This document shows positions 1 to 51,434 of a stretch of 51,434 bases of DNA, piece by piece; position 1 is the first letter of the stretch; every line of letters starts with the position of its first letter. A program made the position numbers and the translations under genes. This DNA comes from Candidatus Methanospirareceae archaeon (GTDB lineage: Archaea > Halobacteriota > Syntropharchaeia > Alkanophagales > Methanospirareceae). The notes below the pieces were generated by a model. That model did no database searches, had not been told where the DNA came from, and worked only from the letters and a program-made list of their open reading frames with translations. Location of the stretch: positions 17,133-68,566 of the forward strand of contig JBNGDK010000003.1 in the NCBI GenBank assembly GCA_049975405.1, written 5' to 3'.

Positions 1-898
1 GATTCAATTCCCAGCTCGTGACCAGCGCCATGACCGCTTCCTTGCCCTGCTGCTTGAACGCCTCACAGATCACTGAAAGGAATCGTATATCGACCGATGC
101 AAGGCCGACATTTGCATATGGCACAGCGTATTCGTTGCCATTGAAGACAACGGCTATGCCGCCCCGGCGTGCCACCTCGTTCAGCATCTTGTAATCAGTA
201 ATGCTGTCGCCGACCGCGATGATGTCTCGAACCGCAATGCCCTTCTCAGCGGCGATCGTGCGTACAGCTTCGGCTTTCCGTTCACCGCCGACGACGCGCG
301 TCGAGAAGATATCGAACCCCAGTGCAGGAAGCTGCTGGAAGAACAGCTCATCCAGCCGTCTCGTGAGCTGATCCTCATCATCGCTTCCAAGGTTCGCGTA
401 GAGCCCGAGAATCTCATCCTGCGCATCGTTCATGAGCGTAAAAGCCGCTTCGGGTAGTGCAAATCTCAAAGTTTCCAAATGCAACTGGGTACAGAGGATA
501 TGGTCCTCAGGAACGCCCAGTTGCCGCCCGATATGGTGCGCATGCTGCTCATAGCTGGTGGAGATTATGTACATGTCCCAGCCATCCGACTGTAACTGTC
601 TGAAGAGGGTTGTAGCGCCATCAACGAGCTTTGCACGCGCAGATACGCGTCTGATATCAGCTTCCGTAATAGAATGCGCCAGGAGGAACGGCACGATGAG
701 CGCGAGCGTATCGCCAGGCTCGTAACCTGCGCGGCCCTGAAGCGAAATAATGTCATCATACCGGCTGATCACCTCGAAGATGCGTGCACCATCGTCTCCC
801 ATGAGCTTCATCACCTCATAGGCATTATCCTGCGGTGAAAGTGGCCCTTCGAGATCAAAGCAAATGGTCCGTTCCTGTCGCGACGTCGTTGCAGTCAT
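1..898 (-). CDS. EhaR-like HAD-superfamily hydrolase (COG4030-like), truncated at window edge
   Basis: Not in the ORF track; read manually from ATG at 898 (upstream AGGAG): MTATTSRQERTICFDLEGPLSPQDNAYEVM...ISTSYEQHA...VGDSITDYKML...FNGNEYA. Frame stays open to base 2; HAD motifs I, II and IV present. Confidence 0.8.
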   Translation of the reverse strand, partial: MTATTSRQERTICFDLEGPLSPQDNAYEVMKLMGDDGARIFEVISRYDDIISLQGRAGYEPGDTLALIVPFLLAHSITEADIRRVSARAKLVDGATTLFRQLQSDGWDMYIISTSYEQHAHHIGRQLGVPEDHILCTQLHLETLRFALPEAAFTLMNDAQDEILGLYANLGSDDEDQLTRRLDELFFQQLPALGFDIFSTRVVGGERKAEAVRTIAAEKGIAVRDIIAVGDSITDYKMLNEVARRGGIAVVFNGNEYAVPYANVGLASVDIRFLSVICEAFKQQGKEAVMALVTSWELN

Positions 899-980
899 CT
901 CATGCACTCCTGATCATCCCGATCTGACGACGAAGAAGAATAAGAGAGCGCGCTATAAATATGAGACGCATTCTTCATAT

Positions 981-998
981 ATAGGCAGCCCTAACAAA
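981..998. promoter_or_regulatory. Putative DtxR/SirR-type operator
   Basis: TAGG-CAGC-CCTA palindrome (982-993) overlapping a TATATA box just upstream of the DtxR-family ATG; shares CCTAACAAA with the feoA upstream site. Confidence 0.55.
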
Positions 999-1007
999 CC
1001 TACGTGT

Positions 1008-1466
1008 ATGCTGAGCAGAAAAGCGGAAGATTATCTGGAAGCAATCCTGAACGTAACGGAGCAAAAGGGATACGCGCGCGTGAAGGACGTTGCGACGGCG
1101 TTGCAGGTCCGACCACCGAGTGTTGTTGAGATGCTGCGGAAATTGGACGGGCAGGGCTTTGTGGTGTATCAGAAATATGAAGGCGTACGATTGACATCGC
1201 GGGGGAACGAGATCGCGCGTGTGGTAAAAAACCGTCATGAGACGATCCGGTCATTCCTGGAGCTCCTGAACGTGCCAACAAAGATCGCGGATAAAGATGC
1301 CTGCGTCATCGAGCACGATCTGGAGCCGAAAACGATTGAGCAATTGAAGAAGTTCGTGCAATTTGTGCTGACCGCACCTGATTATCCAGAATGGCTCGCG
1401 CATTTCGAGACCTTCTGTGAGACCGGTGTCCATCCGTGTACTGATGAACAGCAAGAGCCAAAATAG
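1008..1466 (+). CDS. DtxR/MntR-family metal-dependent transcriptional regulator
   Basis: MLSRKAEDYLEAI...ARVKDVATALQVRPPSVVEML...RHETI...DACVIEHDL; true start at ATG 1008, not 864; no C-terminal SH3/FeoA domain. Confidence 0.93.
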   Translation: MLSRKAEDYLEAILNVTEQKGYARVKDVATALQVRPPSVVEMLRKLDGQGFVVYQKYEGVRLTSRGNEIARVVKNRHETIRSFLELLNVPTKIADKDACVIEHDLEPKTIEQLKKFVQFVLTAPDYPEWLAHFETFCETGVHPCTDEQQEPK

Positions 1467-1565
1467 CGTCACTCATTCGTAACCGTCTGCAGCACAGCCC
1501 ACGCCGCGAGGACCGTCAAATTGTAGTCAGGCACGTCGTATCGGTCGTCGCATGTGCTCGGGTTC

Positions 1566-1624
1566 GTTTAGGTTTATCTGCAGTATCCTAACAAAGTTAG
1601 GTGAGGCTTTTTCCGTGCCTAAAC
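1566..1624. promoter_or_regulatory. Cluster of TTAGG/CCTAA half-sites upstream of feoA (putative DtxR operator)
   Basis: TTAGG at 1568 and 1597, CCTAA at 1587 and 1618; central palindrome CCTAAC-AAA-GTTAGG (1587-1601). Confidence 0.55.
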
Positions 1625-1647
1625 GGAGAGTATAAAAATAGAGTGTC

Positions 1648-1914
1648 ATGAAGAATCCGGTAAGGTTTCAGGAATTAGGAGCAGGAGGCGTTCCTCTTAG
1701 CTCGCTGCTGCCGGGCGAGCAAGGGCGGATCATTGCGGTGGGTATGGGCGCAGGACGGCAGCATCATTTCCGTCAAATGGGGCTACGGGAAGGTAAAATC
1801 GTTACGGTGATCGCGACCCAGCCGGCGCGCGGCCCGTTCGTCCTGGAGATCGAGGGTGCGCAGATCGCCATCGGGCGGGGGATGGCGATGCATATCCTGG
1901 TCGAGAAAATATGA
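1648..1914 (+). CDS. feoA: Ferrous iron transport protein A
   Basis: FeoA pattern (PLSSLLPGEQGRI...MGLREG...GPFVLEI..AQIAIGRGMA); ATGA overlap with feoB. Confidence 0.9.
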   Translation: MKNPVRFQELGAGGVPLSSLLPGEQGRIIAVGMGAGRQHHFRQMGLREGKIVTVIATQPARGPFVLEIEGAQIAIGRGMAMHILVEKI

Positions 1915-3632
1915 AGCAGATTATTCTAACCGGCTGCCCCAACGTTGGCAAGAGCGTTTTATTCTCACGATTGACCGGTGTGAACGTGATCTCATCGAAT
2001 TATCCGGGCACCACGGTCGATCTCACGCGCGGCACAACCAGGATCGGAGACGAGAAATACGAGCTGATCGATATACCGGGGACGTACTCGCTGGAGCCGA
2101 CCTCAAAAGCCGAGGAAGTCGCCCGAAAGATGCTCCAGAGTGGCGATATTGTTATTAATGTCGTTGATGCAACGCATCTGGAACGGAATCTCTACTTGAC
2201 GTTGGAGCTCCTGGAGATGAAGAAGCCCACGATCGTTGTACTCAATCTCTGGGATGAGACACAGCACCTCGGCATCGAGATCGATCTCGCCCGGTTGGAG
2301 CGTGAGCTCGGCGTTCGGGTTGTTTCGACCTGCGCGATCTGTGGTTCGGGCATTATAGAGCTGGCTGCTGCAATAAGCATGGCAGAGCCCTCGAAGACGA
2401 TGCAGCCGATGTCCGAGGAGGAACGCTGGATGCGCGTCGGCGAACTCATTCGTGACACACAGCAGGTGCACCACCGCCACCACACGTTCTGGGACCGGTT
2501 GGCAGACATAACGGTACAGCCAGCGAGCGGTATCCCACTGGCGATACTCGCGATACTCCTCGTCTTCCTCTTCATTATTGAGATAGGGAACGCGCTCATC
2601 GAATACGTGCTTGATCCCTTCTTTTATGGCCTTTACGCACCCTGGATCATCAACGCCGTAAACTCGTTCGCGCCGAGCGGGTTCTTGCATACTATCTTGA
2701 TCGGGACCTCGACGATCGAAGCACCGGATTTTGAGCAGTCACTGGGCATTCTGACGACGGGCCTCTACGTGCCCTTCGGCGTGGTGCTGCCCTTTATCAT
2801 CACCTTCTACTTCATGCTTAGCCTGCTTGAAGATCTGGGCTATTTGCCCCGGCTCGCGGTGCTCGTTGATACCGGTTTGCATAAGCTCGGGTTGCACGGC
2901 TCCGCGATCGTTCCGACGATTCTGGGCTGCGGTTGCAACGTCCCGGGCGCGTTAGCCACACGTATCTTGGAGACGGAGAAGCAGCGGTTCATCGCAATGA
3001 CGCTCATGGCGGTCTCTATCCCCTGCATGGCGCAGTCTGCGATGATCTTTGCCATCCTCGGTCGCTATGGGCTCAGATGGATACTTATCGTTTACCTTAC
3101 CCTCTTCGTGCTCTACATTATCTTAGGGCTGGTCCTGAAGCGAATCGTGAAGGGTGAGAGCCCCGAGCTGTTACTGGAGGTACCGCCGTATCGCAAGCCC
3201 GATCTGCGAACATTACTGAAGAAGACCTGGTCGAAAGCTTACGGCTTCCTCGCCGAGGCCATTCCCTTCGTCATTCTCGGCATCTTCATCGTGAACCTGC
3301 TCTATCTCTTTGGGATCGTTGACTGGCTCTCGATGCTCTTCGCGCCTCTATTAACCACGGTGCTCGGGCTGCCAGAGGGCGCGATCGTTGCGCTAATGCT
3401 CGGCATTTTGCGGAAGGACCTTGCGATCGGCATCCTTCTGCCCCTGGGTATGACACCACAGCAGTTGACGGTCGCGTGCATCATTCTGGCCACGTACTTC
3501 CCCTGTATCGCGACCTTCGTGGTGATGCTCCGCGAGCTGGGCGTGAAGGCGCTGCTCAAAGCTACTGGATTGATGGTGCTCATCTCCTTCTCGGTTGGCG
3601 TGCTGATACGGATAATGCTCATCGGCGTTTAA
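1911..3632 (+). CDS. feoB: Ferrous iron transport protein B (compact form)
   Basis: G1 GCPNVGKS, NYPGTTV, DIPGTYSL, LEDLGYLPRLA, GCGCNVPG, YFPCIAT; multiple TM segments. Confidence 0.95.
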   Translation: MKQIILTGCPNVGKSVLFSRLTGVNVISSNYPGTTVDLTRGTTRIGDEKYELIDIPGTYSLEPTSKAEEVARKMLQSGDIVINVVDATHLERNLYLTLELLEMKKPTIVVLNLWDETQHLGIEIDLARLERELGVRVVSTCAICGSGIIELAAAISMAEPSKTMQPMSEEERWMRVGELIRDTQQVHHRHHTFWDRLADITVQPASGIPLAILAILLVFLFIIEIGNALIEYVLDPFFYGLYAPWIINAVNSFAPSGFLHTILIGTSTIEAPDFEQSLGILTTGLYVPFGVVLPFIITFYFMLSLLEDLGYLPRLAVLVDTGLHKLGLHGSAIVPTILGCGCNVPGALATRILETEKQRFIAMTLMAVSIPCMAQSAMIFAILGRYGLRWILIVYLTLFVLYIILGLVLKRIVKGESPELLLEVPPYRKPDLRTLLKKTWSKAYGFLAEAIPFVILGIFIVNLLYLFGIVDWLSMLFAPLLTTVLGLPEGAIVALMLGILRKDLAIGILLPLGMTPQQLTVACIILATYFPCIATFVVMLRELGVKALLKATGLMVLISFSVGVLIRIMLIGV

Positions 3633-3683
3633 CCGGAATATTACCGTAACCCGCAAGAATGAGCCTGCACCTGGAATCTGATT

Positions 3684-5246
3684 TTAAGCTCGTTTTCTCG
3701 GGATTCGCGCCCTAACCGCCTTGGCGCTCTCACGTGGCTGGATGTACAGGCCGGTCATCGTCTCATTCAGAACCCTGTCACTGTTCCGCGGCGTGAGCAG
3801 ACTGAACACGATCAGTACCACGGCCGAAATGATGAGTGCAGGGAAGCTGAAATGCACGGGCAACTTCGCTATGTACTGGTCCCAGTAGCCAAAGACGCCC
3901 GCACTGAGCAGGCCCAGGGCCATGCTGGCTATAGCTCCGGCTCTTGTCGCACCTCGCCAGTACATGCCACCGAGCAGCGGCACGGCGAAGGTCGCGAGCA
4001 TGACACCGATCCCCATCCAGATGAGCCATGCAAGCATCTCCGGTGGATTGAGTGCCAACCAGAGCGAGCCTACTGCTGCGACGACGACCGCGATTTTACT
4101 CATCCAGAGCACCTCCCGATCACTCGCCGTCGGCTTGAAGAGATTATGGTAAATATCCCAGGAGAACATGGTCCCGATGGTCAGCAGGAGACGATCGGTC
4201 GTGGACATCACGGCGGCGAGCACGATCACCGCAAAGACACCCCAGATGAAGACGCTGGCGAATGCGTGTTCAATGCCGTACATGAAAGCGAAGTCTTGCG
4301 CGTTGACCGCCTCAGGGAGTACCAATGCACCCTCAATTTCCAGCACGCGAACGGCGAAGCCCGCGAATTTCACGAGGAGCATCACGACGACGTATACCAC
4401 AAAGGCAATGAGCGGAGACCACCTGAAATACCGGGCCTCCTTCGCGGCAAGTACATTGTTAATGACGTGCGGCGCCACGGCGAGTCCGATCATGAGCATT
4501 ATGGCGAAAGAGAAGAGGAATTCTGGCGTAGCGAACGCGTAGCCCGCGTAGACCGGTGAAGGATACCACGGCTGCACCATGTTCGGATCGACACTGGCCA
4601 GCACCTCGTTGATATGTGTCAGACCGCCCGCTTTCATGATCACGACGGGGGCAGTGAGCATGACACCACTAATAAGAATACCGCCCTGAACGAGGGTGGT
4701 CCAGGAGACAGCAAAGAGCCCGCCAATGACCGTGTAGAGCGTGATAATAATCACGGCTATCAAAAGCGCCTGCAGATGTGGTATCTTGAAGAGCCACATG
4801 AGCACGATACTGATCGCGGTGTACTGCCCCACGAGGTAGATCAGCGAGACCACCACGCCTGCAACGGCACTCAGCCCGCGAATCGCCCGTGGGCTTTCAA
4901 ACCGATGGACAAAGTAATCCTGAACGGTCATATAGCCCGCCTGTTTCCCCACATGATGGAGCTTCACGCCGAAGAGGATGATACAGAACGCGGCAGAGAG
5001 CGGTACGAAGAACTGCTCCCAGATGGTCGGCCACCCGGTCGAGTAACCCAGGCCGCTAACGCCGACGAGCGTCATGCCGCTACAAATCGAAGCGACCATC
5101 AAGATCGTAAAGACCCAGAAGCCCAGTGAACGTCCCGCAAGGATATAATCCTCCGTGGTCTTAATCTTTCGCGATCCCCATGCGCCGATTCCGATGAGAA
5201 CAAGGAAGTAAATCGCGACGATACCGATGGTAAGGCTGTCCGACAT
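3684..5246 (-). CDS. Sodium:solute symporter (SSS family)
   Basis: EDYILAGRSLG, SGMTLVGVSGLGY, LAAVMSTTD and many TM helices; start moved to ATG 5246 (MSDSLT). Confidence 0.92.
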   Translation of the reverse strand: MSDSLTIGIVAIYFLVLIGIGAWGSRKIKTTEDYILAGRSLGFWVFTILMVASICSGMTLVGVSGLGYSTGWPTIWEQFFVPLSAAFCIILFGVKLHHVGKQAGYMTVQDYFVHRFESPRAIRGLSAVAGVVVSLIYLVGQYTAISIVLMWLFKIPHLQALLIAVIIITLYTVIGGLFAVSWTTLVQGGILISGVMLTAPVVIMKAGGLTHINEVLASVDPNMVQPWYPSPVYAGYAFATPEFLFSFAIMLMIGLAVAPHVINNVLAAKEARYFRWSPLIAFVVYVVVMLLVKFAGFAVRVLEIEGALVLPEAVNAQDFAFMYGIEHAFASVFIWGVFAVIVLAAVMSTTDRLLLTIGTMFSWDIYHNLFKPTASDREVLWMSKIAVVVAAVGSLWLALNPPEMLAWLIWMGIGVMLATFAVPLLGGMYWRGATRAGAIASMALGLLSAGVFGYWDQYIAKLPVHFSFPALIISAVVLIVFSLLTPRNSDRVLNETMTGLYIQPRESAKAVRARIPRKRA

Positions 5247-5248
5247 GC

Positions 5249-5356
5249 TCAGGATACCTCCCGGAACCGCAGGCCCCACAACAGCAGCACCAGGAGCATC
5301 AGGAGAAATGCTCCGCCCAGTATATAAACCGTAGTATCAGGTAATCCGAGTATCAT
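5249..5356 (-). CDS. 35-aa single-TM putative symporter accessory protein
   Basis: Manual translation MILGLPDTTVYILGGAFLLMLLVLLLWGLRFREVS*; stop lies 2 nt before the SSS ATG; TTTAAATA box upstream (5381-5388). Confidence 0.75.
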   Translation of the reverse strand: MILGLPDTTVYILGGAFLLMLLVLLLWGLRFREVS

Positions 5357-5575
5357 AGTGACAGAGGTTGAAAAGAGCAGTATTTAAAGCTGTTCGATAA
5401 TACGCTCAACTAATTAGCACTTTACTGTAAATATGGTAACCTTTATCGCGGAAAAGAGACCTTCCTACCTAGCAGGACACCGTCGTGTCATTGCCCGTTT
5501 CAGATGCTGATGCACCCTTCCGCTGCCGAAGATGCTGAATGAAGACGGTACCCTGCAAGTGATTCATTCGATCTA

Positions 5576-6004
5576 TTAGAGGCTGTAGAGTTCTGAACTC
5601 CCGATTATTCGGTAGCCCTGCCCTTCAAGCACCCGCTTGGCCGTTGCGCGATCTGCGACATCGAGCACGATAATTGCCCGTTTCTCCTTATCGATTACAA
5701 AACCGTAGCAGTCATCTATATTCACCTTCGCCTCACGCAGGACTTTCAACACGCTGTGGAGACTTCCGGGCGTGTTCTGCACCTCGACGGCGACGACATC
5801 GGTTGAAGAAGCGGTCATGCCCGCCTGCTGCAGGGCGCGAAAGCCCCGCTCAGGATCATCCATAAGGAGCTGAAAGATCCCGTATTTCTCGTCCGAGGTG
5901 ATCTTCAGCGCCAATATATTGACTGCTGCGTCCGCAAGGATACCCGTGATCTGCTCCAGTTTTCCCAGGCGATTTTCTAAAAAGACATTAATCTGCGTGG
6001 CCAT
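5576..6004 (-). CDS. Tandem ACT-domain protein (PaaK-associated)
   Basis: MATQINVFLENRLGKLEQITGILADAAVNI...VEVQNTPGSLHSVL..L.EAKVNI; follows paaK by 4 nt. Confidence 0.9.
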   Translation of the reverse strand: MATQINVFLENRLGKLEQITGILADAAVNILALKITSDEKYGIFQLLMDDPERGFRALQQAGMTASSTDVVAVEVQNTPGSLHSVLKVLREAKVNIDDCYGFVIDKEKRAIIVLDVADRATAKRVLEGQGYRIIGSSELYSL

Positions 6005-6008
6005 CCAT

Positions 6009-7310
6009 CTAATTCTCCTTTCGTAAATCCACCACCCGTACGGCCTTGCCCTCCGTTCGGGGCAAGCTACCGGGCTCGTGGAACTCCACCCGTGGGCGCA
6101 CCACGATTTCATCCTGAACGGCCTTGAGAATATCATTTTCAAGCTTCCTCAGCTTTCTCAAGTCGCCGTTGAACATCTTTGGATACAGCTCGACCTTGAG
6201 AACCAGCTCGTCGAGCGTGCCCTTCCGATCCACGTAGATCTGGTAATTGGTAGCCACTTCAGGGAAGCTCATGAGCACGTCCTCGATCTGACTCGGGTAA
6301 AGATTAACGCCCCGGACAATGAGCATATCGTCGGTCCGACCTTTGATTCGTGAGATGCGCACGTGCGCCCTGCCGCAGGCGCAGGGTTCGCCATCATCCA
6401 CAATAGTAGCAAGGTCGCCAGTTCGGTATCTGATGATCGGCATGGCCTCGCGGCAGAGCGTGGTCACGACCAGCTCGCCTTCCTCACCCGGGCCAAGCAC
6501 CTCACCGGTACGGGGATTCACCACCTCGAGCAGATACTGATCTTCCCAGAAATGCATCCCGCTCTTCTCCTCGCATTCAAATGCGACTCCGGGGCCGTTT
6601 AGCTCGGACATACCATAAGAATTGAAGACGCTGATGTCATAGATATCCTCGATCTTCTGCCGCGTCTGCTCAGAGTGCGGCTCGGCACCGACGAAGCCAA
6701 TCCGCAAATCAAAGTCTCTGGGATCGTCGCCCTCCGCCTCTATGATCTCCGAAACATAGAGGATATAGGAGGGCGTGGCATGGAAGACGGTTGAGTTAAA
6801 ATCCTTCATCAACTGGATCTGGCGCTTGGTGTTCCCGACACCGGACGGGATGACCAGCATGCCCACCTTCTCCGCGCCGTAATGAAGTCCCAAACCACCC
6901 GTGAACATCCCATAGCTGATAATGTTCTGGAAGACATCACGTTGATCCGCACCGGCCATCACAATACACCGGGCAACGAGGTTTGCCCAGTTCTCAATGT
7001 CTCTGCGGGTATGAAAGATGACCGTGGCCTTGCCGGTAGTACCAGAGGATGAATGCAGCCGTACGATCTCATCATGCGGCACGGTCACGAGTCCAAAATC
7101 GTAATTCAGGCGCAGATCATGCTTTGTGGTGAACGGGAGTTGAACAATGTCCTCGGGCTTGGTAAACTGCGACTCATCGATACCTGCCAGGCGATGCCGA
7201 TAAAAGATCGAGTGTCGAGCACGGGCGATAACGGCCTTTAACCGTTTTAGCTGTACCGTAGCAAGTTCATCTCGCGGTAGCGTTTCTATCTGCTCATCCC
7301 AGAAAGCCAT
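6009..7310 (-). CDS. paaK: Phenylacetate-CoA ligase family protein (copy 1)
   Basis: HSSSGTTGK, YGMFTGGLG, YGMSE, IRYRTGD, GRTDDMLIVRGVN, EGKAVRVVD. Confidence 0.93.
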   Translation of the reverse strand: MAFWDEQIETLPRDELATVQLKRLKAVIARARHSIFYRHRLAGIDESQFTKPEDIVQLPFTTKHDLRLNYDFGLVTVPHDEIVRLHSSSGTTGKATVIFHTRRDIENWANLVARCIVMAGADQRDVFQNIISYGMFTGGLGLHYGAEKVGMLVIPSGVGNTKRQIQLMKDFNSTVFHATPSYILYVSEIIEAEGDDPRDFDLRIGFVGAEPHSEQTRQKIEDIYDISVFNSYGMSELNGPGVAFECEEKSGMHFWEDQYLLEVVNPRTGEVLGPGEEGELVVTTLCREAMPIIRYRTGDLATIVDDGEPCACGRAHVRISRIKGRTDDMLIVRGVNLYPSQIEDVLMSFPEVATNYQIYVDRKGTLDELVLKVELYPKMFNGDLRKLRKLENDILKAVQDEIVVRPRVEFHEPGSLPRTEGKAVRVVDLRKEN

Positions 7311-7510
7311 GAATCCTATGTAGCGTGAGAACTATATAAATCCGCACGCCGGTCTGTAACGCCGTGGCCTTGTACGGGCATGTAATGTGCCGATAGGGCA
7401 CGAACGAGTTTATTTTCTGAGCCCGCAAAAAGGAAAAGCTTAAATAATCCCTACCTCGTAGATGTAACAAGGTTAGCAGATATTGCAGAATGAAAAGTAG
7501 AGGTAGAACC

Positions 7511-8824
7511 ATGAAATATACGACTTTAGTATCGGTGATAGTGATAGCCTCGCTCCTACTCGCAGGCTGTGTGGAACAACCAGAAGAACCGGGGGTGGAA
7601 ACGGGAGAGCTGAAGATCGGTGTGGTCGCATCTTTAACTGGAGGTGCCAGTGCGACGGGCACGGATATGTGGCAGTCCGCAGTCCTGGCAGCAGAAGAGA
7701 TAAACGCGAAGGGCGGCGTCGTCGTCAACGGCGTTCCGATGACCATAACACTTGTGCAAGGAGACGATGAATCCTCGCCGAAAGCCGGTGTAGAGACCGT
7801 GACGAAGCTCATTACAGAGAATAAGGTCGACCTTCTTGTCGGCGGCTTCTCAAGTAGTGTAACGTTCGCTGATTCAGTTGTTGCGGCGGAACACAAGGTG
7901 CCGTTCATCATCACGGGCGCCTCTTCACCGGTATTAACGCACCGGACCGATATTGACACCAGCTACTTCTTCCATCACTGCCCCACCACAGACGATTACG
8001 GTGAGCGCACGACGATCTTCGTCGATGAGATTGTAAAGCCCGAGATCTTTGCACGTTTCAATTTCCCCGAAGACCGACCACTGAGAATGGCGCTGCTTTA
8101 CCAGGACAGCGCATACGGCATAGGCGTTTATGACGCTACCAAAAAGACGATTGAAACGTATAATCTCAACATTGAGATCGTTGCCGCGGAAAAATTCAAG
8201 ATGGGTGAGACCGATTACCGAACGCCGCTCACGGTCATAAAGGCTGCTCAACCCGATGTCATCTATCCTGTCGCGTTCCTCAACGAGCAGACGCTCATTG
8301 TCACGCAGGGCAGAAAGGATGTGGGGTTACACAGCATTTACCTCTCGGTAGAATGCAACGATGATCCGGACTACTACACCGGCGTGGAGCGCTGGGGTGA
8401 ATACTCGATCCAGGAGAGCCGATTTGGGCCCTATGCCATTCCTGCAGGGCCGATTGAGAGTGCCGTGGAGCAGTTCAGGGATGACTTTACTGCGCGCTGG
8501 GGTGCACCACCGAGCATGATGGGCGCGTCTACCTACGAGGGCATTTATATCGCGGCTGAAGCGGTGAAGAATGCTGGTACGGTGGATAAGGCAAAGGTCA
8601 AGGACGCACTGGCTGAGATCAGGATGTCGCAAATGATCGAGGCAATGCAGGGCGGCGTGATCACGTTCACGCAGGATTACCGAGAGAGCAAGTTCGATCT
8701 CTATATGCAGCAATTGATCTGGGACGATTCTGCGGGTGAGACGAGGCCGAAGATCGTATGGCCGAATAGCGTAAAGGAGACTGATTTTGTACTGCCGGAC
8801 TGGTACGAGCCCGGGAGTACATAA
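7511..8824 (+). CDS. Liv-type ABC transporter substrate-binding lipoprotein
   Basis: Signal peptide with lipobox LLLAGC; KIGVVASLTG...LAAEEINAKGG, DDESSP, GGFSS periplasmic-binding motifs. Confidence 0.9.
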   Translation: MKYTTLVSVIVIASLLLAGCVEQPEEPGVETGELKIGVVASLTGGASATGTDMWQSAVLAAEEINAKGGVVVNGVPMTITLVQGDDESSPKAGVETVTKLITENKVDLLVGGFSSSVTFADSVVAAEHKVPFIITGASSPVLTHRTDIDTSYFFHHCPTTDDYGERTTIFVDEIVKPEIFARFNFPEDRPLRMALLYQDSAYGIGVYDATKKTIETYNLNIEIVAAEKFKMGETDYRTPLTVIKAAQPDVIYPVAFLNEQTLIVTQGRKDVGLHSIYLSVECNDDPDYYTGVERWGEYSIQESRFGPYAIPAGPIESAVEQFRDDFTARWGAPPSMMGASTYEGIYIAAEAVKNAGTVDKAKVKDALAEIRMSQMIEAMQGGVITFTQDYRESKFDLYMQQLIWDDSAGETRPKIVWPNSVKETDFVLPDWYEPGST

Positions 8825-8843
8825 TCTTTTTTCTTTTTTTCAT
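8825..8843 (+). terminator. Oligo-T tract after the substrate-binding protein gene
   Basis: TCTTTTTTCTTTTTTT immediately after the stop codon, typical of archaeal terminators. Confidence 0.5.
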
Positions 8844-8858
8844 TGTTCTCTCTATCCC

Positions 8859-9770
8859 ATGGATATTAGCCTTTTTGCGCAGATTTTGGTGTGGGGCCTT
8901 TATGCTGGGTGCATTTATATCCTCCTCGCCATCGGTCTGAATTTGATCTTTGGCGTGATGAAGGTGGTGAACTTCGCCCATGGCGAATTGCTGATGCTTG
9001 GCGCTTACGTCGCCTTCTGGCTTTACACCTATTCCCGCATTAATCCGTATCTTGTGCTCCCCCTTGCCATGCTGCTTATAGCCCTTCTCGGACTAGCGAT
9101 GGAACGGCTTGGGTTCCGGCCGATCATGGGCACGGGGAAGTTGAATGAGATATTCCTCAGTCTCGGATTTATGTATCTGTTCCAGAATCTCGTGGCGTAT
9201 CTGTGGTCAACGAATTCGCGATCCGTTCGCAGCCCGTACAGCAGCATTTCAATTCCCCTCGGCGCGATCAAGCTGCCACTGGATTATCTCATCATTATCA
9301 TTATTACTATCGCCTTCTTGATCGCCTTTCAACTCTTCATGAAGCAAACAAACCTCGGGCGTGCGATGCGAGCCACAAGTCAGAATAGGGAAGCCGCGGC
9401 ACTCATGGGTATTAACGTAGAACGAATGGACATGCTCAGTTTTGCGCTGGGTTCTGCGCTAGCCGCGTCAGCGGGAGGTTTGTGGTTGATCAGCGGCCAG
9501 CTGGTGGACCCTTATATCGGTGCTATTCCCGCGATCAAGGCCTTTGCGGTCATTATCATCGGTGGCCTGGGGAGCATCCCCGGGGCGATCATTGCGGGTC
9601 TAACGCTGGGCATCGCGGAAAATCTGGTCCCGCTACTCATGCGCTACTTCATGGAACTCTTCGGCATTTCGATGTCCTTCACGGCATGGAAGGATACGAT
9701 CGCCTTCTTCATATTGATTATCGTTCTGGTACTACGGCCGACGGGCATCTTTGGTGAGCAGGGTGAGTAG
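8859..9770 (+). CDS. livH: Branched-chain amino acid-type ABC permease
   Basis: GLNLIFGVMKVVNFAHGE, GRAMRATSQNREAAALMGIN, IIGGLGSIPG, LRPTGIFG; start at ATG 8859. Confidence 0.9.
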   Translation: MDISLFAQILVWGLYAGCIYILLAIGLNLIFGVMKVVNFAHGELLMLGAYVAFWLYTYSRINPYLVLPLAMLLIALLGLAMERLGFRPIMGTGKLNEIFLSLGFMYLFQNLVAYLWSTNSRSVRSPYSSISIPLGAIKLPLDYLIIIIITIAFLIAFQLFMKQTNLGRAMRATSQNREAAALMGINVERMDMLSFALGSALAASAGGLWLISGQLVDPYIGAIPAIKAFAVIIIGGLGSIPGAIIAGLTLGIAENLVPLLMRYFMELFGISMSFTAWKDTIAFFILIIVLVLRPTGIFGEQGE

Positions 9771-9773
9771 GAA

Positions 9774-10727
9774 ATGAAACGCGAATGCATCAGCCTAAAG
9801 GGGTGGATAGCACTTGGCGCATTGATTCTGGCGTTACTCATACCCTTCCTGGTAGGGATCAACACGTATATTCTGACGGTGTTGATTATCATGTTCGTCT
9901 TCATTATGTATGCCTCAGCATGGAATCTGCTCACCGTTTCCGGTCAGGGCTCTCTCGGACACGCTGCTTTTTTCGGTATCGGTGGATATGTCTCGGCGAT
10001 TGTGGCGAATAGCCTTGGTCTTCCACTGGGTGCGACTATACTGGTTGGCGGATTATTTGCTGCCGTGATCGGTCTGTTTATCGGGTTTACCTGTATACGG
10101 TTGCGGGAGTGGTTTCTGGCGATGGTAACCTTCGGGTTTGCGGTGATCGCACATACCATCACGGCAGAACTTTCATGGCTCACCGGCGGCTGGGACGGTA
10201 TCCCTGCGAAGAAACTGATTTCCGTTACCATACCCAATTACCTCCTTTACGAGTACTATTTGATGCTATTGCTCACCGTGGCGGTGCTCGGTATCTTTTA
10301 CCTGATCCTCAAATCGAAGATGGGGCTTGCGCTGGAGGCGATACGCGAGAATGAGCTTGAAGCGAAGGTAATGGGTATCGATGTGGCGAAGTACAAGCTG
10401 ACTGCGTTTGCTATAAGCGCGTACTTTACCGGAGTCGCCGGTGCGTTGCAGATCCATCACTTCGGGTATATCACACCGGAGATCTACGGCGTAAACATCT
10501 CATTCTGGCCGATCATTTATTGTATTAGTGGCGGCTTGTTCACGATCGAGGGGCCGATCCTGGGCACGATATTCATTACGTTCCTGGACGCGAGCCTGAA
10601 GAGCTTTGGGTTCACGTACGAGCGCTTGATCCTGATCGGGCTGATCCTCATCCTGGAAGTGATATTCCTGCCACGGGGTCTCGTCTCGCTGCCGGCGAAG
10701 ATCAAATCCCGGCTGAAGTCCCGTTGA
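9774..10727 (+). CDS. livM: Branched-chain amino acid-type ABC permease
   Basis: GQGSLGHAAFFGIGGY, AIRENELEA..MGID, GPILG, FLPRGL. Confidence 0.9.
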   Translation: MKRECISLKGWIALGALILALLIPFLVGINTYILTVLIIMFVFIMYASAWNLLTVSGQGSLGHAAFFGIGGYVSAIVANSLGLPLGATILVGGLFAAVIGLFIGFTCIRLREWFLAMVTFGFAVIAHTITAELSWLTGGWDGIPAKKLISVTIPNYLLYEYYLMLLLTVAVLGIFYLILKSKMGLALEAIRENELEAKVMGIDVAKYKLTAFAISAYFTGVAGALQIHHFGYITPEIYGVNISFWPIIYCISGGLFTIEGPILGTIFITFLDASLKSFGFTYERLILIGLILILEVIFLPRGLVSLPAKIKSRLKSR

Positions 10728-10740
10728 GTTGAGCACCAGC

Positions 10741-11445
10741 TCACATGCCCAGATAGGCCTCTCGCACGTAATGGTTGTTGAGCAGATCTGAGCCCTTACC
10801 CTCGAGGATGATCTGCCCCTTTTCCAGGATATACGCACGGTCTGAGATCTCGAGCGCGTGATGGACGTTCTGCTCAACGAGCAGTACCGTGACGTGTTCC
10901 TCTTTCAATTTCTGAATAATATCGAAGACCTGTAAGACGATCACCGGCGCGAGCCCAAGCGAGGGCTCGTCGAGTATCAGCAGCTTTGGCTTTGACATTA
11001 ATGCGCGTGCGATCGCGAGCATCTGCTGCTCACCACCACTCATGGTGCCGGCGAGCTGCTTTTTACGTTCCGCAAGCTTTGGGAAGAGCGAGAAGACCCA
11101 GTCCAGGGTGTCGTTCTGCGCATCACGCGCGCGTGGCACGTAAGCGCCGAGTGCGAGGTTCTCGAGAACGCTCATCTTCGGGAAGATCTCGCGCCCTTCG
11201 GGGACGAGCGCGATTCCTTCACCCACGATCTTATACGCAGGGATACCATCGATACGCGTATCGAACAGTTTGATGCTCCCCGATTGTGGTTTAAGTACGC
11301 CCTGAATCGTCTTTACAGTGGTCGACTTACCCGCACCGTTTGAGCCGAGCAGCGTCACCACTTCGTTCTCGTTCACACGGAAGGAGACGTCCCAGAGCAC
11401 CTGCACCTTATCGTACAGGACATTCAGTTTTTCTATGCTGAGCAT
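10741..11445 (-). CDS. livF: Liv-type ABC ATP-binding protein
   Basis: GSNGAGKS, VPEGREIF, MSGGEQQMLAIARALM, LDEPSLGLAP, VEQN. Confidence 0.93.
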   Translation of the reverse strand: MLSIEKLNVLYDKVQVLWDVSFRVNENEVVTLLGSNGAGKSTTVKTIQGVLKPQSGSIKLFDTRIDGIPAYKIVGEGIALVPEGREIFPKMSVLENLALGAYVPRARDAQNDTLDWVFSLFPKLAERKKQLAGTMSGGEQQMLAIARALMSKPKLLILDEPSLGLAPVIVLQVFDIIQKLKEEHVTVLLVEQNVHHALEISDRAYILEKGQIILEGKGSDLLNNHYVREAYLGM

Positions 11446-11496
11446 GGCCTCGTTTCGTATTCGTATTGCGTGGGGTTTGTTCTAGCGTTATGCGCA

Positions 11497-12225
11497 TCAC
11501 ATATAGGTCTTCTCGCCGAGATACGAGCTAATGACCTTCTCATCGTTCGCGATCTCCGCAGGCGTGCCCTCGGCGATCTTTTCGCCGTGATGCAAGACGA
11601 CGATCCGATCGGAGACGTTCATAATCACCCGCATCACGTGCTCTACCATGAGGATCGTGATCCCGGACTCGCGTATCTTCTGGATCAGAGAGATGGCGTC
11701 GTTGCTTTCGCTCGGATTCAGCCCCGTGGTCACCTCATCGAGCAGGAGCAGCTTGGGCTCAGTTGCCAGTGCGCGTGCGAGTTGGATACGCTTCAGCTCC
11801 ACCACATTCAGGTTCTTGACCGGATAATGGATCTTCTCTTCCGGATAGCCCGCGAATTCGAGCTTCGCTGCCGCCTTCGCGCGCGCCTCGGACATGCTGA
11901 GCTTGGTGGCATTACCGAACAGCGCGCCGACGGTCACGTTCTGCAATGCGGTCAACTCGGGGAAGGAACGGACGAGCTGAAAGGTCTTCGCAATCCCCAG
12001 CTTGCAGACGGTATCGGGACTCAGGTTCGTGATGTCCTGACCGTCGAAGACGACCGAGCCCGCGCTGGGCGGGTAGACACCGCTGACGATATTGAGGAGT
12101 GTGGATTTGCCCGCGCCATTCGGTCCGACGAGCCCAACGATCTCATTCCGCTCGATCAGAAAGCTGACGTCCTTTATTGCGGTAATCCCGGCAAAACGCT
12201 TGCTTACCTTTTGTATGGAGAGCAT
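11497..12225 (-). CDS. livG: Liv-type ABC ATP-binding protein
   Basis: GPNGAGKST, GIAKTFQ, LLLDEV..GLN, VEH, IAEGTP, YLG. Confidence 0.92.
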   Translation of the reverse strand: MLSIQKVSKRFAGITAIKDVSFLIERNEIVGLVGPNGAGKSTLLNIVSGVYPPSAGSVVFDGQDITNLSPDTVCKLGIAKTFQLVRSFPELTALQNVTVGALFGNATKLSMSEARAKAAAKLEFAGYPEEKIHYPVKNLNVVELKRIQLARALATEPKLLLLDEVTTGLNPSESNDAISLIQKIRESGITILMVEHVMRVIMNVSDRIVVLHHGEKIAEGTPAEIANDEKVISSYLGEKTYM

Positions 12226-12431
12226 GAGTCCTGAGCCATGTGGCTGTGTGAGTAATAGGTGGGTTCGTTGGTATATTAAGCTATAAGCTATGAGCGGGCG
12301 TACTGAATCGCCAGTTCCGTCCCGTTTCAGCGTTTCGATTCAGCCCGCGCTCCTCCCTTTAAACCACCGCTGGAGAAACCACCTGGTTTTTTATAGGATA
12401 AGGTCATTGGTTGCTTTGGTGATTAATACTC

Positions 12432-13736
12432 ATGTTCAGGTACTGGAATCCGCACATCGAGCGAATGCCCGTTGACGATTTGCATAAGTTGCAGGAGGAT
12501 CGGCTTCGATCTTTGGTACGCTTTGTCTATGCCCATTCATCCTTCTACAGGGATCGGTTCAAGGAGGCGGGTGTGGAGCCAGACGACATCAAGCAGCTGA
12601 GTGATGTGACGAAACTCCCGTTCACGCAGAAGATAGATCTCCGGAATACCTATCCTACCGGCATGTTCTGCCTGCCCGGTGACTGGGTGGTGCGGTATCA
12701 TGTCTCCAGTGGCACGACCGGAAAGCCTACGGTGGTCGGATACACGCAGGGCGACATAGATATGTGGACTGAGTCTCTGGCACGCGCACTCACCTCGATC
12801 GGCCTGGGTCGTGGCGACGTGATTCAGGTGGGGTATGGTTATGGGCTCTTTACCGGAGGGCTCGGGCTGCATTACGGTGCGGAGAAGATCGGTGCAACCG
12901 TACTCCCGATCGGTGCCGGGAATACTGAGCGTCAGATCGAGCTCATGCAGGATCTCGGCAGCACTGCTATCGCCTGCACACCCTCGTATTTCCTGTATAT
13001 CAATGAGGTGGCCCAGAATATGGGTATCAGTATCAGGGACGATACGAAGCTCAAAGTGGGCGTCTTCGGGGCAGAACCATGGTCGGATGAGACGCGGACG
13101 CGAATTGAGGAGGCTACGGGTATCAAAGCTTATGACATTTATGGCACGAGCGAGATGAGCGGACCGCTCTTCACCGAGTGCCATCTGCAGAACGGCATTC
13201 ACGTCTGGGCTGATCTCTTCTTGATCGAGGCGGTGGATCCTGATACGGGCGAGCAGGTGGAGGATGGCGAGCGCGGCGAACTCGTGGTGACTTCACTGGA
13301 TAAATGGGCATTCCCGCTCATCAGGTTCAGGCTCGGCGATCTGACGATCATTGATAACGCGCCCTGTGAGTGCGGACGCACGCATCCGCGAATCATGCGG
13401 ATTCTCGGTCGTACGGACGATATGATCGTGGTGCGGGGGATAAATGTCTTCCCGAGCCAGGTCGAATCGGTACTCATGCGGATTCCTGAGGTGGGTGACC
13501 ACTACCAGATTATTGTGGATCGCCGAGGGCCGCTGGACGTCATGATGGTTGAGGTCGAGGTAACCGAGCAGGTGTTCAGCGATAAGATCGCGGATCTGAT
13601 GACCCTGAGCAAACGGGTCTCGAAGGAGCTCAGGAACGTGTTGAATATCACGGCGGAAGTGAATCTGGTGGAGCCCGGGTCGATCCCGCGATCGATGGGT
13701 AAGGCGAAACGGGTAATAGACAAGAGGCAGGTGTGA
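12432..13736 (+). CDS. paaK: Phenylacetate-CoA ligase family protein (copy 2)
   Basis: HVSSGTTGKP, YGLFTGGLG, YGTSE, GRTDDMIVVRGINVFPSQ, MGKAKRVID. Confidence 0.93.
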   Translation: MFRYWNPHIERMPVDDLHKLQEDRLRSLVRFVYAHSSFYRDRFKEAGVEPDDIKQLSDVTKLPFTQKIDLRNTYPTGMFCLPGDWVVRYHVSSGTTGKPTVVGYTQGDIDMWTESLARALTSIGLGRGDVIQVGYGYGLFTGGLGLHYGAEKIGATVLPIGAGNTERQIELMQDLGSTAIACTPSYFLYINEVAQNMGISIRDDTKLKVGVFGAEPWSDETRTRIEEATGIKAYDIYGTSEMSGPLFTECHLQNGIHVWADLFLIEAVDPDTGEQVEDGERGELVVTSLDKWAFPLIRFRLGDLTIIDNAPCECGRTHPRIMRILGRTDDMIVVRGINVFPSQVESVLMRIPEVGDHYQIIVDRRGPLDVMMVEVEVTEQVFSDKIADLMTLSKRVSKELRNVLNITAEVNLVEPGSIPRSMGKAKRVIDKRQV

Positions 13737-13744
13737 AAAGAGGA

Positions 13745-14179
13745 ATGGTAGCGATAAAGCAGATCTCGATTTTTATGGAGAATAAGCCAGGCAGTTTAGC
13801 CCGTGTAGCAAAGACGCTCTCGGGCGGCGGGGTGAACATCCGTGCATTGACCGTAGCGGAAGCGGGCGACTTCGGCGTTATCCGGATGGTGGTGGACGAT
13901 ACGGCGCGAGGCTACCAGGTGCTCAGGGACGGCGGGTTCACGGTCTCGGAGACGGACGTGCTCGCGGTGGAGCTGAAGGACGTTCCCGGCGGCTTGTATG
14001 AGATTGCGAAGACGCTCGGCGAGAACAATATCAATATGGACTATGCCTACGCGTTCGTAACGGCGAAGGCTGAGCGCGCGATGCTGATCGTGCGTGTGGA
14101 CGATCTGAAGGGCGCGGTAGAGGTGCTCCAAAAGGCCGGGATCGTGATTGCAACGCGTCGAGAGGTACAGAATATATAA
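13745..14179 (+). CDS. Tandem ACT-domain protein (PaaK-associated)
   Basis: KQISIFMENKPGSLARV...VNIRAL...DFGVIRMVV...DVPGGL...YAYAF. Confidence 0.92.
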   Translation: MVAIKQISIFMENKPGSLARVAKTLSGGGVNIRALTVAEAGDFGVIRMVVDDTARGYQVLRDGGFTVSETDVLAVELKDVPGGLYEIAKTLGENNINMDYAYAFVTAKAERAMLIVRVDDLKGAVEVLQKAGIVIATRREVQNI

Positions 14180-14456
14180 TTATCATTCGTGCTTCATTCG
14201 CCCGGTATACTCGTCCCTGTTCACCGGAACGGAGATGGTAGTAATTCAGGGCAGTGCGTGAGATCACAGCACGTGATTTTAGCAAGGCAAGCAGCTGTTC
14301 ACCGCAGCAGTTTTCAGGATCAAAGCACGCACGGTGAACGTATTTACGTACTTTTGTATTCACTGAACGACCCCCAACGAACTACCTGAGGCCGCTTGCC
14401 ATTGAGCCGCTTCCTCTCGCTCGTTAGTTAGTACGGCGAAAAAAGGCCGCTATCAC

Positions 14457-15008
14457 TCATTCGTCTGCTGTATCCTCTGCAGTTGGCGCTAGATGCTCTT
14501 CGGCAAGCGTGAACCGCCATTGGCAGAAGATACCATCGGGATGAGGATCGGTCGGCGCGAAGATACAGCCAACCTTGATCCGGGGATCGATCACGTGCGC
14601 GAACCGCTTGAATTCCGCGTAGTGCATGCACTTGCAAAAGTACTCGCCCAGACCGCGTTTGAGCCGTGCCTCCTGTGGCGGACAGTGGGGAACGGAGAGA
14701 ATCACCTCGTCGTCCTTCTCCTCGATCTCATAGTTGATAATCAACGCCCAGGGGAAGAGCTTCAAGGCCGTGACGAAGCCTTTTAAGCCTTTCTCTGTGA
14801 TACCGAATCGAGCCACCATGTCACGAGCCGCGAGTTCCGCCGTCTTCCCCCAGACCTGCTCGTTGACCTTTTCAGCGGCATCGACCCCGAATCGCTCTTC
14901 GACATAGATAAACCAGAATGCATCAACGAGACGGTATTGCCAGAGCAAGAAGTCAATATAGTCACGGAGCTGCGGGGCGTCCATCTTCTCGATAAGTTCC
15001 GAGGTCAT
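14457..15008 (-). CDS. DUF6125-like protein
   Basis: VDAFWF..VEERFG..AA...NEQVW and C-terminal CPPQEAR..RGLGEYFCK...C...P.DPH...FCQWRF (V4R-like, Cys-containing). Confidence 0.75.
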   Translation of the reverse strand: MTSELIEKMDAPQLRDYIDFLLWQYRLVDAFWFIYVEERFGVDAAEKVNEQVWGKTAELAARDMVARFGITEKGLKGFVTALKLFPWALIINYEIEEKDDEVILSVPHCPPQEARLKRGLGEYFCKCMHYAEFKRFAHVIDPRIKVGCIFAPTDPHPDGIFCQWRFTLAEEHLAPTAEDTADE

Positions 15009-15059
15009 AGACTAAAAAAACGCCCTTTCGGTATTAAAATCATACAGTACTTCGTTCAC

Positions 15060-15641
15060 TCAGGCGCGTTTGCCGAGTTCGAATGCACGTTTGTTCATCG
15101 CCAGATACTTTGGCTTGATCGATTCTGCGAGTGTCTCAATGAGCAGCTCTTCATTCAGGGGGAGATAGGGCGCGAGCAGTCCGAGCATCACGACGTTCAT
15201 CGCCTGCGGTGTACCCGCTTCGATCGCCAGTTCAGTCGCGTTAACCATCTTTACCGTTTTGCTAACGCGCTGAAGCTGTGCACGCATAGCATCCAGCGGT
15301 GGGTAGGTGGCTCTTCCGGTCGTCACCGTGACCGGCAGTATCGGTTCGGTGTTTACCAGTACGACCCCGTCCTCAACGAGGTAGTGAGCATACCGCAGTG
15401 CCTCCGCGGGCTCAAGCGCAACCAGAATATCCGCACCACCAGGCGGCACCATGGGCCCGTACTCGCAGCCAATTCGGATATGACTGATGACGCTCCCACC
15501 GCGCTGCGCCATTCCGTGGGTCTCCGCGCCACGCACAGCATAGCCAGCCTTCAGTGCGGATTTCCCGATCACATGGGAGAGGAGAATGACGCCCTGCCCG
15601 CCAACACCGACGACAATAAGGTCACACACTGAGGTCTTCAT
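15060..15641 (-). CDS. iorB: Indolepyruvate:ferredoxin oxidoreductase beta subunit
   Basis: GVGGQGVIL, ETHGMAQRGGSV.SHIRIG, ALEPAEALR, NVVMLG, NKRAFELG. Confidence 0.95.
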   Translation of the reverse strand: MKTSVCDLIVVGVGGQGVILLSHVIGKSALKAGYAVRGAETHGMAQRGGSVISHIRIGCEYGPMVPPGGADILVALEPAEALRYAHYLVEDGVVLVNTEPILPVTVTTGRATYPPLDAMRAQLQRVSKTVKMVNATELAIEAGTPQAMNVVMLGLLAPYLPLNEELLIETLAESIKPKYLAMNKRAFELGKRA

Positions 15642-15647
15642 TTGTTC

Positions 15648-17444
15648 TCAGGTGGTCACCTCCTCAATCGCATCGCTGGTGCAAATCTGCGCGCAGACGC
15701 CGCAGCCGGAGCAGAGCGCATTGATGCGTGCGTCCTCACCATCGAACTCAATAGCTGGACAGCCGAACTCCACGCACTTCTTGCAGCCCGTGCATAACGC
15801 CGCATTCACGTGGAACGGTCTTCGACGCACGCCTGCTCGTCGCGCATTGGTGACGCAGGCCTGCTTCGCAATGATAACTGCGAGTCCCTCGAAGTCGCGT
15901 GCTCGGGAAAAGGTCTCGATCGTCGCGTCCAGCTCGAGCGGATTGACGGTCTCGATGAGGTCTGCACCCAACGCCTTCGCGATCGTCTCCAGTGATGCTG
16001 TCTTCGTCTCCTCGCCGGTGGCCGTGGTACCCGTCCCCGGATGTGGTTGATGGCCGGTCATCGCGGTGGTGAAATTATCCAGAATGGCAACGGTGATGCG
16101 TGCTTTATTGTAAGCAGCATTAAGCAAACCAGGTAGCCCGCCATGGAGGAAGGTCGAGTCGCCGATGCTGCAACAGATCGGCCGATGCTCGCCTCCGAAC
16201 CTGATCCCGGTAGCCTGCGTGATGCTTGCGCCCATACACAAACAGGTATCAACGGTACCCATACCGACCGCGAGCGTATAACAGCCAATATCGCTGGGGA
16301 AGATTGCATCTTTCCCAAAGGCCTTTCGCATGGCATAATAGGTCGCGCGGTGACTGCAACCGGGGCAGAGCGCGGGTGGTCGTGGTGGTAAGATCTCCGT
16401 TGCCGTTTTGAGCATTTGGATATCCGTAGAAGAGCGGTTTAAAACGCGTGCAATTGCGTTGCGCACGAGGAGCAAATCAAACTCACCCTCACGCGGAAGC
16501 AGTCCGCTCGTCTTACCGAGTATCTTTACCGCCGGGTTGCTTGCTAGCGCCAAGCGCTCCACATACTCTTCCAGTACCGGCTCGAGCTCCTCAATCACCA
16601 GTACCGTCTTCACGGTCTTCAGCATCGCGGTGATGAGCGCCACGGGAGGCGGGAAGGTACCCACCCGAAGGATCGAGATGGTAGTATCCAGTTGCTTGAG
16701 CGCCTCTTCCACGTAAAGGCCTGAAATGCCCGAGGTGATGATTCCAAATTCGCTCTGATGGAGCGTCAGCCGGTTCCAGGGCGTATCGTTTAAAGCTTCC
16801 GCCACTGCAGCCTGCTTCTTCAACAGCTCGGCATGCCGTGGTCGTGCATGCACAGGCAACATCACCCACTGCGCGGGATTCTTCTCGAATTCCTGCTGCT
16901 CGACTCGCTCCTCTATCGGCCCGAGCGAGACATCCGCCCGCGCGTGCGAGACACGCGTCGTGGGTCGCACAATGACCGGCAGCTCGAGCTTTTCCGAGAG
17001 CTCGAATGCGAACTGGACCATGTCTTTTGCCTCCTGAGGATCTGCCGGATCCAGGCAGGGCACGCCGGCAAATTGCGCGTAGCGGCGCGTGTCCTGCTCG
17101 TTCTGTGAGGAATGACAATAAGGATCGTCCGCGACGATAAGCACCAGACCGGCTTTCACACCCGTGTATGCCAGGGTCATGAACGGATCGGCTGCGACGT
17201 TCAGGCCGACGTGCTTCATTACCGCCGCTGCTCGCGTGCCTGTCCATGCTGCGCCGCTCGCAACCTCAACGGCGACCTTCTCATTCACCGACCACTCCAC
17301 ATGCACGCTATACTGCTTTGCGAACTGCGCCGCGGTCTCAACGATTTCGGAAGAAGGCGTGCCGGGATAGCCCGTAATGACACCCGCGCCGGCCTCAAAG
17401 AGCGCGCGAGCGATGGCAACATTACCGAGAAGATATTCTTTCAT
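15648..17444 (-). CDS. iorA: Indolepyruvate:ferredoxin oxidoreductase alpha subunit
   Basis: GYPGTPSSEI, NEKVA, MKHVGLNVAAD, SSQNEQD, RPPALCPGCSHR, DIGCY, GDSTFLHGG; C-terminal 2x[4Fe-4S] motifs. Confidence 0.96.
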   Translation of the reverse strand: MKEYLLGNVAIARALFEAGAGVITGYPGTPSSEIVETAAQFAKQYSVHVEWSVNEKVAVEVASGAAWTGTRAAAVMKHVGLNVAADPFMTLAYTGVKAGLVLIVADDPYCHSSQNEQDTRRYAQFAGVPCLDPADPQEAKDMVQFAFELSEKLELPVIVRPTTRVSHARADVSLGPIEERVEQQEFEKNPAQWVMLPVHARPRHAELLKKQAAVAEALNDTPWNRLTLHQSEFGIITSGISGLYVEEALKQLDTTISILRVGTFPPPVALITAMLKTVKTVLVIEELEPVLEEYVERLALASNPAVKILGKTSGLLPREGEFDLLLVRNAIARVLNRSSTDIQMLKTATEILPPRPPALCPGCSHRATYYAMRKAFGKDAIFPSDIGCYTLAVGMGTVDTCLCMGASITQATGIRFGGEHRPICCSIGDSTFLHGGLPGLLNAAYNKARITVAILDNFTTAMTGHQPHPGTGTTATGEETKTASLETIAKALGADLIETVNPLELDATIETFSRARDFEGLAVIIAKQACVTNARRAGVRRRPFHVNAALCTGCKKCVEFGCPAIEFDGEDARINALCSGCGVCAQICTSDAIEEVTT

Positions 17445-17692
17445 ACCCGTACCTTTCGGTGATTTAGGTTAGGTACCTATAAAACCCAGCTATACTGCGC
17501 TCTCCTGGAAGATCGCCGGCATCACCAGTACGGCATTGCATACCACGCCGCGGAGGTCGTGCTACTCGCGGTAACGTGAACTCACGGTCGGGTACTGCCC
17601 GCTGTGCTGGTACAGGTAAATAGCGCGTTCACCAGGCAGGCAGGTAACAGTAACCTTTATATATGAAGTCCTTCCATAGGATCAGGTACCGT

Positions 17693-18904
17693 ATGTTTAA
17701 CCTGGTCGCGGAGCGGATGCGCGCGGATGCGGAAGAAGGCGGTGCCATCTTCAGAGCTAAGGAGGTACTTCGACCACCCTACATACCTGAACGGATCCCG
17801 CATCGTGAGGAGCATATAGAGCGGTTGACCAGCGTACTCGCGGATGCGATCCGCGCGGGCTCGCCGGTTAATATCGTGCTCTTCGGTCCTCTGGGAACCG
17901 GGAAGACTGTTACGGTGAAACACGTGAGCCGTGCGTTGGAAAGACGTGCGAACACGGTCTATATCAATAGCGAGATATTTGATACACCCTATCGAGTAGT
18001 CGCGTATCTCGCGCGTAAGTTCAACAAACGCGTGCCGATGATCGGCTGGCCCGCAGAGCTGCTCTATGCAGAGTTGAAGAGTGCGATTGATGCTGAAAAG
18101 CAGCACGTGATCGTGATCGTGGATGAGTTTGAGATGCTGGTGCGTAATGGCGATGAGACGTTCGCGTACCTCATGCGGCTCAATAGCGAGCTGAAGCACG
18201 CGCAGGTGAGTTTCGTCTGTCTCGCCGACGAGCTGAGCTTCTCAAAGTTCCAGAACTCTAAGGCGCGATCAGCAGCGAGCTGGAAGGGGCTGCGATTCCT
18301 ACCCTATACGACCGAAGAGCTCAAGGATATTTTATATGACCGTGCGCAGCGGGCATTTGTTGCTGATGCACTTGAAGAGTCCGTGATTCCGCTCTGCGCG
18401 GCGCTTGCCAATTCCGGGCTGGGTGATGCGGGCTATGCACTCGAGCTCTTGCTGGTCTCGGGCGAGATCGCGGAGCAGTCAGGGGTCAAGCCGGTGTGTG
18501 CGGATCACGTCCGTTATGCGAGCGAGCATATCACGCAGATCAGGGAGGCAGAGCGGATCACGATGTTACCGGTACAGCAGAAGCTCGTGCTCTCGGCCGT
18601 GCTTTTCCTGGTGCGGGAGCGGCGGCGTGGCAGGTTCTCGAGCGGCGAGGTTTATACACGGTATTGCGAGTTATGCGCGCAGATGGACCTGAATGCCCTA
18701 ACGCAGCGCCGGTTCAGCGATTTCATCGCCGAGCTGGCAGAGCTTGAATTGCTCACTGCGGAGGTGGTAAGCCGGGGCAGATACGGACGATCAAAGGTGA
18801 TCTCGCTGCGTATACCCGCGGAGTTCCTGCAGCCCGTGCTCTTTGGCGACGCGCAGCTTAAAGCGCTCTCCTCAGTGGTGGAGGGAACCTCGGTGGCCGT
18901 GTGA
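17693..18904 (+). CDS. cdc6: Orc1/Cdc6-family protein (divergent paralog)
   Basis: LRPPYIPERIPHRE, Walker A GPLGTGKT, Walker B VIVDE, C-terminal winged helix LTQRR.SD...EL...SRGRYGRS. Start is uncertain: ATG 17663 overlaps the TATA box. Confidence 0.88.
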   Translation: MFNLVAERMRADAEEGGAIFRAKEVLRPPYIPERIPHREEHIERLTSVLADAIRAGSPVNIVLFGPLGTGKTVTVKHVSRALERRANTVYINSEIFDTPYRVVAYLARKFNKRVPMIGWPAELLYAELKSAIDAEKQHVIVIVDEFEMLVRNGDETFAYLMRLNSELKHAQVSFVCLADELSFSKFQNSKARSAASWKGLRFLPYTTEELKDILYDRAQRAFVADALEESVIPLCAALANSGLGDAGYALELLLVSGEIAEQSGVKPVCADHVRYASEHITQIREAERITMLPVQQKLVLSAVLFLVRERRRGRFSSGEVYTRYCELCAQMDLNALTQRRFSDFIAELAELELLTAEVVSRGRYGRSKVISLRIPAEFLQPVLFGDAQLKALSSVVEGTSVAV

Positions 18905-18949
18905 GCTGTATATAGAGATAGAACAAGTAAAAGGAGCTGTTGCTAGAGG

Positions 18950-19321
18950 ATGCCTACCATTGTCCATTTTAATATCCCGGCAGATGATCTGGCGCGCGCC
19001 AGCAACTTTTATGAATCGCTGTTCGGCTGGAAGATCGAGCAGCCGCCAGGCCCGATTCCTTACTACCTGATCGAGACCACCGATCTGGAGGGCAACCCCG
19101 GCGTTGGCGGCGGCATGAGCCAGCGCCAGCAGTCCGACGAGCAGATCACGCACTTCATTGGGGTTGAGTCGATCGATGTTTATAGTAAGAAAGTCGAAGC
19201 GCTCGGCGGTTCCGTCATCGCGCCCAAAATGACCGTCCCGGGCTGGGGCTATCTCGCGGTCTGTCGCGACACCGAGCAGAACCTCTTCGGGCTCTGGGAA
19301 GAGGATGAGGAGGCACGCTAG
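18950..19321 (+). CDS. VOC/glyoxalase family protein
   Basis: IVHFNIPADDLARA..FY..LFGW...VEALGG.V..PK..VPG.G....RDTEQN.FGLWE. Confidence 0.9.
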   Translation: MPTIVHFNIPADDLARASNFYESLFGWKIEQPPGPIPYYLIETTDLEGNPGVGGGMSQRQQSDEQITHFIGVESIDVYSKKVEALGGSVIAPKMTVPGWGYLAVCRDTEQNLFGLWEEDEEAR

Positions 19322-19341
19322 GCTCGCTCGCGTCGGTGACA

Positions 19342-20109
19342 CTACAAACCGGTCAGAGCGCCGATATCCACAGCGCCCACCAGAAAGAGCATAGCTATCA
19401 GGACAGGCTGATGCACCAGATAGATGAGTAGCGAGTGCCGGCCTAAAAAGTTGAGTCCTCGAATCACCGTGACGTGCGAACGATCCTGCAGCCTGAACTT
19501 CCGATGATAGCAGGGGTAGAGTGAATTCCCCACGAATATGCCGATGAGCACCACGCCGAACCAGGGCAGCACCGGGAAATAGTCGACACTCGTGAACTGC
19601 GCCGGCATGAATCCAAGCCACAGCAGCCACGAACTTCCAACCCGCAGATTCCTGATGAGCACACCTAGCAGCAGGAATAGTGATCCGAGCGCAAGATTTA
19701 CGTACCTCAACTTCAGTAAGGGAAACGCCATGATAATCGCGAGGCCGATCAGATGCAGTATACCCCAGCGCACAAAACCGTCCCCTAACAGAACCCAGGT
19801 AACCGTGGTGATGAGCAGCGCCCAGGCAAAGATTCGTGCACCGCGGTTCAGATACTTCGGAAACAGACGCGGCTCCGAGCTCGTGTGCGAGGCGCGTGCG
19901 TAGCTGAGCGTCAAGGAGACGCCGACCAGCAGGAGAAAGAGTGATGCGGTCGCAACCGCGAATAAACGCCAGAATACCGTGTGGATCTCGATCCCCAAAC
20001 CGCTAAAGCGGTCAAGGTCGTACAGTACGTGGTAGAAGATCATCATGAGGATCGCTACGCCACGCAGGAGATCGATCTCCCAGAACCGTTCATCAAGCTG
20101 CTGAGTCAT
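19342..20109 (-). CDS. DUF1624 / HGSNAT-like membrane acyltransferase
   Basis: RFWEIDLLRGVAI.MMI.YH, FGIL-like WGILHLIG, SVDYFPVLPWFG, LGRHSL.IYL.HQP. Confidence 0.85.
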   Translation of the reverse strand: MTQQLDERFWEIDLLRGVAILMMIFYHVLYDLDRFSGLGIEIHTVFWRLFAVATASLFLLLVGVSLTLSYARASHTSSEPRLFPKYLNRGARIFAWALLITTVTWVLLGDGFVRWGILHLIGLAIIMAFPLLKLRYVNLALGSLFLLLGVLIRNLRVGSSWLLWLGFMPAQFTSVDYFPVLPWFGVVLIGIFVGNSLYPCYHRKFRLQDRSHVTVIRGLNFLGRHSLLIYLVHQPVLIAMLFLVGAVDIGALTGL

Positions 20110-20208
20110 ATACTGTTTCCTATAAGACTGATACTGGTTGCGGTAACGCAGCAGTGATCAATGAATGGTTTTCATATACGTTGGCAGTTAGTTAGCGTGT
20201 CAGTATCA

Positions 20209-21063
20209 TCAGCTTAACTGATGGTTTTCTTTACGTTCCTTCTCGGCATCCAGCAGGTCACTCAATACAGTCTCAAAGCCCTGCTCCTGTTTAATCTCCA
20301 GATTGAACTTGGTCGCGAACCGCTCCACCGTTTCCGCATACTCATTGTCCCGCTCGTCCGCTTCCGAGTTCACTATCTTCACCACGCGGTGGTAATGGTT
20401 CTTCATCAACTGCAGCACGCGTCTTGTGTCGCCGACCGCATAGGGCTTCATCTTCTTTCCGGCCATAATGTTGATCGTTGATTCCAGGATCACCTGCGGC
20501 TCTTTGATCAGCGACGCGCCCACCGGGGTCATGAAGAACGTGCCCACCTCATCCGCCATGAGCTCCCGAACTCGCTCCCTGCTCAAGGTGATCTCGATGC
20601 AGTTGTTCAGAATCTTTCCGCTGCTGTCGCGCGGGATGCGTACCGGAATTGTGGCCTCGGCGATCAAACGCTCCAGCTCCTGTTCGGTTGACCCGCATAA
20701 GCCGTAACCGAGCACGATAAGATCGACGAACGCGCCCATCCGCTCGATCCCATCCTTGATCTCCAGCCGGAGATCATAAGGACGGTCGTGCATCCGTAGT
20801 TCCAGTACCTTCAGAATTACTGAATCACTGAGCTCTCGCTTCTCAATCTCTTTCCTGATTCGCGGGAGCGTATTCGTCCTGATAACCACATTATCTCCCT
20901 CGAACTCTTGCACGAACCGCTCGATGATACGTTGATAAAAGACCACGGTGACGGAGTTTGCCGCATCCGGCACCACAAAGTAAAGATCGCGCACACCGGC
21001 CCTCTGCACCAGCGCTCGTATCTCCTTTCGCAAAATCTCGCAGGTGATGATCCCGATGTGCAT
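20209..21063 (-). CDS. DUF1638-like protein
   Basis: GIITCEIL, LELRMHDRP, LGYGLCG, NCIEI, GTFFMTP pattern. Confidence 0.7.
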   Translation of the reverse strand: MHIGIITCEILRKEIRALVQRAGVRDLYFVVPDAANSVTVVFYQRIIERFVQEFEGDNVVIRTNTLPRIRKEIEKRELSDSVILKVLELRMHDRPYDLRLEIKDGIERMGAFVDLIVLGYGLCGSTEQELERLIAEATIPVRIPRDSSGKILNNCIEITLSRERVRELMADEVGTFFMTPVGASLIKEPQVILESTINIMAGKKMKPYAVGDTRRVLQLMKNHYHRVVKIVNSEADERDNEYAETVERFATKFNLEIKQEQGFETVLSDLLDAEKERKENHQLS

Positions 21064-21192
21064 CCTACGCTCATTCCCTCATTTGTTCAGATAGATAGAG
21101 CTAATAAAGGGGAACCAGAATGAAAAGGAACGAAACCAGGAAATTAGATAGAACCCGAAGAATGACCGGACGATGAGTCTGGCAGTTCCTTC

Positions 21193-21723
21193 TTATTCCT
21201 CTTCGCCGATCAGTTCCACGCCATACTCGCGCTCGAGGAACGCGAATACCTCCTCGGGCGTGGTTCGCTGCTTAAGTGGCAGTTTCCGTTTCTGAAGCTT
21301 CCGGTCCTTTATTCGGTAACCTGGGCGTTTCAGCGATACGCAAATGTCCATCCCGAAGATGCCCACGTTCGGATCGTACCGCATCCCAAAATCAGTATGC
21401 TCGGCGATGCCGAATGAGAAGTTCCCGAACGTATCAAACTGACTCTTATAGATCGTGTTCTGAATCGAAAAGCAGCGTTTCAAGAATTCCTGAGCGCGAT
21501 TGCCGCGCAGCGTCACCTTGACCCCGATCGCTTCATGCTTCTTCACGTTGAATGGTTGAATAGTCCTCTTCGCCATGCGCTTGATCGGACGCTGCCCGGA
21601 GATCTCAGTCAACAGCTTCTCAGCCTTCGCCAGCTTCTCGCCGCTTTCGCCTACGCCCATGTTGATCACTACTTTATCGATCTCGATACGCCGCATCGGA
21701 TTCTCCTGCTCTGGTTCTGTCAT
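21193..21723 (-). CDS. rpl5: 50S ribosomal protein uL5
   Basis: NPMRRIEIDKVVINMGVGESG, IGVKVTLRG, GNFSFGI.EH, YDP.VGIFGMD, RPGYRI. Confidence 0.96.
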   Translation of the reverse strand: MTEPEQENPMRRIEIDKVVINMGVGESGEKLAKAEKLLTEISGQRPIKRMAKRTIQPFNVKKHEAIGVKVTLRGNRAQEFLKRCFSIQNTIYKSQFDTFGNFSFGIAEHTDFGMRYDPNVGIFGMDICVSLKRPGYRIKDRKLQKRKLPLKQRTTPEEVFAFLEREYGVELIGEEE

Positions 21724-21772
21724 TTTCTTTCTGCTTACTCCTTTTCTGTCCCGGTTTCCGAACAGATCTCTC

Positions 21773-22498
21773 TCACAGCACGCTCAAGCCCGGCACGACG
21801 ATCTTCTGCTCACCCACGACGAAGATCGTGTCCTCACGGCTCTCAAAGGTCTCACCGTCACCACTCGCTTTTATCCGCACGACGTTTGGTTGCGGGCTGT
21901 GCACGCGTTTGATCTCCTCGATCTCGCCGGTCTGCGCCGAGTGACGGCCACCGATTACCACAACCTGGCTCCCTTCCTTGAATTTGTAGTGCTCCATGAT
22001 CTTGTTATCAGGAATGGAGATCAGGATCGAGTCATGCGTGTTGATCTCCGCGCCGGACTCGTCCATCATAAAATTCCGTCCATCATGACAGTTGAGCTGT
22101 ATCCGGCCACCTCTGACCATCGTTTTGCCGTTCACGCGACAGAGCTTCTTCGAGGCCGCATCCTCCTCGATCTCCACAAGAGCTAACCGGTCTTTTTTGT
22201 CCAGAAGCACCAGATAGTGCGCCTTGATCACGGGAATAGAAATGATGTCAAAGACACCGACAGGGAATTTATGATCTTTTCGCACCGTTCCGTTGACAAT
22301 CACGTTACCCTCATGCAGTATCCGCTTTGCCTCTCTGTTATTGTCCGCTAACTGTAGCATGTCTCGCACAACCAGGAGCAAAGGCATGCTCGTCTCAACT
22401 GGATGCGGCCCTGGCTTCGAACTCACCGTCCACTTCGATGTCTTCCGAGCTATCTTCCAGCTCCGTGGTGCTGCTATCCGCTTTTGATGCTTTTCCAT
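21773..22498 (-). CDS. rps4e: 30S ribosomal protein eS4
   Basis: HQKRIAAPRSW, PGPH, PL..VVRDML, FPVG.FD, QLN.HDGRN, GGRH. Confidence 0.95.
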   Translation of the reverse strand: MEKHQKRIAAPRSWKIARKTSKWTVSSKPGPHPVETSMPLLLVVRDMLQLADNNREAKRILHEGNVIVNGTVRKDHKFPVGVFDIISIPVIKAHYLVLLDKKDRLALVEIEEDAASKKLCRVNGKTMVRGGRIQLNCHDGRNFMMDESGAEINTHDSILISIPDNKIMEHYKFKEGSQVVVIGGRHSAQTGEIEEIKRVHSPQPNVVRIKASGDGETFESREDTIFVVGEQKIVVPGLSVL

Positions 22499-22531
22499 TT
22501 TCTTACCTTTCCTCTTATCAGTATAATCTGA

Positions 22532-24736
22532 TTATGCATAAGCATGTCTTACCAAGTCCTCTGCCCGTGCCTCAAACTCCTGCTGCGCACCCGGGTCAGA
22601 GGTCGGCTTCACGGTACGAATCGCGGCCTCAAAGTGGTGCTTGCGTACCACGATGTCTTTGAGCACTTCGCCAAGCTGCTCTTCGGTAATTCCTGTGGCG
22701 ATAATCTCACGTAAGGCCGTCATCACCGCCTCCTTCACGATCGCCGCGATGTCCGCACCAACGTAGGTAGCGGTCATCGCCGCAAGCTCGTCACTCGAGA
22801 CATCCTTGCCGAGCGGTTTGCCCCGCAGATGCACCTCAAAGATCTTCTGCCGCGTCTCTTTATCCGGTACCTGGATATAGATCAGACGATCGAGTCGCCC
22901 TGGCCTGAGCAGCGCGGGATCAACCATGTCCGGCCGGTTGGTCGCGGCGATCACGATCACGTCCTTCAACTCCTCCAGTCCGTCCATCTCTGTCAGGATC
23001 TGCGAAACCACGCGCTCGGTTACGTGCGAGTCATATCCCATCCCCCGCACGGGTGCGATCGAATCGATCTCATCGAGGAAGATGATGCAGGGTGAGGCTT
23101 GCTTCGCTTTCCGGAAGACCTCACGGACTGCACGTTCTGATTCGCCCACCCACTTCGAGAGCAGCTCCGGTCCCTTAATCGAGATGAAATTCGCCTCGCT
23201 CTCGTTTGCGACCGCTTTAGCGAGCATCGTCTTGCCCGTGCCCGGTGGCCCAAACAGGATAATGCCCTTTGGCGGTTTGGTATTGAGTTGCGTAAAGGCC
23301 TCAGAATACTTGAGCGGCCACTCCACGACCTCTTTCAATTCCTGCTTCACACGATCCAGACCGCCAATGTCCTCCCACTTGACGTTCGGCACCTCAATAA
23401 AGACCTCACGCAGTGCTGAGGGCTCCGTATTCTTCAAGGCCGCAGTGAAATCATCATTCTGGACCGTTAATCGCTCCATAACCTCTGGCGGGATGTCCTT
23501 CTCAATATCGATCTCCGGTAAGATTCGCCTGAGCGCATGCATTGCCGCTTCCTTGCATAAGGCCGCCAGGTCCGCCCCGACAAATCCGTGCGTGATATTC
23601 GCCACCACTTTGAGATTGACATCGTCAGCCAGCGGCATACCACGAGTATGCACCTGCAAGATCTCATCGCGGCCGTTCCGATCCGGAATGCCGATCTCTA
23701 TCTCGCGATCGAACCGTCCACCTCTTCTTAGCGCTTCGTCGAGCGCATTCGGCCTGTTCGTGGCTCCGATGACCACGACCTGCCCGCGCGATTCAAGCCC
23801 GTCCATCAACGAGAGCAACTGCGCAACCACACGCCGCTCCACCTCACCGGTCGTCTCGCCACGCTTTGGTGCGATGGAGTCCAGCTCATCAATGAAGATG
23901 ATGGAGGGTGCGTTCTTCTCCGCTTCCTCAAAGATCTCACGCAAGTGCCGCTCACTCTCACCATAAAACTTGCTCATAATCTCCGGCCCGGAGATCGAGT
24001 GGAAATTCGCATCCGTCTCGTTGGCCACGGCCTTAGCGATCATGGTCTTGCCCGTGCCCGGGGGACCGTGGAGGAGCACGCCCTTTGGCGGCTCGATCCC
24101 CAGGCGTTCGAAGAGCTCTGGATGTCTGAGCGGCAATTCGATCATCTCCCTGATCATGCTGATCTCACGTTTCAGACCACCGATGTCCTCGTAGGTCACA
24201 CGCGGTACAGCTAACGTCTCTGCTCGTGCCTCGCGAAGGACGATCTCCGTGTCGAGGTTCGGAATGACCGTGCCGATGGGAACGGTATTGGTAACGACAA
24301 AGGAAACGGGATTGCCGAGCAATTCAACCCGAATAATCTGACCTTTCGTAATGGGAACGCCTTTTAATCTGCTCAATAAATACCGCTCGCCGCCTGCGAT
24401 CCGGATCGGCTGCGTCGGTGCGAGCGTAATCCGCTTCGCTTCTTTCGCCAGGGTCTGCCGTATCCGCACCCGGTCATCAATGGCAACGCCCGCATTGCTC
24501 CGGATATTCCCGTCAATGCGAATAATGGACTTGCCACTGTCCGGTGAGTACGCAGGATGCACGATCGCGGTGGCAATGCTCTTACCCTCGATCTCAATCA
24601 CATCGCCTGGAATGAGCCCGAGCGATCTCATCGTCTCCGTATCGATTCGTGCGATCCACCGCCCAGCATCACGATGATACGCCTCTGCCACCCGCAGCAC
24701 CACCGATCTCTCCTTATCCTCTTCTGTTCCCATCAT
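22532..24736 (-). CDS. cdc48: CDC48/VCP-family AAA ATPase
   Basis: N-domain plus two AAA modules ([15 protein letters not shown] twice, [20 protein letters not shown]). Confidence 0.96.
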
Positions 24737-24824
24737 TCACCTAGTTTTATATCTTTACTGTATAATTAAAATAAATCTACAATCCGAACGTCCTGTTAGG
24801 AAAGAATGCGAGAGTGCGAGTGAA

Positions 24825-26000
24825 ATGGAAGAAGAGTTATTGATGATTCCTGGACCCGTTCCAGTGATACCGCGTATTCGTGAGACGATGGCACGACCGA
24901 TGATCTTCCATCGTGGTGACGAATTCGCACAGATCCTCCGGGAGAGCGTTGAAGGGCTCAAGAACGTTTTTCAGACCAAGAACGACCTCTTTGTGCTCAG
25001 TGGATCAGGTACTTGCGCTATGGAAGCGGCGGTAGGTAATCTGCTCACGCGTGCAAGGGTCACGGGAGAGCCAGATGGTACCGTCGTTACGGTGGCGAAC
25101 GGTAAATTCGGTGAGCGATTTACTGAGATCGCAGAGCGCTATGGCGGTCCCCGGGCGGTTACGCCGCTTCACTTCACGTGGGGCACGGGTATCGAGCTGG
25201 AGCGTGTCAAGGCAGCATTGGAGAGCACCACCAGTCCCCGGATCGTGACCATGGTGCACAACGAGACCTCGGTCGGCATGCTCAATCCCGCACGAGCGGT
25301 GGGCAAGCTCGCGAAGCGGTACGATGCGCTCTTTGTTCTCGATTGTATCACGTCCATCGGTGGCGATGAGGTTCCCGTTGACGAGCTCGGCGCGGACATT
25401 GCGATTGTGGGCTCGCAGAAATGCCTGGGCGTACCGCCTGGTTTGGCCGCTCTCTCGGTCAGCGAGAAGGCCTGGGAGCTGATACGGGCAAACCCTTGCC
25501 GGCCGTACTATCAGGACCTCGTGGCCCATAAGAAGAGCATGGATAAGGACCAGACACCGTACACTCCCGCGTTACCACTCTTCTACGCACTCCATGAAGC
25601 CCTGAAGATCATTGCGGAAGAGGGTATGCCGAATCGGATCGCACGGCACCGGACCATGGCAAAAGCGGTTCGCGCGGCTATTATGGAGAACGGCTTGACC
25701 ATGTTCCCGAAACTCAACGAGGTGAGTCAGTATTCCAACACGGTGACCGCAGTGAACATGCCGGTAGAGAAGGGCATTTCCGATGGCGATCTGCGACCGG
25801 GTATGCGTAAAAGGGGCGTCGTCGTTGCGGGTGGCCAGGCAGATTTGAAGGGCAAGATCTTCAGGATCGCCTCCATGGGCAATATTACGAGCGCGGACAT
25901 TCTCAAGACACTTGCGGTTCTTGAAGAGGTCTTATACGAGAAGAAGGCTATTGCAAAGACCGGTAACGGCGTGGCAGCGGCAAAAGAGATTTTAGCCTGA
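24825..26000 (+). CDS. Class V PLP aminotransferase (serine-pyruvate / archaeal phosphoserine aminotransferase type)
   Basis: LMIPGPV, GSGTCAMEAA, VHNETS, GSQKCLG.PPG, QTPYTP, AGGQ..LKGKIFRI. Confidence 0.9.
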   Translation: MEEELLMIPGPVPVIPRIRETMARPMIFHRGDEFAQILRESVEGLKNVFQTKNDLFVLSGSGTCAMEAAVGNLLTRARVTGEPDGTVVTVANGKFGERFTEIAERYGGPRAVTPLHFTWGTGIELERVKAALESTTSPRIVTMVHNETSVGMLNPARAVGKLAKRYDALFVLDCITSIGGDEVPVDELGADIAIVGSQKCLGVPPGLAALSVSEKAWELIRANPCRPYYQDLVAHKKSMDKDQTPYTPALPLFYALHEALKIIAEEGMPNRIARHRTMAKAVRAAIMENGLTMFPKLNEVSQYSNTVTAVNMPVEKGISDGDLRPGMRKRGVVVAGGQADLKGKIFRIASMGNITSADILKTLAVLEEVLYEKKAIAKTGNGVAAAKEILA

Positions 26001-26092
26001 TTGATGCTGCATCCTTCGGGCTCGTAATCCAGCAAGGCAGTTTGCGGCGTGAGAGCAAGTGACCGGTTGGAACGAGTGGAGTGAAAGGAAAG

Positions 26093-26776
26093 ATGTTACG
26101 AGCAGCCAAAGCGCAAGAAGCGATAAAAGTGGTCTCATTCGACGTTGACGGTACCCTCGTTGCTCCCGGATTCGTTGACAGTTTCTGGCTCGACGGCATA
26201 CCCCGGGTGTACGCGGAAAAGAACGGCTTACCATTCGAGCAGGCGGTCAACTACGTTACGGGTGAGTATGACCGGGTTGGCGAGCATCGAATCGAGTGGT
26301 ATACCATAAGTTACTGGCTGCAGCAGTTCGGCCTGGATATCCCGTACCAGGAGCTCTTTACTAAATACCAGGATCTGATCCAGATCTACGAGGACGTGGA
26401 GCCCGTCTTGACTGCGTTGCGCGATGCGGGCTACGACCTGATAGTCAGCTCAAATGCCACGCACGAGTTCATTGATTTCCAGATCAAACCACTCAAGAAG
26501 TATTTCTCCCATATCTTCTCCGCAACCTCTGATTTCGGGCAGGTGAAGAAGACCAACGGATTCTTCGCTCGTGTCTGCACGATCCTGGACATCCCACCGC
26601 AGCGGGTTGTTCATGTCGGCGACCACTGGATCTTCGATTTCCTCAATCCACGCAAGATCGGCATCACCGCGTATTATCTCGATCGCGAGCGCAGCGACCA
26701 AGATCGCACCGCGGAAACAGAAGCCGAATTTATTATCCGTGACTTGTATGAGCTGCTCGACGATCCCGCGCAGTAA
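26093..26776 (+). CDS. HAD-family hydrolase
   Basis: FDVDGTL motif I, SSN motif II, HVGD...D motif IV. Confidence 0.88.
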   Translation: MLRAAKAQEAIKVVSFDVDGTLVAPGFVDSFWLDGIPRVYAEKNGLPFEQAVNYVTGEYDRVGEHRIEWYTISYWLQQFGLDIPYQELFTKYQDLIQIYEDVEPVLTALRDAGYDLIVSSNATHEFIDFQIKPLKKYFSHIFSATSDFGQVKKTNGFFARVCTILDIPPQRVVHVGDHWIFDFLNPRKIGITAYYLDRERSDQDRTAETEAEFIIRDLYELLDDPAQ

Positions 26777-26897
26777 TCTGCGACGGTAGATACCACGCTG
26801 GATATCCGCATTAAATCCTCCTACCCTGCCGAGACCGCCAACACTATTTCGCGCTTTTTATGCTTTCTGCGCTACTTACCATCACAGGACGCGAATT

Positions 26898-28112
26898 ATG
26901 AGAGACTACGACGTCGAATGCATACGCTGCGGTGCGCGCTACGCGAAGGATGAAATCGTTTACACGTGCCGTGAGTGCGGTGGATTGCTGGATATCAAAT
27001 ATGATTACACCACGGTAGATGTGGGAAAAATCGTTAGGGCACCGGGCGAAGGCGTATGGAAATATCGCGAGTTGTTACCGTTTGGTGAGGAAACTCTACC
27101 GGTGACGATACAGGAGGGAAATACACCGCTTTACCGCTGCGACCGGCTCGGCGAAGCCCTGGGCCTGCAGGATCTCTGGGTGAAGCACGAGGGTCTGAAC
27201 CCGTCAGGCTCGTTCAAGGATCGCGGCATGACTGTCGGGGTAACGAAGGCAGTGGAGCTGGGTGTGAAGGGCGTCGCCTGCGCATCCACGGGCAATACGT
27301 CCGCCTCACTGGCGATCTTCGCGGCGAAAGCGGGCTTTCCCTGCTACGTGCTGCTGCCCAAGGGCAAGGTCGCACTGGGCAAAGTAGCGCAGGCGATGAT
27401 GCACGGCGCGCAGGTCTTCTCGCTGCTCGGTAATTTCGACGACGCGCTCAAGGTGGTGCGCGTACTCTGCGAAGAGGAGGCGCTTTACCTCCTCAATTCC
27501 GTGAACCCGTACCGCCTGGAGGGTCAGAAGACGATCGCCTTTGAGGTTGCTGAGAAGCTCGACTGGCAGGCACCCGATCGGCTCATTCTGCCCGTAGGGA
27601 ATGCAGGCAATATCAGCGCGATCTTCAAGGGCTTTCAGGAACTGAAGACGCTGGGGATCACTGCTGCTCTACCCAGGATGACGGGCATCCAGGCGGTGGG
27701 TGCGAAACCGATCTTCAACGCGATTAAAACGGGCGCACCTGAGATCACACCAGAACCCAAACCCGAGACCATTGCTTCCGCAATCCGGATCGGCAACCCG
27801 GTAAATGCGGCAAAAGCGCTGTACGCAATTCGAAGCACGGGCGGCATAGCAGAATCGGTAACCGACGATGAGATAACGCAAGCACAGCTCGAACTCGCGC
27901 GGATGGAGGGCATCGGCGTCGAGCCCGCGAGTGCCGCATCCATTGCCGGGCTGAGAAAGCTGGTTGAGCAGGGCGAAATCCATTCGGATGAGCGGATCGT
28001 CTGCATCACTACCGGACATCTCCTGAAAGACCCCGAACGCGTGATCGAGATCTGTGAGTCACCGAAAGTGGTAGAAGCAGACGTTGAAGCGCTACGGAAA
28101 TTGATGCGATGA
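26898..28112 (+). CDS. thrC: Threonine synthase
   Basis: N-terminal CxxC/CxxC, EGNTPL, NPSGSFKDRG, CASTGNTSAS, NPYRLEGQKT, PVGNAGN, EPASAA. Confidence 0.94.
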   Translation: MRDYDVECIRCGARYAKDEIVYTCRECGGLLDIKYDYTTVDVGKIVRAPGEGVWKYRELLPFGEETLPVTIQEGNTPLYRCDRLGEALGLQDLWVKHEGLNPSGSFKDRGMTVGVTKAVELGVKGVACASTGNTSASLAIFAAKAGFPCYVLLPKGKVALGKVAQAMMHGAQVFSLLGNFDDALKVVRVLCEEEALYLLNSVNPYRLEGQKTIAFEVAEKLDWQAPDRLILPVGNAGNISAIFKGFQELKTLGITAALPRMTGIQAVGAKPIFNAIKTGAPEITPEPKPETIASAIRIGNPVNAAKALYAIRSTGGIAESVTDDEITQAQLELARMEGIGVEPASAASIAGLRKLVEQGEIHSDERIVCITTGHLLKDPERVIEICESPKVVEADVEALRKLMR

Positions 28113-28198
28113 GGATGTGGTAAGGCGATAGATAGATACTTACTTCTCTTTCCTTTTACCTAACGTAACTGTGCGCGATTGCGGAAAGGTACGTAGCC

Positions 28199-29746
28199 AT
28201 GGAAGATGCAGAAGCGATAACCGCTGAAGAGATGGCTGCACTGGACGAAAATTGCGGTTATTTTGGACTTATTCCCCTGCAATTAATGGAGAACGCCGGC
28301 GCCCAGCTTGCCGCTGAGATTCGTAAGCGATTTCCGAACGGAGGTAAAAACCGCGCGGGTGAGGCGGTGAACGTTACCGTGCTCGCCGGCAAGGGCAACA
28401 ACGGCGGTGACGCCTTCGTGGCCGCGCGACAGCTCAACGGGTTTGCGGTTACGGTGCTCCTGCTCGGTCGTGCTACAGATCTGCGGACCGATGAGGCGCG
28501 ACGTAACTGGCGTATACTGCAGGAAAGCGATACCACTACGGCGGAAATCACTGACTCGTCGCAGTTACAAGCCGCTGCTGCAGACGTGCTTGACGCAACA
28601 GTGCTCGTCGACGGGATCTTCGGGACGGGTATTAAGGGTGCGATTCGTGAGCCAGAAGCGACAGCAATTGAGCTGATCAATACTGCACGGCCGCGCGCAT
28701 TTGTTGTCGCTGTTGACGTACCTTCTGGACTGGATCCCACAACAGGCGAAGCGGACAGTGCGGTTACGGCTGATCTTACCGTGACCTTTCACCGACCGAA
28801 GACCGGGTTGCTCGAAACGCGTGCCGAACCGTACGTCGGTGAGCTGGTGGTGGCAGATATCGGCATCCCGAAACGCTTCGAACGGTTAGCGGGCCCCGGC
28901 GATGTGCGTTTGCTGCTGAAGCGAAGCCCGCGCACCCATAAAGGTGATAACGGTCGCGTGCTCATTGTCGGTGGCGGGCCATTCTCGGGCGCGCCGACCC
29001 TGGCCGCGCTTGCTGCGCTTCGTGCCGGCGCCGATTGGGTAACGGTAGCAGCACCACGCAGCGTTTCTGGTATTATCGCCTCTTTCTCGCCGAATTTGAT
29101 TGTTCATCCACTTTCTGCTGCTGTAGTAGTGGAGAAAGACGTTATCCCGATAGTAGATTTGGTAAAGAAACACGATAGTGTCGCGATCGGTATGGGCCTG
29201 GGCGCAGCGGATGAGACAAAGGAGGCTGTGCAACAGATCATCGAGCACGAGGCAACTAAAAAACTGATCGTTGATGCTGATGGCTTTTACGGCCTCGCGC
29301 TGCCCAATACCGCAGAGGACAGGCGGATCATCGTCACGCCGCATGCTGGTGAGTTCGCGAAGATGCGCGTCAACGCGCACGGCAGAGATATGGCGGTCCC
29401 GCCAGAAGACAAGCTGGAAGCGCGAATGGAGTTTGTTACCGCGTTCTCACAGCGGAACAATGTGGTGACGCTTATGAAGGGGCCTGTGGATATCGTATCA
29501 GATGGCAATCGCGTGAAGCTAAACCGAACGGGTAACGCGGGCATGACCGTTGGCGGCACGGGCGACGTCCTGGCAGGGCTGGCCGCGGCCTTCTTCGCAG
29601 TTACCGGTGATCCGTTCAAAGCGGCGACTGCTGCCGCATTTGTGAATGGGACCGCAGGCGATCTCGCGTTTGCGACCAAAGGGTCTAGTCTGCTCGCAAC
29701 CGATGTGCTTGAGGCGATCCCGAGTGTCACGAAGCAGTTCACCTAG
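28199..29746 (+). CDS. nnr: Bifunctional NAD(P)H-hydrate epimerase/dehydratase (NnrE-NnrD)
   Basis: LMENAG, GKGNNGGDA, DGIFGTG, DVPSG; HKGDNGRV, DAD, TPHAGEF, GGTGDVLAG. Confidence 0.93.
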   Translation: MEDAEAITAEEMAALDENCGYFGLIPLQLMENAGAQLAAEIRKRFPNGGKNRAGEAVNVTVLAGKGNNGGDAFVAARQLNGFAVTVLLLGRATDLRTDEARRNWRILQESDTTTAEITDSSQLQAAAADVLDATVLVDGIFGTGIKGAIREPEATAIELINTARPRAFVVAVDVPSGLDPTTGEADSAVTADLTVTFHRPKTGLLETRAEPYVGELVVADIGIPKRFERLAGPGDVRLLLKRSPRTHKGDNGRVLIVGGGPFSGAPTLAALAALRAGADWVTVAAPRSVSGIIASFSPNLIVHPLSAAVVVEKDVIPIVDLVKKHDSVAIGMGLGAADETKEAVQQIIEHEATKKLIVDADGFYGLALPNTAEDRRIIVTPHAGEFAKMRVNAHGRDMAVPPEDKLEARMEFVTAFSQRNNVVTLMKGPVDIVSDGNRVKLNRTGNAGMTVGGTGDVLAGLAAAFFAVTGDPFKAATAAAFVNGTAGDLAFATKGSSLLATDVLEAIPSVTKQFT

Positions 29747-29760
29747 CCTAGCAGGCGATT

Positions 29761-31017
29761 TCATTTCAGCGTCTTCAGCACTTCCTTTGCACGATCAACC
29801 CGCACCTGCTTTTCCTGCACCAGTATCTCCACAACTCTGTCTATCTGGTCGCCTTGTGCACCAGCGGCGATTGCAATGTTCCGTGCGTGTAATGACATGT
29901 GCCCGCGCTGAATGCCTTCAGTCGCCAGTGCGCGGAGCGCGGCGAAGTTCTGCGCGAGGCCGACCGCGGCGATGACCTCAGCCAGCTCGTTCGCCGTTTG
30001 GACACCGAGGATCTTCACGTTCACCTTTGCGGTGGGGTGCGTCGCCGTCGCACCGCCGACGAGTCCAAGGGCAAGTGGGAGCTCGATCGTGCCCACCAGA
30101 TCGCCGTCCTGGTTCCGTTCCCAGCGTGTCAACGGCTGGTAGTGTCCGGTAATGCTCGCGTAGGCATGTGCGCCCGCTTCAATCGCCCGGAAATCATTGC
30201 CCGTCGCGATGACCACCGCGTCGATCCCGTTCATGATGCCCTTGTTGTGCGTGGCGCACCGGTACGAGTCGGCCAGTGCGAATTCGTATGCGCGCAAAAT
30301 ACCGGTAACGACATCCGTACCGCCGATTATGTCCTTCTGAAAAACAGCTTGTGCTGTGGCCAGGCGGTGCGTTGCGAGGTTCGAGATGATGCGCAGATAA
30401 ACTCTGCCACCGGTAAGCTGCTCGATGTATGGTGCAACCGCCTCAGCCATCGTGTTCACCGCGTTCGCGCCCATGGCGTCCTTCACGTTCACGAGGAGAT
30501 GCAGGATCACCTGCGTTCCGGACGCCGTGCTGATGATCCGCACGGTGATATCTTTCGCGCCGCCACCGAGCTGCATGAGTACAGAATCCTGCTTATTCGC
30601 GCGCTCTAAAATCTCCTGCTTCGCTGCGATAAGCGCGGATTTCGCGGAGTTCGGATCAGGAACGTCAGTAATTTGAATCTGCCCGATCATGATGGGCTCG
30701 GTTGAGCTTGTATGGAATCCACCACTCGCCCGCGCCATCTTCGCCGCATTGCTCGCCGCGGCCACCACCGAGGGCTCCTCGATCGCCATGGGGATCAGAT
30801 AATCCTGACCGTTAATGCGGAAATTCGTGGCGATACCGAGCGGCAGCGGCATGGTACCCACGACGTTCTCAATCATACGATCCGCTAACTCGCCCAGCGC
30901 GCTACTGCTTCTCACAATGGCTACCTCATCGTCACTGAGACCGGCAAAATCCGCAACGAGCTTCAATCGCTCCTCCGCACGTAGTTTATAGAATCCCGAT
31001 AGCTCTGACGATTTCAT
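29761..31017 (-). CDS. hmgA: HMG-CoA reductase, class II (bacterial/degradative type)
   Basis: MIENVVG, EEPSVVAAAS, DAMGAN, ILSNL-like IISNL, HNKGIMNG, GNDFRAIEAG, GLAQNFAAL, GIQRGHM.LH. Confidence 0.93.
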   Translation of the reverse strand: MKSSELSGFYKLRAEERLKLVADFAGLSDDEVAIVRSSSALGELADRMIENVVGTMPLPLGIATNFRINGQDYLIPMAIEEPSVVAAASNAAKMARASGGFHTSSTEPIMIGQIQITDVPDPNSAKSALIAAKQEILERANKQDSVLMQLGGGAKDITVRIISTASGTQVILHLLVNVKDAMGANAVNTMAEAVAPYIEQLTGGRVYLRIISNLATHRLATAQAVFQKDIIGGTDVVTGILRAYEFALADSYRCATHNKGIMNGIDAVVIATGNDFRAIEAGAHAYASITGHYQPLTRWERNQDGDLVGTIELPLALGLVGGATATHPTAKVNVKILGVQTANELAEVIAAVGLAQNFAALRALATEGIQRGHMSLHARNIAIAAGAQGDQIDRVVEILVQEKQVRVDRAKEVLKTLK

Positions 31018-31098
31018 CCTGCACACCCACAATTCTTACTATTAATCTGGATATTAAAATGCCGTGACCATCCACCTTTATTCCAGCGGCTTGATGAA

Positions 31099-31902
31099 TC
31101 AGAGCAACCGGCGCTGCCGCGGATCAGCCAATGAGATCACGGCTGTTATGAACCACGCAACCTGCTGCTTCTGCCAGATAAATTCGCCACGGGCACGTTC
31201 TGCAGCTTCTAACACGAAATAAACCTTATCGCCCGTAACCTCAAGCTCCTCCCCACCGTCGGTCAGCTCAACGTCGTGGCCCACGCACACGTTCTGATCG
31301 CAGAAGAACTGGCAATGGCCATCATAGAGATAAAAGCAGCGGAATCGTGGCTTCGTCACTCCCAGCGTCTTCCCCCTCCACGCGCCGGTATGCAGGAATT
31401 CACCGCTTTCTGCTACCTTTTCCGCGATCCTGATGCGATCCTCCGGACCATCAACGGTCCGTAGATAGTCCGTGTCATCGGGCTCGAGCTCGACACTCTC
31501 CGGCCGTCTGTCCGCTTCCGGGAAATAGTCCGCGACACCTGCTTCAATGACGTCCCAGGTGCGCAATCCCACATCCAGCGGATAAATCCGCTTCAGCTCC
31601 CAGTATTCGTTCGCTGCGAGCGCATAGCCCACGGTTAGTGCTAGTATGGTCAGCCGCAGTTTCTCCGGAAGGAGCTTTCGGAACCTGCCCTCCTCGAACC
31701 AGTCCCGTAGTGCCCACACTGTTCGCTGATTGTGCTTGAACCGTACGAGACCGATATCGCCCTGTAATTTCTGGACATAGACATGATAGGGCGCTTTTTG
31801 TTTGAGCTTCGTCGAGCTCGCTCTTATCTCGTTCCAGGTGACCGGTCGTGACTGCTCCGTGAGTATCCGCTCGACCTCACGTTTGAACTTCTCGTAGGTC
31901 AT
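31099..31902 (-). CDS. Hypothetical protein: winged-helix-like N-terminus plus uncharacterised domain (RIYP...D.RPES...C-x4-C-x2-H)
   Basis: Long ORF in operon orientation; likely start MTYEKFK at 31902; domain calls are pattern-based only. Confidence 0.7.
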   Translation of the reverse strand: MTYEKFKREVERILTEQSRPVTWNEIRASSTKLKQKAPYHVYVQKLQGDIGLVRFKHNQRTVWALRDWFEEGRFRKLLPEKLRLTILALTVGYALAANEYWELKRIYPLDVGLRTWDVIEAGVADYFPEADRRPESVELEPDDTDYLRTVDGPEDRIRIAEKVAESGEFLHTGAWRGKTLGVTKPRFRCFYLYDGHCQFFCDQNVCVGHDVELTDGGEELEVTGDKVYFVLEAAERARGEFIWQKQQVAWFITAVISLADPRQRRLL

Positions 31903-31956
31903 GTTATAGACAAATAAGAATTTTATGCGCACACGGTTTTAAAGATTGCCCTTTAT

Positions 31957-33060
31957 TCATCCACGCCGTACTTCCTTTCGCTGCGCCATTCGATAGCCAC
32001 AGATAACGCTCATATGGCCGCTCAATTGCTCGTCCAGCTTCTCACTGCCCGTATCCACGAGCAGGAACGGCGTTTCGTTCAGTTTGTGTGGTGTCGCCAG
32101 TACGATAACGTTCGCAACCCCGATCTTATCCAGCACGGTGGCACTGAGCTGCTGGTTGCCGCGGCCAAAGACAAAGCCCTGCGCGCCGATCGGGCTGACC
32201 AGCAGCTTCGCCTTCGGTTCACGATCCAGCACTTGTAGCAGCGCCTGCTCGTTCAGATCCTTTCCTACCAATTTGCCGTCTTTTACCGCATCCACGCCGA
32301 GTAGCGTCTTCTCATCGCCAAGGCCGAGCAATTCCGCGATCTTAAAGGTGGTCGTTCCTGCACCCAGGATATACAATGAGCCGTCACGCATGAACTCGAG
32401 CGCAAACTGCGCAATCTCTTCCTTCGCTGTTTCCTCGCTCACGCTCTGGAAGAGGCTCTTACCGTGCTGCACGAGCACTGGCTCGTACGGTGTGCGCGCA
32501 TAGCCGAAGACCTTCATGCGTAACTCGTTGCGACGGTACGCGGCTTCATCAGTATCCATCACCTCGACCTCACGTACCTCAGCCTTGCCCGAGACGAACA
32601 GCTCGACCATCTGCGCCGCACCCCGGGGAGTGATCGCAAAGACGGCCGAGTGCATCTTGACACCCGCAGGAATACCCAGCATTGGGATCTCTTGGCCCAC
32701 CACGCGGTACACGTCTCGTGCCGTGCCATCGCCGCCGCAGAACAAGATGAGCTCCACCCGTTCGTCCATGAATCGGTGACAGGCGTTTTGCGTGTCCTCG
32801 CTCGTGGTGGTGAGCCCGTCGACCGAATATACAACCTCATACTGCAGCGGCGTTGATCTGAGCGCATCTTCACCCATCGCGCCGGAGCAGGTGAGTAGTG
32901 TCGCACTGATCTTCAACGCCTCCAGGCATTTCCGCGCACGTTCCGCTGCAACGGGCTGCGCACCCAACGTTCGTGCCGCTTCTACCAGGCCGTCCGTGCC
33001 TTTCAGACCCACCGAGCCGCCCATGCCCGCTATCGGATTGATCAGGAAACCGAGTTTCAT
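31957..33060 (-). CDS. ATP-NAD kinase-like protein (COG3199 type)
   Basis: GFLINPIAGMGGSVGLKGTDG, GGDGTARD, GIPAGVKMHSAVF, TLLGVD, GRGNQQ. Confidence 0.88.
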   Translation of the reverse strand: MKLGFLINPIAGMGGSVGLKGTDGLVEAARTLGAQPVAAERARKCLEALKISATLLTCSGAMGEDALRSTPLQYEVVYSVDGLTTTSEDTQNACHRFMDERVELILFCGGDGTARDVYRVVGQEIPMLGIPAGVKMHSAVFAITPRGAAQMVELFVSGKAEVREVEVMDTDEAAYRRNELRMKVFGYARTPYEPVLVQHGKSLFQSVSEETAKEEIAQFALEFMRDGSLYILGAGTTTFKIAELLGLGDEKTLLGVDAVKDGKLVGKDLNEQALLQVLDREPKAKLLVSPIGAQGFVFGRGNQQLSATVLDKIGVANVIVLATPHKLNETPFLLVDTGSEKLDEQLSGHMSVICGYRMAQRKEVRRG

Positions 33061-33119
33061 GTTCTATCTTTTACCGTTAAATGGTCGCGTATTTTACGTT
33101 GATTCCTTTAGGTAACCCT

Positions 33120-34073
33120 TTAGTCTTCCTCTAACAAGCGATTGATATTGAAGAAGGCGTCTATCTCCGCGTCGAGTATATCTCGCTTGCCGTTGTCACT
33201 CAACGGTTTCACCTGTGTTTTATAGTCTTCCAAATACGTTATGAAAATGGCTACCTCCTCCTTGTGAGCCTTTTCTAAAATTGAGAGGAGCACATAAGGA
33301 TTGTGCGTCGAAATGAAATACTGGTTATCTGACTTAACGAGCGCTATCCGCTCAGCCAGGTATTGTGTATAATAGGGGAATGCATGAGTTTCTGGCTCCT
33401 CAAATACGAGTACCGAGTTCTCATTCGTCCCCATGGCAACAAGGTAGAAAATAATGCGCTGGAGTGTATCAGAAGTTAAGGAATACGGATGATGGATAAG
33501 GAGGTCTTCAATTTCTTTCTGGAGCTTTATCTTGCTCTCGGACGGATCAAGGACAACTTTCAAGCCATATACATCAAAGATCTGCTTTACCAGTTTTCGT
33601 AGATCCTTGCGGGTTAAGATCATTGTTAATAAGTTATCACCAGAAGGAGGAGCGAGGAATTCAGCCTCACGGTTTGGGAAATCTCTTCTTACGTCAAATT
33701 TGTAAAATTTAAATTGTTTGAAATCAGGAGCACGCGTAACACTTCCTCTAGCAGAATAATTGTAAGTAAAGCTTCTAGCGCCGTTTAGAAATCCCTCAAA
33801 GTTTCCATCGCGAAATTGTATTCGAAATGCATTGTGATCGAACTTTATAATAATCGCTTCTTCCACAAGGTGATCATAAAATAGATTGCTCATGCTCTCA
33901 AATCGGACAAAATTTTCAAGATCACCATAATAAATGTGCGAAAGCAATCCCAGCGCCTCCAAAATATTCGACTTCCCGGTATTCGGCTCACCAATGAAGA
34001 GATTTATCCGCTTACAGTCAAGGCTCAGGTGCTGTATCGATTTGAAATTCGTGATCTCCAGATTCTTTATCAT
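33120..34073 (-). CDS. Standalone ABC-type ATPase (AAA_15/AAA_21-like)
   Basis: LEITNFKSI, Walker A GEPNTGKSNILEA, Walker B VFEEPETH, H-loop STHNPY; AT-rich. Confidence 0.85.
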   Translation of the reverse strand: MIKNLEITNFKSIQHLSLDCKRINLFIGEPNTGKSNILEALGLLSHIYYGDLENFVRFESMSNLFYDHLVEEAIIIKFDHNAFRIQFRDGNFEGFLNGARSFTYNYSARGSVTRAPDFKQFKFYKFDVRRDFPNREAEFLAPPSGDNLLTMILTRKDLRKLVKQIFDVYGLKVVLDPSESKIKLQKEIEDLLIHHPYSLTSDTLQRIIFYLVAMGTNENSVLVFEEPETHAFPYYTQYLAERIALVKSDNQYFISTHNPYVLLSILEKAHKEEVAIFITYLEDYKTQVKPLSDNGKRDILDAEIDAFFNINRLLEED

Positions 34074-34144
34074 GAAGACACCACCTTTGAGTAATCACTA
34101 GGGCCGCTCTCGTTATTAAGCTTTCTCCTTCGCGTAATTAGAAA

Positions 34145-34951
34145 TCAGCGTTTCTTCGTCGCCGCCTTCAGTGTCGCACAATACTCGTCAAGCGCGGCGA
34201 GCATCTGTTCAGTGCTATCTTTATGGCTCGCAATGATACTGACAATCGCACTACCGACGATTACTCCCCTCGCACCACTCGCCAGCAGTTCTCGCACGTG
34301 CTCGGGTTGCGAGATGCCAAAGCCAACTGCTGCAGGCAGCTCCGGCCGTTTCTTGACGACACGCTGTATCAGTGCTCTGGCACCGTCCGATATCGATGCT
34401 CGCGCGCCCGTCACACCGAGCAGCGAGACGAGGTACACAAAACCCGAACTGTACCGGCATATCTCCGCAATCCGGTCTTCAGGCGTCGTAGGCGCGATCA
34501 GGAAGATCGTATCAAGCTCGTACTCGTGTGCAAACCGCAGCACCTCCTCTGCCTCTTCTATCGGGAGATCGGGAATAATAACCCCGTCACCGCCAGCCTT
34601 GGCCAGGTGCTGCATGAACCGCTCGACACCAAACCGCAGGATCGGATTGTAATACCCCATCACCACGATCGGAGCATCCGTCTCTTTTCTTATCGCCGCG
34701 ATGTGCTGGAATATACTCGCGGGCGTCATGCCTGCCGCCAGCGCTCGCCCTGCCGCGGCCTGTATCGTGGGCCCGTCGGCGATCGGATCAGAGAACGGTA
34801 CCCCCAGCTCGATAACGTCTGCGTGCCGTGCAATCGCTGTAGCAATTGCAACTGTTGCCGAGGGATCAGGGTCTCCTGCCATCAGATAGGCGATTAAGGC
34901 ACCTTCGCCCTTACGCTCAAGATCCCCAAAGACCTTACTAATTCTGCTCAT
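34145..34951 (-). CDS. trpA: Tryptophan synthase alpha
   Basis: [39 protein letters not shown]. Confidence 0.96.
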
Positions 34952-36138
34952 TGAAGTGCCCTCTCTATGAGCTCAACATCTTTATCGCCCCTGCCCGAGA
35001 GGCAGGCTACAACAACATCATCGGTACCAGCGATCCCGGCATCGACCAGGCGCTTTACGTATGCCAGCGCGTGCGCCGATTCGAGCGCGGGCAATATCCC
35101 TTCGTAATTGCAGAGGAGCTGGAATGCCTGCAGCGCCTCCCTATCCGTCACTATATCGTAGGTCACGCGGCCACAATCCTTCAAGAAGGCGTGCTCAGGG
35201 CCAACACCCGAATAATCGAGCCCGGGCGCAATACTGTGGGTCGGGAGTATCTGACCGTGTTCATCCTGTAAGAGATAGCTGTAGGTGCCGTGCAGGACAC
35301 CTTTACTGCCCGCACAGAGCGTTGCCGAATGGCGGTTGGATGCGATACCCTCACCCCCTGCCTCGACGCCGTAGATCGCCACGGCCTTGTCATCAAGGAA
35401 ATCGTAGAAGAGCCCAATGCTGTTGCTGCCACCACCGACGCATGCTACGATCGCATCCGGCAGTCTCCCCTCTACGTCCTGTACCTGCGCTCTCGTCTCC
35501 TGCCCGACCACGCGCTGGAATTCCCGCACGATCATGGGGTATGGATGCGGCCCCACCACAGAGCCGAGGAGATAGTGCGTATCCTCAACGTTCGCCACCC
35601 AGTCACGAAGCGCTTCATTGATCGCATCCTTCAGGGTGCGCGAGCCGCTTTCCACCGGATGGACCTCTGCACCCAGCAATTTCATGCGGAACACGTTCAA
35701 CCGCTGCCGTTCGATGTCCTCTTCGCCCATATAGATCTCTGTCTTCAGGCCGAAGACCGCACCTACTATTGCCGTCGCCAACCCGTGCTGACCTGCTCCG
35801 GTCTCAGCAATGAGCCTGCTCTTCCCCATTCGCCGTGCCAGTAATGCCTGCCCGAGCGCATTGTTCAACTTGTGCGCGCCGCCATGCACGAGATCTTCTC
35901 GCTTCAGATACAGTCGGGTACCCAGCAGCTTGGAAAGCCTTGAGCAGCAGTACAGCGGGGTGGGCCGGCCCGCAAACGTCCGCAAATAATGGTCCAATTC
36001 CGCTTTGAACCGCTCATCCCTGCTGGCATCGCGAAACGCATCCTCAAGCTCGCGTAAAGCGTGCATCAAGACCTCAGGCACAAACTGGCCGCCGTACTCG
36101 CCAAATTTACCCGCTTTGGGATAAACACCTACATACAT
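34948..36138 (-). CDS. trpB: Tryptophan synthase beta (TrpB1)
   Basis: [55 protein letters not shown]. Confidence 0.96.
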
Positions 36139-36776
36139 TGCGCATTCCTCATAAATCGTTCAACCTTATCCTTACTCTTCCTGCCCGGCACCGATTCCAC
36201 GCCGCTTGCTACATCTACACCATACGGTTTCACCGCTCGTATCGCATCGCAGACATTTGAGGGGTTCAAACCGCCGGAGAGCAGCACGGGCACGGCGCTC
36301 TGTTCAACCAGCCTTGCGCTGGTCGCCCAGTTGTGTGTCTTGCCCGTCCCGCCAAGCTGTTTCGAGACGGTATCAAGCAGCAAGAAATCGAGATAATCCA
36401 GTTCCGGCAGCCCGCCATGAATCGCCCCCGTCTCATCAACGTGAACGGTTTTGATCACCTTAACGCCCGGTATCGCATTCCGGAGTGAACGTAAAAAATC
36501 GTTCGACTCGAAGCCGTGCAGTTGGACGGCAAAGGGCTCGAGCTGGCGCACGATGCGCTCTACCTCCTGCACGGCGCGAGGTAGCAAAACCGCAACGAGA
36601 TCAATACCACCCTGTAACGAGTGTGCGATCTCAATTGCCGTGACCAGCGGTATCTTCCGCGGACTTGCAACGGGCACGTCCACGATCATGCCGAGCATAT
36701 CCGCGCCGCTTTCCAGCACGAGACGCGCATCCTCGATATTCGTCACTCCACAGATCTTAACGGTCACAGCATGCAT
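36129..36776 (-). CDS. trpF: Phosphoribosylanthranilate isomerase
   Basis: VKICGVT, VQLHG, LLLD...[22 protein letters not shown]. Confidence 0.94.
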
Positions 36777-37507
36777 ACCTGTATGAACTCCTTTGGATTC
36801 GGCGCTTTCATCAGAGCGGTTCCAATGAGGAGCGCATCCGCACCGCAGTCAAATAAATAGCTCGCATCGGTCGGAGTTTTCACACCCGACTCGCTGATCA
36901 GGAGCTTATTCTCGGGTACCGATTCTGCGAGTCGTGCGGTGGTCTCGAGATCCACCGTTAACGTGCTCAGATCACGATTGTTAATCCCCACAAGCTCGGC
37001 ACCTGCTGCTACTGCCCGGTCTATATCTTCCGCGGTGTGACATTCGACGATCGCTTCCATGCCCAGATCGTCCACCAGGTTCATGAGCCGCTCAAGGGGC
37101 GAGATGCCCGCGATGAGTAAAACCGCGTCAGCGCCATGGCTGAAGCCCTCAGAAAGTTGGAAATCGTCGATGATAAAATCCTTGTAGAGCACCGGAACGG
37201 TTACCGCTCGCTTCGCACCCGAGACCGTCTCTACCGCTCCGCCAAAGGCGGGAGCAACGAGCACCGAGAGCGCTGCTGCACCACCAGCCGCATAGTCCCG
37301 GGCGATCGTGAGCGCGTCCCGCGCCCCTATAAGATCACCGGCACTCGGTGACCGTGGCTTGATCTCCGCAATGATCGCCTTATTCACGTGCCTGATCGCT
37401 GCTGATAAGCTGCGGATCGTGCTCTCCCGTTCTGGAAGAGGATCGTGCTTCCGGCGTTCCAAGGATCGCCTCGTGCTCCTGACGAGCTCGTCAATGAGTC
37501 CAGTCAT
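36764..37507 (-). CDS. trpC: Indole-3-glycerol phosphate synthase
   Basis: IIAEIKPRSPS, KDFIID, GADAVLLI, GINNRDL, SESG, LIGTALM. Confidence 0.94.
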   Translation of the reverse strand: MTGLIDELVRSTRRSLERRKHDPLPERESTIRSLSAAIRHVNKAIIAEIKPRSPSAGDLIGARDALTIARDYAAGGAAALSVLVAPAFGGAVETVSGAKRAVTVPVLYKDFIIDDFQLSEGFSHGADAVLLIAGISPLERLMNLVDDLGMEAIVECHTAEDIDRAVAAGAELVGINNRDLSTLTVDLETTARLAESVPENKLLISESGVKTPTDASYLFDCGADALLIGTALMKAPNPKEFIQVCML

Positions 37508-38528
37508 TATCCAACGACCCACCTGTAAATCTTACTAACTCGGTCAGCTTCCGGTACGCCTCACCCGAGTCAATGGAGAGCGCTGCGAGCTCCAAACCGT
37601 CCTTCAAATCGGTGACCAGCCCGCCCACGAGGAGCGCAGCTGCAGCATTGAGCACGACCGCGTCCCGCTTCGCGCCCTTCTGACCTTTCAAGATCGCCAG
37701 TACGATACGCGCATTCTCGTCCGCGCCGCCGCCCTCGAGCTCCCGTGCTGAAACCCTTCTGAGCCCGAAATCCTCCGGCACGATGCTGTACGTGCTGATC
37801 TGTCCTCCGCGCAGCTCTGCCAGTCTCGTCTCGCCCAGTAAAGAGAGCTCATCCAGGCCAGCAACGCCATGAGCAACGAGTGCATGCTGCACGCCCAGTC
37901 CGCCAAGAACGCGCGCACATTTTTCTACCAGTCTGGCGTCATATACGCCCATCACCTGCGCCTGCACCTGCGCCGGATTGGCCAGCGGCCCCAGCATGTT
38001 AAATACCGTTCGCACCCCTATCTCACGTCTCGGCTCCAGTGCGTATTTCATTGCTGGATGAAACACCGGAGCGAACATAAAGCCGATCCCGAGCGTTTCA
38101 ATGCATGCACAGACCTGCTCGGGCTCCAGCATGAGGGGGAGGCCAAGCGCTTCAAGCACATCCGCCGAACCCGCCTTTGATGAGACTGCGCGATTTCCAT
38201 GTTTGGCAACCACCAGGCCGGCACCCGCCGCGACAAAGGCTGCAATGGTGCTGATATTAAAGGTCTTGAGCCGATCACCGCCGGTTCCACAGGTGTCAAC
38301 CAGTATGCCGTTCACCCGTGGATGGATGCGTGCCGCATGTTGTCGCATTATTTGAACGAAGGATACAATCTCCTCGACGGTCTCACCTTTCATCCGCAAA
38401 GCAGTTAACAGCGAACCGATTTGGATTCCCGTCGCCTCACCATTCATGATCTCTTCCATGACCCGCCCGGCCTCTTCAGCGGTGAGATCGTGACCATCCA
38501 CCACTTTTGCGATCGCTTCTTTTATCAT
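37491..38528 (-). CDS. trpD: Anthranilate phosphoribosyltransferase
   Basis: DTCGTGGD, FNIST, KHGNRAVSS..GSADVLE, RTVFN.LGPL.NP, GLDE. Confidence 0.95.
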   Translation of the reverse strand: MIKEAIAKVVDGHDLTAEEAGRVMEEIMNGEATGIQIGSLLTALRMKGETVEEIVSFVQIMRQHAARIHPRVNGILVDTCGTGGDRLKTFNISTIAAFVAAGAGLVVAKHGNRAVSSKAGSADVLEALGLPLMLEPEQVCACIETLGIGFMFAPVFHPAMKYALEPRREIGVRTVFNMLGPLANPAQVQAQVMGVYDARLVEKCARVLGGLGVQHALVAHGVAGLDELSLLGETRLAELRGGQISTYSIVPEDFGLRRVSARELEGGGADENARIVLAILKGQKGAKRDAVVLNAAAALLVGGLVTDLKDGLELAALSIDSGEAYRKLTELVRFTGGSLDNDWTH

Positions 38529-38529
38529 T

Positions 38530-39093
38530 TCACGTCCGCAGAAAATTCTCCACAAGCTGTCTTCCCGCTTCGGTCAGGATAGACTCAGGGTGGAATTGGA
38601 CACCTTCTATCGGATACGTTCGATGCCGTATTCCCATGATCTCACCGTCTGCGGCTCGCGCGGAGATCTCCAGGCATGTCGGCAACGCGTCCTCAGAAAC
38701 GACGAGGGAGTGGTAGCGGGTTGCATGGATCGGATTCCTGAGCCCTGTGTAGATCCCCTGTGCGTCGTGGTAGATGAGCGAGACCTTACCGTGCATGATG
38801 CTGCGTGCATACCCTATATGAGCCCCGAAGACCGCGCCGATCACCTGATGCCCGAGGCAAACGCCGAGGAGCGGTGTGGTGGCCCCGAAGGCACGCACCA
38901 CGGCGGCAGATACGCCCGCTTCTTCAGGTCTCCCGGGACCCGGAGAGATAATGATATGATCCGCACCAATTTTTTGTAACTCGCTGAGTTCTGCATCGTT
39001 CCGCCGCACAATCACCTCCGCGCCACGCTCTCCTGCGTACTGCACGAGATTGTACACGAAGGAATCGTAGTTATCAATTACCAGCACGCGCAT
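38530..39093 (-). CDS. trpG: Anthranilate synthase component II
   Basis: IDNYDSF, SPGPG, GVCLGHQ, RYHSL, GVQFHPES. Confidence 0.95.
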   Translation of the reverse strand: MRVLVIDNYDSFVYNLVQYAGERGAEVIVRRNDAELSELQKIGADHIIISPGPGRPEEAGVSAAVVRAFGATTPLLGVCLGHQVIGAVFGAHIGYARSIMHGKVSLIYHDAQGIYTGLRNPIHATRYHSLVVSEDALPTCLEISARAADGEIMGIRHRTYPIEGVQFHPESILTEAGRQLVENFLRT

Positions 39094-40444
39094 TTTTACC
39101 TTCCGCCGTGGTGATCAAAGCCCCCAGCTTGTTCTCAGTCTCTGCAAACTCGCGCTCAGGTACCGAATCGGCGACGATTCCCGCACCTGCCTGGAAATAC
39201 GCTTTGTCGCCTGCAGTAAACATCGTTCTAATGCTGATTGCGAAATCGAGGTTCCCGGAGAAGTCGAAATAGCCTACAGCACCCGCGTAGATCCCTCTTC
39301 TGCTCTTTTCGAGCTCTTCAATGATCTCCATCGCCCGTATCTTGGGCGCTCCCGTCACGGTGCCAGCGGGGAACGAGCTGCGAAAGACATCGAATGCGTC
39401 CCTGCCGGTATCCAGCTCGGCCGTGATATTCGAGACAATGTGCTGGACGTGTGAGTACTTCTCGATCTCCATGAGTTCCGTCACTTCGACGCTGCCCGAT
39501 CGCGCTACCCTGCCAAGATCGTTCCTACCCAGATCTACCAGCATGACGTGCTCGGCTCGCTCCTTCTCGTCGAGGAGCATATCAACTTTCAGGAGTTCAT
39601 CCTCCTCCCTCGTTATACCACGTCGTCTCGTGCCCGCGAGGGGCCGCAGGGTCACGATGTTATCCCGTAACCGCACGAGCATCTCGGGCGATGAGCCCAC
39701 AACGACGTTGTCAAAGTCCAGGTAGAACATATAAGGAGACGGGTTAGTAGCCCGGAGATTTCGGTAAAAGGACAGGGGATCGCCGGTATATTCAGCCGCC
39801 ACACGGCGGGAAAGAACCGCCTGGAAGATATCACCCTCCTTTATGTACTCTTTCGCTTTCACCACGCCCGATTCGAATTCCGCACGTCCCATCTCCGAAT
39901 ACAGTGAAGCGACCGAAAAGTCCTCGATTGCACGGTCCGCTTTGCTCTGCAGGAGTACCTCCAGATCGATCTTTTCCTTTTTGTATGAGACAAGAATCAC
40001 GTCCTGGTTGAGATGATCGAAGCAGAGCAGATGTGTGGGAATGATGAAGTGAGCATCAGGACACCCCAGGGAGTCCGGAGCGAAGGTAGGCAGCTGCTCA
40101 AAGAACCGTACGATGTCGTACGAGAAGAAGCCAACCAATCCGCCCGAGAAGGGCAAGGTACCCACCCGCCCGCAGTCAAAGGAATTCAGGATGTGCGCCA
40201 TCTCCGCATACGGATTCTCAACGGTATATCGGTCGCCGTTCAGCTCCACGTGCTGTCCCCGGGCCTTGAATTCCAGAAGCGGGTCGAAGCCAATGAACGA
40301 ATATCGTGCGATCTTCTCTCTGCCCTCGACCGATTCGAGCAGAAAGCTCTTGTCAAAAACGTCCCTGAGCTGTGAAAAAAGTTCGAGAGGGGTGAATGGT
40401 ATATCCACCCTCCGTACACTGTTGGTTAATATTCGCTTCTCCAT
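39074..40444 (-). CDS. trpE: Anthranilate synthase component I
   Basis: LLES, NPSPYM, SSPE, PLAGT, KERAEH.MLVDLGRND, FPAGTVTGAPK, QAGAGIVADS. Confidence 0.95.
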   Translation of the reverse strand: MEKRILTNSVRRVDIPFTPLELFSQLRDVFDKSFLLESVEGREKIARYSFIGFDPLLEFKARGQHVELNGDRYTVENPYAEMAHILNSFDCGRVGTLPFSGGLVGFFSYDIVRFFEQLPTFAPDSLGCPDAHFIIPTHLLCFDHLNQDVILVSYKKEKIDLEVLLQSKADRAIEDFSVASLYSEMGRAEFESGVVKAKEYIKEGDIFQAVLSRRVAAEYTGDPLSFYRNLRATNPSPYMFYLDFDNVVVGSSPEMLVRLRDNIVTLRPLAGTRRRGITREEDELLKVDMLLDEKERAEHVMLVDLGRNDLGRVARSGSVEVTELMEIEKYSHVQHIVSNITAELDTGRDAFDVFRSSFPAGTVTGAPKIRAMEIIEELEKSRRGIYAGAVGYFDFSGNLDFAISIRTMFTAGDKAYFQAGAGIVADSVPEREFAETENKLGALITTAEGKNARAGN

Positions 40445-40448
40445 CCAC

Positions 40449-41813
40449 TCAGGTGATCTTCGGTAGATGCTCCAGCGCCTGTTTCACCAGATCAGCGGGA
40501 TATTCGTAGTCCGCGATTCTGCCGCTGAGGAATGCATCGTACGCACTCAAGTCGAAATGCCCGTGTCCGCTGTTGTTGAAGAAGATCACCTCTTCTTTCC
40601 CTTCCGCCTTGCAGCGTAGAGCCTCATCGATCACTGCTTTAACCTCGTGTGCTGATTCCGGTGCGATAATGTGTCCTTCAGTCTCAGCGAATAACTTCGC
40701 TGCCTTGAAGACCTCGGTCTGATGATACGCAGCCGCTTCGATGATGCCATCCTTGAGAAGCTTGCACAATAACGGCCCGTCACCGTGATACCGCAGCCCT
40801 CCAGCGTGAATCGGTGGTGGTATGAACGTATGCCCCAGTGTGTACATCTTCAGGATTGGTGCCATGCCTGCAGTGTCACCGTAATCGTAGAGGTAAAGCC
40901 CTTTTGTCAGCGTCGGACAGGACATAGGCTCACACGCAACGATCTTAAGGTCCGGTTTCTTACCCGCGAGCTTATCGGCTGCGAACGGGAAGGTTGCTCC
41001 GCTGAAGTTGCTGCCGCCGCCGACATTACCGCAGATGAAATCGGGGTAGTCGCCGATCTGCTCAAATGCCTGCTTCGCTTCCAATCCGATAACGGTTTGA
41101 TGGAGGCAGACATGGTTGAGCACGGAGCCAATAGCGTAGTTCACGTTATCGTGCGTCGCCGCATCTTCGACGGCCTCTGAGATCGCAATTCCAAGGCTCC
41201 CAGTCGTATCAGGAGTCTCTTCCAGCACTTTACGCCCGTATTGGGTGTTCTTGCTTGGACTGCGATAGACCTCACCATTCCAGGTCTCCATCATAATCCG
41301 CCGGTACGGTTTCTGGTCGTAACTGGCAGCAACCATGTAGACCGTGGCCTTGAGGTCGAAGAGCATAGCGCCGAATGAGAGTGCCGAGCCCCACTGGCCT
41401 GCGCCTGTCTCCGTTGCCAATCGCTCAACGCCTTCTTGCATGTTGTAATAGGCCTGCGCGACTGCGGTATTCGGCTTGTGGCTCCCGGGCGGGCTGACGC
41501 CTTCCCATTTGTAATAGATCCGTGCGGGCGTCTTCAGCTTCTGCTCGAGTCGCGTCGCCCGGAAGAGCGGCGAGGGCCTCCAGAGCCGTAACACCTCACG
41601 CACCTCATCAGGTATCGGGATCCACCGTTCCCTGGTCATCTCCTGTCGAACGATCTCCATGGGGAAGATCGGCTTGAAATCCTCGGGCTTTGCGGGCTCC
41701 ATGGTCATCGGATTGAGTGGTGGCTCCGGGATCTCTTTCATATCGGCCTGGATATTGTACCAGGCTTTCGGGATCTCTTCTTCGTCGAGTATCACCTTCT
41801 CTCGGATGTTCAT
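40449..41813 (-). CDS. trpB2: TrpB2-type tryptophan synthase beta
   Basis: [60 protein letters not shown]. Confidence 0.95.
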
Positions 41814-41834
41814 TTTTTCACCTCGATGCTCATC

Positions 41835-41863
41835 AATGTACGTAAGAGTATATAAATGTACGT
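41835..41863 (-). promoter_or_regulatory. trp operon promoter with TRP-box-like direct repeats
   Basis: AATGTACGT at 41835-41843 and 41855-41863 bracketing a minus-strand TTTATATA (41849-41856). Confidence 0.6.
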
Positions 41864-41874
41864 TGCCGGGGACG

Positions 41875-41901
41875 CGCTCTTCGCGCTCTGTAAGAAGAGC
41901 G
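41875..41901. other. 8-bp inverted repeat downstream of glyS
   Basis: CGCTCTTC (41875-41882) / GAAGAGCG (41894-41901); may act as a terminator or insulator. Confidence 0.3.
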
Positions 41902-41920
41902 TGGATGAGCGAACGCGACC

Positions 41921-43354
41921 TTAAATCAGCGCCGACTTTACCTCGGCTATCGGCACCCGCGCCTGTTTCATCGAATCGCGTTCCCGCACGGTCACCGTAT
42001 TATCCTCTAACGTATCGTAATCAATGGTAACGCAGTACGGCGTGCCGATCTCGTCCTGGCGGCGATATCGCTTCCCTATACTCCCGGAGGTATCGTATTC
42101 GACGAAGAAGGAAGCGTCCCGTAGCACCTCAAAAACCTCCTGCGCCTTGCTCTTCAGCTCATCCCGGTTCAACAGGGGGAACACGGCCACCTGGATTGGT
42201 GCGATCGCGCTCTTGAATCGCAGCACGCGTCTCGTTTCCTTCTCCAGCTGCTCCTCGTAAAATGCGCTCTCCAGCAACGCGTAAATGATCCGATCCAGCC
42301 CAAATGACGGCTCTATAACGTGCGGAACGACTTTACCGGTCTCGGTACGCACACGCAGGTCGATATTCAGCGATGTGGCATGCGCCGAGAGATCGTAGTC
42401 GCCTCGGTCCGCGATGCCAACGATCTCCATCCACCCATATTTCTCACTCAAGAACTCGGCATCCCAGCAATCCATGGCATAATGCGCCATCTCATCCTTC
42501 TCGTGTTGTCTGAAGTGTACCCGATCATGCGGCAGCCCGATGCTCTCAAGGAATTCAGCAACTCGCCCGATGTGATAGCCCAGATACTCATTCGCAATGA
42601 TCCCCCTGCTTACTGCGGTGCCAATACTCGTCTCGATCGGCTCGCCCTCGTTCGGCACGAACGGCAGTATCCGATTTTTGACCGCGTCAAAGCGCGGATG
42701 AACAGTCTTCTCAACGGGATCCACAAAGAGCTCCACCTCGGCCATGGTGAACTCGCGAAGCCGGATAAGGCTCTGCCGCGGCGAGATCTCGTTCCGATAC
42801 GCTTTCCCGATCTGCATGATCCCCAGCGGCAGCTTATCGCGATTGAACTTCAGCAACCGCTGGAAATTGATGAACATCCCCTGCGCCGTCTCAGGCCTCA
42901 AATACCCCTCGCTCTTCTTCTGTGCCTGCGCATCGGCGCCCTCCTTCGTCACACCAATTTGCGTCTGGAACATCAACTGGAACTCACCTGAGGGTTCCAG
43001 TTCGCCGCCGCATTCAGGGCAATTCGCACCGACGTAGATGTGCGTATCCACCCGGAAGACGCTCATGCAACGCTTGCAGACCACTGCGGGATCGGTGAAA
43101 CATTCCAGATGCCCTGAGGACTCAAATACCGGTCTCGGCGCGATCGTCGTTGTCTCAATCTCGTAAAAGCCCTCACGGCGATAAAATTCGCGCCACCTCG
43201 TCTCAACGCGCCGTTTCAATGCGGCGCCCAGAGGCCCGTAATCGTAAAAACCCGCGACACCACCGTAGATCTCAAAGGCCTGCCAGATGAACCCGCGCCG
43301 TCGAGCAAGTTCTGCGGTCTCATCCTTCTTCGTTTCTTTTTCCGCGCTCACCAT
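41921..43354 (-). CDS. glyS: Glycyl-tRNA synthetase (alpha2 type, compact)
   Basis: [58 protein letters not shown]. Confidence 0.95.
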
Positions 43355-43507
43355 ATCTTAACTGTCCAATTGCCCCTCTGCCTTTAAAAAGCCGTGAAGA
43401 ACTCGATATCAACGCAGAACGAAGACATGGCGGAACAGGCATGTTGGACATCGATCGAGCCGCGTTCAGAGAGCACTGCGGAGCAGCAGGTACGCGGAGA
43501 CCCGCTG

Positions 43508-43960
43508 CTATTCGCCCCGTGTGGACTGCTCGATCTGCACCCACGCCGCTTTCGCTTCACGGAGTTCCGCACCCCCCAGGAGTGCTAATTCGATCGCCTT
43601 TGCTATGTGCGTTCGCTGAGGATCGGCGGGATACGCCAGAGCTGCGGCATATGATTCGTCGAAGTATCTCAGCCCTTGCGTGAGGTGCTCGTGCATTGCG
43701 CGGAACCGTTCGGGCGCTTTCAGTTCGTTTGCATCCTGGCGAGCACGTCGTGCTGCGGCACTAGAGGTATGCACCTGGCGCGTATAGGTGCGCTCCGGGA
43801 TCTTGCCCCAGAAGAAGTCATGCAGCGCTGGCACGCCCTCGATCACTGCTGGTATCACGTTTAACAGATCGGAGCAACTCAGCAAATAGAACTTCTCGTC
43901 CTCGCTCAGCCGATATCGCGGTTCGCTCTGCTTGAACCGGGCGATAAGAACGCACATCAC
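43508..43960 (-). CDS. Hypothetical helical protein
   Basis: 150-aa ORF starting 10 nt after the CBS gene stop, same strand; no family recognised. Confidence 0.55.
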   Translation of the reverse strand: MMCVLIARFKQSEPRYRLSEDEKFYLLSCSDLLNVIPAVIEGVPALHDFFWGKIPERTYTRQVHTSSAAARRARQDANELKAPERFRAMHEHLTQGLRYFDESYAAALAYPADPQRTHIAKAIELALLGGAELREAKAAWVQIEQSTRGE

Positions 43961-43970
43961 CGCGTCTCGA

Positions 43971-44834
43971 TTAGCTCAGGATCTGCAGAAGATCGCGATC
44001 GAGGAGCATTCCGATCAATTTTCCACGGGCTGAGATCACCGGTAGCTGATCGAACCGACCCTCAGTCATCTTCTTCGCGCATGCGCTCACGCCATGATTG
44101 CGCGTCGCGGTTACCACATCCCGCACCATCACTGCCTTGACCAGCTTCTTCGGCATTCGTATCCGTGAAACGCTGTAGTACAGCGTCATATGATCTCGCA
44201 TCCCGTCCAATGACCACTCGCTCTCATCAGAACCCAGCGAGAGGTCAGAACGATCCACATGGTCCTCGATCATCGCCGCTGAGATCAAATCCTGATCGGT
44301 GATGAGCCCCACGATAGCCAGCTCGGCATTGAGGACCGGCACCGCTTTTACCTTCGCCAGCTCCATGATCCGACCGGCGACGTTCAGCGGCATCTCATCC
44401 CAGAGTGCGAGCGTCTTATCCCTTAGGAGCCCGGCAATGGGTGTCCTGTTGTCCCACGTTGCGATCGCCTTGATGAAATCCGCGACTGTAACGAGCCCGA
44501 TGAGCTTGTGCCCCTCGACCACGGGTAAGCGGCGGATGCGGCGATCCCGTATCACTTTCGCCGCGTCAGCAAGGCTGGTCTCTGGAGTGATAACCAACGG
44601 ATCGCGTGTCATCAGCAGGGCTACTTGCTCTTCATTGGGCTTCCGGAGCAGATCCTGGCGCGTAACGACGCCAACCACCTTGCTGTCTTTAACAACCGGA
44701 ACACCCGAGACAAATTTCTCCTTGAAGAGCTCCAACACATCTTCGCGCGTTCCCGGAACTGTCACGTACGCGACATCCTTTACCATGATATCGCGAACAG
44801 TCAATCGTCCACGTTCGTTCTGATTCGTGTTCAT
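43971..44834 (-). CDS. Four-CBS-domain protein
   Basis: VRDIM, SGVPVV, RRLPVV, AVPVL, QLPV repeats. Confidence 0.9.
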   Translation of the reverse strand: MNTNQNERGRLTVRDIMVKDVAYVTVPGTREDVLELFKEKFVSGVPVVKDSKVVGVVTRQDLLRKPNEEQVALLMTRDPLVITPETSLADAAKVIRDRRIRRLPVVEGHKLIGLVTVADFIKAIATWDNRTPIAGLLRDKTLALWDEMPLNVAGRIMELAKVKAVPVLNAELAIVGLITDQDLISAAMIEDHVDRSDLSLGSDESEWSLDGMRDHMTLYYSVSRIRMPKKLVKAVMVRDVVTATRNHGVSACAKKMTEGRFDQLPVISARGKLIGMLLDRDLLQILS

Positions 44835-45088
44835 TCCAAGCGATAAACCATATCGTGAGGTCGGACCTTCCCGGGCACCTTCAACCCAACTGCTTCGCCT
44901 GCGGTTGCCGTCTCCACCTTCTTGTTCTCGATCTCCATCGAATCAACCACCTGTTCAACTGCGGTCGTGGCGCCTTCAATCAGTATCCGATCTCCGACCG
45001 AGATACGATCGCTCAGCTCGACCACCGCAACGCCAATGCGCGAGAAGTAATGCGTTATCTTTCCTACGAGCTTCTTCTCGTCCATCAC
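44831..45088 (-). CDS. Small EF-Tu domain-II-like / U32 C-terminal-like beta-barrel protein
   Basis: VGKITHYFSRIGVAVVEL...VGDRI.IEG.TT...Q.V.SMEI...V..A..G..VGLKV...VR..D.VY. Confidence 0.8.
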   Translation of the reverse strand: MMDEKKLVGKITHYFSRIGVAVVELSDRISVGDRILIEGATTAVEQVVDSMEIENKKVETATAGEAVGLKVPGKVRPHDMVYRLE

Positions 45089-45110
45089 TACACCTCTTTC
45101 TAGTAGCTAG

Positions 45111-45488
45111 CTATATTAACTTGTATTTTCCCTCGTAAAGTAAAAAGGGTACCTCTTTGCCTGGTTCGATCCGGTCCATCAGCTCTTCCGCGACCTGTAT
45201 CTCAATCGTGGAGAAGTCTTCCAGATCCATGATCTGTACCGTAGAGCCCATAACAGCAAGCACCTGGCCGCTTTTTCGCTCAATAATCGGCACGTAGATC
45301 TTCGCCGTCACCGGCTGGACCGCAGTCCGTTTTTGCGAGTCGAAGACACCGATGGCCTCCATTCTCGCCTTTGCCGCGCCATGCTTCCCCGGCTTCGAGG
45401 TTGTTATGCTCATGATCGTACAGGGCTCATCATCGATAATGACATACTTCCCTTCCTTCAACATCCGTACCTCGGTCAATTCCTTCAT
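45111..45488 (-). CDS. eif5a: Translation factor aIF5A
   Basis: Hypusine loop SKPGKHGAAKAR; GKYVIIDDEPC; VQIMDLE; GGAGG SD upstream. Confidence 0.95.
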   Translation of the reverse strand: MKELTEVRMLKEGKYVIIDDEPCTIMSITTSKPGKHGAAKARMEAIGVFDSQKRTAVQPVTAKIYVPIIERKSGQVLAVMGSTVQIMDLEDFSTIEIQVAEELMDRIEPGKEVPFLLYEGKYKLI

Positions 45489-45754
45489 GATTTCGGTAAC
45501 GCCTCCTTTACCCTTTTTTCGCGCTCTTATGCCCTTCCTATACGGTGATGGCAGGGTTACAATGTATACAGTGCCCGCACTACATAAATATACGGGGCAA
45601 AAGCGAGAACGAGCCGTCCTGCCCCACCTGAGACCGGTGTGAAATCCAATATATATAAGGGACTCATCTATCTAAGTAAGCCCCGGGGCCTCCTGGGGAA
45701 GAAAGCGTGGCGCAGCGGGTGCGAGTTACCGTGACCGCAACAGCATACACCGCT

Positions 45755-45771
45755 AAAAAGCAAAGAAAGTA
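45755..45771 (-). terminator. T-rich tract after the bS22-like gene
   Basis: Minus strand reads TACTTTCTTTGCTTTTT about 32 nt past the stop codon. Confidence 0.4.
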
Positions 45772-45803
45772 CGGATCGCGAAACAGCGGCGGTTGAGCAT
45801 ATT

Positions 45804-45890
45804 TTATTTCTTATACCGCATCTTCTTCCGTCGCTTCTTCAACTTATGTTTCCGCATCTTTTGTATCTTTCGTTTCTTACCGCAGGGAAT
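45804..45890 (-). CDS. 28-aa basic bS22/mS38 (COX24/AURKAIP1)-like ribosomal microprotein with apparent ATT start
   Basis: Manual translation (ATT)PCGKKRKIQKMRKHKLKKRRKKMRYKK*; SD GGTGA 6 nt upstream; in-frame TGA three codons upstream excludes an earlier start. Confidence 0.72.
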   Translation of the reverse strand: MPCGKKRKIQKMRKHKLKKRRKKMRYKK

Positions 45891-45914
45891 TTCTCCTCAC
45901 CACCTTTCGTATCT

Positions 45915-45957
45915 TTTATGCTTTGTATAGTTAGCTTATTTAGATAAGAAGCATAAA
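45915..45957. promoter_or_regulatory. Nested inverted repeats in the divergent promoter
   Basis: TTTATGCTT (45915-45923) / AAGCATAAA (45949-45957) enclosing CTTAT-TTAG-ATAAG (45935-45948). Confidence 0.45.
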
Positions 45958-45983
45958 TATCTTTGAGACTGGAAGGAGAAGAA

Positions 45984-47123
45984 ATGGGCAGGATAGAGCG
46001 GCCACCTAGTTGGATTTTGAAGTATAAAGAGGGGATAGAGGCTGGCACGATTACTGTTGAACAGATCCTTGAGGAGGAGAACAAGCTTCGAAAAACACCT
46101 ATTAAAGTATCCTCGGTCACGAGGGCGATCAATGCCCTGGGGCTTCCGATTACGGGCTTGCGAAGGCGAACGCAAGGCCAAGCGAACAGTAGCGATGCTG
46201 CCGCGGAAACGGACGATGAGCTGAGTGCAGTCGAAAAGCCTCCCGCATGGATACAGAAGTACCGTGATCGAATCGAGAAGGGCACACTTACCGCTGAGCA
46301 AATTCTCGAAGAAGAGAACGAGCGGCGGACTGTGCCGATCAAGATAACGACGGTGAAACGGGTAATGAATGCTATGGCACGTACAGTTGAAGGAATGCAG
46401 AACGAAGAGCGCGATGAATTAGAAGTGGCGAATGAGACCTCTGAACGAGGAGATACCTCCACAGCGGGACAGAAGGGCCCTGGTTGGCTCCAGAAGTACC
46501 GTGACCGGATAGAGGCCGGTACGATTACGGTCGATGAGATACTCGCCGAGGAGAACAAAAGCCGTGAGACCCCGATCAAACGTTCTTCAGTAACACGGGC
46601 GATCAATGCTCTGGGTTACCAGACGGGTCAGCTGCAACGGAAGGCAGCGAAAGAGGCAGTAGCGAGCACGGAGGAGCACCGCGAAGAGCAGAGCACCAAA
46701 GCAGCGAGCGAAGAGAAAGGACCGGGCTGGCTCCAGAAGTACCGTGACCGAATAGAAGCCGGGACGATTACGGTCGATGAGATACTCGCCGAGGAGAATA
46801 AAAGCCGCGAGACTCCGATCAAACGCTCCTCGGTGACACGGGCGATCAATGCTATGGGCTTCACCATCGCGGGCATGCGCCGTGGGAAGCGAGAAGCGGC
46901 GAAGGTTGCGGAAGAGCCGGTGAAAAAAGCGGCGAAAGCGGAAGCATTCGTTTATAGCTCCAGCCTGGGGAAGCTCTCGGAGCCGACGCTCAAGCGATTC
47001 ACTGAGGTGAAAAAGAGCTGGGAAGAGGACTTAGGGAAACCGTTGCAGAACGACTATTTCCTCAATATGCTTCTTGCGTTGGCCAGGCTCGCCGAGCGCG
47101 GGAAGACGCTTACGTCACGGTAG
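45984..47123 (+). CDS. Uncharacterised protein with four tandem ~48-aa HTH-like repeats and an RHH-like C-terminus
   Basis: ATG 45984 after AAGGAG; repeat consensus P.W..KY...IE.GT.T...IL.EEN..R..PIK...V.R..NA. Confidence 0.85.
   Translation: MGRIERPPSWILKYKEGIEAGTITVEQILEEENKLRKTPIKVSSVTRAINALGLPITGLRRRTQGQANSSDAAAETDDELSAVEKPPAWIQKYRDRIEKGTLTAEQILEEENERRTVPIKITTVKRVMNAMARTVEGMQNEERDELEVANETSERGDTSTAGQKGPGWLQKYRDRIEAGTITVDEILAEENKSRETPIKRSSVTRAINALGYQTGQLQRKAAKEAVASTEEHREEQSTKAASEEKGPGWLQKYRDRIEAGTITVDEILAEENKSRETPIKRSSVTRAINAMGFTIAGMRRGKREAAKVAEEPVKKAAKAEAFVYSSSLGKLSEPTLKRFTEVKKSWEEDLGKPLQNDYFLNMLLALARLAERGKTLTSR
45999..46859 (+). repeat. Four intragenic 144-nt repeat units
   Basis: Units at 45999-46142, 46236-46379, 46473-46616 and 46716-46859; spacing 237, 237 and 243 nt. 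Confidence 0.9.
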
Positions 47124-47139
47124 CGCTAACGTAACACGG

Positions 47140-48063
47140 ATGAGAATTCTGGTCGCTGAGTACGCAGTCGGCGGAGGTGCCGGAAAGGACTCTTCGTTGT
47201 TGCAGGAAGGGAGAGCAATGCTCGCTACGCTCAGGCGGAGCTTTGAGCGGTTAGGACACGAAGTTGTTTTTCCGGCGTTCGAGCAGGATTTTATGGCGGC
47301 GGTGGAGCGACTTGCGGCGCACTGTGACGCGGGCATCGTTATCGCGCCAGACGTTGAGCTCGCCAGACTAACGCGTGTTCTGGAATCAAACACGGTCAAT
47401 TTAGGCTGCCCTTCTGATTTTGTCGCCATATGCGCCGATAAGCTCAGAACCACTGAGCTGTTGCGTGCGGCAGGGATAGTGGTGCCGAAGATGCTCACCG
47501 CGCACGACGTGGAGCGGTTCGACACGCGATCGCGAGCATACATCAGCAAGCCGCGCTTTGGGTGCGCATCCGAGAACGTCATCGTGCTGAACGAAGAGCA
47601 GCGAGATGAATTGTGCAGTCAGTACGATGATCCCGATTGCTTTATCTCGGAATTCATCCAGGGCGATGATCTGAGCTGTAGTCTCATCGCCAGCAGATCC
47701 TCGATCCTCCCGCTTACCATTAACAAGCAATATATCCGGTTGGAGCATGGGCGTCTAAAGTACTGCGGCGGGTATGTACCGTACGTGCTCGATGAGCTGA
47801 TCGCGCAGACGATTCAGCAGATCAGTGTGTCGGTGGTCACGAGGCTGGGTGGTACGGGCTACGTGGGGATCGATTTCGTGGTGGATGAGGGCGGAGCCGC
47901 GTACGTTGTAGATGTCAATCCGCGACCCACAACCTCCATCATCGGAATCGCTCGGGTCCTAAATTATGAAGTGGCAGACTTACTCATCCGCGCGAAATTT
48001 GGCACGCTCCCTACCGCAGCCGAGCTCAAAACCGAAGGTACCTTTGAGTTCAAGCTTTCTTAA
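47140..48063 (+). CDS. mfnD: ATP-grasp ligase, tyramine-glutamate ligase-like (methanofuran biosynthesis)
   Basis: MRILVAEYA...EG.AML..L, VIAPD, NLGC, CADK, KPRFGC, INKQ, Y.GG, GYVGIDF, DVNPRPTTS. Confidence 0.8.
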   Translation: MRILVAEYAVGGGAGKDSSLLQEGRAMLATLRRSFERLGHEVVFPAFEQDFMAAVERLAAHCDAGIVIAPDVELARLTRVLESNTVNLGCPSDFVAICADKLRTTELLRAAGIVVPKMLTAHDVERFDTRSRAYISKPRFGCASENVIVLNEEQRDELCSQYDDPDCFISEFIQGDDLSCSLIASRSSILPLTINKQYIRLEHGRLKYCGGYVPYVLDELIAQTIQQISVSVVTRLGGTGYVGIDFVVDEGGAAYVVDVNPRPTTSIIGIARVLNYEVADLLIRAKFGTLPTAAELKTEGTFEFKLS

Positions 48064-48131
48064 CTTGAAGGCTGATTTGTAGATCAACTTCCTATCAGCA
48101 TCCCAGACGGGGAAGCGAGCGAGAACAAATT

Positions 48132-48563
48132 ATGCGCAGGGGCGGAAAACAGGTGGAGATCGCACGTGAGACGCTGGACTTCATACTGGCGGTGAGCAAA
48201 TCGAGTCATCCCCATGAATTCTTCGGGCTGCTCTGCGCCGAGAATGCTCTTATTACTACGGTCGTTTTCCTGCCCGGCACGATCTCCTCTGAGACGCGCG
48301 CGGTGGTACGGCGGGAGATGATACCCGTGGGTCTGCGCAGGGTGGGATCGGTGCACAGCCACCCGCAGGTGGGATCCTTGCGACCCTCGGGACAGGATCT
48401 GAAGATCTTCCCGCGCTTCGGCGAGTGTCACATTATCACCTGCTACCCGTATGAAGATCAGGATTGGAGCTGTTATGACGCACGCGGCGACGCGCAGGAA
48501 CTCAGGGTACGCATAGATGCGGCGGATGAGCTGGCAGAAACAGGAGAGGATGAGTTATGGTAA
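48132..48563 (+). CDS. JAB/MPN+ (JAMM) metalloprotease
   Basis: HPHEF.GLL...GSVHSHP.....PS.QD: E-HxH-S-D JAMM motif. Confidence 0.9.
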   Translation: MRRGGKQVEIARETLDFILAVSKSSHPHEFFGLLCAENALITTVVFLPGTISSETRAVVRREMIPVGLRRVGSVHSHPQVGSLRPSGQDLKIFPRFGECHIITCYPYEDQDWSCYDARGDAQELRVRIDAADELAETGEDELW

Positions 48564-49006
48564 GGGTGTTGGCGACCGGGACCTTTGAGATCCTGCATCC
48601 CGGGCATCTGCTGTTCCTGGAAGAGGCGAAGAAGTTAGGCGATGAGCTCTACGTCATTGTGGCACGAGACTCGACGGTGAAGCAGCGCAAGCGAACACCG
48701 ATCATACCGGAAGAGCAGCGTGTGCAGATGGTGGCCGCGTTAAAAATGGTGGACAAAGCGCTACTCGGGAGCGAAACCGATATGTATGAACCTTTATATA
48801 GTATCGAACCGGATATACTAGCATTAGGGTACGATCAGAAATTCGACGAGGCGCAACTGGAACGAGAGCTCAGAGATCGCGGTTTTCACGCTACGGTTGT
48901 TCGGATAGCCAAGCACGATTCACGGGCCTTTTGTAAGGCTGAAGAGATAATAAGAAGGATAGTAGCGTTTGAGGAGGCAGGAAGATGGAAGAAGGGCGGG
49001 GATTGA
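48557..49006 (+). CDS. ribL: Archaeal FAD synthase / cytidylyltransferase family
   Basis: [35 protein letters not shown]-terminal Cys. Confidence 0.82.
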
Positions 49007-49407
49007 CCCGAATAGGGGTTTCTCTCCCCTCAAATTTGCTCAACAAGTTTGATACGATCATCTACGGTCGTGGATACTCATCCCGGTCTGAAGGGATTCG
49101 GGACGCTATACGGGCGTATATCATCGAGTACGAGTGGATGGAACGCGAGACCGGCGATGAGATCGGAACCATCACGTACATCTATGATCACGAGCAGCGC
49201 GGCCTCAATGACGAGCTCACGACCGTGCAGCACCAGTATATAGATATGATCAAATCGTCAACCCATATTCATCTTGACCACGAGAATTGCTTTGAGATCA
49301 TCGTGATTCAGGGCGATGCGAAGAAGATAAAGGCGTTGGCGGAGAGCATCATGAGTCTGAAAGGAGTAAAGCACGTTAAGTTAACAACAACGCATGGAGG
49401 GATATGA
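48985..49407 (+). CDS. nikR: Nickel-responsive regulator
   Basis: RIGVSLP..LL.KFD...[14 protein letters not shown]; [15 protein letters not shown]. Confidence 0.95.
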
Positions 49408-50045
49408 AGATGGAGATAATGGATCAGGTAAAGAAAGGAACGACGACCGTTGGGTTGATTTGCAACGACGGTGTCGTGTTAGCAAGTGAGAAGCGGGCGA
49501 CGATGGGGTCGTTCATCGCCTCAAAAGCCGCGAAGAAGATCTATCAGCTGGACGATCGTATCGGGGTCACGACGGCAGGTGTGGTAGGCGATGCGCAGGC
49601 GCTCATTCGCGTGATGCGCGTTGAAGGACAGCTCTACAAGATCCGGCGGGACGAGCCGATGACCGTTCGTGCAATGGCGACCTTGCTCTCCAACGTGATG
49701 AGCGGGAGTCGCTATTATCCATATATCGTGCAACTCCTGATCGGGGGCATTGACCGAAATGGTGCGCACATATTCTCAATCGATCCACTTGGTGGCAATA
49801 CCGAGGAGCGGGAGATTGCGGCCACCGGCTCGGGCTCACCCATTGCCTATGGTGTGCTGGAGGATCGGTACACCGTGGATTTGTCGGTGGACGCGGGCAT
49901 TACACTCGCGATCCAGGCGGTGCAATCGGCACTGAAACGCGACAGCGCATCGGGCGAGGATATTGAGGTGATTGTCATAACGAAGGAAAAGTATAGGGAA
50001 TTGAGCGATGAGAAAGTCAGGGAGATAAAAAGCTCGTTGAAGTAA
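49404..50045 (+). CDS. psmB: Proteasome beta subunit
   Basis: Propeptide then KG/TTTVG, EKRATMG, AG.VGDAQ, ATGSGS, RDSASG. Confidence 0.95.
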
Positions 50046-50232
50046 CTCATTCATATAATACTTACGTCTAACAGCAGAGCGCAGTGTAAGGAATTTAGCA
50101 CCATACTCGAAAGTAGCACGTAGTAGACGTTGAAGGAATGGATCCACACGGATCAGTGCTACGAGTGATTCAAAAGCGAGAGAGCAGAAGAGAGAGCAAC
50201 CGAGGAGTTGTAGGAGACGATCGATAGATACC

Positions 50233-51434
50233 ATGACAGCAGAGGAGACGCTTTTAGACCTGAAACGGCGAATCGTAGAACTCCTGCCGACGGGCGTGAA
50301 GATAGCGAACGTGGAGTTTGAAGGTCCTGAGCTGGTGATCTTCACTGAGGACACGCAGGCCTTCGTGGACGACGCCGCGATCGTTCGTACGCTGGCGAAG
50401 GAATTGAAGAAGCGAATCTCGGTCCGGCCAAGCAGCACTATTTTGATGGAGCCGGAGAAGGCGACGAAGATCATTCATGATATAGTGCCCGAAGAGGGTG
50501 GGATGAAGGATATATATTTCAATATGGACACTGCGGAGGTGATCATCGAGGCTGAGAAACCGGGATTGGTCATCGGGACGCATGGCACAACGTTACGTGA
50601 GGTAGCGAAGGAGATCGGATGGCGGCCACACGTTATCCGGGCACCACCGATCCAATCCTCAATCATCAAGAGCACACGCCGCTATTTACGCGAAGAGAGC
50701 GATTTCAGGAAGGATTTCCTGAAACGGGTGGGCCGGAAGATCTACAGTGAGAAGACGAAAGAAGACGAATGGCTGCGGTTAACGATGCTGGGTGGCTGTC
50801 GCGAGGTTGGTCGGAATTCGTTCATGCTCTCAACGCCAGAGACGAAGATCCTGATCGATTGCGGGGTCAGTGTCGGCTCGGAAGGTACGCCCTATCTGTA
50901 CGCGCCCGAAGTGCTGCCGATTAAAGATATTACCGCAGTTGTGGTCACGCATGCGCATCTTGACCACTCGGGCCTTGTCCCGCTCTTGTTCATGTACGGG
51001 TATGACGGTCCCGTGTACATGACACAGCCAACGCGCGATCTCATGTCGCTTCTGCTGCTCGACTATCTCGAGGTATCAGCACGAGAGGGCAAGAAAATCC
51101 CGTACAAATCCACCTTTATTCGTGACACCATTCGGCATACAATCCCGTTGAAATTCGGCGACGTGACTGATATCGCACCGGATGTCAAACTCACGCTGTA
51201 CAATGCGGGGCACATACTGGGCTCTTCAGTTGCGTACTTCCACGCTGGTAAGGGGCTCTACAATGTCGCCTTCACGGGCGACATCAAGTATGAGCGCACG
51301 TTCCTCTTCGATCCAGCCTTCAACAGCTTCTCGCGGCTCGAGGCGCTCGTAATGGAGTCCACCTATGGTGGCATGAACGATTTACAGCCCTCGCGTAAAG
51401 AAGCGGAGAAGTATCTGAAGGATGAGATCGCGCA
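50233..51434 (+). CDS. fttA: Beta-CASP ribonuclease aCPSF1/FttA (KH + MBL), truncated at window end
   Basis: Not in the ORF track; MTAEETL...[11 protein letters not shown]...[54 protein letters not shown]. Confidence 0.93.

Follow-up and report, generated by a model that had tools for sequence, protein, structure and literature searches.

To our knowledge, descriptions of the ribosomal protein bS22 are limited to bacteria (Actinobacteria, Bacteroidota and Borrelia), with mS38 as its counterpart in mitochondria. Archaea have been considered to hold eL41/eS32 in the corresponding pocket, or to have no identified occupant there. The bS22 pocket is made up of h2, h27, h44 and h45, and the contact with the large subunit involves H68 or H70, as described in PMC10618245 and PMC12123416. 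In eukaryotes and Pyrococcus this pocket is filled by eL41/eS32, and in mitoribosomes by mS38 (PMC10618245, PMC12123416, PMC7005279). The Thermococcales also have eL41/eS32 there. Chain V of the 8FMW structure is the Borrelia bS22 (PMC10618245), while 9I5V and 7JIL are Porphyromonas and Flavobacterium ribosomes which contain bS22 (PMC12123416). In the Bacteroidota structures, the protein is located between h44 and h45, in contact with the large subunit (PMC12123416). The Borrelia gene had not been annotated previously; it has a GUG start and its product contains 61% Lys+Arg (PMC10618245). The eL41 protein of Pyrococcus is 37 aa long and differs in its N-terminal extension, and in Pyrococcus abyssi its N-terminal part touches modified bases which line the P site (PMC7005279). 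Lomakin et al. have proposed uS22 as a common name for bS22 and eL41 (PMC10085706). Both the idea of uniting these proteins and an unannotated bS22 gene with a GUG start (PMC10618245) were, accordingly, already in the literature.

The window we have analyzed is a stretch of 51,434 nucleotides from a genome of 2.05 Mb in 119 contigs, with a completeness of 99.8% according to marker genes. Its family, which we call f1, corresponds to ANME-1/Methanophagales, anaerobic methane oxidisers, as indicated by named contigs with near-identical copies (17 loci). Table 1 lists the features of a small open reading frame found on the minus strand, together with those of its surroundings. The comparisons given below make it quite probable that this locus is a real, translated gene of an ANME-1 archaeon, coding for a 28-residue small-subunit microprotein of the bS22 family and started by AUU.

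Table 1. Features of the bS22-like locus and of the neighboring aIF5A gene (positions in the window).
Feature	Position	Strand	Basis
A/T-rich box ATAAAAG, candidate TATA element	45913..45919	-	By eye
SD AGGTGGTGA, includes in-frame TGA (45899-45897)	45897..45905	-	8/9 positions match the 3' end of the genome's own 16S rRNA
Spacer GGAGAA, 6 nt, non-coding	45891..45896	-	Drift of sequence and length in relatives
ATT, proposed initiation codon	45888..45890	-	Comparative: 60/60 f1 genomes
CDS, 28 codons + TAA	45804..45890, TAA 45806-45804	-	Sequence read directly, dN/dS, bS22 matches in PDB
T5 tract, putative archaeal oligo-T terminator	45755..45759	-	By eye, ~45 nt past the stop codon
aIF5A, 125 aa + stop	45111..45488	-	Pfam IF5A-like_N, E 3.4e-16; 316 nt downstream of the micro-ORF

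The codons of this frame are ATT CCC TGC GGT AAG AAA CGA AAG ... AAG AAA TAA. With AUU as initiator the product is MPCGKKRKIQKMRKHKLKKRRKKMRYKK, with 17 Lys or Arg among its 28 residues (61%); the frame from stop to stop is GEIPCGKKRKIQKMRKHKLKKRRKKMRYKK. A reading of the sequence alone (the sequence-only reading) had proposed this minus-strand frame, its coordinates and an in-frame TGA before it, and all of them are borne out by direct reading. The same applies to its claim that no earlier start is available: neither ATG, GTG nor TTG is found from the TGA to an internal ATG at codon 12. Upstream of the TGA, the next in-frame stop is a TAA 13 codons further, with no canonical start between them (codons read by eye). 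The A/T-rich box is possibly a TATA element, and boxes of the ATAAAAG type recur in relatives, 8–18 nt upstream of the SD (by eye). The T5 tract possibly corresponds to an oligo-T terminator. No Rfam RNA family matched in the window. A gene transcribed divergently from the micro-ORF (45984-47120, plus strand) codes for a 379-aa protein with four repeats of about 75 aa, whose consensus is PPxW(I/L)xKY(K/R)..IE.GT(I/L)T.(E/D)(Q/E)IL.EEN...TPIK.SSVTRAINA.G. All Pfam matches of this repeat protein are sub-threshold (DUF7418, GntR-type winged helix).

The peptide was compared with all PDB chains, and three matches were found at E<=10. The best one is the bS22 of Borrelia burgdorferi (8fmw_V, E 6.7e-4), in which residues 1–28 align with residues 1–28 and 16 of the 28 are identical. 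The other two are the bS22 proteins of Porphyromonas gingivalis (9i5v_10, E 0.03) and Flavobacterium johnsoniae (7jil_5, E 0.21). A profile made from 30 archaeal sequences matches the same three chains with E values of 1.9e-8, 3.7e-7 and 1.3e-6, respectively, and a mitochondrial mS38 fragment weakly (E 0.34). The values obtained for this fragment (8a22_BC) in the different PDB searches with archaeal profiles range from 0.16 to 6.5. Beyond the three bS22 chains and mS38, the 30-sequence profile finds nothing at E<=10 among 177,635 distinct PDB sequences. The mycobacterial-type bS22 chains present in PDB gave no match at E<=10, and no eL41/eS32 chain was found at this level in any of four PDB searches, with the single peptide or with profiles. 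In the bS22 matches, the ATT codon is aligned with Met1 of the bS22 chains.

The closest described protein is the Borrelia bS22 (gene bb0822, 8FMW chain V). Both have 28 residues and align without gaps, with Pro-Cys-Gly at positions 2–4, His15 and about 61% Lys+Arg; both genes were missed by annotation and have a start other than AUG. They differ in the host, a spirochaete in one case, and in the start codon, GUG in Borrelia. In addition, binding to the ribosome was seen by cryo-EM for the Borrelia protein, whereas we infer it from homology for the archaeal peptide. The Bacteroidota proteins (7JIL chain 5 and 9I5V) share the length class, 30 aa, and the MP-x-GKKRK...HK.KKR pattern, but they have Ser or Asn at position 3, where the archaeal peptide has Cys, and their hosts are bacteria. 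The resemblance to mS38/AURKAIP1/Cox24 is weak and in register with its C-terminal basic helix. In this case the protein is much longer and the homologous part is C-terminal.

The Pfam model COX24_C (PF08213) is the sole Pfam match of any weight on the peptide. The match is in register (positions 5–27 of the 33 in the model), with 9.3 bits and an E value of 1.4, below the gathering cut-off of 23 bits. The sequence-only reading had suggested a search with this profile (DUF1713) as a check, and the curated threshold was not reached. When the model was applied to 30 homologues, 20 of them had matches at E<=10, the best E value being 0.012, and all were under the 23-bit cut-off. A search of the whole host genome with PF08213 gave no match at E<=10, and NCBIfam scans found no matching model. 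As a control, PF08213 was run on 14 named genomes. It was over its cut-off in one of them, and it had no match in Bacteroides thetaiotaomicron, which presumably carries a bS22 of the Bacteroidota type, given that this protein is seen in solved ribosome structures of the related Porphyromonas and Flavobacterium. In view of this control, the failure of the model on the archaeal peptide is weak evidence against membership.

A composition with 61% Lys/Arg invites compositional false positives. An alternative explanation is a peptide which, although conserved and translated, is not ribosomal, for example a nucleic-acid-binding or antimicrobial-like polycation, and whose likeness to bS22 is due to compositional convergence. 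Its small size, its extreme basicity and its sub-threshold Pfam match would fit this view; convergence among bS22, mS38 and eL41 has been considered by the authors of PMC12123416. Nevertheless, we regard this explanation as unlikely. The alignment runs collinearly from one end to the other between proteins of equal length, it includes landmarks which are not basic (Pro2, Cys3, Gly4 and His15), and the 177,635 PDB sequences, which contain many other basic peptides, yielded only bS22 and mS38. The linkage of the gene to aIF5A, described below, is also against it. The size and composition of the peptide agree with those of bS22 (28 residues and 61% Lys+Arg, compared with ~28–33 residues and ~60%). 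The assignment to bS22/mS38 made by the sequence-only reading is upheld by these searches, in which nothing was matched in PDB except mS38 and bS22 chains verified by structures, in end-to-end alignments. We conclude from this sequence evidence that the peptide most probably belongs to the bS22 family, with a sequence of the Spirochaete/Bacteroidota type, and that it falls below the formal limit of the Pfam family.

The distribution of the ORF was examined with a profile search of the class (79 genomes), in which full length was defined as model positions 1–28 with E <= 2e-12. We found a full-length ORF in 60 out of 66 f1 genomes, that of the window among them, as well as in the two genomes of its sister family, f2. 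Completeness is 51–85% in the six f1 genomes which lack a full-length ORF. At locus L062 (G065:C130), in an f1 genome otherwise without the gene, ATA CCC TGC GGA ATA AAG AGG TAA (IPCGIKR*) follows a GGTGA motif; this stretch may be a degraded copy or a chance occurrence.

The ORF is a real gene, and the purifying selection on its protein sequence is strong. In 45 unique copies of 84 nt, the variable sites at codon positions 1, 2 and 3 are 11, 9 and 26, respectively, with a mean pairwise dN of 0.034 compared with a mean dS of 1.0. Its conservation is far above chance expectation. Codons 2–11, which lie between the ATT and the internal ATG, have a dN of 0.068 and a dS of 0.81 when taken alone, and therefore appear to be translated. 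These values bear on the possibility that initiation takes place at the internal AUG, giving a 17-residue peptide, with the conserved upstream part acting as an RNA element. No canonical start precedes the ATG at codon 12 in this frame, and all 45 unique copies have this ATG. On the other hand, this ATG has no SD, synonymous changes are found upstream of it in codons for Pro, Cys, Gly, Lys and Arg, with the dN and dS values given for codons 2–11, and homologues started by ATG or GTG share the N-terminal residues, which align with the N-terminus of bS22. Initiation at the internal AUG is thus highly improbable.

As to initiation at the ATT, an AUU codon usually supports initiation very poorly, and such a codon sits oddly with a protein which is required once per ribosome. 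We have examined one locus in each of the 60 f1 genomes, and the first codon is ATT in all of them. In 57 of the 60, no in-frame ATG, GTG or TTG is found between the preceding stop and the ATT. A stop codon comes immediately before the ATT in 8 genomes, and in 47 it is separated from it by two codons only. The remaining three genomes have an in-frame GTG within or adjoining the SD, and a canonical start is a possibility there. The isoleucine codon at position 9 is ATA in 19 copies and ATC in one, never ATT, which means that the invariant ATT at codon 1 does not reflect an ordinary codon preference. In 11 of the 60 f1 genomes, the stop codon of the bS22-like gene itself is TGA, which argues against TGA recoding. 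The initiator tRNA of the genome has a normal CAU anticodon.

The ATT might, in principle, be due to an assembly error or to a private loss of the start codon in a dead gene, although nothing beyond prior expectation speaks for this. This is refuted by the ATT present in 60 of 60 independent assemblies and by a dN/dS of ~0.03, which leave the idea with a practically negligible probability. The comparison supports the ATT as the initiator of the bS22-like gene in f1: it stands at the start position, it is preceded by an SD, and no alternative start exists in 57 of the 60 genomes. The sequence-only reading had noted that the ATT lies where the bS22 family has its Met, and the related genomes agree with it. 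The ATT is constant within f1 while the spacer before it drifts, and the codon aligned with it in homologues of other archaeal families is ATG or GTG.

The two copies of f2, a family of the same order (L024 and L025), have ATA as first codon, with a G-rich SD (AGGGG...) 8 nt upstream, and they may have an AUA start. This case is less clean because an in-frame GTG is found 3–4 codons upstream of the ATA, within the G-rich SD, so that a canonical start is possible.

The 3' end of the genome's own 16S rRNA is ...GGATCACCTCCTAA, and the SD listed in Table 1 is complementary to it. Sequences in front of the ORF were compared in 52 unique ORFs, which correspond to f1 and the two f2 copies. The SD 9-mer is AGGTGGTGA in 47 of them, and the variants found in relatives (AGGAGGTGA, GGAGGTGA, TGGAGGTGA and others) retain or improve the complementarity to the 16S 3' end. 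The spacers that follow GGTGA are much more variable: 17 distinct sequences are found, with sizes of 5–8 nt. Since changes in their length shift the frame, the spacer is non-coding, and it is incidental that the upstream TGA is in frame. In this genome, GGTGA peaks 4–10 nt before the first ATG of 1503 long ORFs, which makes the 6-nt spacing found here a typical one.

The strength of the SD may be compared for loci with different start codons. The predicted duplexes between SD and anti-SD have mean values of -12.8 kcal/mol for AUU loci (40 unique loci), -9.1 kcal/mol for AUG loci (n=16) and -9.9 kcal/mol for GUG loci (n=8); the two AUA loci have -11.7 and -16.0 kcal/mol. The AUU and AUA loci are predicted to have stronger duplexes than the AUG and GUG loci, in a comparison which is descriptive, as the lineages are not independent.

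Homologues are also found in other archaea, which goes beyond what the sequence-only reading had foreseen. Phylum-wide profile searches, with 251 and 401 genomes, detected homologues without gaps and with 28–29 residues in four further families: f4, f13, f18 and f20. Family f4 belongs to the same class as the window and has a homologue in 2 of 3 genomes; f13 has it in 2 of 5 and f20 in 1 of 4. In these three families the first codon is ATG. All seven f18 genomes contain the gene, which starts with GTG in six of them and with ATG in the other one. Several large families gave no homologue in the genomes searched: f7 (0/52), f9 (0/64), f11 (0/24) and f14 (0/25). The same result was obtained for the genomes searched in f17 (0/28), f15 (0/15) and f8 (0/14). 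In f18 (L092-L099), the bS22-like gene is found directly 3' of a gene whose product has a RadA/RadB-like C-terminus, as judged by eye (...KHRSRPEG..CEFV...DG...).

A second archaeal group, with small genomes (0.5–1.6 Mb) and related to a Candidatus Nanohaloarchaea contig, has the gene in 24 of 41 genomes. The first codon was read in 20 loci of this group: it is ATG in 10, GTG in 6 and ATT in 4. Taken together with those of the four families, the gap-free homologues started by ATG or GTG have 28–30 aa. No canonical in-frame start is found after the preceding stop in two of the four ATT loci. Judging from these sequences, the AUU start has arisen more than once. The loci associated with ATT are L106-L108 and L113, and in L107 and L108 the SD is followed by three ATT codons in a row. 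As to the nature of the hosts, eS28 is encoded in all ten carrier genomes tested, and among the 14 controls the eS28 model matches only the four archaeal genomes; the carriers are therefore archaea.

Six archaeal peptides, the one from the window with AUU read as Met and five copies started by ATG, were looked for in a collection of 15 billion proteins and none of them was present, as expected from the claim of the sequence-only reading that gene callers do not see the gene. We have found no report of an archaeal bS22 in the full-text literature, and no report of a conserved AUU start in archaea either. Within the reach of our searches, this would be the first strong comparative case of a conserved AUU initiation codon in archaea. 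A bS22-type peptide is encoded, without annotation, in ANME-1, in at least five other archaeal families and in the separate group with small genomes. This annotation blind spot, by which a ribosomal gene of 28 codons is missed, affects the inventories of ribosomal proteins obtained from metagenome-assembled genomes. The distribution of the peptide also bears on whether bS22, mS38 and eL41 are a single universal protein, and on the direction of acquisition.

The relationship to eL41/eS32 deserves separate consideration. The eL41/eS32 protein is a small, basic and helical peptide, like the bS22-like one, and it lies in the h27/h44/h45 pocket, where it forms bridge eB14 (PMC10085706). It has no detectable sequence likeness to the archaeal peptide. 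According to PMC3353972, eL41 is found in at most 53 of 87 archaeal genomes, and PMC7005279 and PMC9932298 describe it as missing from many archaeal genomes. The Pfam model Ribosomal_L41 (PF05162) has no match at E<=10 on the peptide and none at this level in the genome of the window. In 41 relatives its matches are all sub-threshold; they correspond to 12 loci, nine of which were translated, and all nine look like chance matches. The model did not reach its cut-off in any of the 14 control genomes, so a search with it says little. Listings of small basic ORFs and three short eL41-like motifs produced no eL41-like candidate in the host genome. A degenerate 15-nt pattern, derived from an eL41 motif of five residues, matched 36 times in 251 genomes of this phylum; no eL41-like ORF was seen in the 12 that were inspected. 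It is likely that eL41 is absent from the host genome, a negative limited by the failure of PF05162 in the controls and by the weakness of the other tests. The replacement of eL41/eS32 by the bS22-like peptide, which the sequence-only reading had suggested, is a possibility. If the phylum as a whole had no eL41, the majority of its members would have neither protein by these searches, and the term replacement would be too simple.

The way in which the gene might work can be outlined from its homology to bS22. A strong SD on the mRNA (AGGUGGUGA), 6 nt 5' of the AUU, would direct the ribosome to this codon. The AUU would be decoded by the ordinary CAU initiator tRNA, and the product would start with Met-Pro-Cys-Gly, with Met presumably at position 1. 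The peptide would then be placed in the 16S rRNA pocket of h27/h44/h45, beside the decoding centre and the P site, and it would contact the large subunit as an intersubunit bridge.

The weak start codon may have a regulatory meaning, and the sequence-only reading had suggested that the gene might be tuned by start-codon stringency. Bacterial infC is also initiated at AUU, and this start is part of the autoregulation of IF3. We know of no IF3 in archaea. The two cases have in common a conserved AUU start and a product which acts, or in the archaeal case would act, in the small subunit, at the P site or close to it. They differ in that the bacterial mechanism is based on IF3, which is not known from archaea, and a feedback in the archaeal case would be conjectural. 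By analogy with infC, weak starts might have been repeatedly selected in bS22 genes as the protein adjoins the P site, giving a feedback on start-codon stringency; we consider this a doubtful possibility. Small subunits without bS22 would be more permissive to near-cognate initiation, and more bS22 would be made. The AUU of all ANME-1, the AUA of f2, the AUU found again elsewhere and the GUG of other archaea and of Borrelia would all be instances of such weak starts. If this were true, a bacterial-type protein and not eL41/eS32 would fill the pocket in these lineages. In any case, AUG, GUG, AUU and AUA variants form a natural series in one gene, and the question of regulatory near-cognate starts in archaea becomes addressable by a reporter experiment.

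The position of the micro-ORF on the same strand as aIF5A and just upstream of it, as given in the sequence-only reading, was also found to be correct (45488-45114, without the stop codon, at a distance of 316 nt). This arrangement is found throughout f1, where aIF5A is always downstream and on the same strand. The gap between both genes is 12–47 nt in two genera and 100–320 nt in most others. It reaches ~560–890 nt in genus g10 and ~1180 nt where another gene intervenes. The linkage to a gene coding for a translation factor supports a role in translation.

A different explanation of the linkage is that the ORF is mainly a uORF or leader which controls aIF5A, so that translation itself matters and not the peptide. 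Its conserved strand, the 12–47 nt gaps of two genera and a weak start codon, typical of regulatory uORFs, would fit such a role. Against this, the sequence of the peptide is under strong purifying selection, the 316 nt gap of the window contains the T5 tract, and the distance is ~1180 nt in some loci. Furthermore, the bS22-like gene has no aIF5A nearby in f2, f4, f13, f18, f20 and the group with small genomes. A leader function is very unlikely for these reasons, and a gene for a bS22-type ribosomal peptide, linked to aIF5A in f1, is the explanation we favor. Two other genes of the minus strand are found downstream of aIF5A in the window. The first one (44834-45085) codes for an 84-aa beta-barrel-like protein, with sub-threshold matches to EF-Tu domain 2 and Peptidase_U32_C, and the second one (43974-44822) codes for a protein with four CBS domains.

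Follow-up and report, generated by a model that had tools for sequence, protein, structure and literature searches.

The gene at 45984-47123 of a 51,434-nt stretch of DNA from Candidatus Methanospirareceae archaeon (GCA_049975405.1, JBNGDK010000003.1:17133-68566), the whole of which we refer to as the window, encodes a protein of 379 amino acids (aa) that, in a reading we favor but hold only tentatively, is an order-specific (ANME-1/Methanophagales), dimeric and multivalent DNA-binding protein with an architectural or global role. Its folds and its dimer are predicted, and from these we infer the binding and the role. ANME-1 archaea, which are uncultured, carry out much of the anaerobic methane oxidation in sediments, and to our knowledge almost nothing is known of how their genomes are organized or regulated. 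The gene is near-universal, single-copy and private to the order, and the architecture of its product is in none of the family libraries searched. The protein comprises four units of ~52 aa, four linkers of ~27–29 aa and a distinct 54-aa tail with a putative ribbon-helix-helix (RHH) fold. The gene and its surroundings are laid out in the window as follows:

45804..45890, minus strand: neighboring 28-aa Lys/Arg-rich ORF, separate from the protein, recognized by its conservation
45891..45983, no strand assigned: shared upstream region with two opposed GCATAAA(A/T)A boxes and the SD-like GGAAGGAG
45913-45924 (minus strand) and 45951-45960 (plus strand): putative TATA-like boxes GCATAAA(A/T)A, read from the sequence
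45984..47123, plus strand: whole ORF, 379 aa plus stop (P0001), its N-terminus in agreement with homologues
45999..46154, plus strand: unit 1 (aa 6-57), predicted three-helix module, from the repeat and the unit profile, positionally orthologous
46155..46235, plus strand: linker 1 (aa 58-84), acidic by composition, pI 4.5
46236..46391, plus strand: unit 2 (aa 85-136), the most diverged in the repeat comparison
46392..46472, plus strand: linker 2 (aa 137-163), acidic by composition, pI 4.05
46473..46628, plus strand: unit 3 (aa 164-215), modelled as aa 160-217, with predicted helices at aa 167-178, 183-193 and 200-209
46629..46715, plus strand: linker 3 (aa 216-244), acidic by composition, pI 5.3
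46716..46871, plus strand: unit 4 (aa 245-296), a near-copy of unit 3 in the DNA and protein repeat comparison
46872..46958, plus strand: linker 4 (aa 297-325), basic by composition, pI 10, disordered in the tail model
46959..47120, plus strand: RHH-like tail (aa 326-379), with predicted strand segment aa 327-332, helix A 333-350, loop GKPLQ and helix B 356-371

Translation of the window shows the plus-strand frame 45984-47123 to be open across 379 codons, and its ATG at 45984 lies five bases 3' of the SD-like GGAAGGAG. Homologues begin with the consensus MGRIERxPxWILKY and the ORF begins alike (MGRIERPP.W), a common N-terminus that bears out the coordinates given in the original prediction; the protein strings quoted there are found exactly in the translation. 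A long minus-strand frame over the units (45839-46606) was set aside as a shadow of the repeat, and Rfam gave no match in 44500-47500 at E <= 1 and none window-wide at the gathering score. The gene is single-copy in its own genome, which is 99.8% complete. The whole protein has a pI of 9.05 and its units have pI values of 9.3–9.7; the tail is basic as well.

Successive units begin at aa ~6, 85, 164 and 245 and are thus spaced 79/79/81 aa apart. At the DNA level they constitute one direct-repeat family of four 145-nt copies with 63–90% identity to the reference copy, and the four unit repeats were not detected by Tandem Repeats Finder. A profile built from the units of the window finds two to five units in every one of the best 120 of 166 homologues, in line with the four repeated units first noticed in the window, and judged by its sequence the four-unit repeat is far beyond chance. 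The consensus over 350 distinct units reads PgWlqKYreRIE.GtITVe.ILEeENkiR..PIK.ssVtRAiNamG, with P7, W9, Y13, I27, E31, N32, R35, K40, V44, R46 and N49 as the most conserved positions. The third helix (PIKxSSVTRAINAMG) is almost identical across units and species and forms the best-conserved polar stretch, and helix 2 is conserved and strongly acidic (ILEEEN). Net charge has a median of +2, and 69% of units are positive, which makes the units only mildly basic and less so than typical nucleoid proteins. The linkers have a median length of 31 aa across the family (range 19–112 aa), and their columns in the family alignment have no majority residue. Basic patches had been reported at the start of several linkers; three of the four do begin in this way, whereas the second begins with GMQNEERDE.

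Units 3 and 4 are identical at 47 of 52 residues. They differ at 20 codons, 15 of them with synonymous changes, and the remaining five lie at the C-terminal edge; both units are hence under purifying selection, and the plus-strand frame is the coding one. The pattern also marks the duplication giving rise to units 3 and 4 as an old one kept by selection, and neither a recent copy nor an artefact of assembly. Between proteins, unit 1 shows 78% identity to its counterpart, as opposed to 61–64% to other units. Units 3 and 4, by comparison, are 86% alike within one protein and 70% alike between proteins, which points to gain and loss of units at the tail-proximal end. The expected variation in unit number is found among relatives, from one to five: within the best 120 of 166 homologues, four have two units, 51 have three, 63 have four and two have five, although short-read assemblies can collapse repeats and individual counts may be off. 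One-unit-plus-tail forms of 123–142 aa also exist, and this is the form present in the sister family (f2). In one relative (G037) a real internal TAG replaces a conserved Glu of unit 3, and the gene in the window is intact; the in-frame TAG of another (G029) was dismissed, being the slightly earlier stop codon of that orthologue itself.

The unit was modelled with AlphaFold2 from a 58-aa stretch of unit 3 and a 53-row alignment (mean pLDDT 86.6, pTM 0.71). The predicted fold is a right-handed three-helix bundle of about 50 residues, as is characteristic of tri-helical HTH domains, with helices at residues 8–19, 24–34 and 41–50. The connector between the second and third helices spans six residues (35–40, RETPIK), rather than the three to four residues of a tight HTH turn. 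Each model was aligned to 48,161 chains, a comparison in which, according to the tool's own note, Z < 8 may reflect no more than a shared arrangement. The unit aligned to 1,130 chains at Z >= 2 and to none at Z >= 5, with FapR (4a0x_A) as the best row (Z 4.4, 2.6 Å over 47 residues), followed by PerR, two ArsR-type proteins, an Lhr winged helix and the sigma-54 RpoN domain. Lower rows include Zur/Fur, MecI, AsnC, the GcrA DNA-binding domain, Zeste, ArgR, MarR, StbA, a small terminase and transposase HTHs, such that the structural neighbors are mostly HTH/wHTH DNA-binding domains, all at Z < 5. Foldseek returned no match to the unit at E <= 0.001 (best E 2.5 in the PDB and 0.55 in BFVD), and these non-significant lists lean towards HTH/wHTH too. 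A match of the whole protein to GntR stayed below the cut-off (20.6 versus 27 bits), and the HTH cluster of the Atlas language model scored 0.75 against the unit. Thus, of the proposal that each repeat is a three-helix HTH, the three-helix bundle and the predominance of HTH/wHTH domains among its structural neighbors are supported by prediction, whereas a significant match and a tight turn were not found; on the strength of the model, we take the unit as HTH-like and not as a member of a known HTH family. It is also distinct from Myb/SANT repeats, which have three regularly spaced tryptophans each and short inter-repeat linkers, whereas each unit contains a single invariant Trp and a single Tyr, and the linkers have a median length of 31 aa.

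Conservation in the family is highest in the tail, where 21 columns of a 14-row alignment are invariant. In a model of 74 aa, residues 1–18 have pLDDT < 50, residues 19–27 are extended and helices span residues 28–45 and 51–66, so that the predicted tail has the RHH order of strand, helix A, short loop and helix B within about 45 residues. DSSP assigns no strand in the monomer model, in keeping with a sheet that would arise only on dimerization. Against the same 48,161 chains, the tail gave 218 rows at Z >= 2 and none at Z >= 5; the best is the TraM N-domain (3omy_B; Z 4.2, 2.6 Å over 47 residues), and NikR is listed at Z 3.8 (2.0 Å over 42 residues). RHH proteins dominate the top 50 rows, all at Z < 5, and include MazE6, ParB of pCXC100, the PutA RHH, MazE-mt9, MatP, TacA and ParD2, as well as AmrZ, VapB12, DinJ, SvtR, the PrpA RHH and YiiF; the RHH label is taken from entry titles for two of the neighbors and is assumed by us for the others. 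Among named language-model clusters, RHH_1, RHH_3 and RHH_6 come closest to the tail at 0.84, a lead below the tool's trusted level. The tail gave no match to the RHH models of Pfam or NCBIfam and, with Foldseek, no match in the PDB at E <= 0.001, and hhalign against a 29-row alignment of the NikR RHH gave a probability of 1.2% over 11 columns, both alignments being of low diversity.

Two copies of tail residues 15–74 were then given to homodimer prediction, which scored 0.42 (runs 0.40, 0.42 and 0.45), the best control scoring 0.00. Of proteins solved as homo-pairs, 20 of 30 reach the mark applied, and of those solved as single chains one of 23 does. Contact agreement between runs was at least 71% and partner pLDDT at least 67, and the predicted interface is symmetric, involving residues 22–27 (SLGKLS) of both copies together with helix A and helix B. 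This pass may owe something to the likeness of the tail to solved RHH dimers, and it concerns a predicted pair, not binding in the cell. The suggestion that the tail is an RHH dimerization module is supported by prediction in the strand-helix-helix order, in a list of neighbors dominated by RHH proteins and in the homodimer test, but not by any significant match or by the NikR comparison.

Searches at the sequence level agree with the earlier remark that the protein belongs to no named family, as no Pfam, NCBIfam or PDB sequence match passed threshold. When the whole protein was scanned, all Pfam and NCBIfam matches stayed below threshold (DUF7418, GntR, H-NS and others), and a PDB profile search with the protein family gave none. 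Across 53 members, the commonest sub-threshold Pfam matches were to EAD11 (25), DUF3400 (15), DUF1902 (13), Trns_repr_metal (8) and GntR (8); we do not regard these as homology, since no stretch passes alone and the scores arise by summing over repeats. A PutA_1st match in P0045 was likewise discarded as evidence on the tail because it falls within a unit. A full-text literature search, judged on its search results alone, found no description of the protein.

At E <= 0.001, a word-indexed search retrieved 166 proteins; the best 120 of these are all hypothetical or carry stray automatic names, and their named sources are ANME-1, Methanophagales or "Methanomicrobia archaeon" metagenome-assembled genomes, with a few other labels. 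An exhaustive phmmer search of 1.84 billion representatives gave 24 clusters at E <= 0.001, one of which (P0140) was rejected as an unrelated repeat protein by sequence. Within the class, 66 of 79 genomes have a match: 62 of 65 in the gene's own family (f1), both genomes of the sister family (f2), none of four in f3, one of three in f4 (E 3e-4), none of one in f5 and none of three in f6. In a phylum sample of 301 genomes searched with a profile, matches were found in 37 of 38 f1 genomes, two of two in f2 and one of one in f4 (E 5e-7), and in none of the 254 genomes outside the class; both sets of counts are samples, and several of the non-matching genomes are incomplete. The lineage concerned is ANME-1/Methanophagales and not, as first suggested, Methanomicrobia in the wide sense. 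A scan of viral contigs with the single protein as query returned no locus. The two predicted folds are of known kinds; new are the family itself, its architecture and its confinement to one order.

The unit also occurs in proteins of other kinds. In two genera, a 342–345-aa protein consists of one N-terminal unit and a complete aspartate dehydrogenase (Asp_DH_C 121.6 bits, NAD_binding_3 78.6 bits), and its gene is divergent from nadC (QRPTase_C 192.4 bits); the aspartate dehydrogenase of the window's genome is without a unit. P0138 (323 aa) has a LAGLIDADG_3 domain (34.6 bits, cut-off 22.5) between an HTH-like stretch at its N-terminus and one unit at its C-terminus, P0139 and P0142 each have one unit and a Cys-rich end, and a family of ~147 aa with a diverged unit is present in many f1 genomes. 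BirA, NadR, PutA and homing endonucleases carry accessory domains that serve as DNA-binding heads. Joined to a pathway-adjacent enzyme and to a DNA-cutting enzyme, the unit behaves like such a head and, by analogy with these accessory domains, like a portable DNA-binding module. The likeness to BirA, NadR and PutA, enzymes that control their own pathway by means of a DNA-binding head, lies in the relatives' unit-aspartate dehydrogenase encoded divergently from nadC and concerns the unit in that protein, not the gene in the window.

Among known systems, RHH proteins with extra domains (NikR, PutA, TraM, MatP) resemble the protein in having a strand-helix-helix of ~45 aa, a symmetric intertwined dimer (predicted here) and other functional domains in the same chain. 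In contrast, the RHH here is C-terminal, behind an array of HTH-like modules, and there is no sequence-level link; helix A of the tail is about one turn longer than that of NikR. Several three-helix modules in one polypeptide, each in principle capable of reading a DNA segment, are also seen in Myb R1R2R3 and in the paired/Tc3 bipartite HTH, whereas the protein described here is archaeal, ends in an RHH, lacks the Trp triad and has long, poorly conserved linkers and one to five modules within a single order. The GcrA-type HTH (PDB 5yiu; Z 3.8, 2.2 Å over 42 residues) and the small-terminase-type HTH (4xvn; Z 4.0) are non-significant structural neighbors of the unit, as is a phage GcrA-like protein in Foldseek (BFVD, E 0.71). 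In our reading, helix 1 of these HTHs opens with a Trp and helix 3 has the pattern ...TR.A...G, both as in the unit, but they have no sequence match to it. Archaeal histones and Alba are alike only in the proposed role, with no likeness in sequence or fold.

The gene is followed directly by an ATP-grasp gene in all 11 relatives' loci, with gaps of 10–45 nt, and then by a JAB/MPN-like gene in 10 of the 11. An IF-5A gene lies divergently upstream in eight of the 11, and the other three loci end within 668 nt. Of the neighbors in the window, IF-5A and NikR scored over the NCBIfam cut-off, the ATP-grasp neighbor is MfnD-like at a score far under it (118 versus 400 bits), and the gene after it was returned as a cytidylyltransferase-family protein. 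In the ~500-nt upstream space, a block of ~130 nt is conserved across genera because its minus strand encodes the 28-aa Lys/Arg-rich peptide, and we rejected the alternative of a binding-site array for this block. The small ORF leaves only about 94 nt between the divergent genes. In this presumed promoter region, no conserved repeat array was seen across genera besides the two opposed GCATAAA(A/T)A boxes, whose sequence suggests TATA-like promoter elements.

The minus-strand peptide, IPCGKKRK(I/V/L)(Q/A)KMRKHKLKKRRKKMR(Y/F)KK, is kept in seven of seven loci with many synonymous changes (L007 and L008 were left out). An in-frame TGA lies three codons upstream, AGGTGGTGA is found six bases before a conserved ATT, and no ATG, GTG or TTG is present ahead of the internal Met. 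Pfam and NCBIfam gave no match to the peptide, which presumably starts at ATT and resembles ribosomal peptides of the eL41 type.

Only one RNA run, kept as contigs, contained part of the stretch (share 0.05). In RNA-library contigs, an ~87%-identical relative is represented by three pieces that cover the whole gene, and one contig bridges the gene and the ATP-grasp gene, although DNA can be present in RNA libraries behind such contigs. Contig depth was 59–77 across the gene itself and 32.6 across the IF-5A gene, with 2–6 further downstream, values that cannot rank the genes.

In the reading that we favor, the C-terminal 54 aa would form an RHH module holding two chains together, with their strands paired antiparallel and their helices interlocked, and this module may itself occupy a major groove. 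Each chain would carry four small HTH-like three-helix modules on ~30-aa, poorly conserved and mostly acidic linkers, giving a dimer with eight equivalent heads (two to ten in relatives). Since helix 3 is nearly identical in all units and species, the heads should recognize one kind of site. Contact with DNA could be made through this helix, for which its conserved polar residues and the fusion of the unit to a nuclease and to an enzyme offer indirect support. Binding of several like sites, on the same DNA segment or on different ones, could then lead to avidity, looping or bridging, and we suggest that the protein would act as an architectural or global regulatory protein and not as a one-operator repressor.

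A rival reading, which we judge somewhat unlikely, is an ordinary sequence-specific transcription factor whose HTH units add contacts to flanking direct repeats. Its RHH dimer would bind an operator in its own promoter, shared with the divergent gene for the small basic protein, or would control the downstream ATP-grasp, JAB and cytidylyltransferase genes. Most known RHH proteins are local repressors, and the invariable order of gene and ATP-grasp gene (11 of 11 loci, gaps of 10–45 nt), the RNA-library contig that spans both and the highly conserved polar residues of the third helix, as for a fixed target sequence, are consistent with such a regulator. A unit number of one to five among close relatives, however, is a poor fit to a fixed operator layout. 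Moreover, the unit is also found on a nuclease and an enzyme at other loci, and the ~94-nt promoter region, apart from its two TATA-like boxes, is without a conserved repeat array across genera. A more specific form of our favored reading, in which RHH-paired chains bridge distant DNA through two to ten heads on acidic tethers as an ANME-1-specific chromatin-architecture protein, is unlikely. The genome holds four full and one partial match to histone genes and likewise four and one to Alba genes, so that there is no chromatin gap in need of a filler.

The near-identical third helix on very different partners could equally reflect a common protein partner. The unit would then be a protein-protein adaptor and the multi-unit protein a scaffold gathering proteins that carry or recognize the unit, with the RHH tail anchoring the scaffold to DNA or merely dimerizing it. 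Consistent with this are the conserved, acidic helix 2 and the sub-threshold whole-protein matches of 25 of 53 members to EAD11, which we take to be an adaptor-type domain. We nevertheless consider an adaptor improbable, as the EAD11 scores arise from summed repeats with no passing stretch, single units give no match, and the structural neighbors of the unit are DNA binders and not adaptor domains. An RNA- or ribosome-associated factor is less probable still, indeed very improbable in our view. It is suggested by the neighborhood, namely the adjoining IF-5A gene (eight of 11 loci, the other three ending within 668 nt) and the ~94-nt promoter region held in common with the 28-aa Lys/Arg-rich ORF (seven of seven loci examined), but neighborhood alone is weak evidence. 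No RNA-binding fold stands out among the structural neighbors, and RHH and tri-helical modules are overwhelmingly DNA binders.

If the protein binds DNA as proposed in our favored reading, it would offer a testable handle on lineage-specific genome organization or global regulation, and a case in nature of valency set by the number of repeats. Were the chromatin-architecture reading to be true, gain and loss of units (one to five) would tune reach, and the same head on an NAD-synthesis enzyme and on a homing-type nuclease would deliver both to the same chromosomal sites, the unit thereby serving as a lineage-specific nucleoid "address tag". Owing to its small size, soluble appearance and ease of expression, the protein allows the main claims to be tested without culture.

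Elsewhere in the window, a low-GC island (0.417 versus about 0.55) at 33–34 kb encodes a 317-aa P-loop protein, the gene for which sits between two genes that, judged by eye, look like housekeeping genes.

Within the spacer between the repeat-protein gene and its divergent upstream neighbour, the IF-5A gene, the block conserved among relatives corresponds to a short reading frame on the minus strand; the spacer also holds a variable portion and a small palindrome.

Window 45804-45890, minus strand: 28-aa Lys/Arg-rich ORF, unlisted, sequence IPCGKKRKIQKMRKHKLKKRRKKMRYKK
Window 45600-45795: portion of the spacer not conserved even within the genus
Window 45935-45948: small palindrome, CTTAT-TTAG-ATAAG

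The 28-aa ORF is kept in all of the loci of relatives examined (7/7), with synonymous changes present. Reading of the sequence ahead of the ORF reveals no canonical start codon, and an in-frame TGA lies three codons 5' of it. AGGTGGTGA is located six bases 5' of a conserved ATT. The ORF is likely to be a gene that starts at ATT and is oriented divergently to that of the repeat protein. Its product, which has no family match in Pfam or NCBIfam, resembles the ribosomal protein eL41.

The variable portion of the spacer contains a GC-rich, hairpin-like stretch, GCCCCGGGGCCTCCTGGGG, and has no Rfam match. In a relative, an RNA-library contig has 180 nt of this portion swapped for 170 other letters. 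The palindrome is situated in the divergent promoter region, between its two oppositely oriented TATA-like boxes, and is conserved only within the genus; it could serve as an operator.

One orthologue of the repeat protein, from the genome G037 of a relative, carries an in-frame TAG that replaces the conserved Glu within helix 2 of unit 3, and units 3 and 4 of this orthologue are near-identical.

L062:106-1260, plus strand: repeat-protein orthologue with in-frame TAG

The three-helix unit is also found singly, at the N-terminus of aspartate dehydrogenases from two other ANME-1 genera.

L023:1296-2333, minus strand: unit-aspartate dehydrogenase fusion, divergent from nadC
L024:1168-2196, plus strand: unit-aspartate dehydrogenase fusion, divergent from nadC

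The aspartate dehydrogenase present in the window's genome lacks the unit. The fusion may act as an enzyme that also regulates NAD synthesis. In P0138, a LAGLIDADG_3 nuclease-type protein of 323 aa, one unit is C-terminal and an HTH-like stretch N-terminal.

Elsewhere in the window, a low-GC island (GC 0.417, compared with about 0.55 in its surroundings) encodes a gene that may have been acquired horizontally.

Window 33120-34073, minus strand: 317-aa P-loop ATPase-like protein (GEPNTGKSN)

By eye, the two genes flanking the island appear housekeeping-like.
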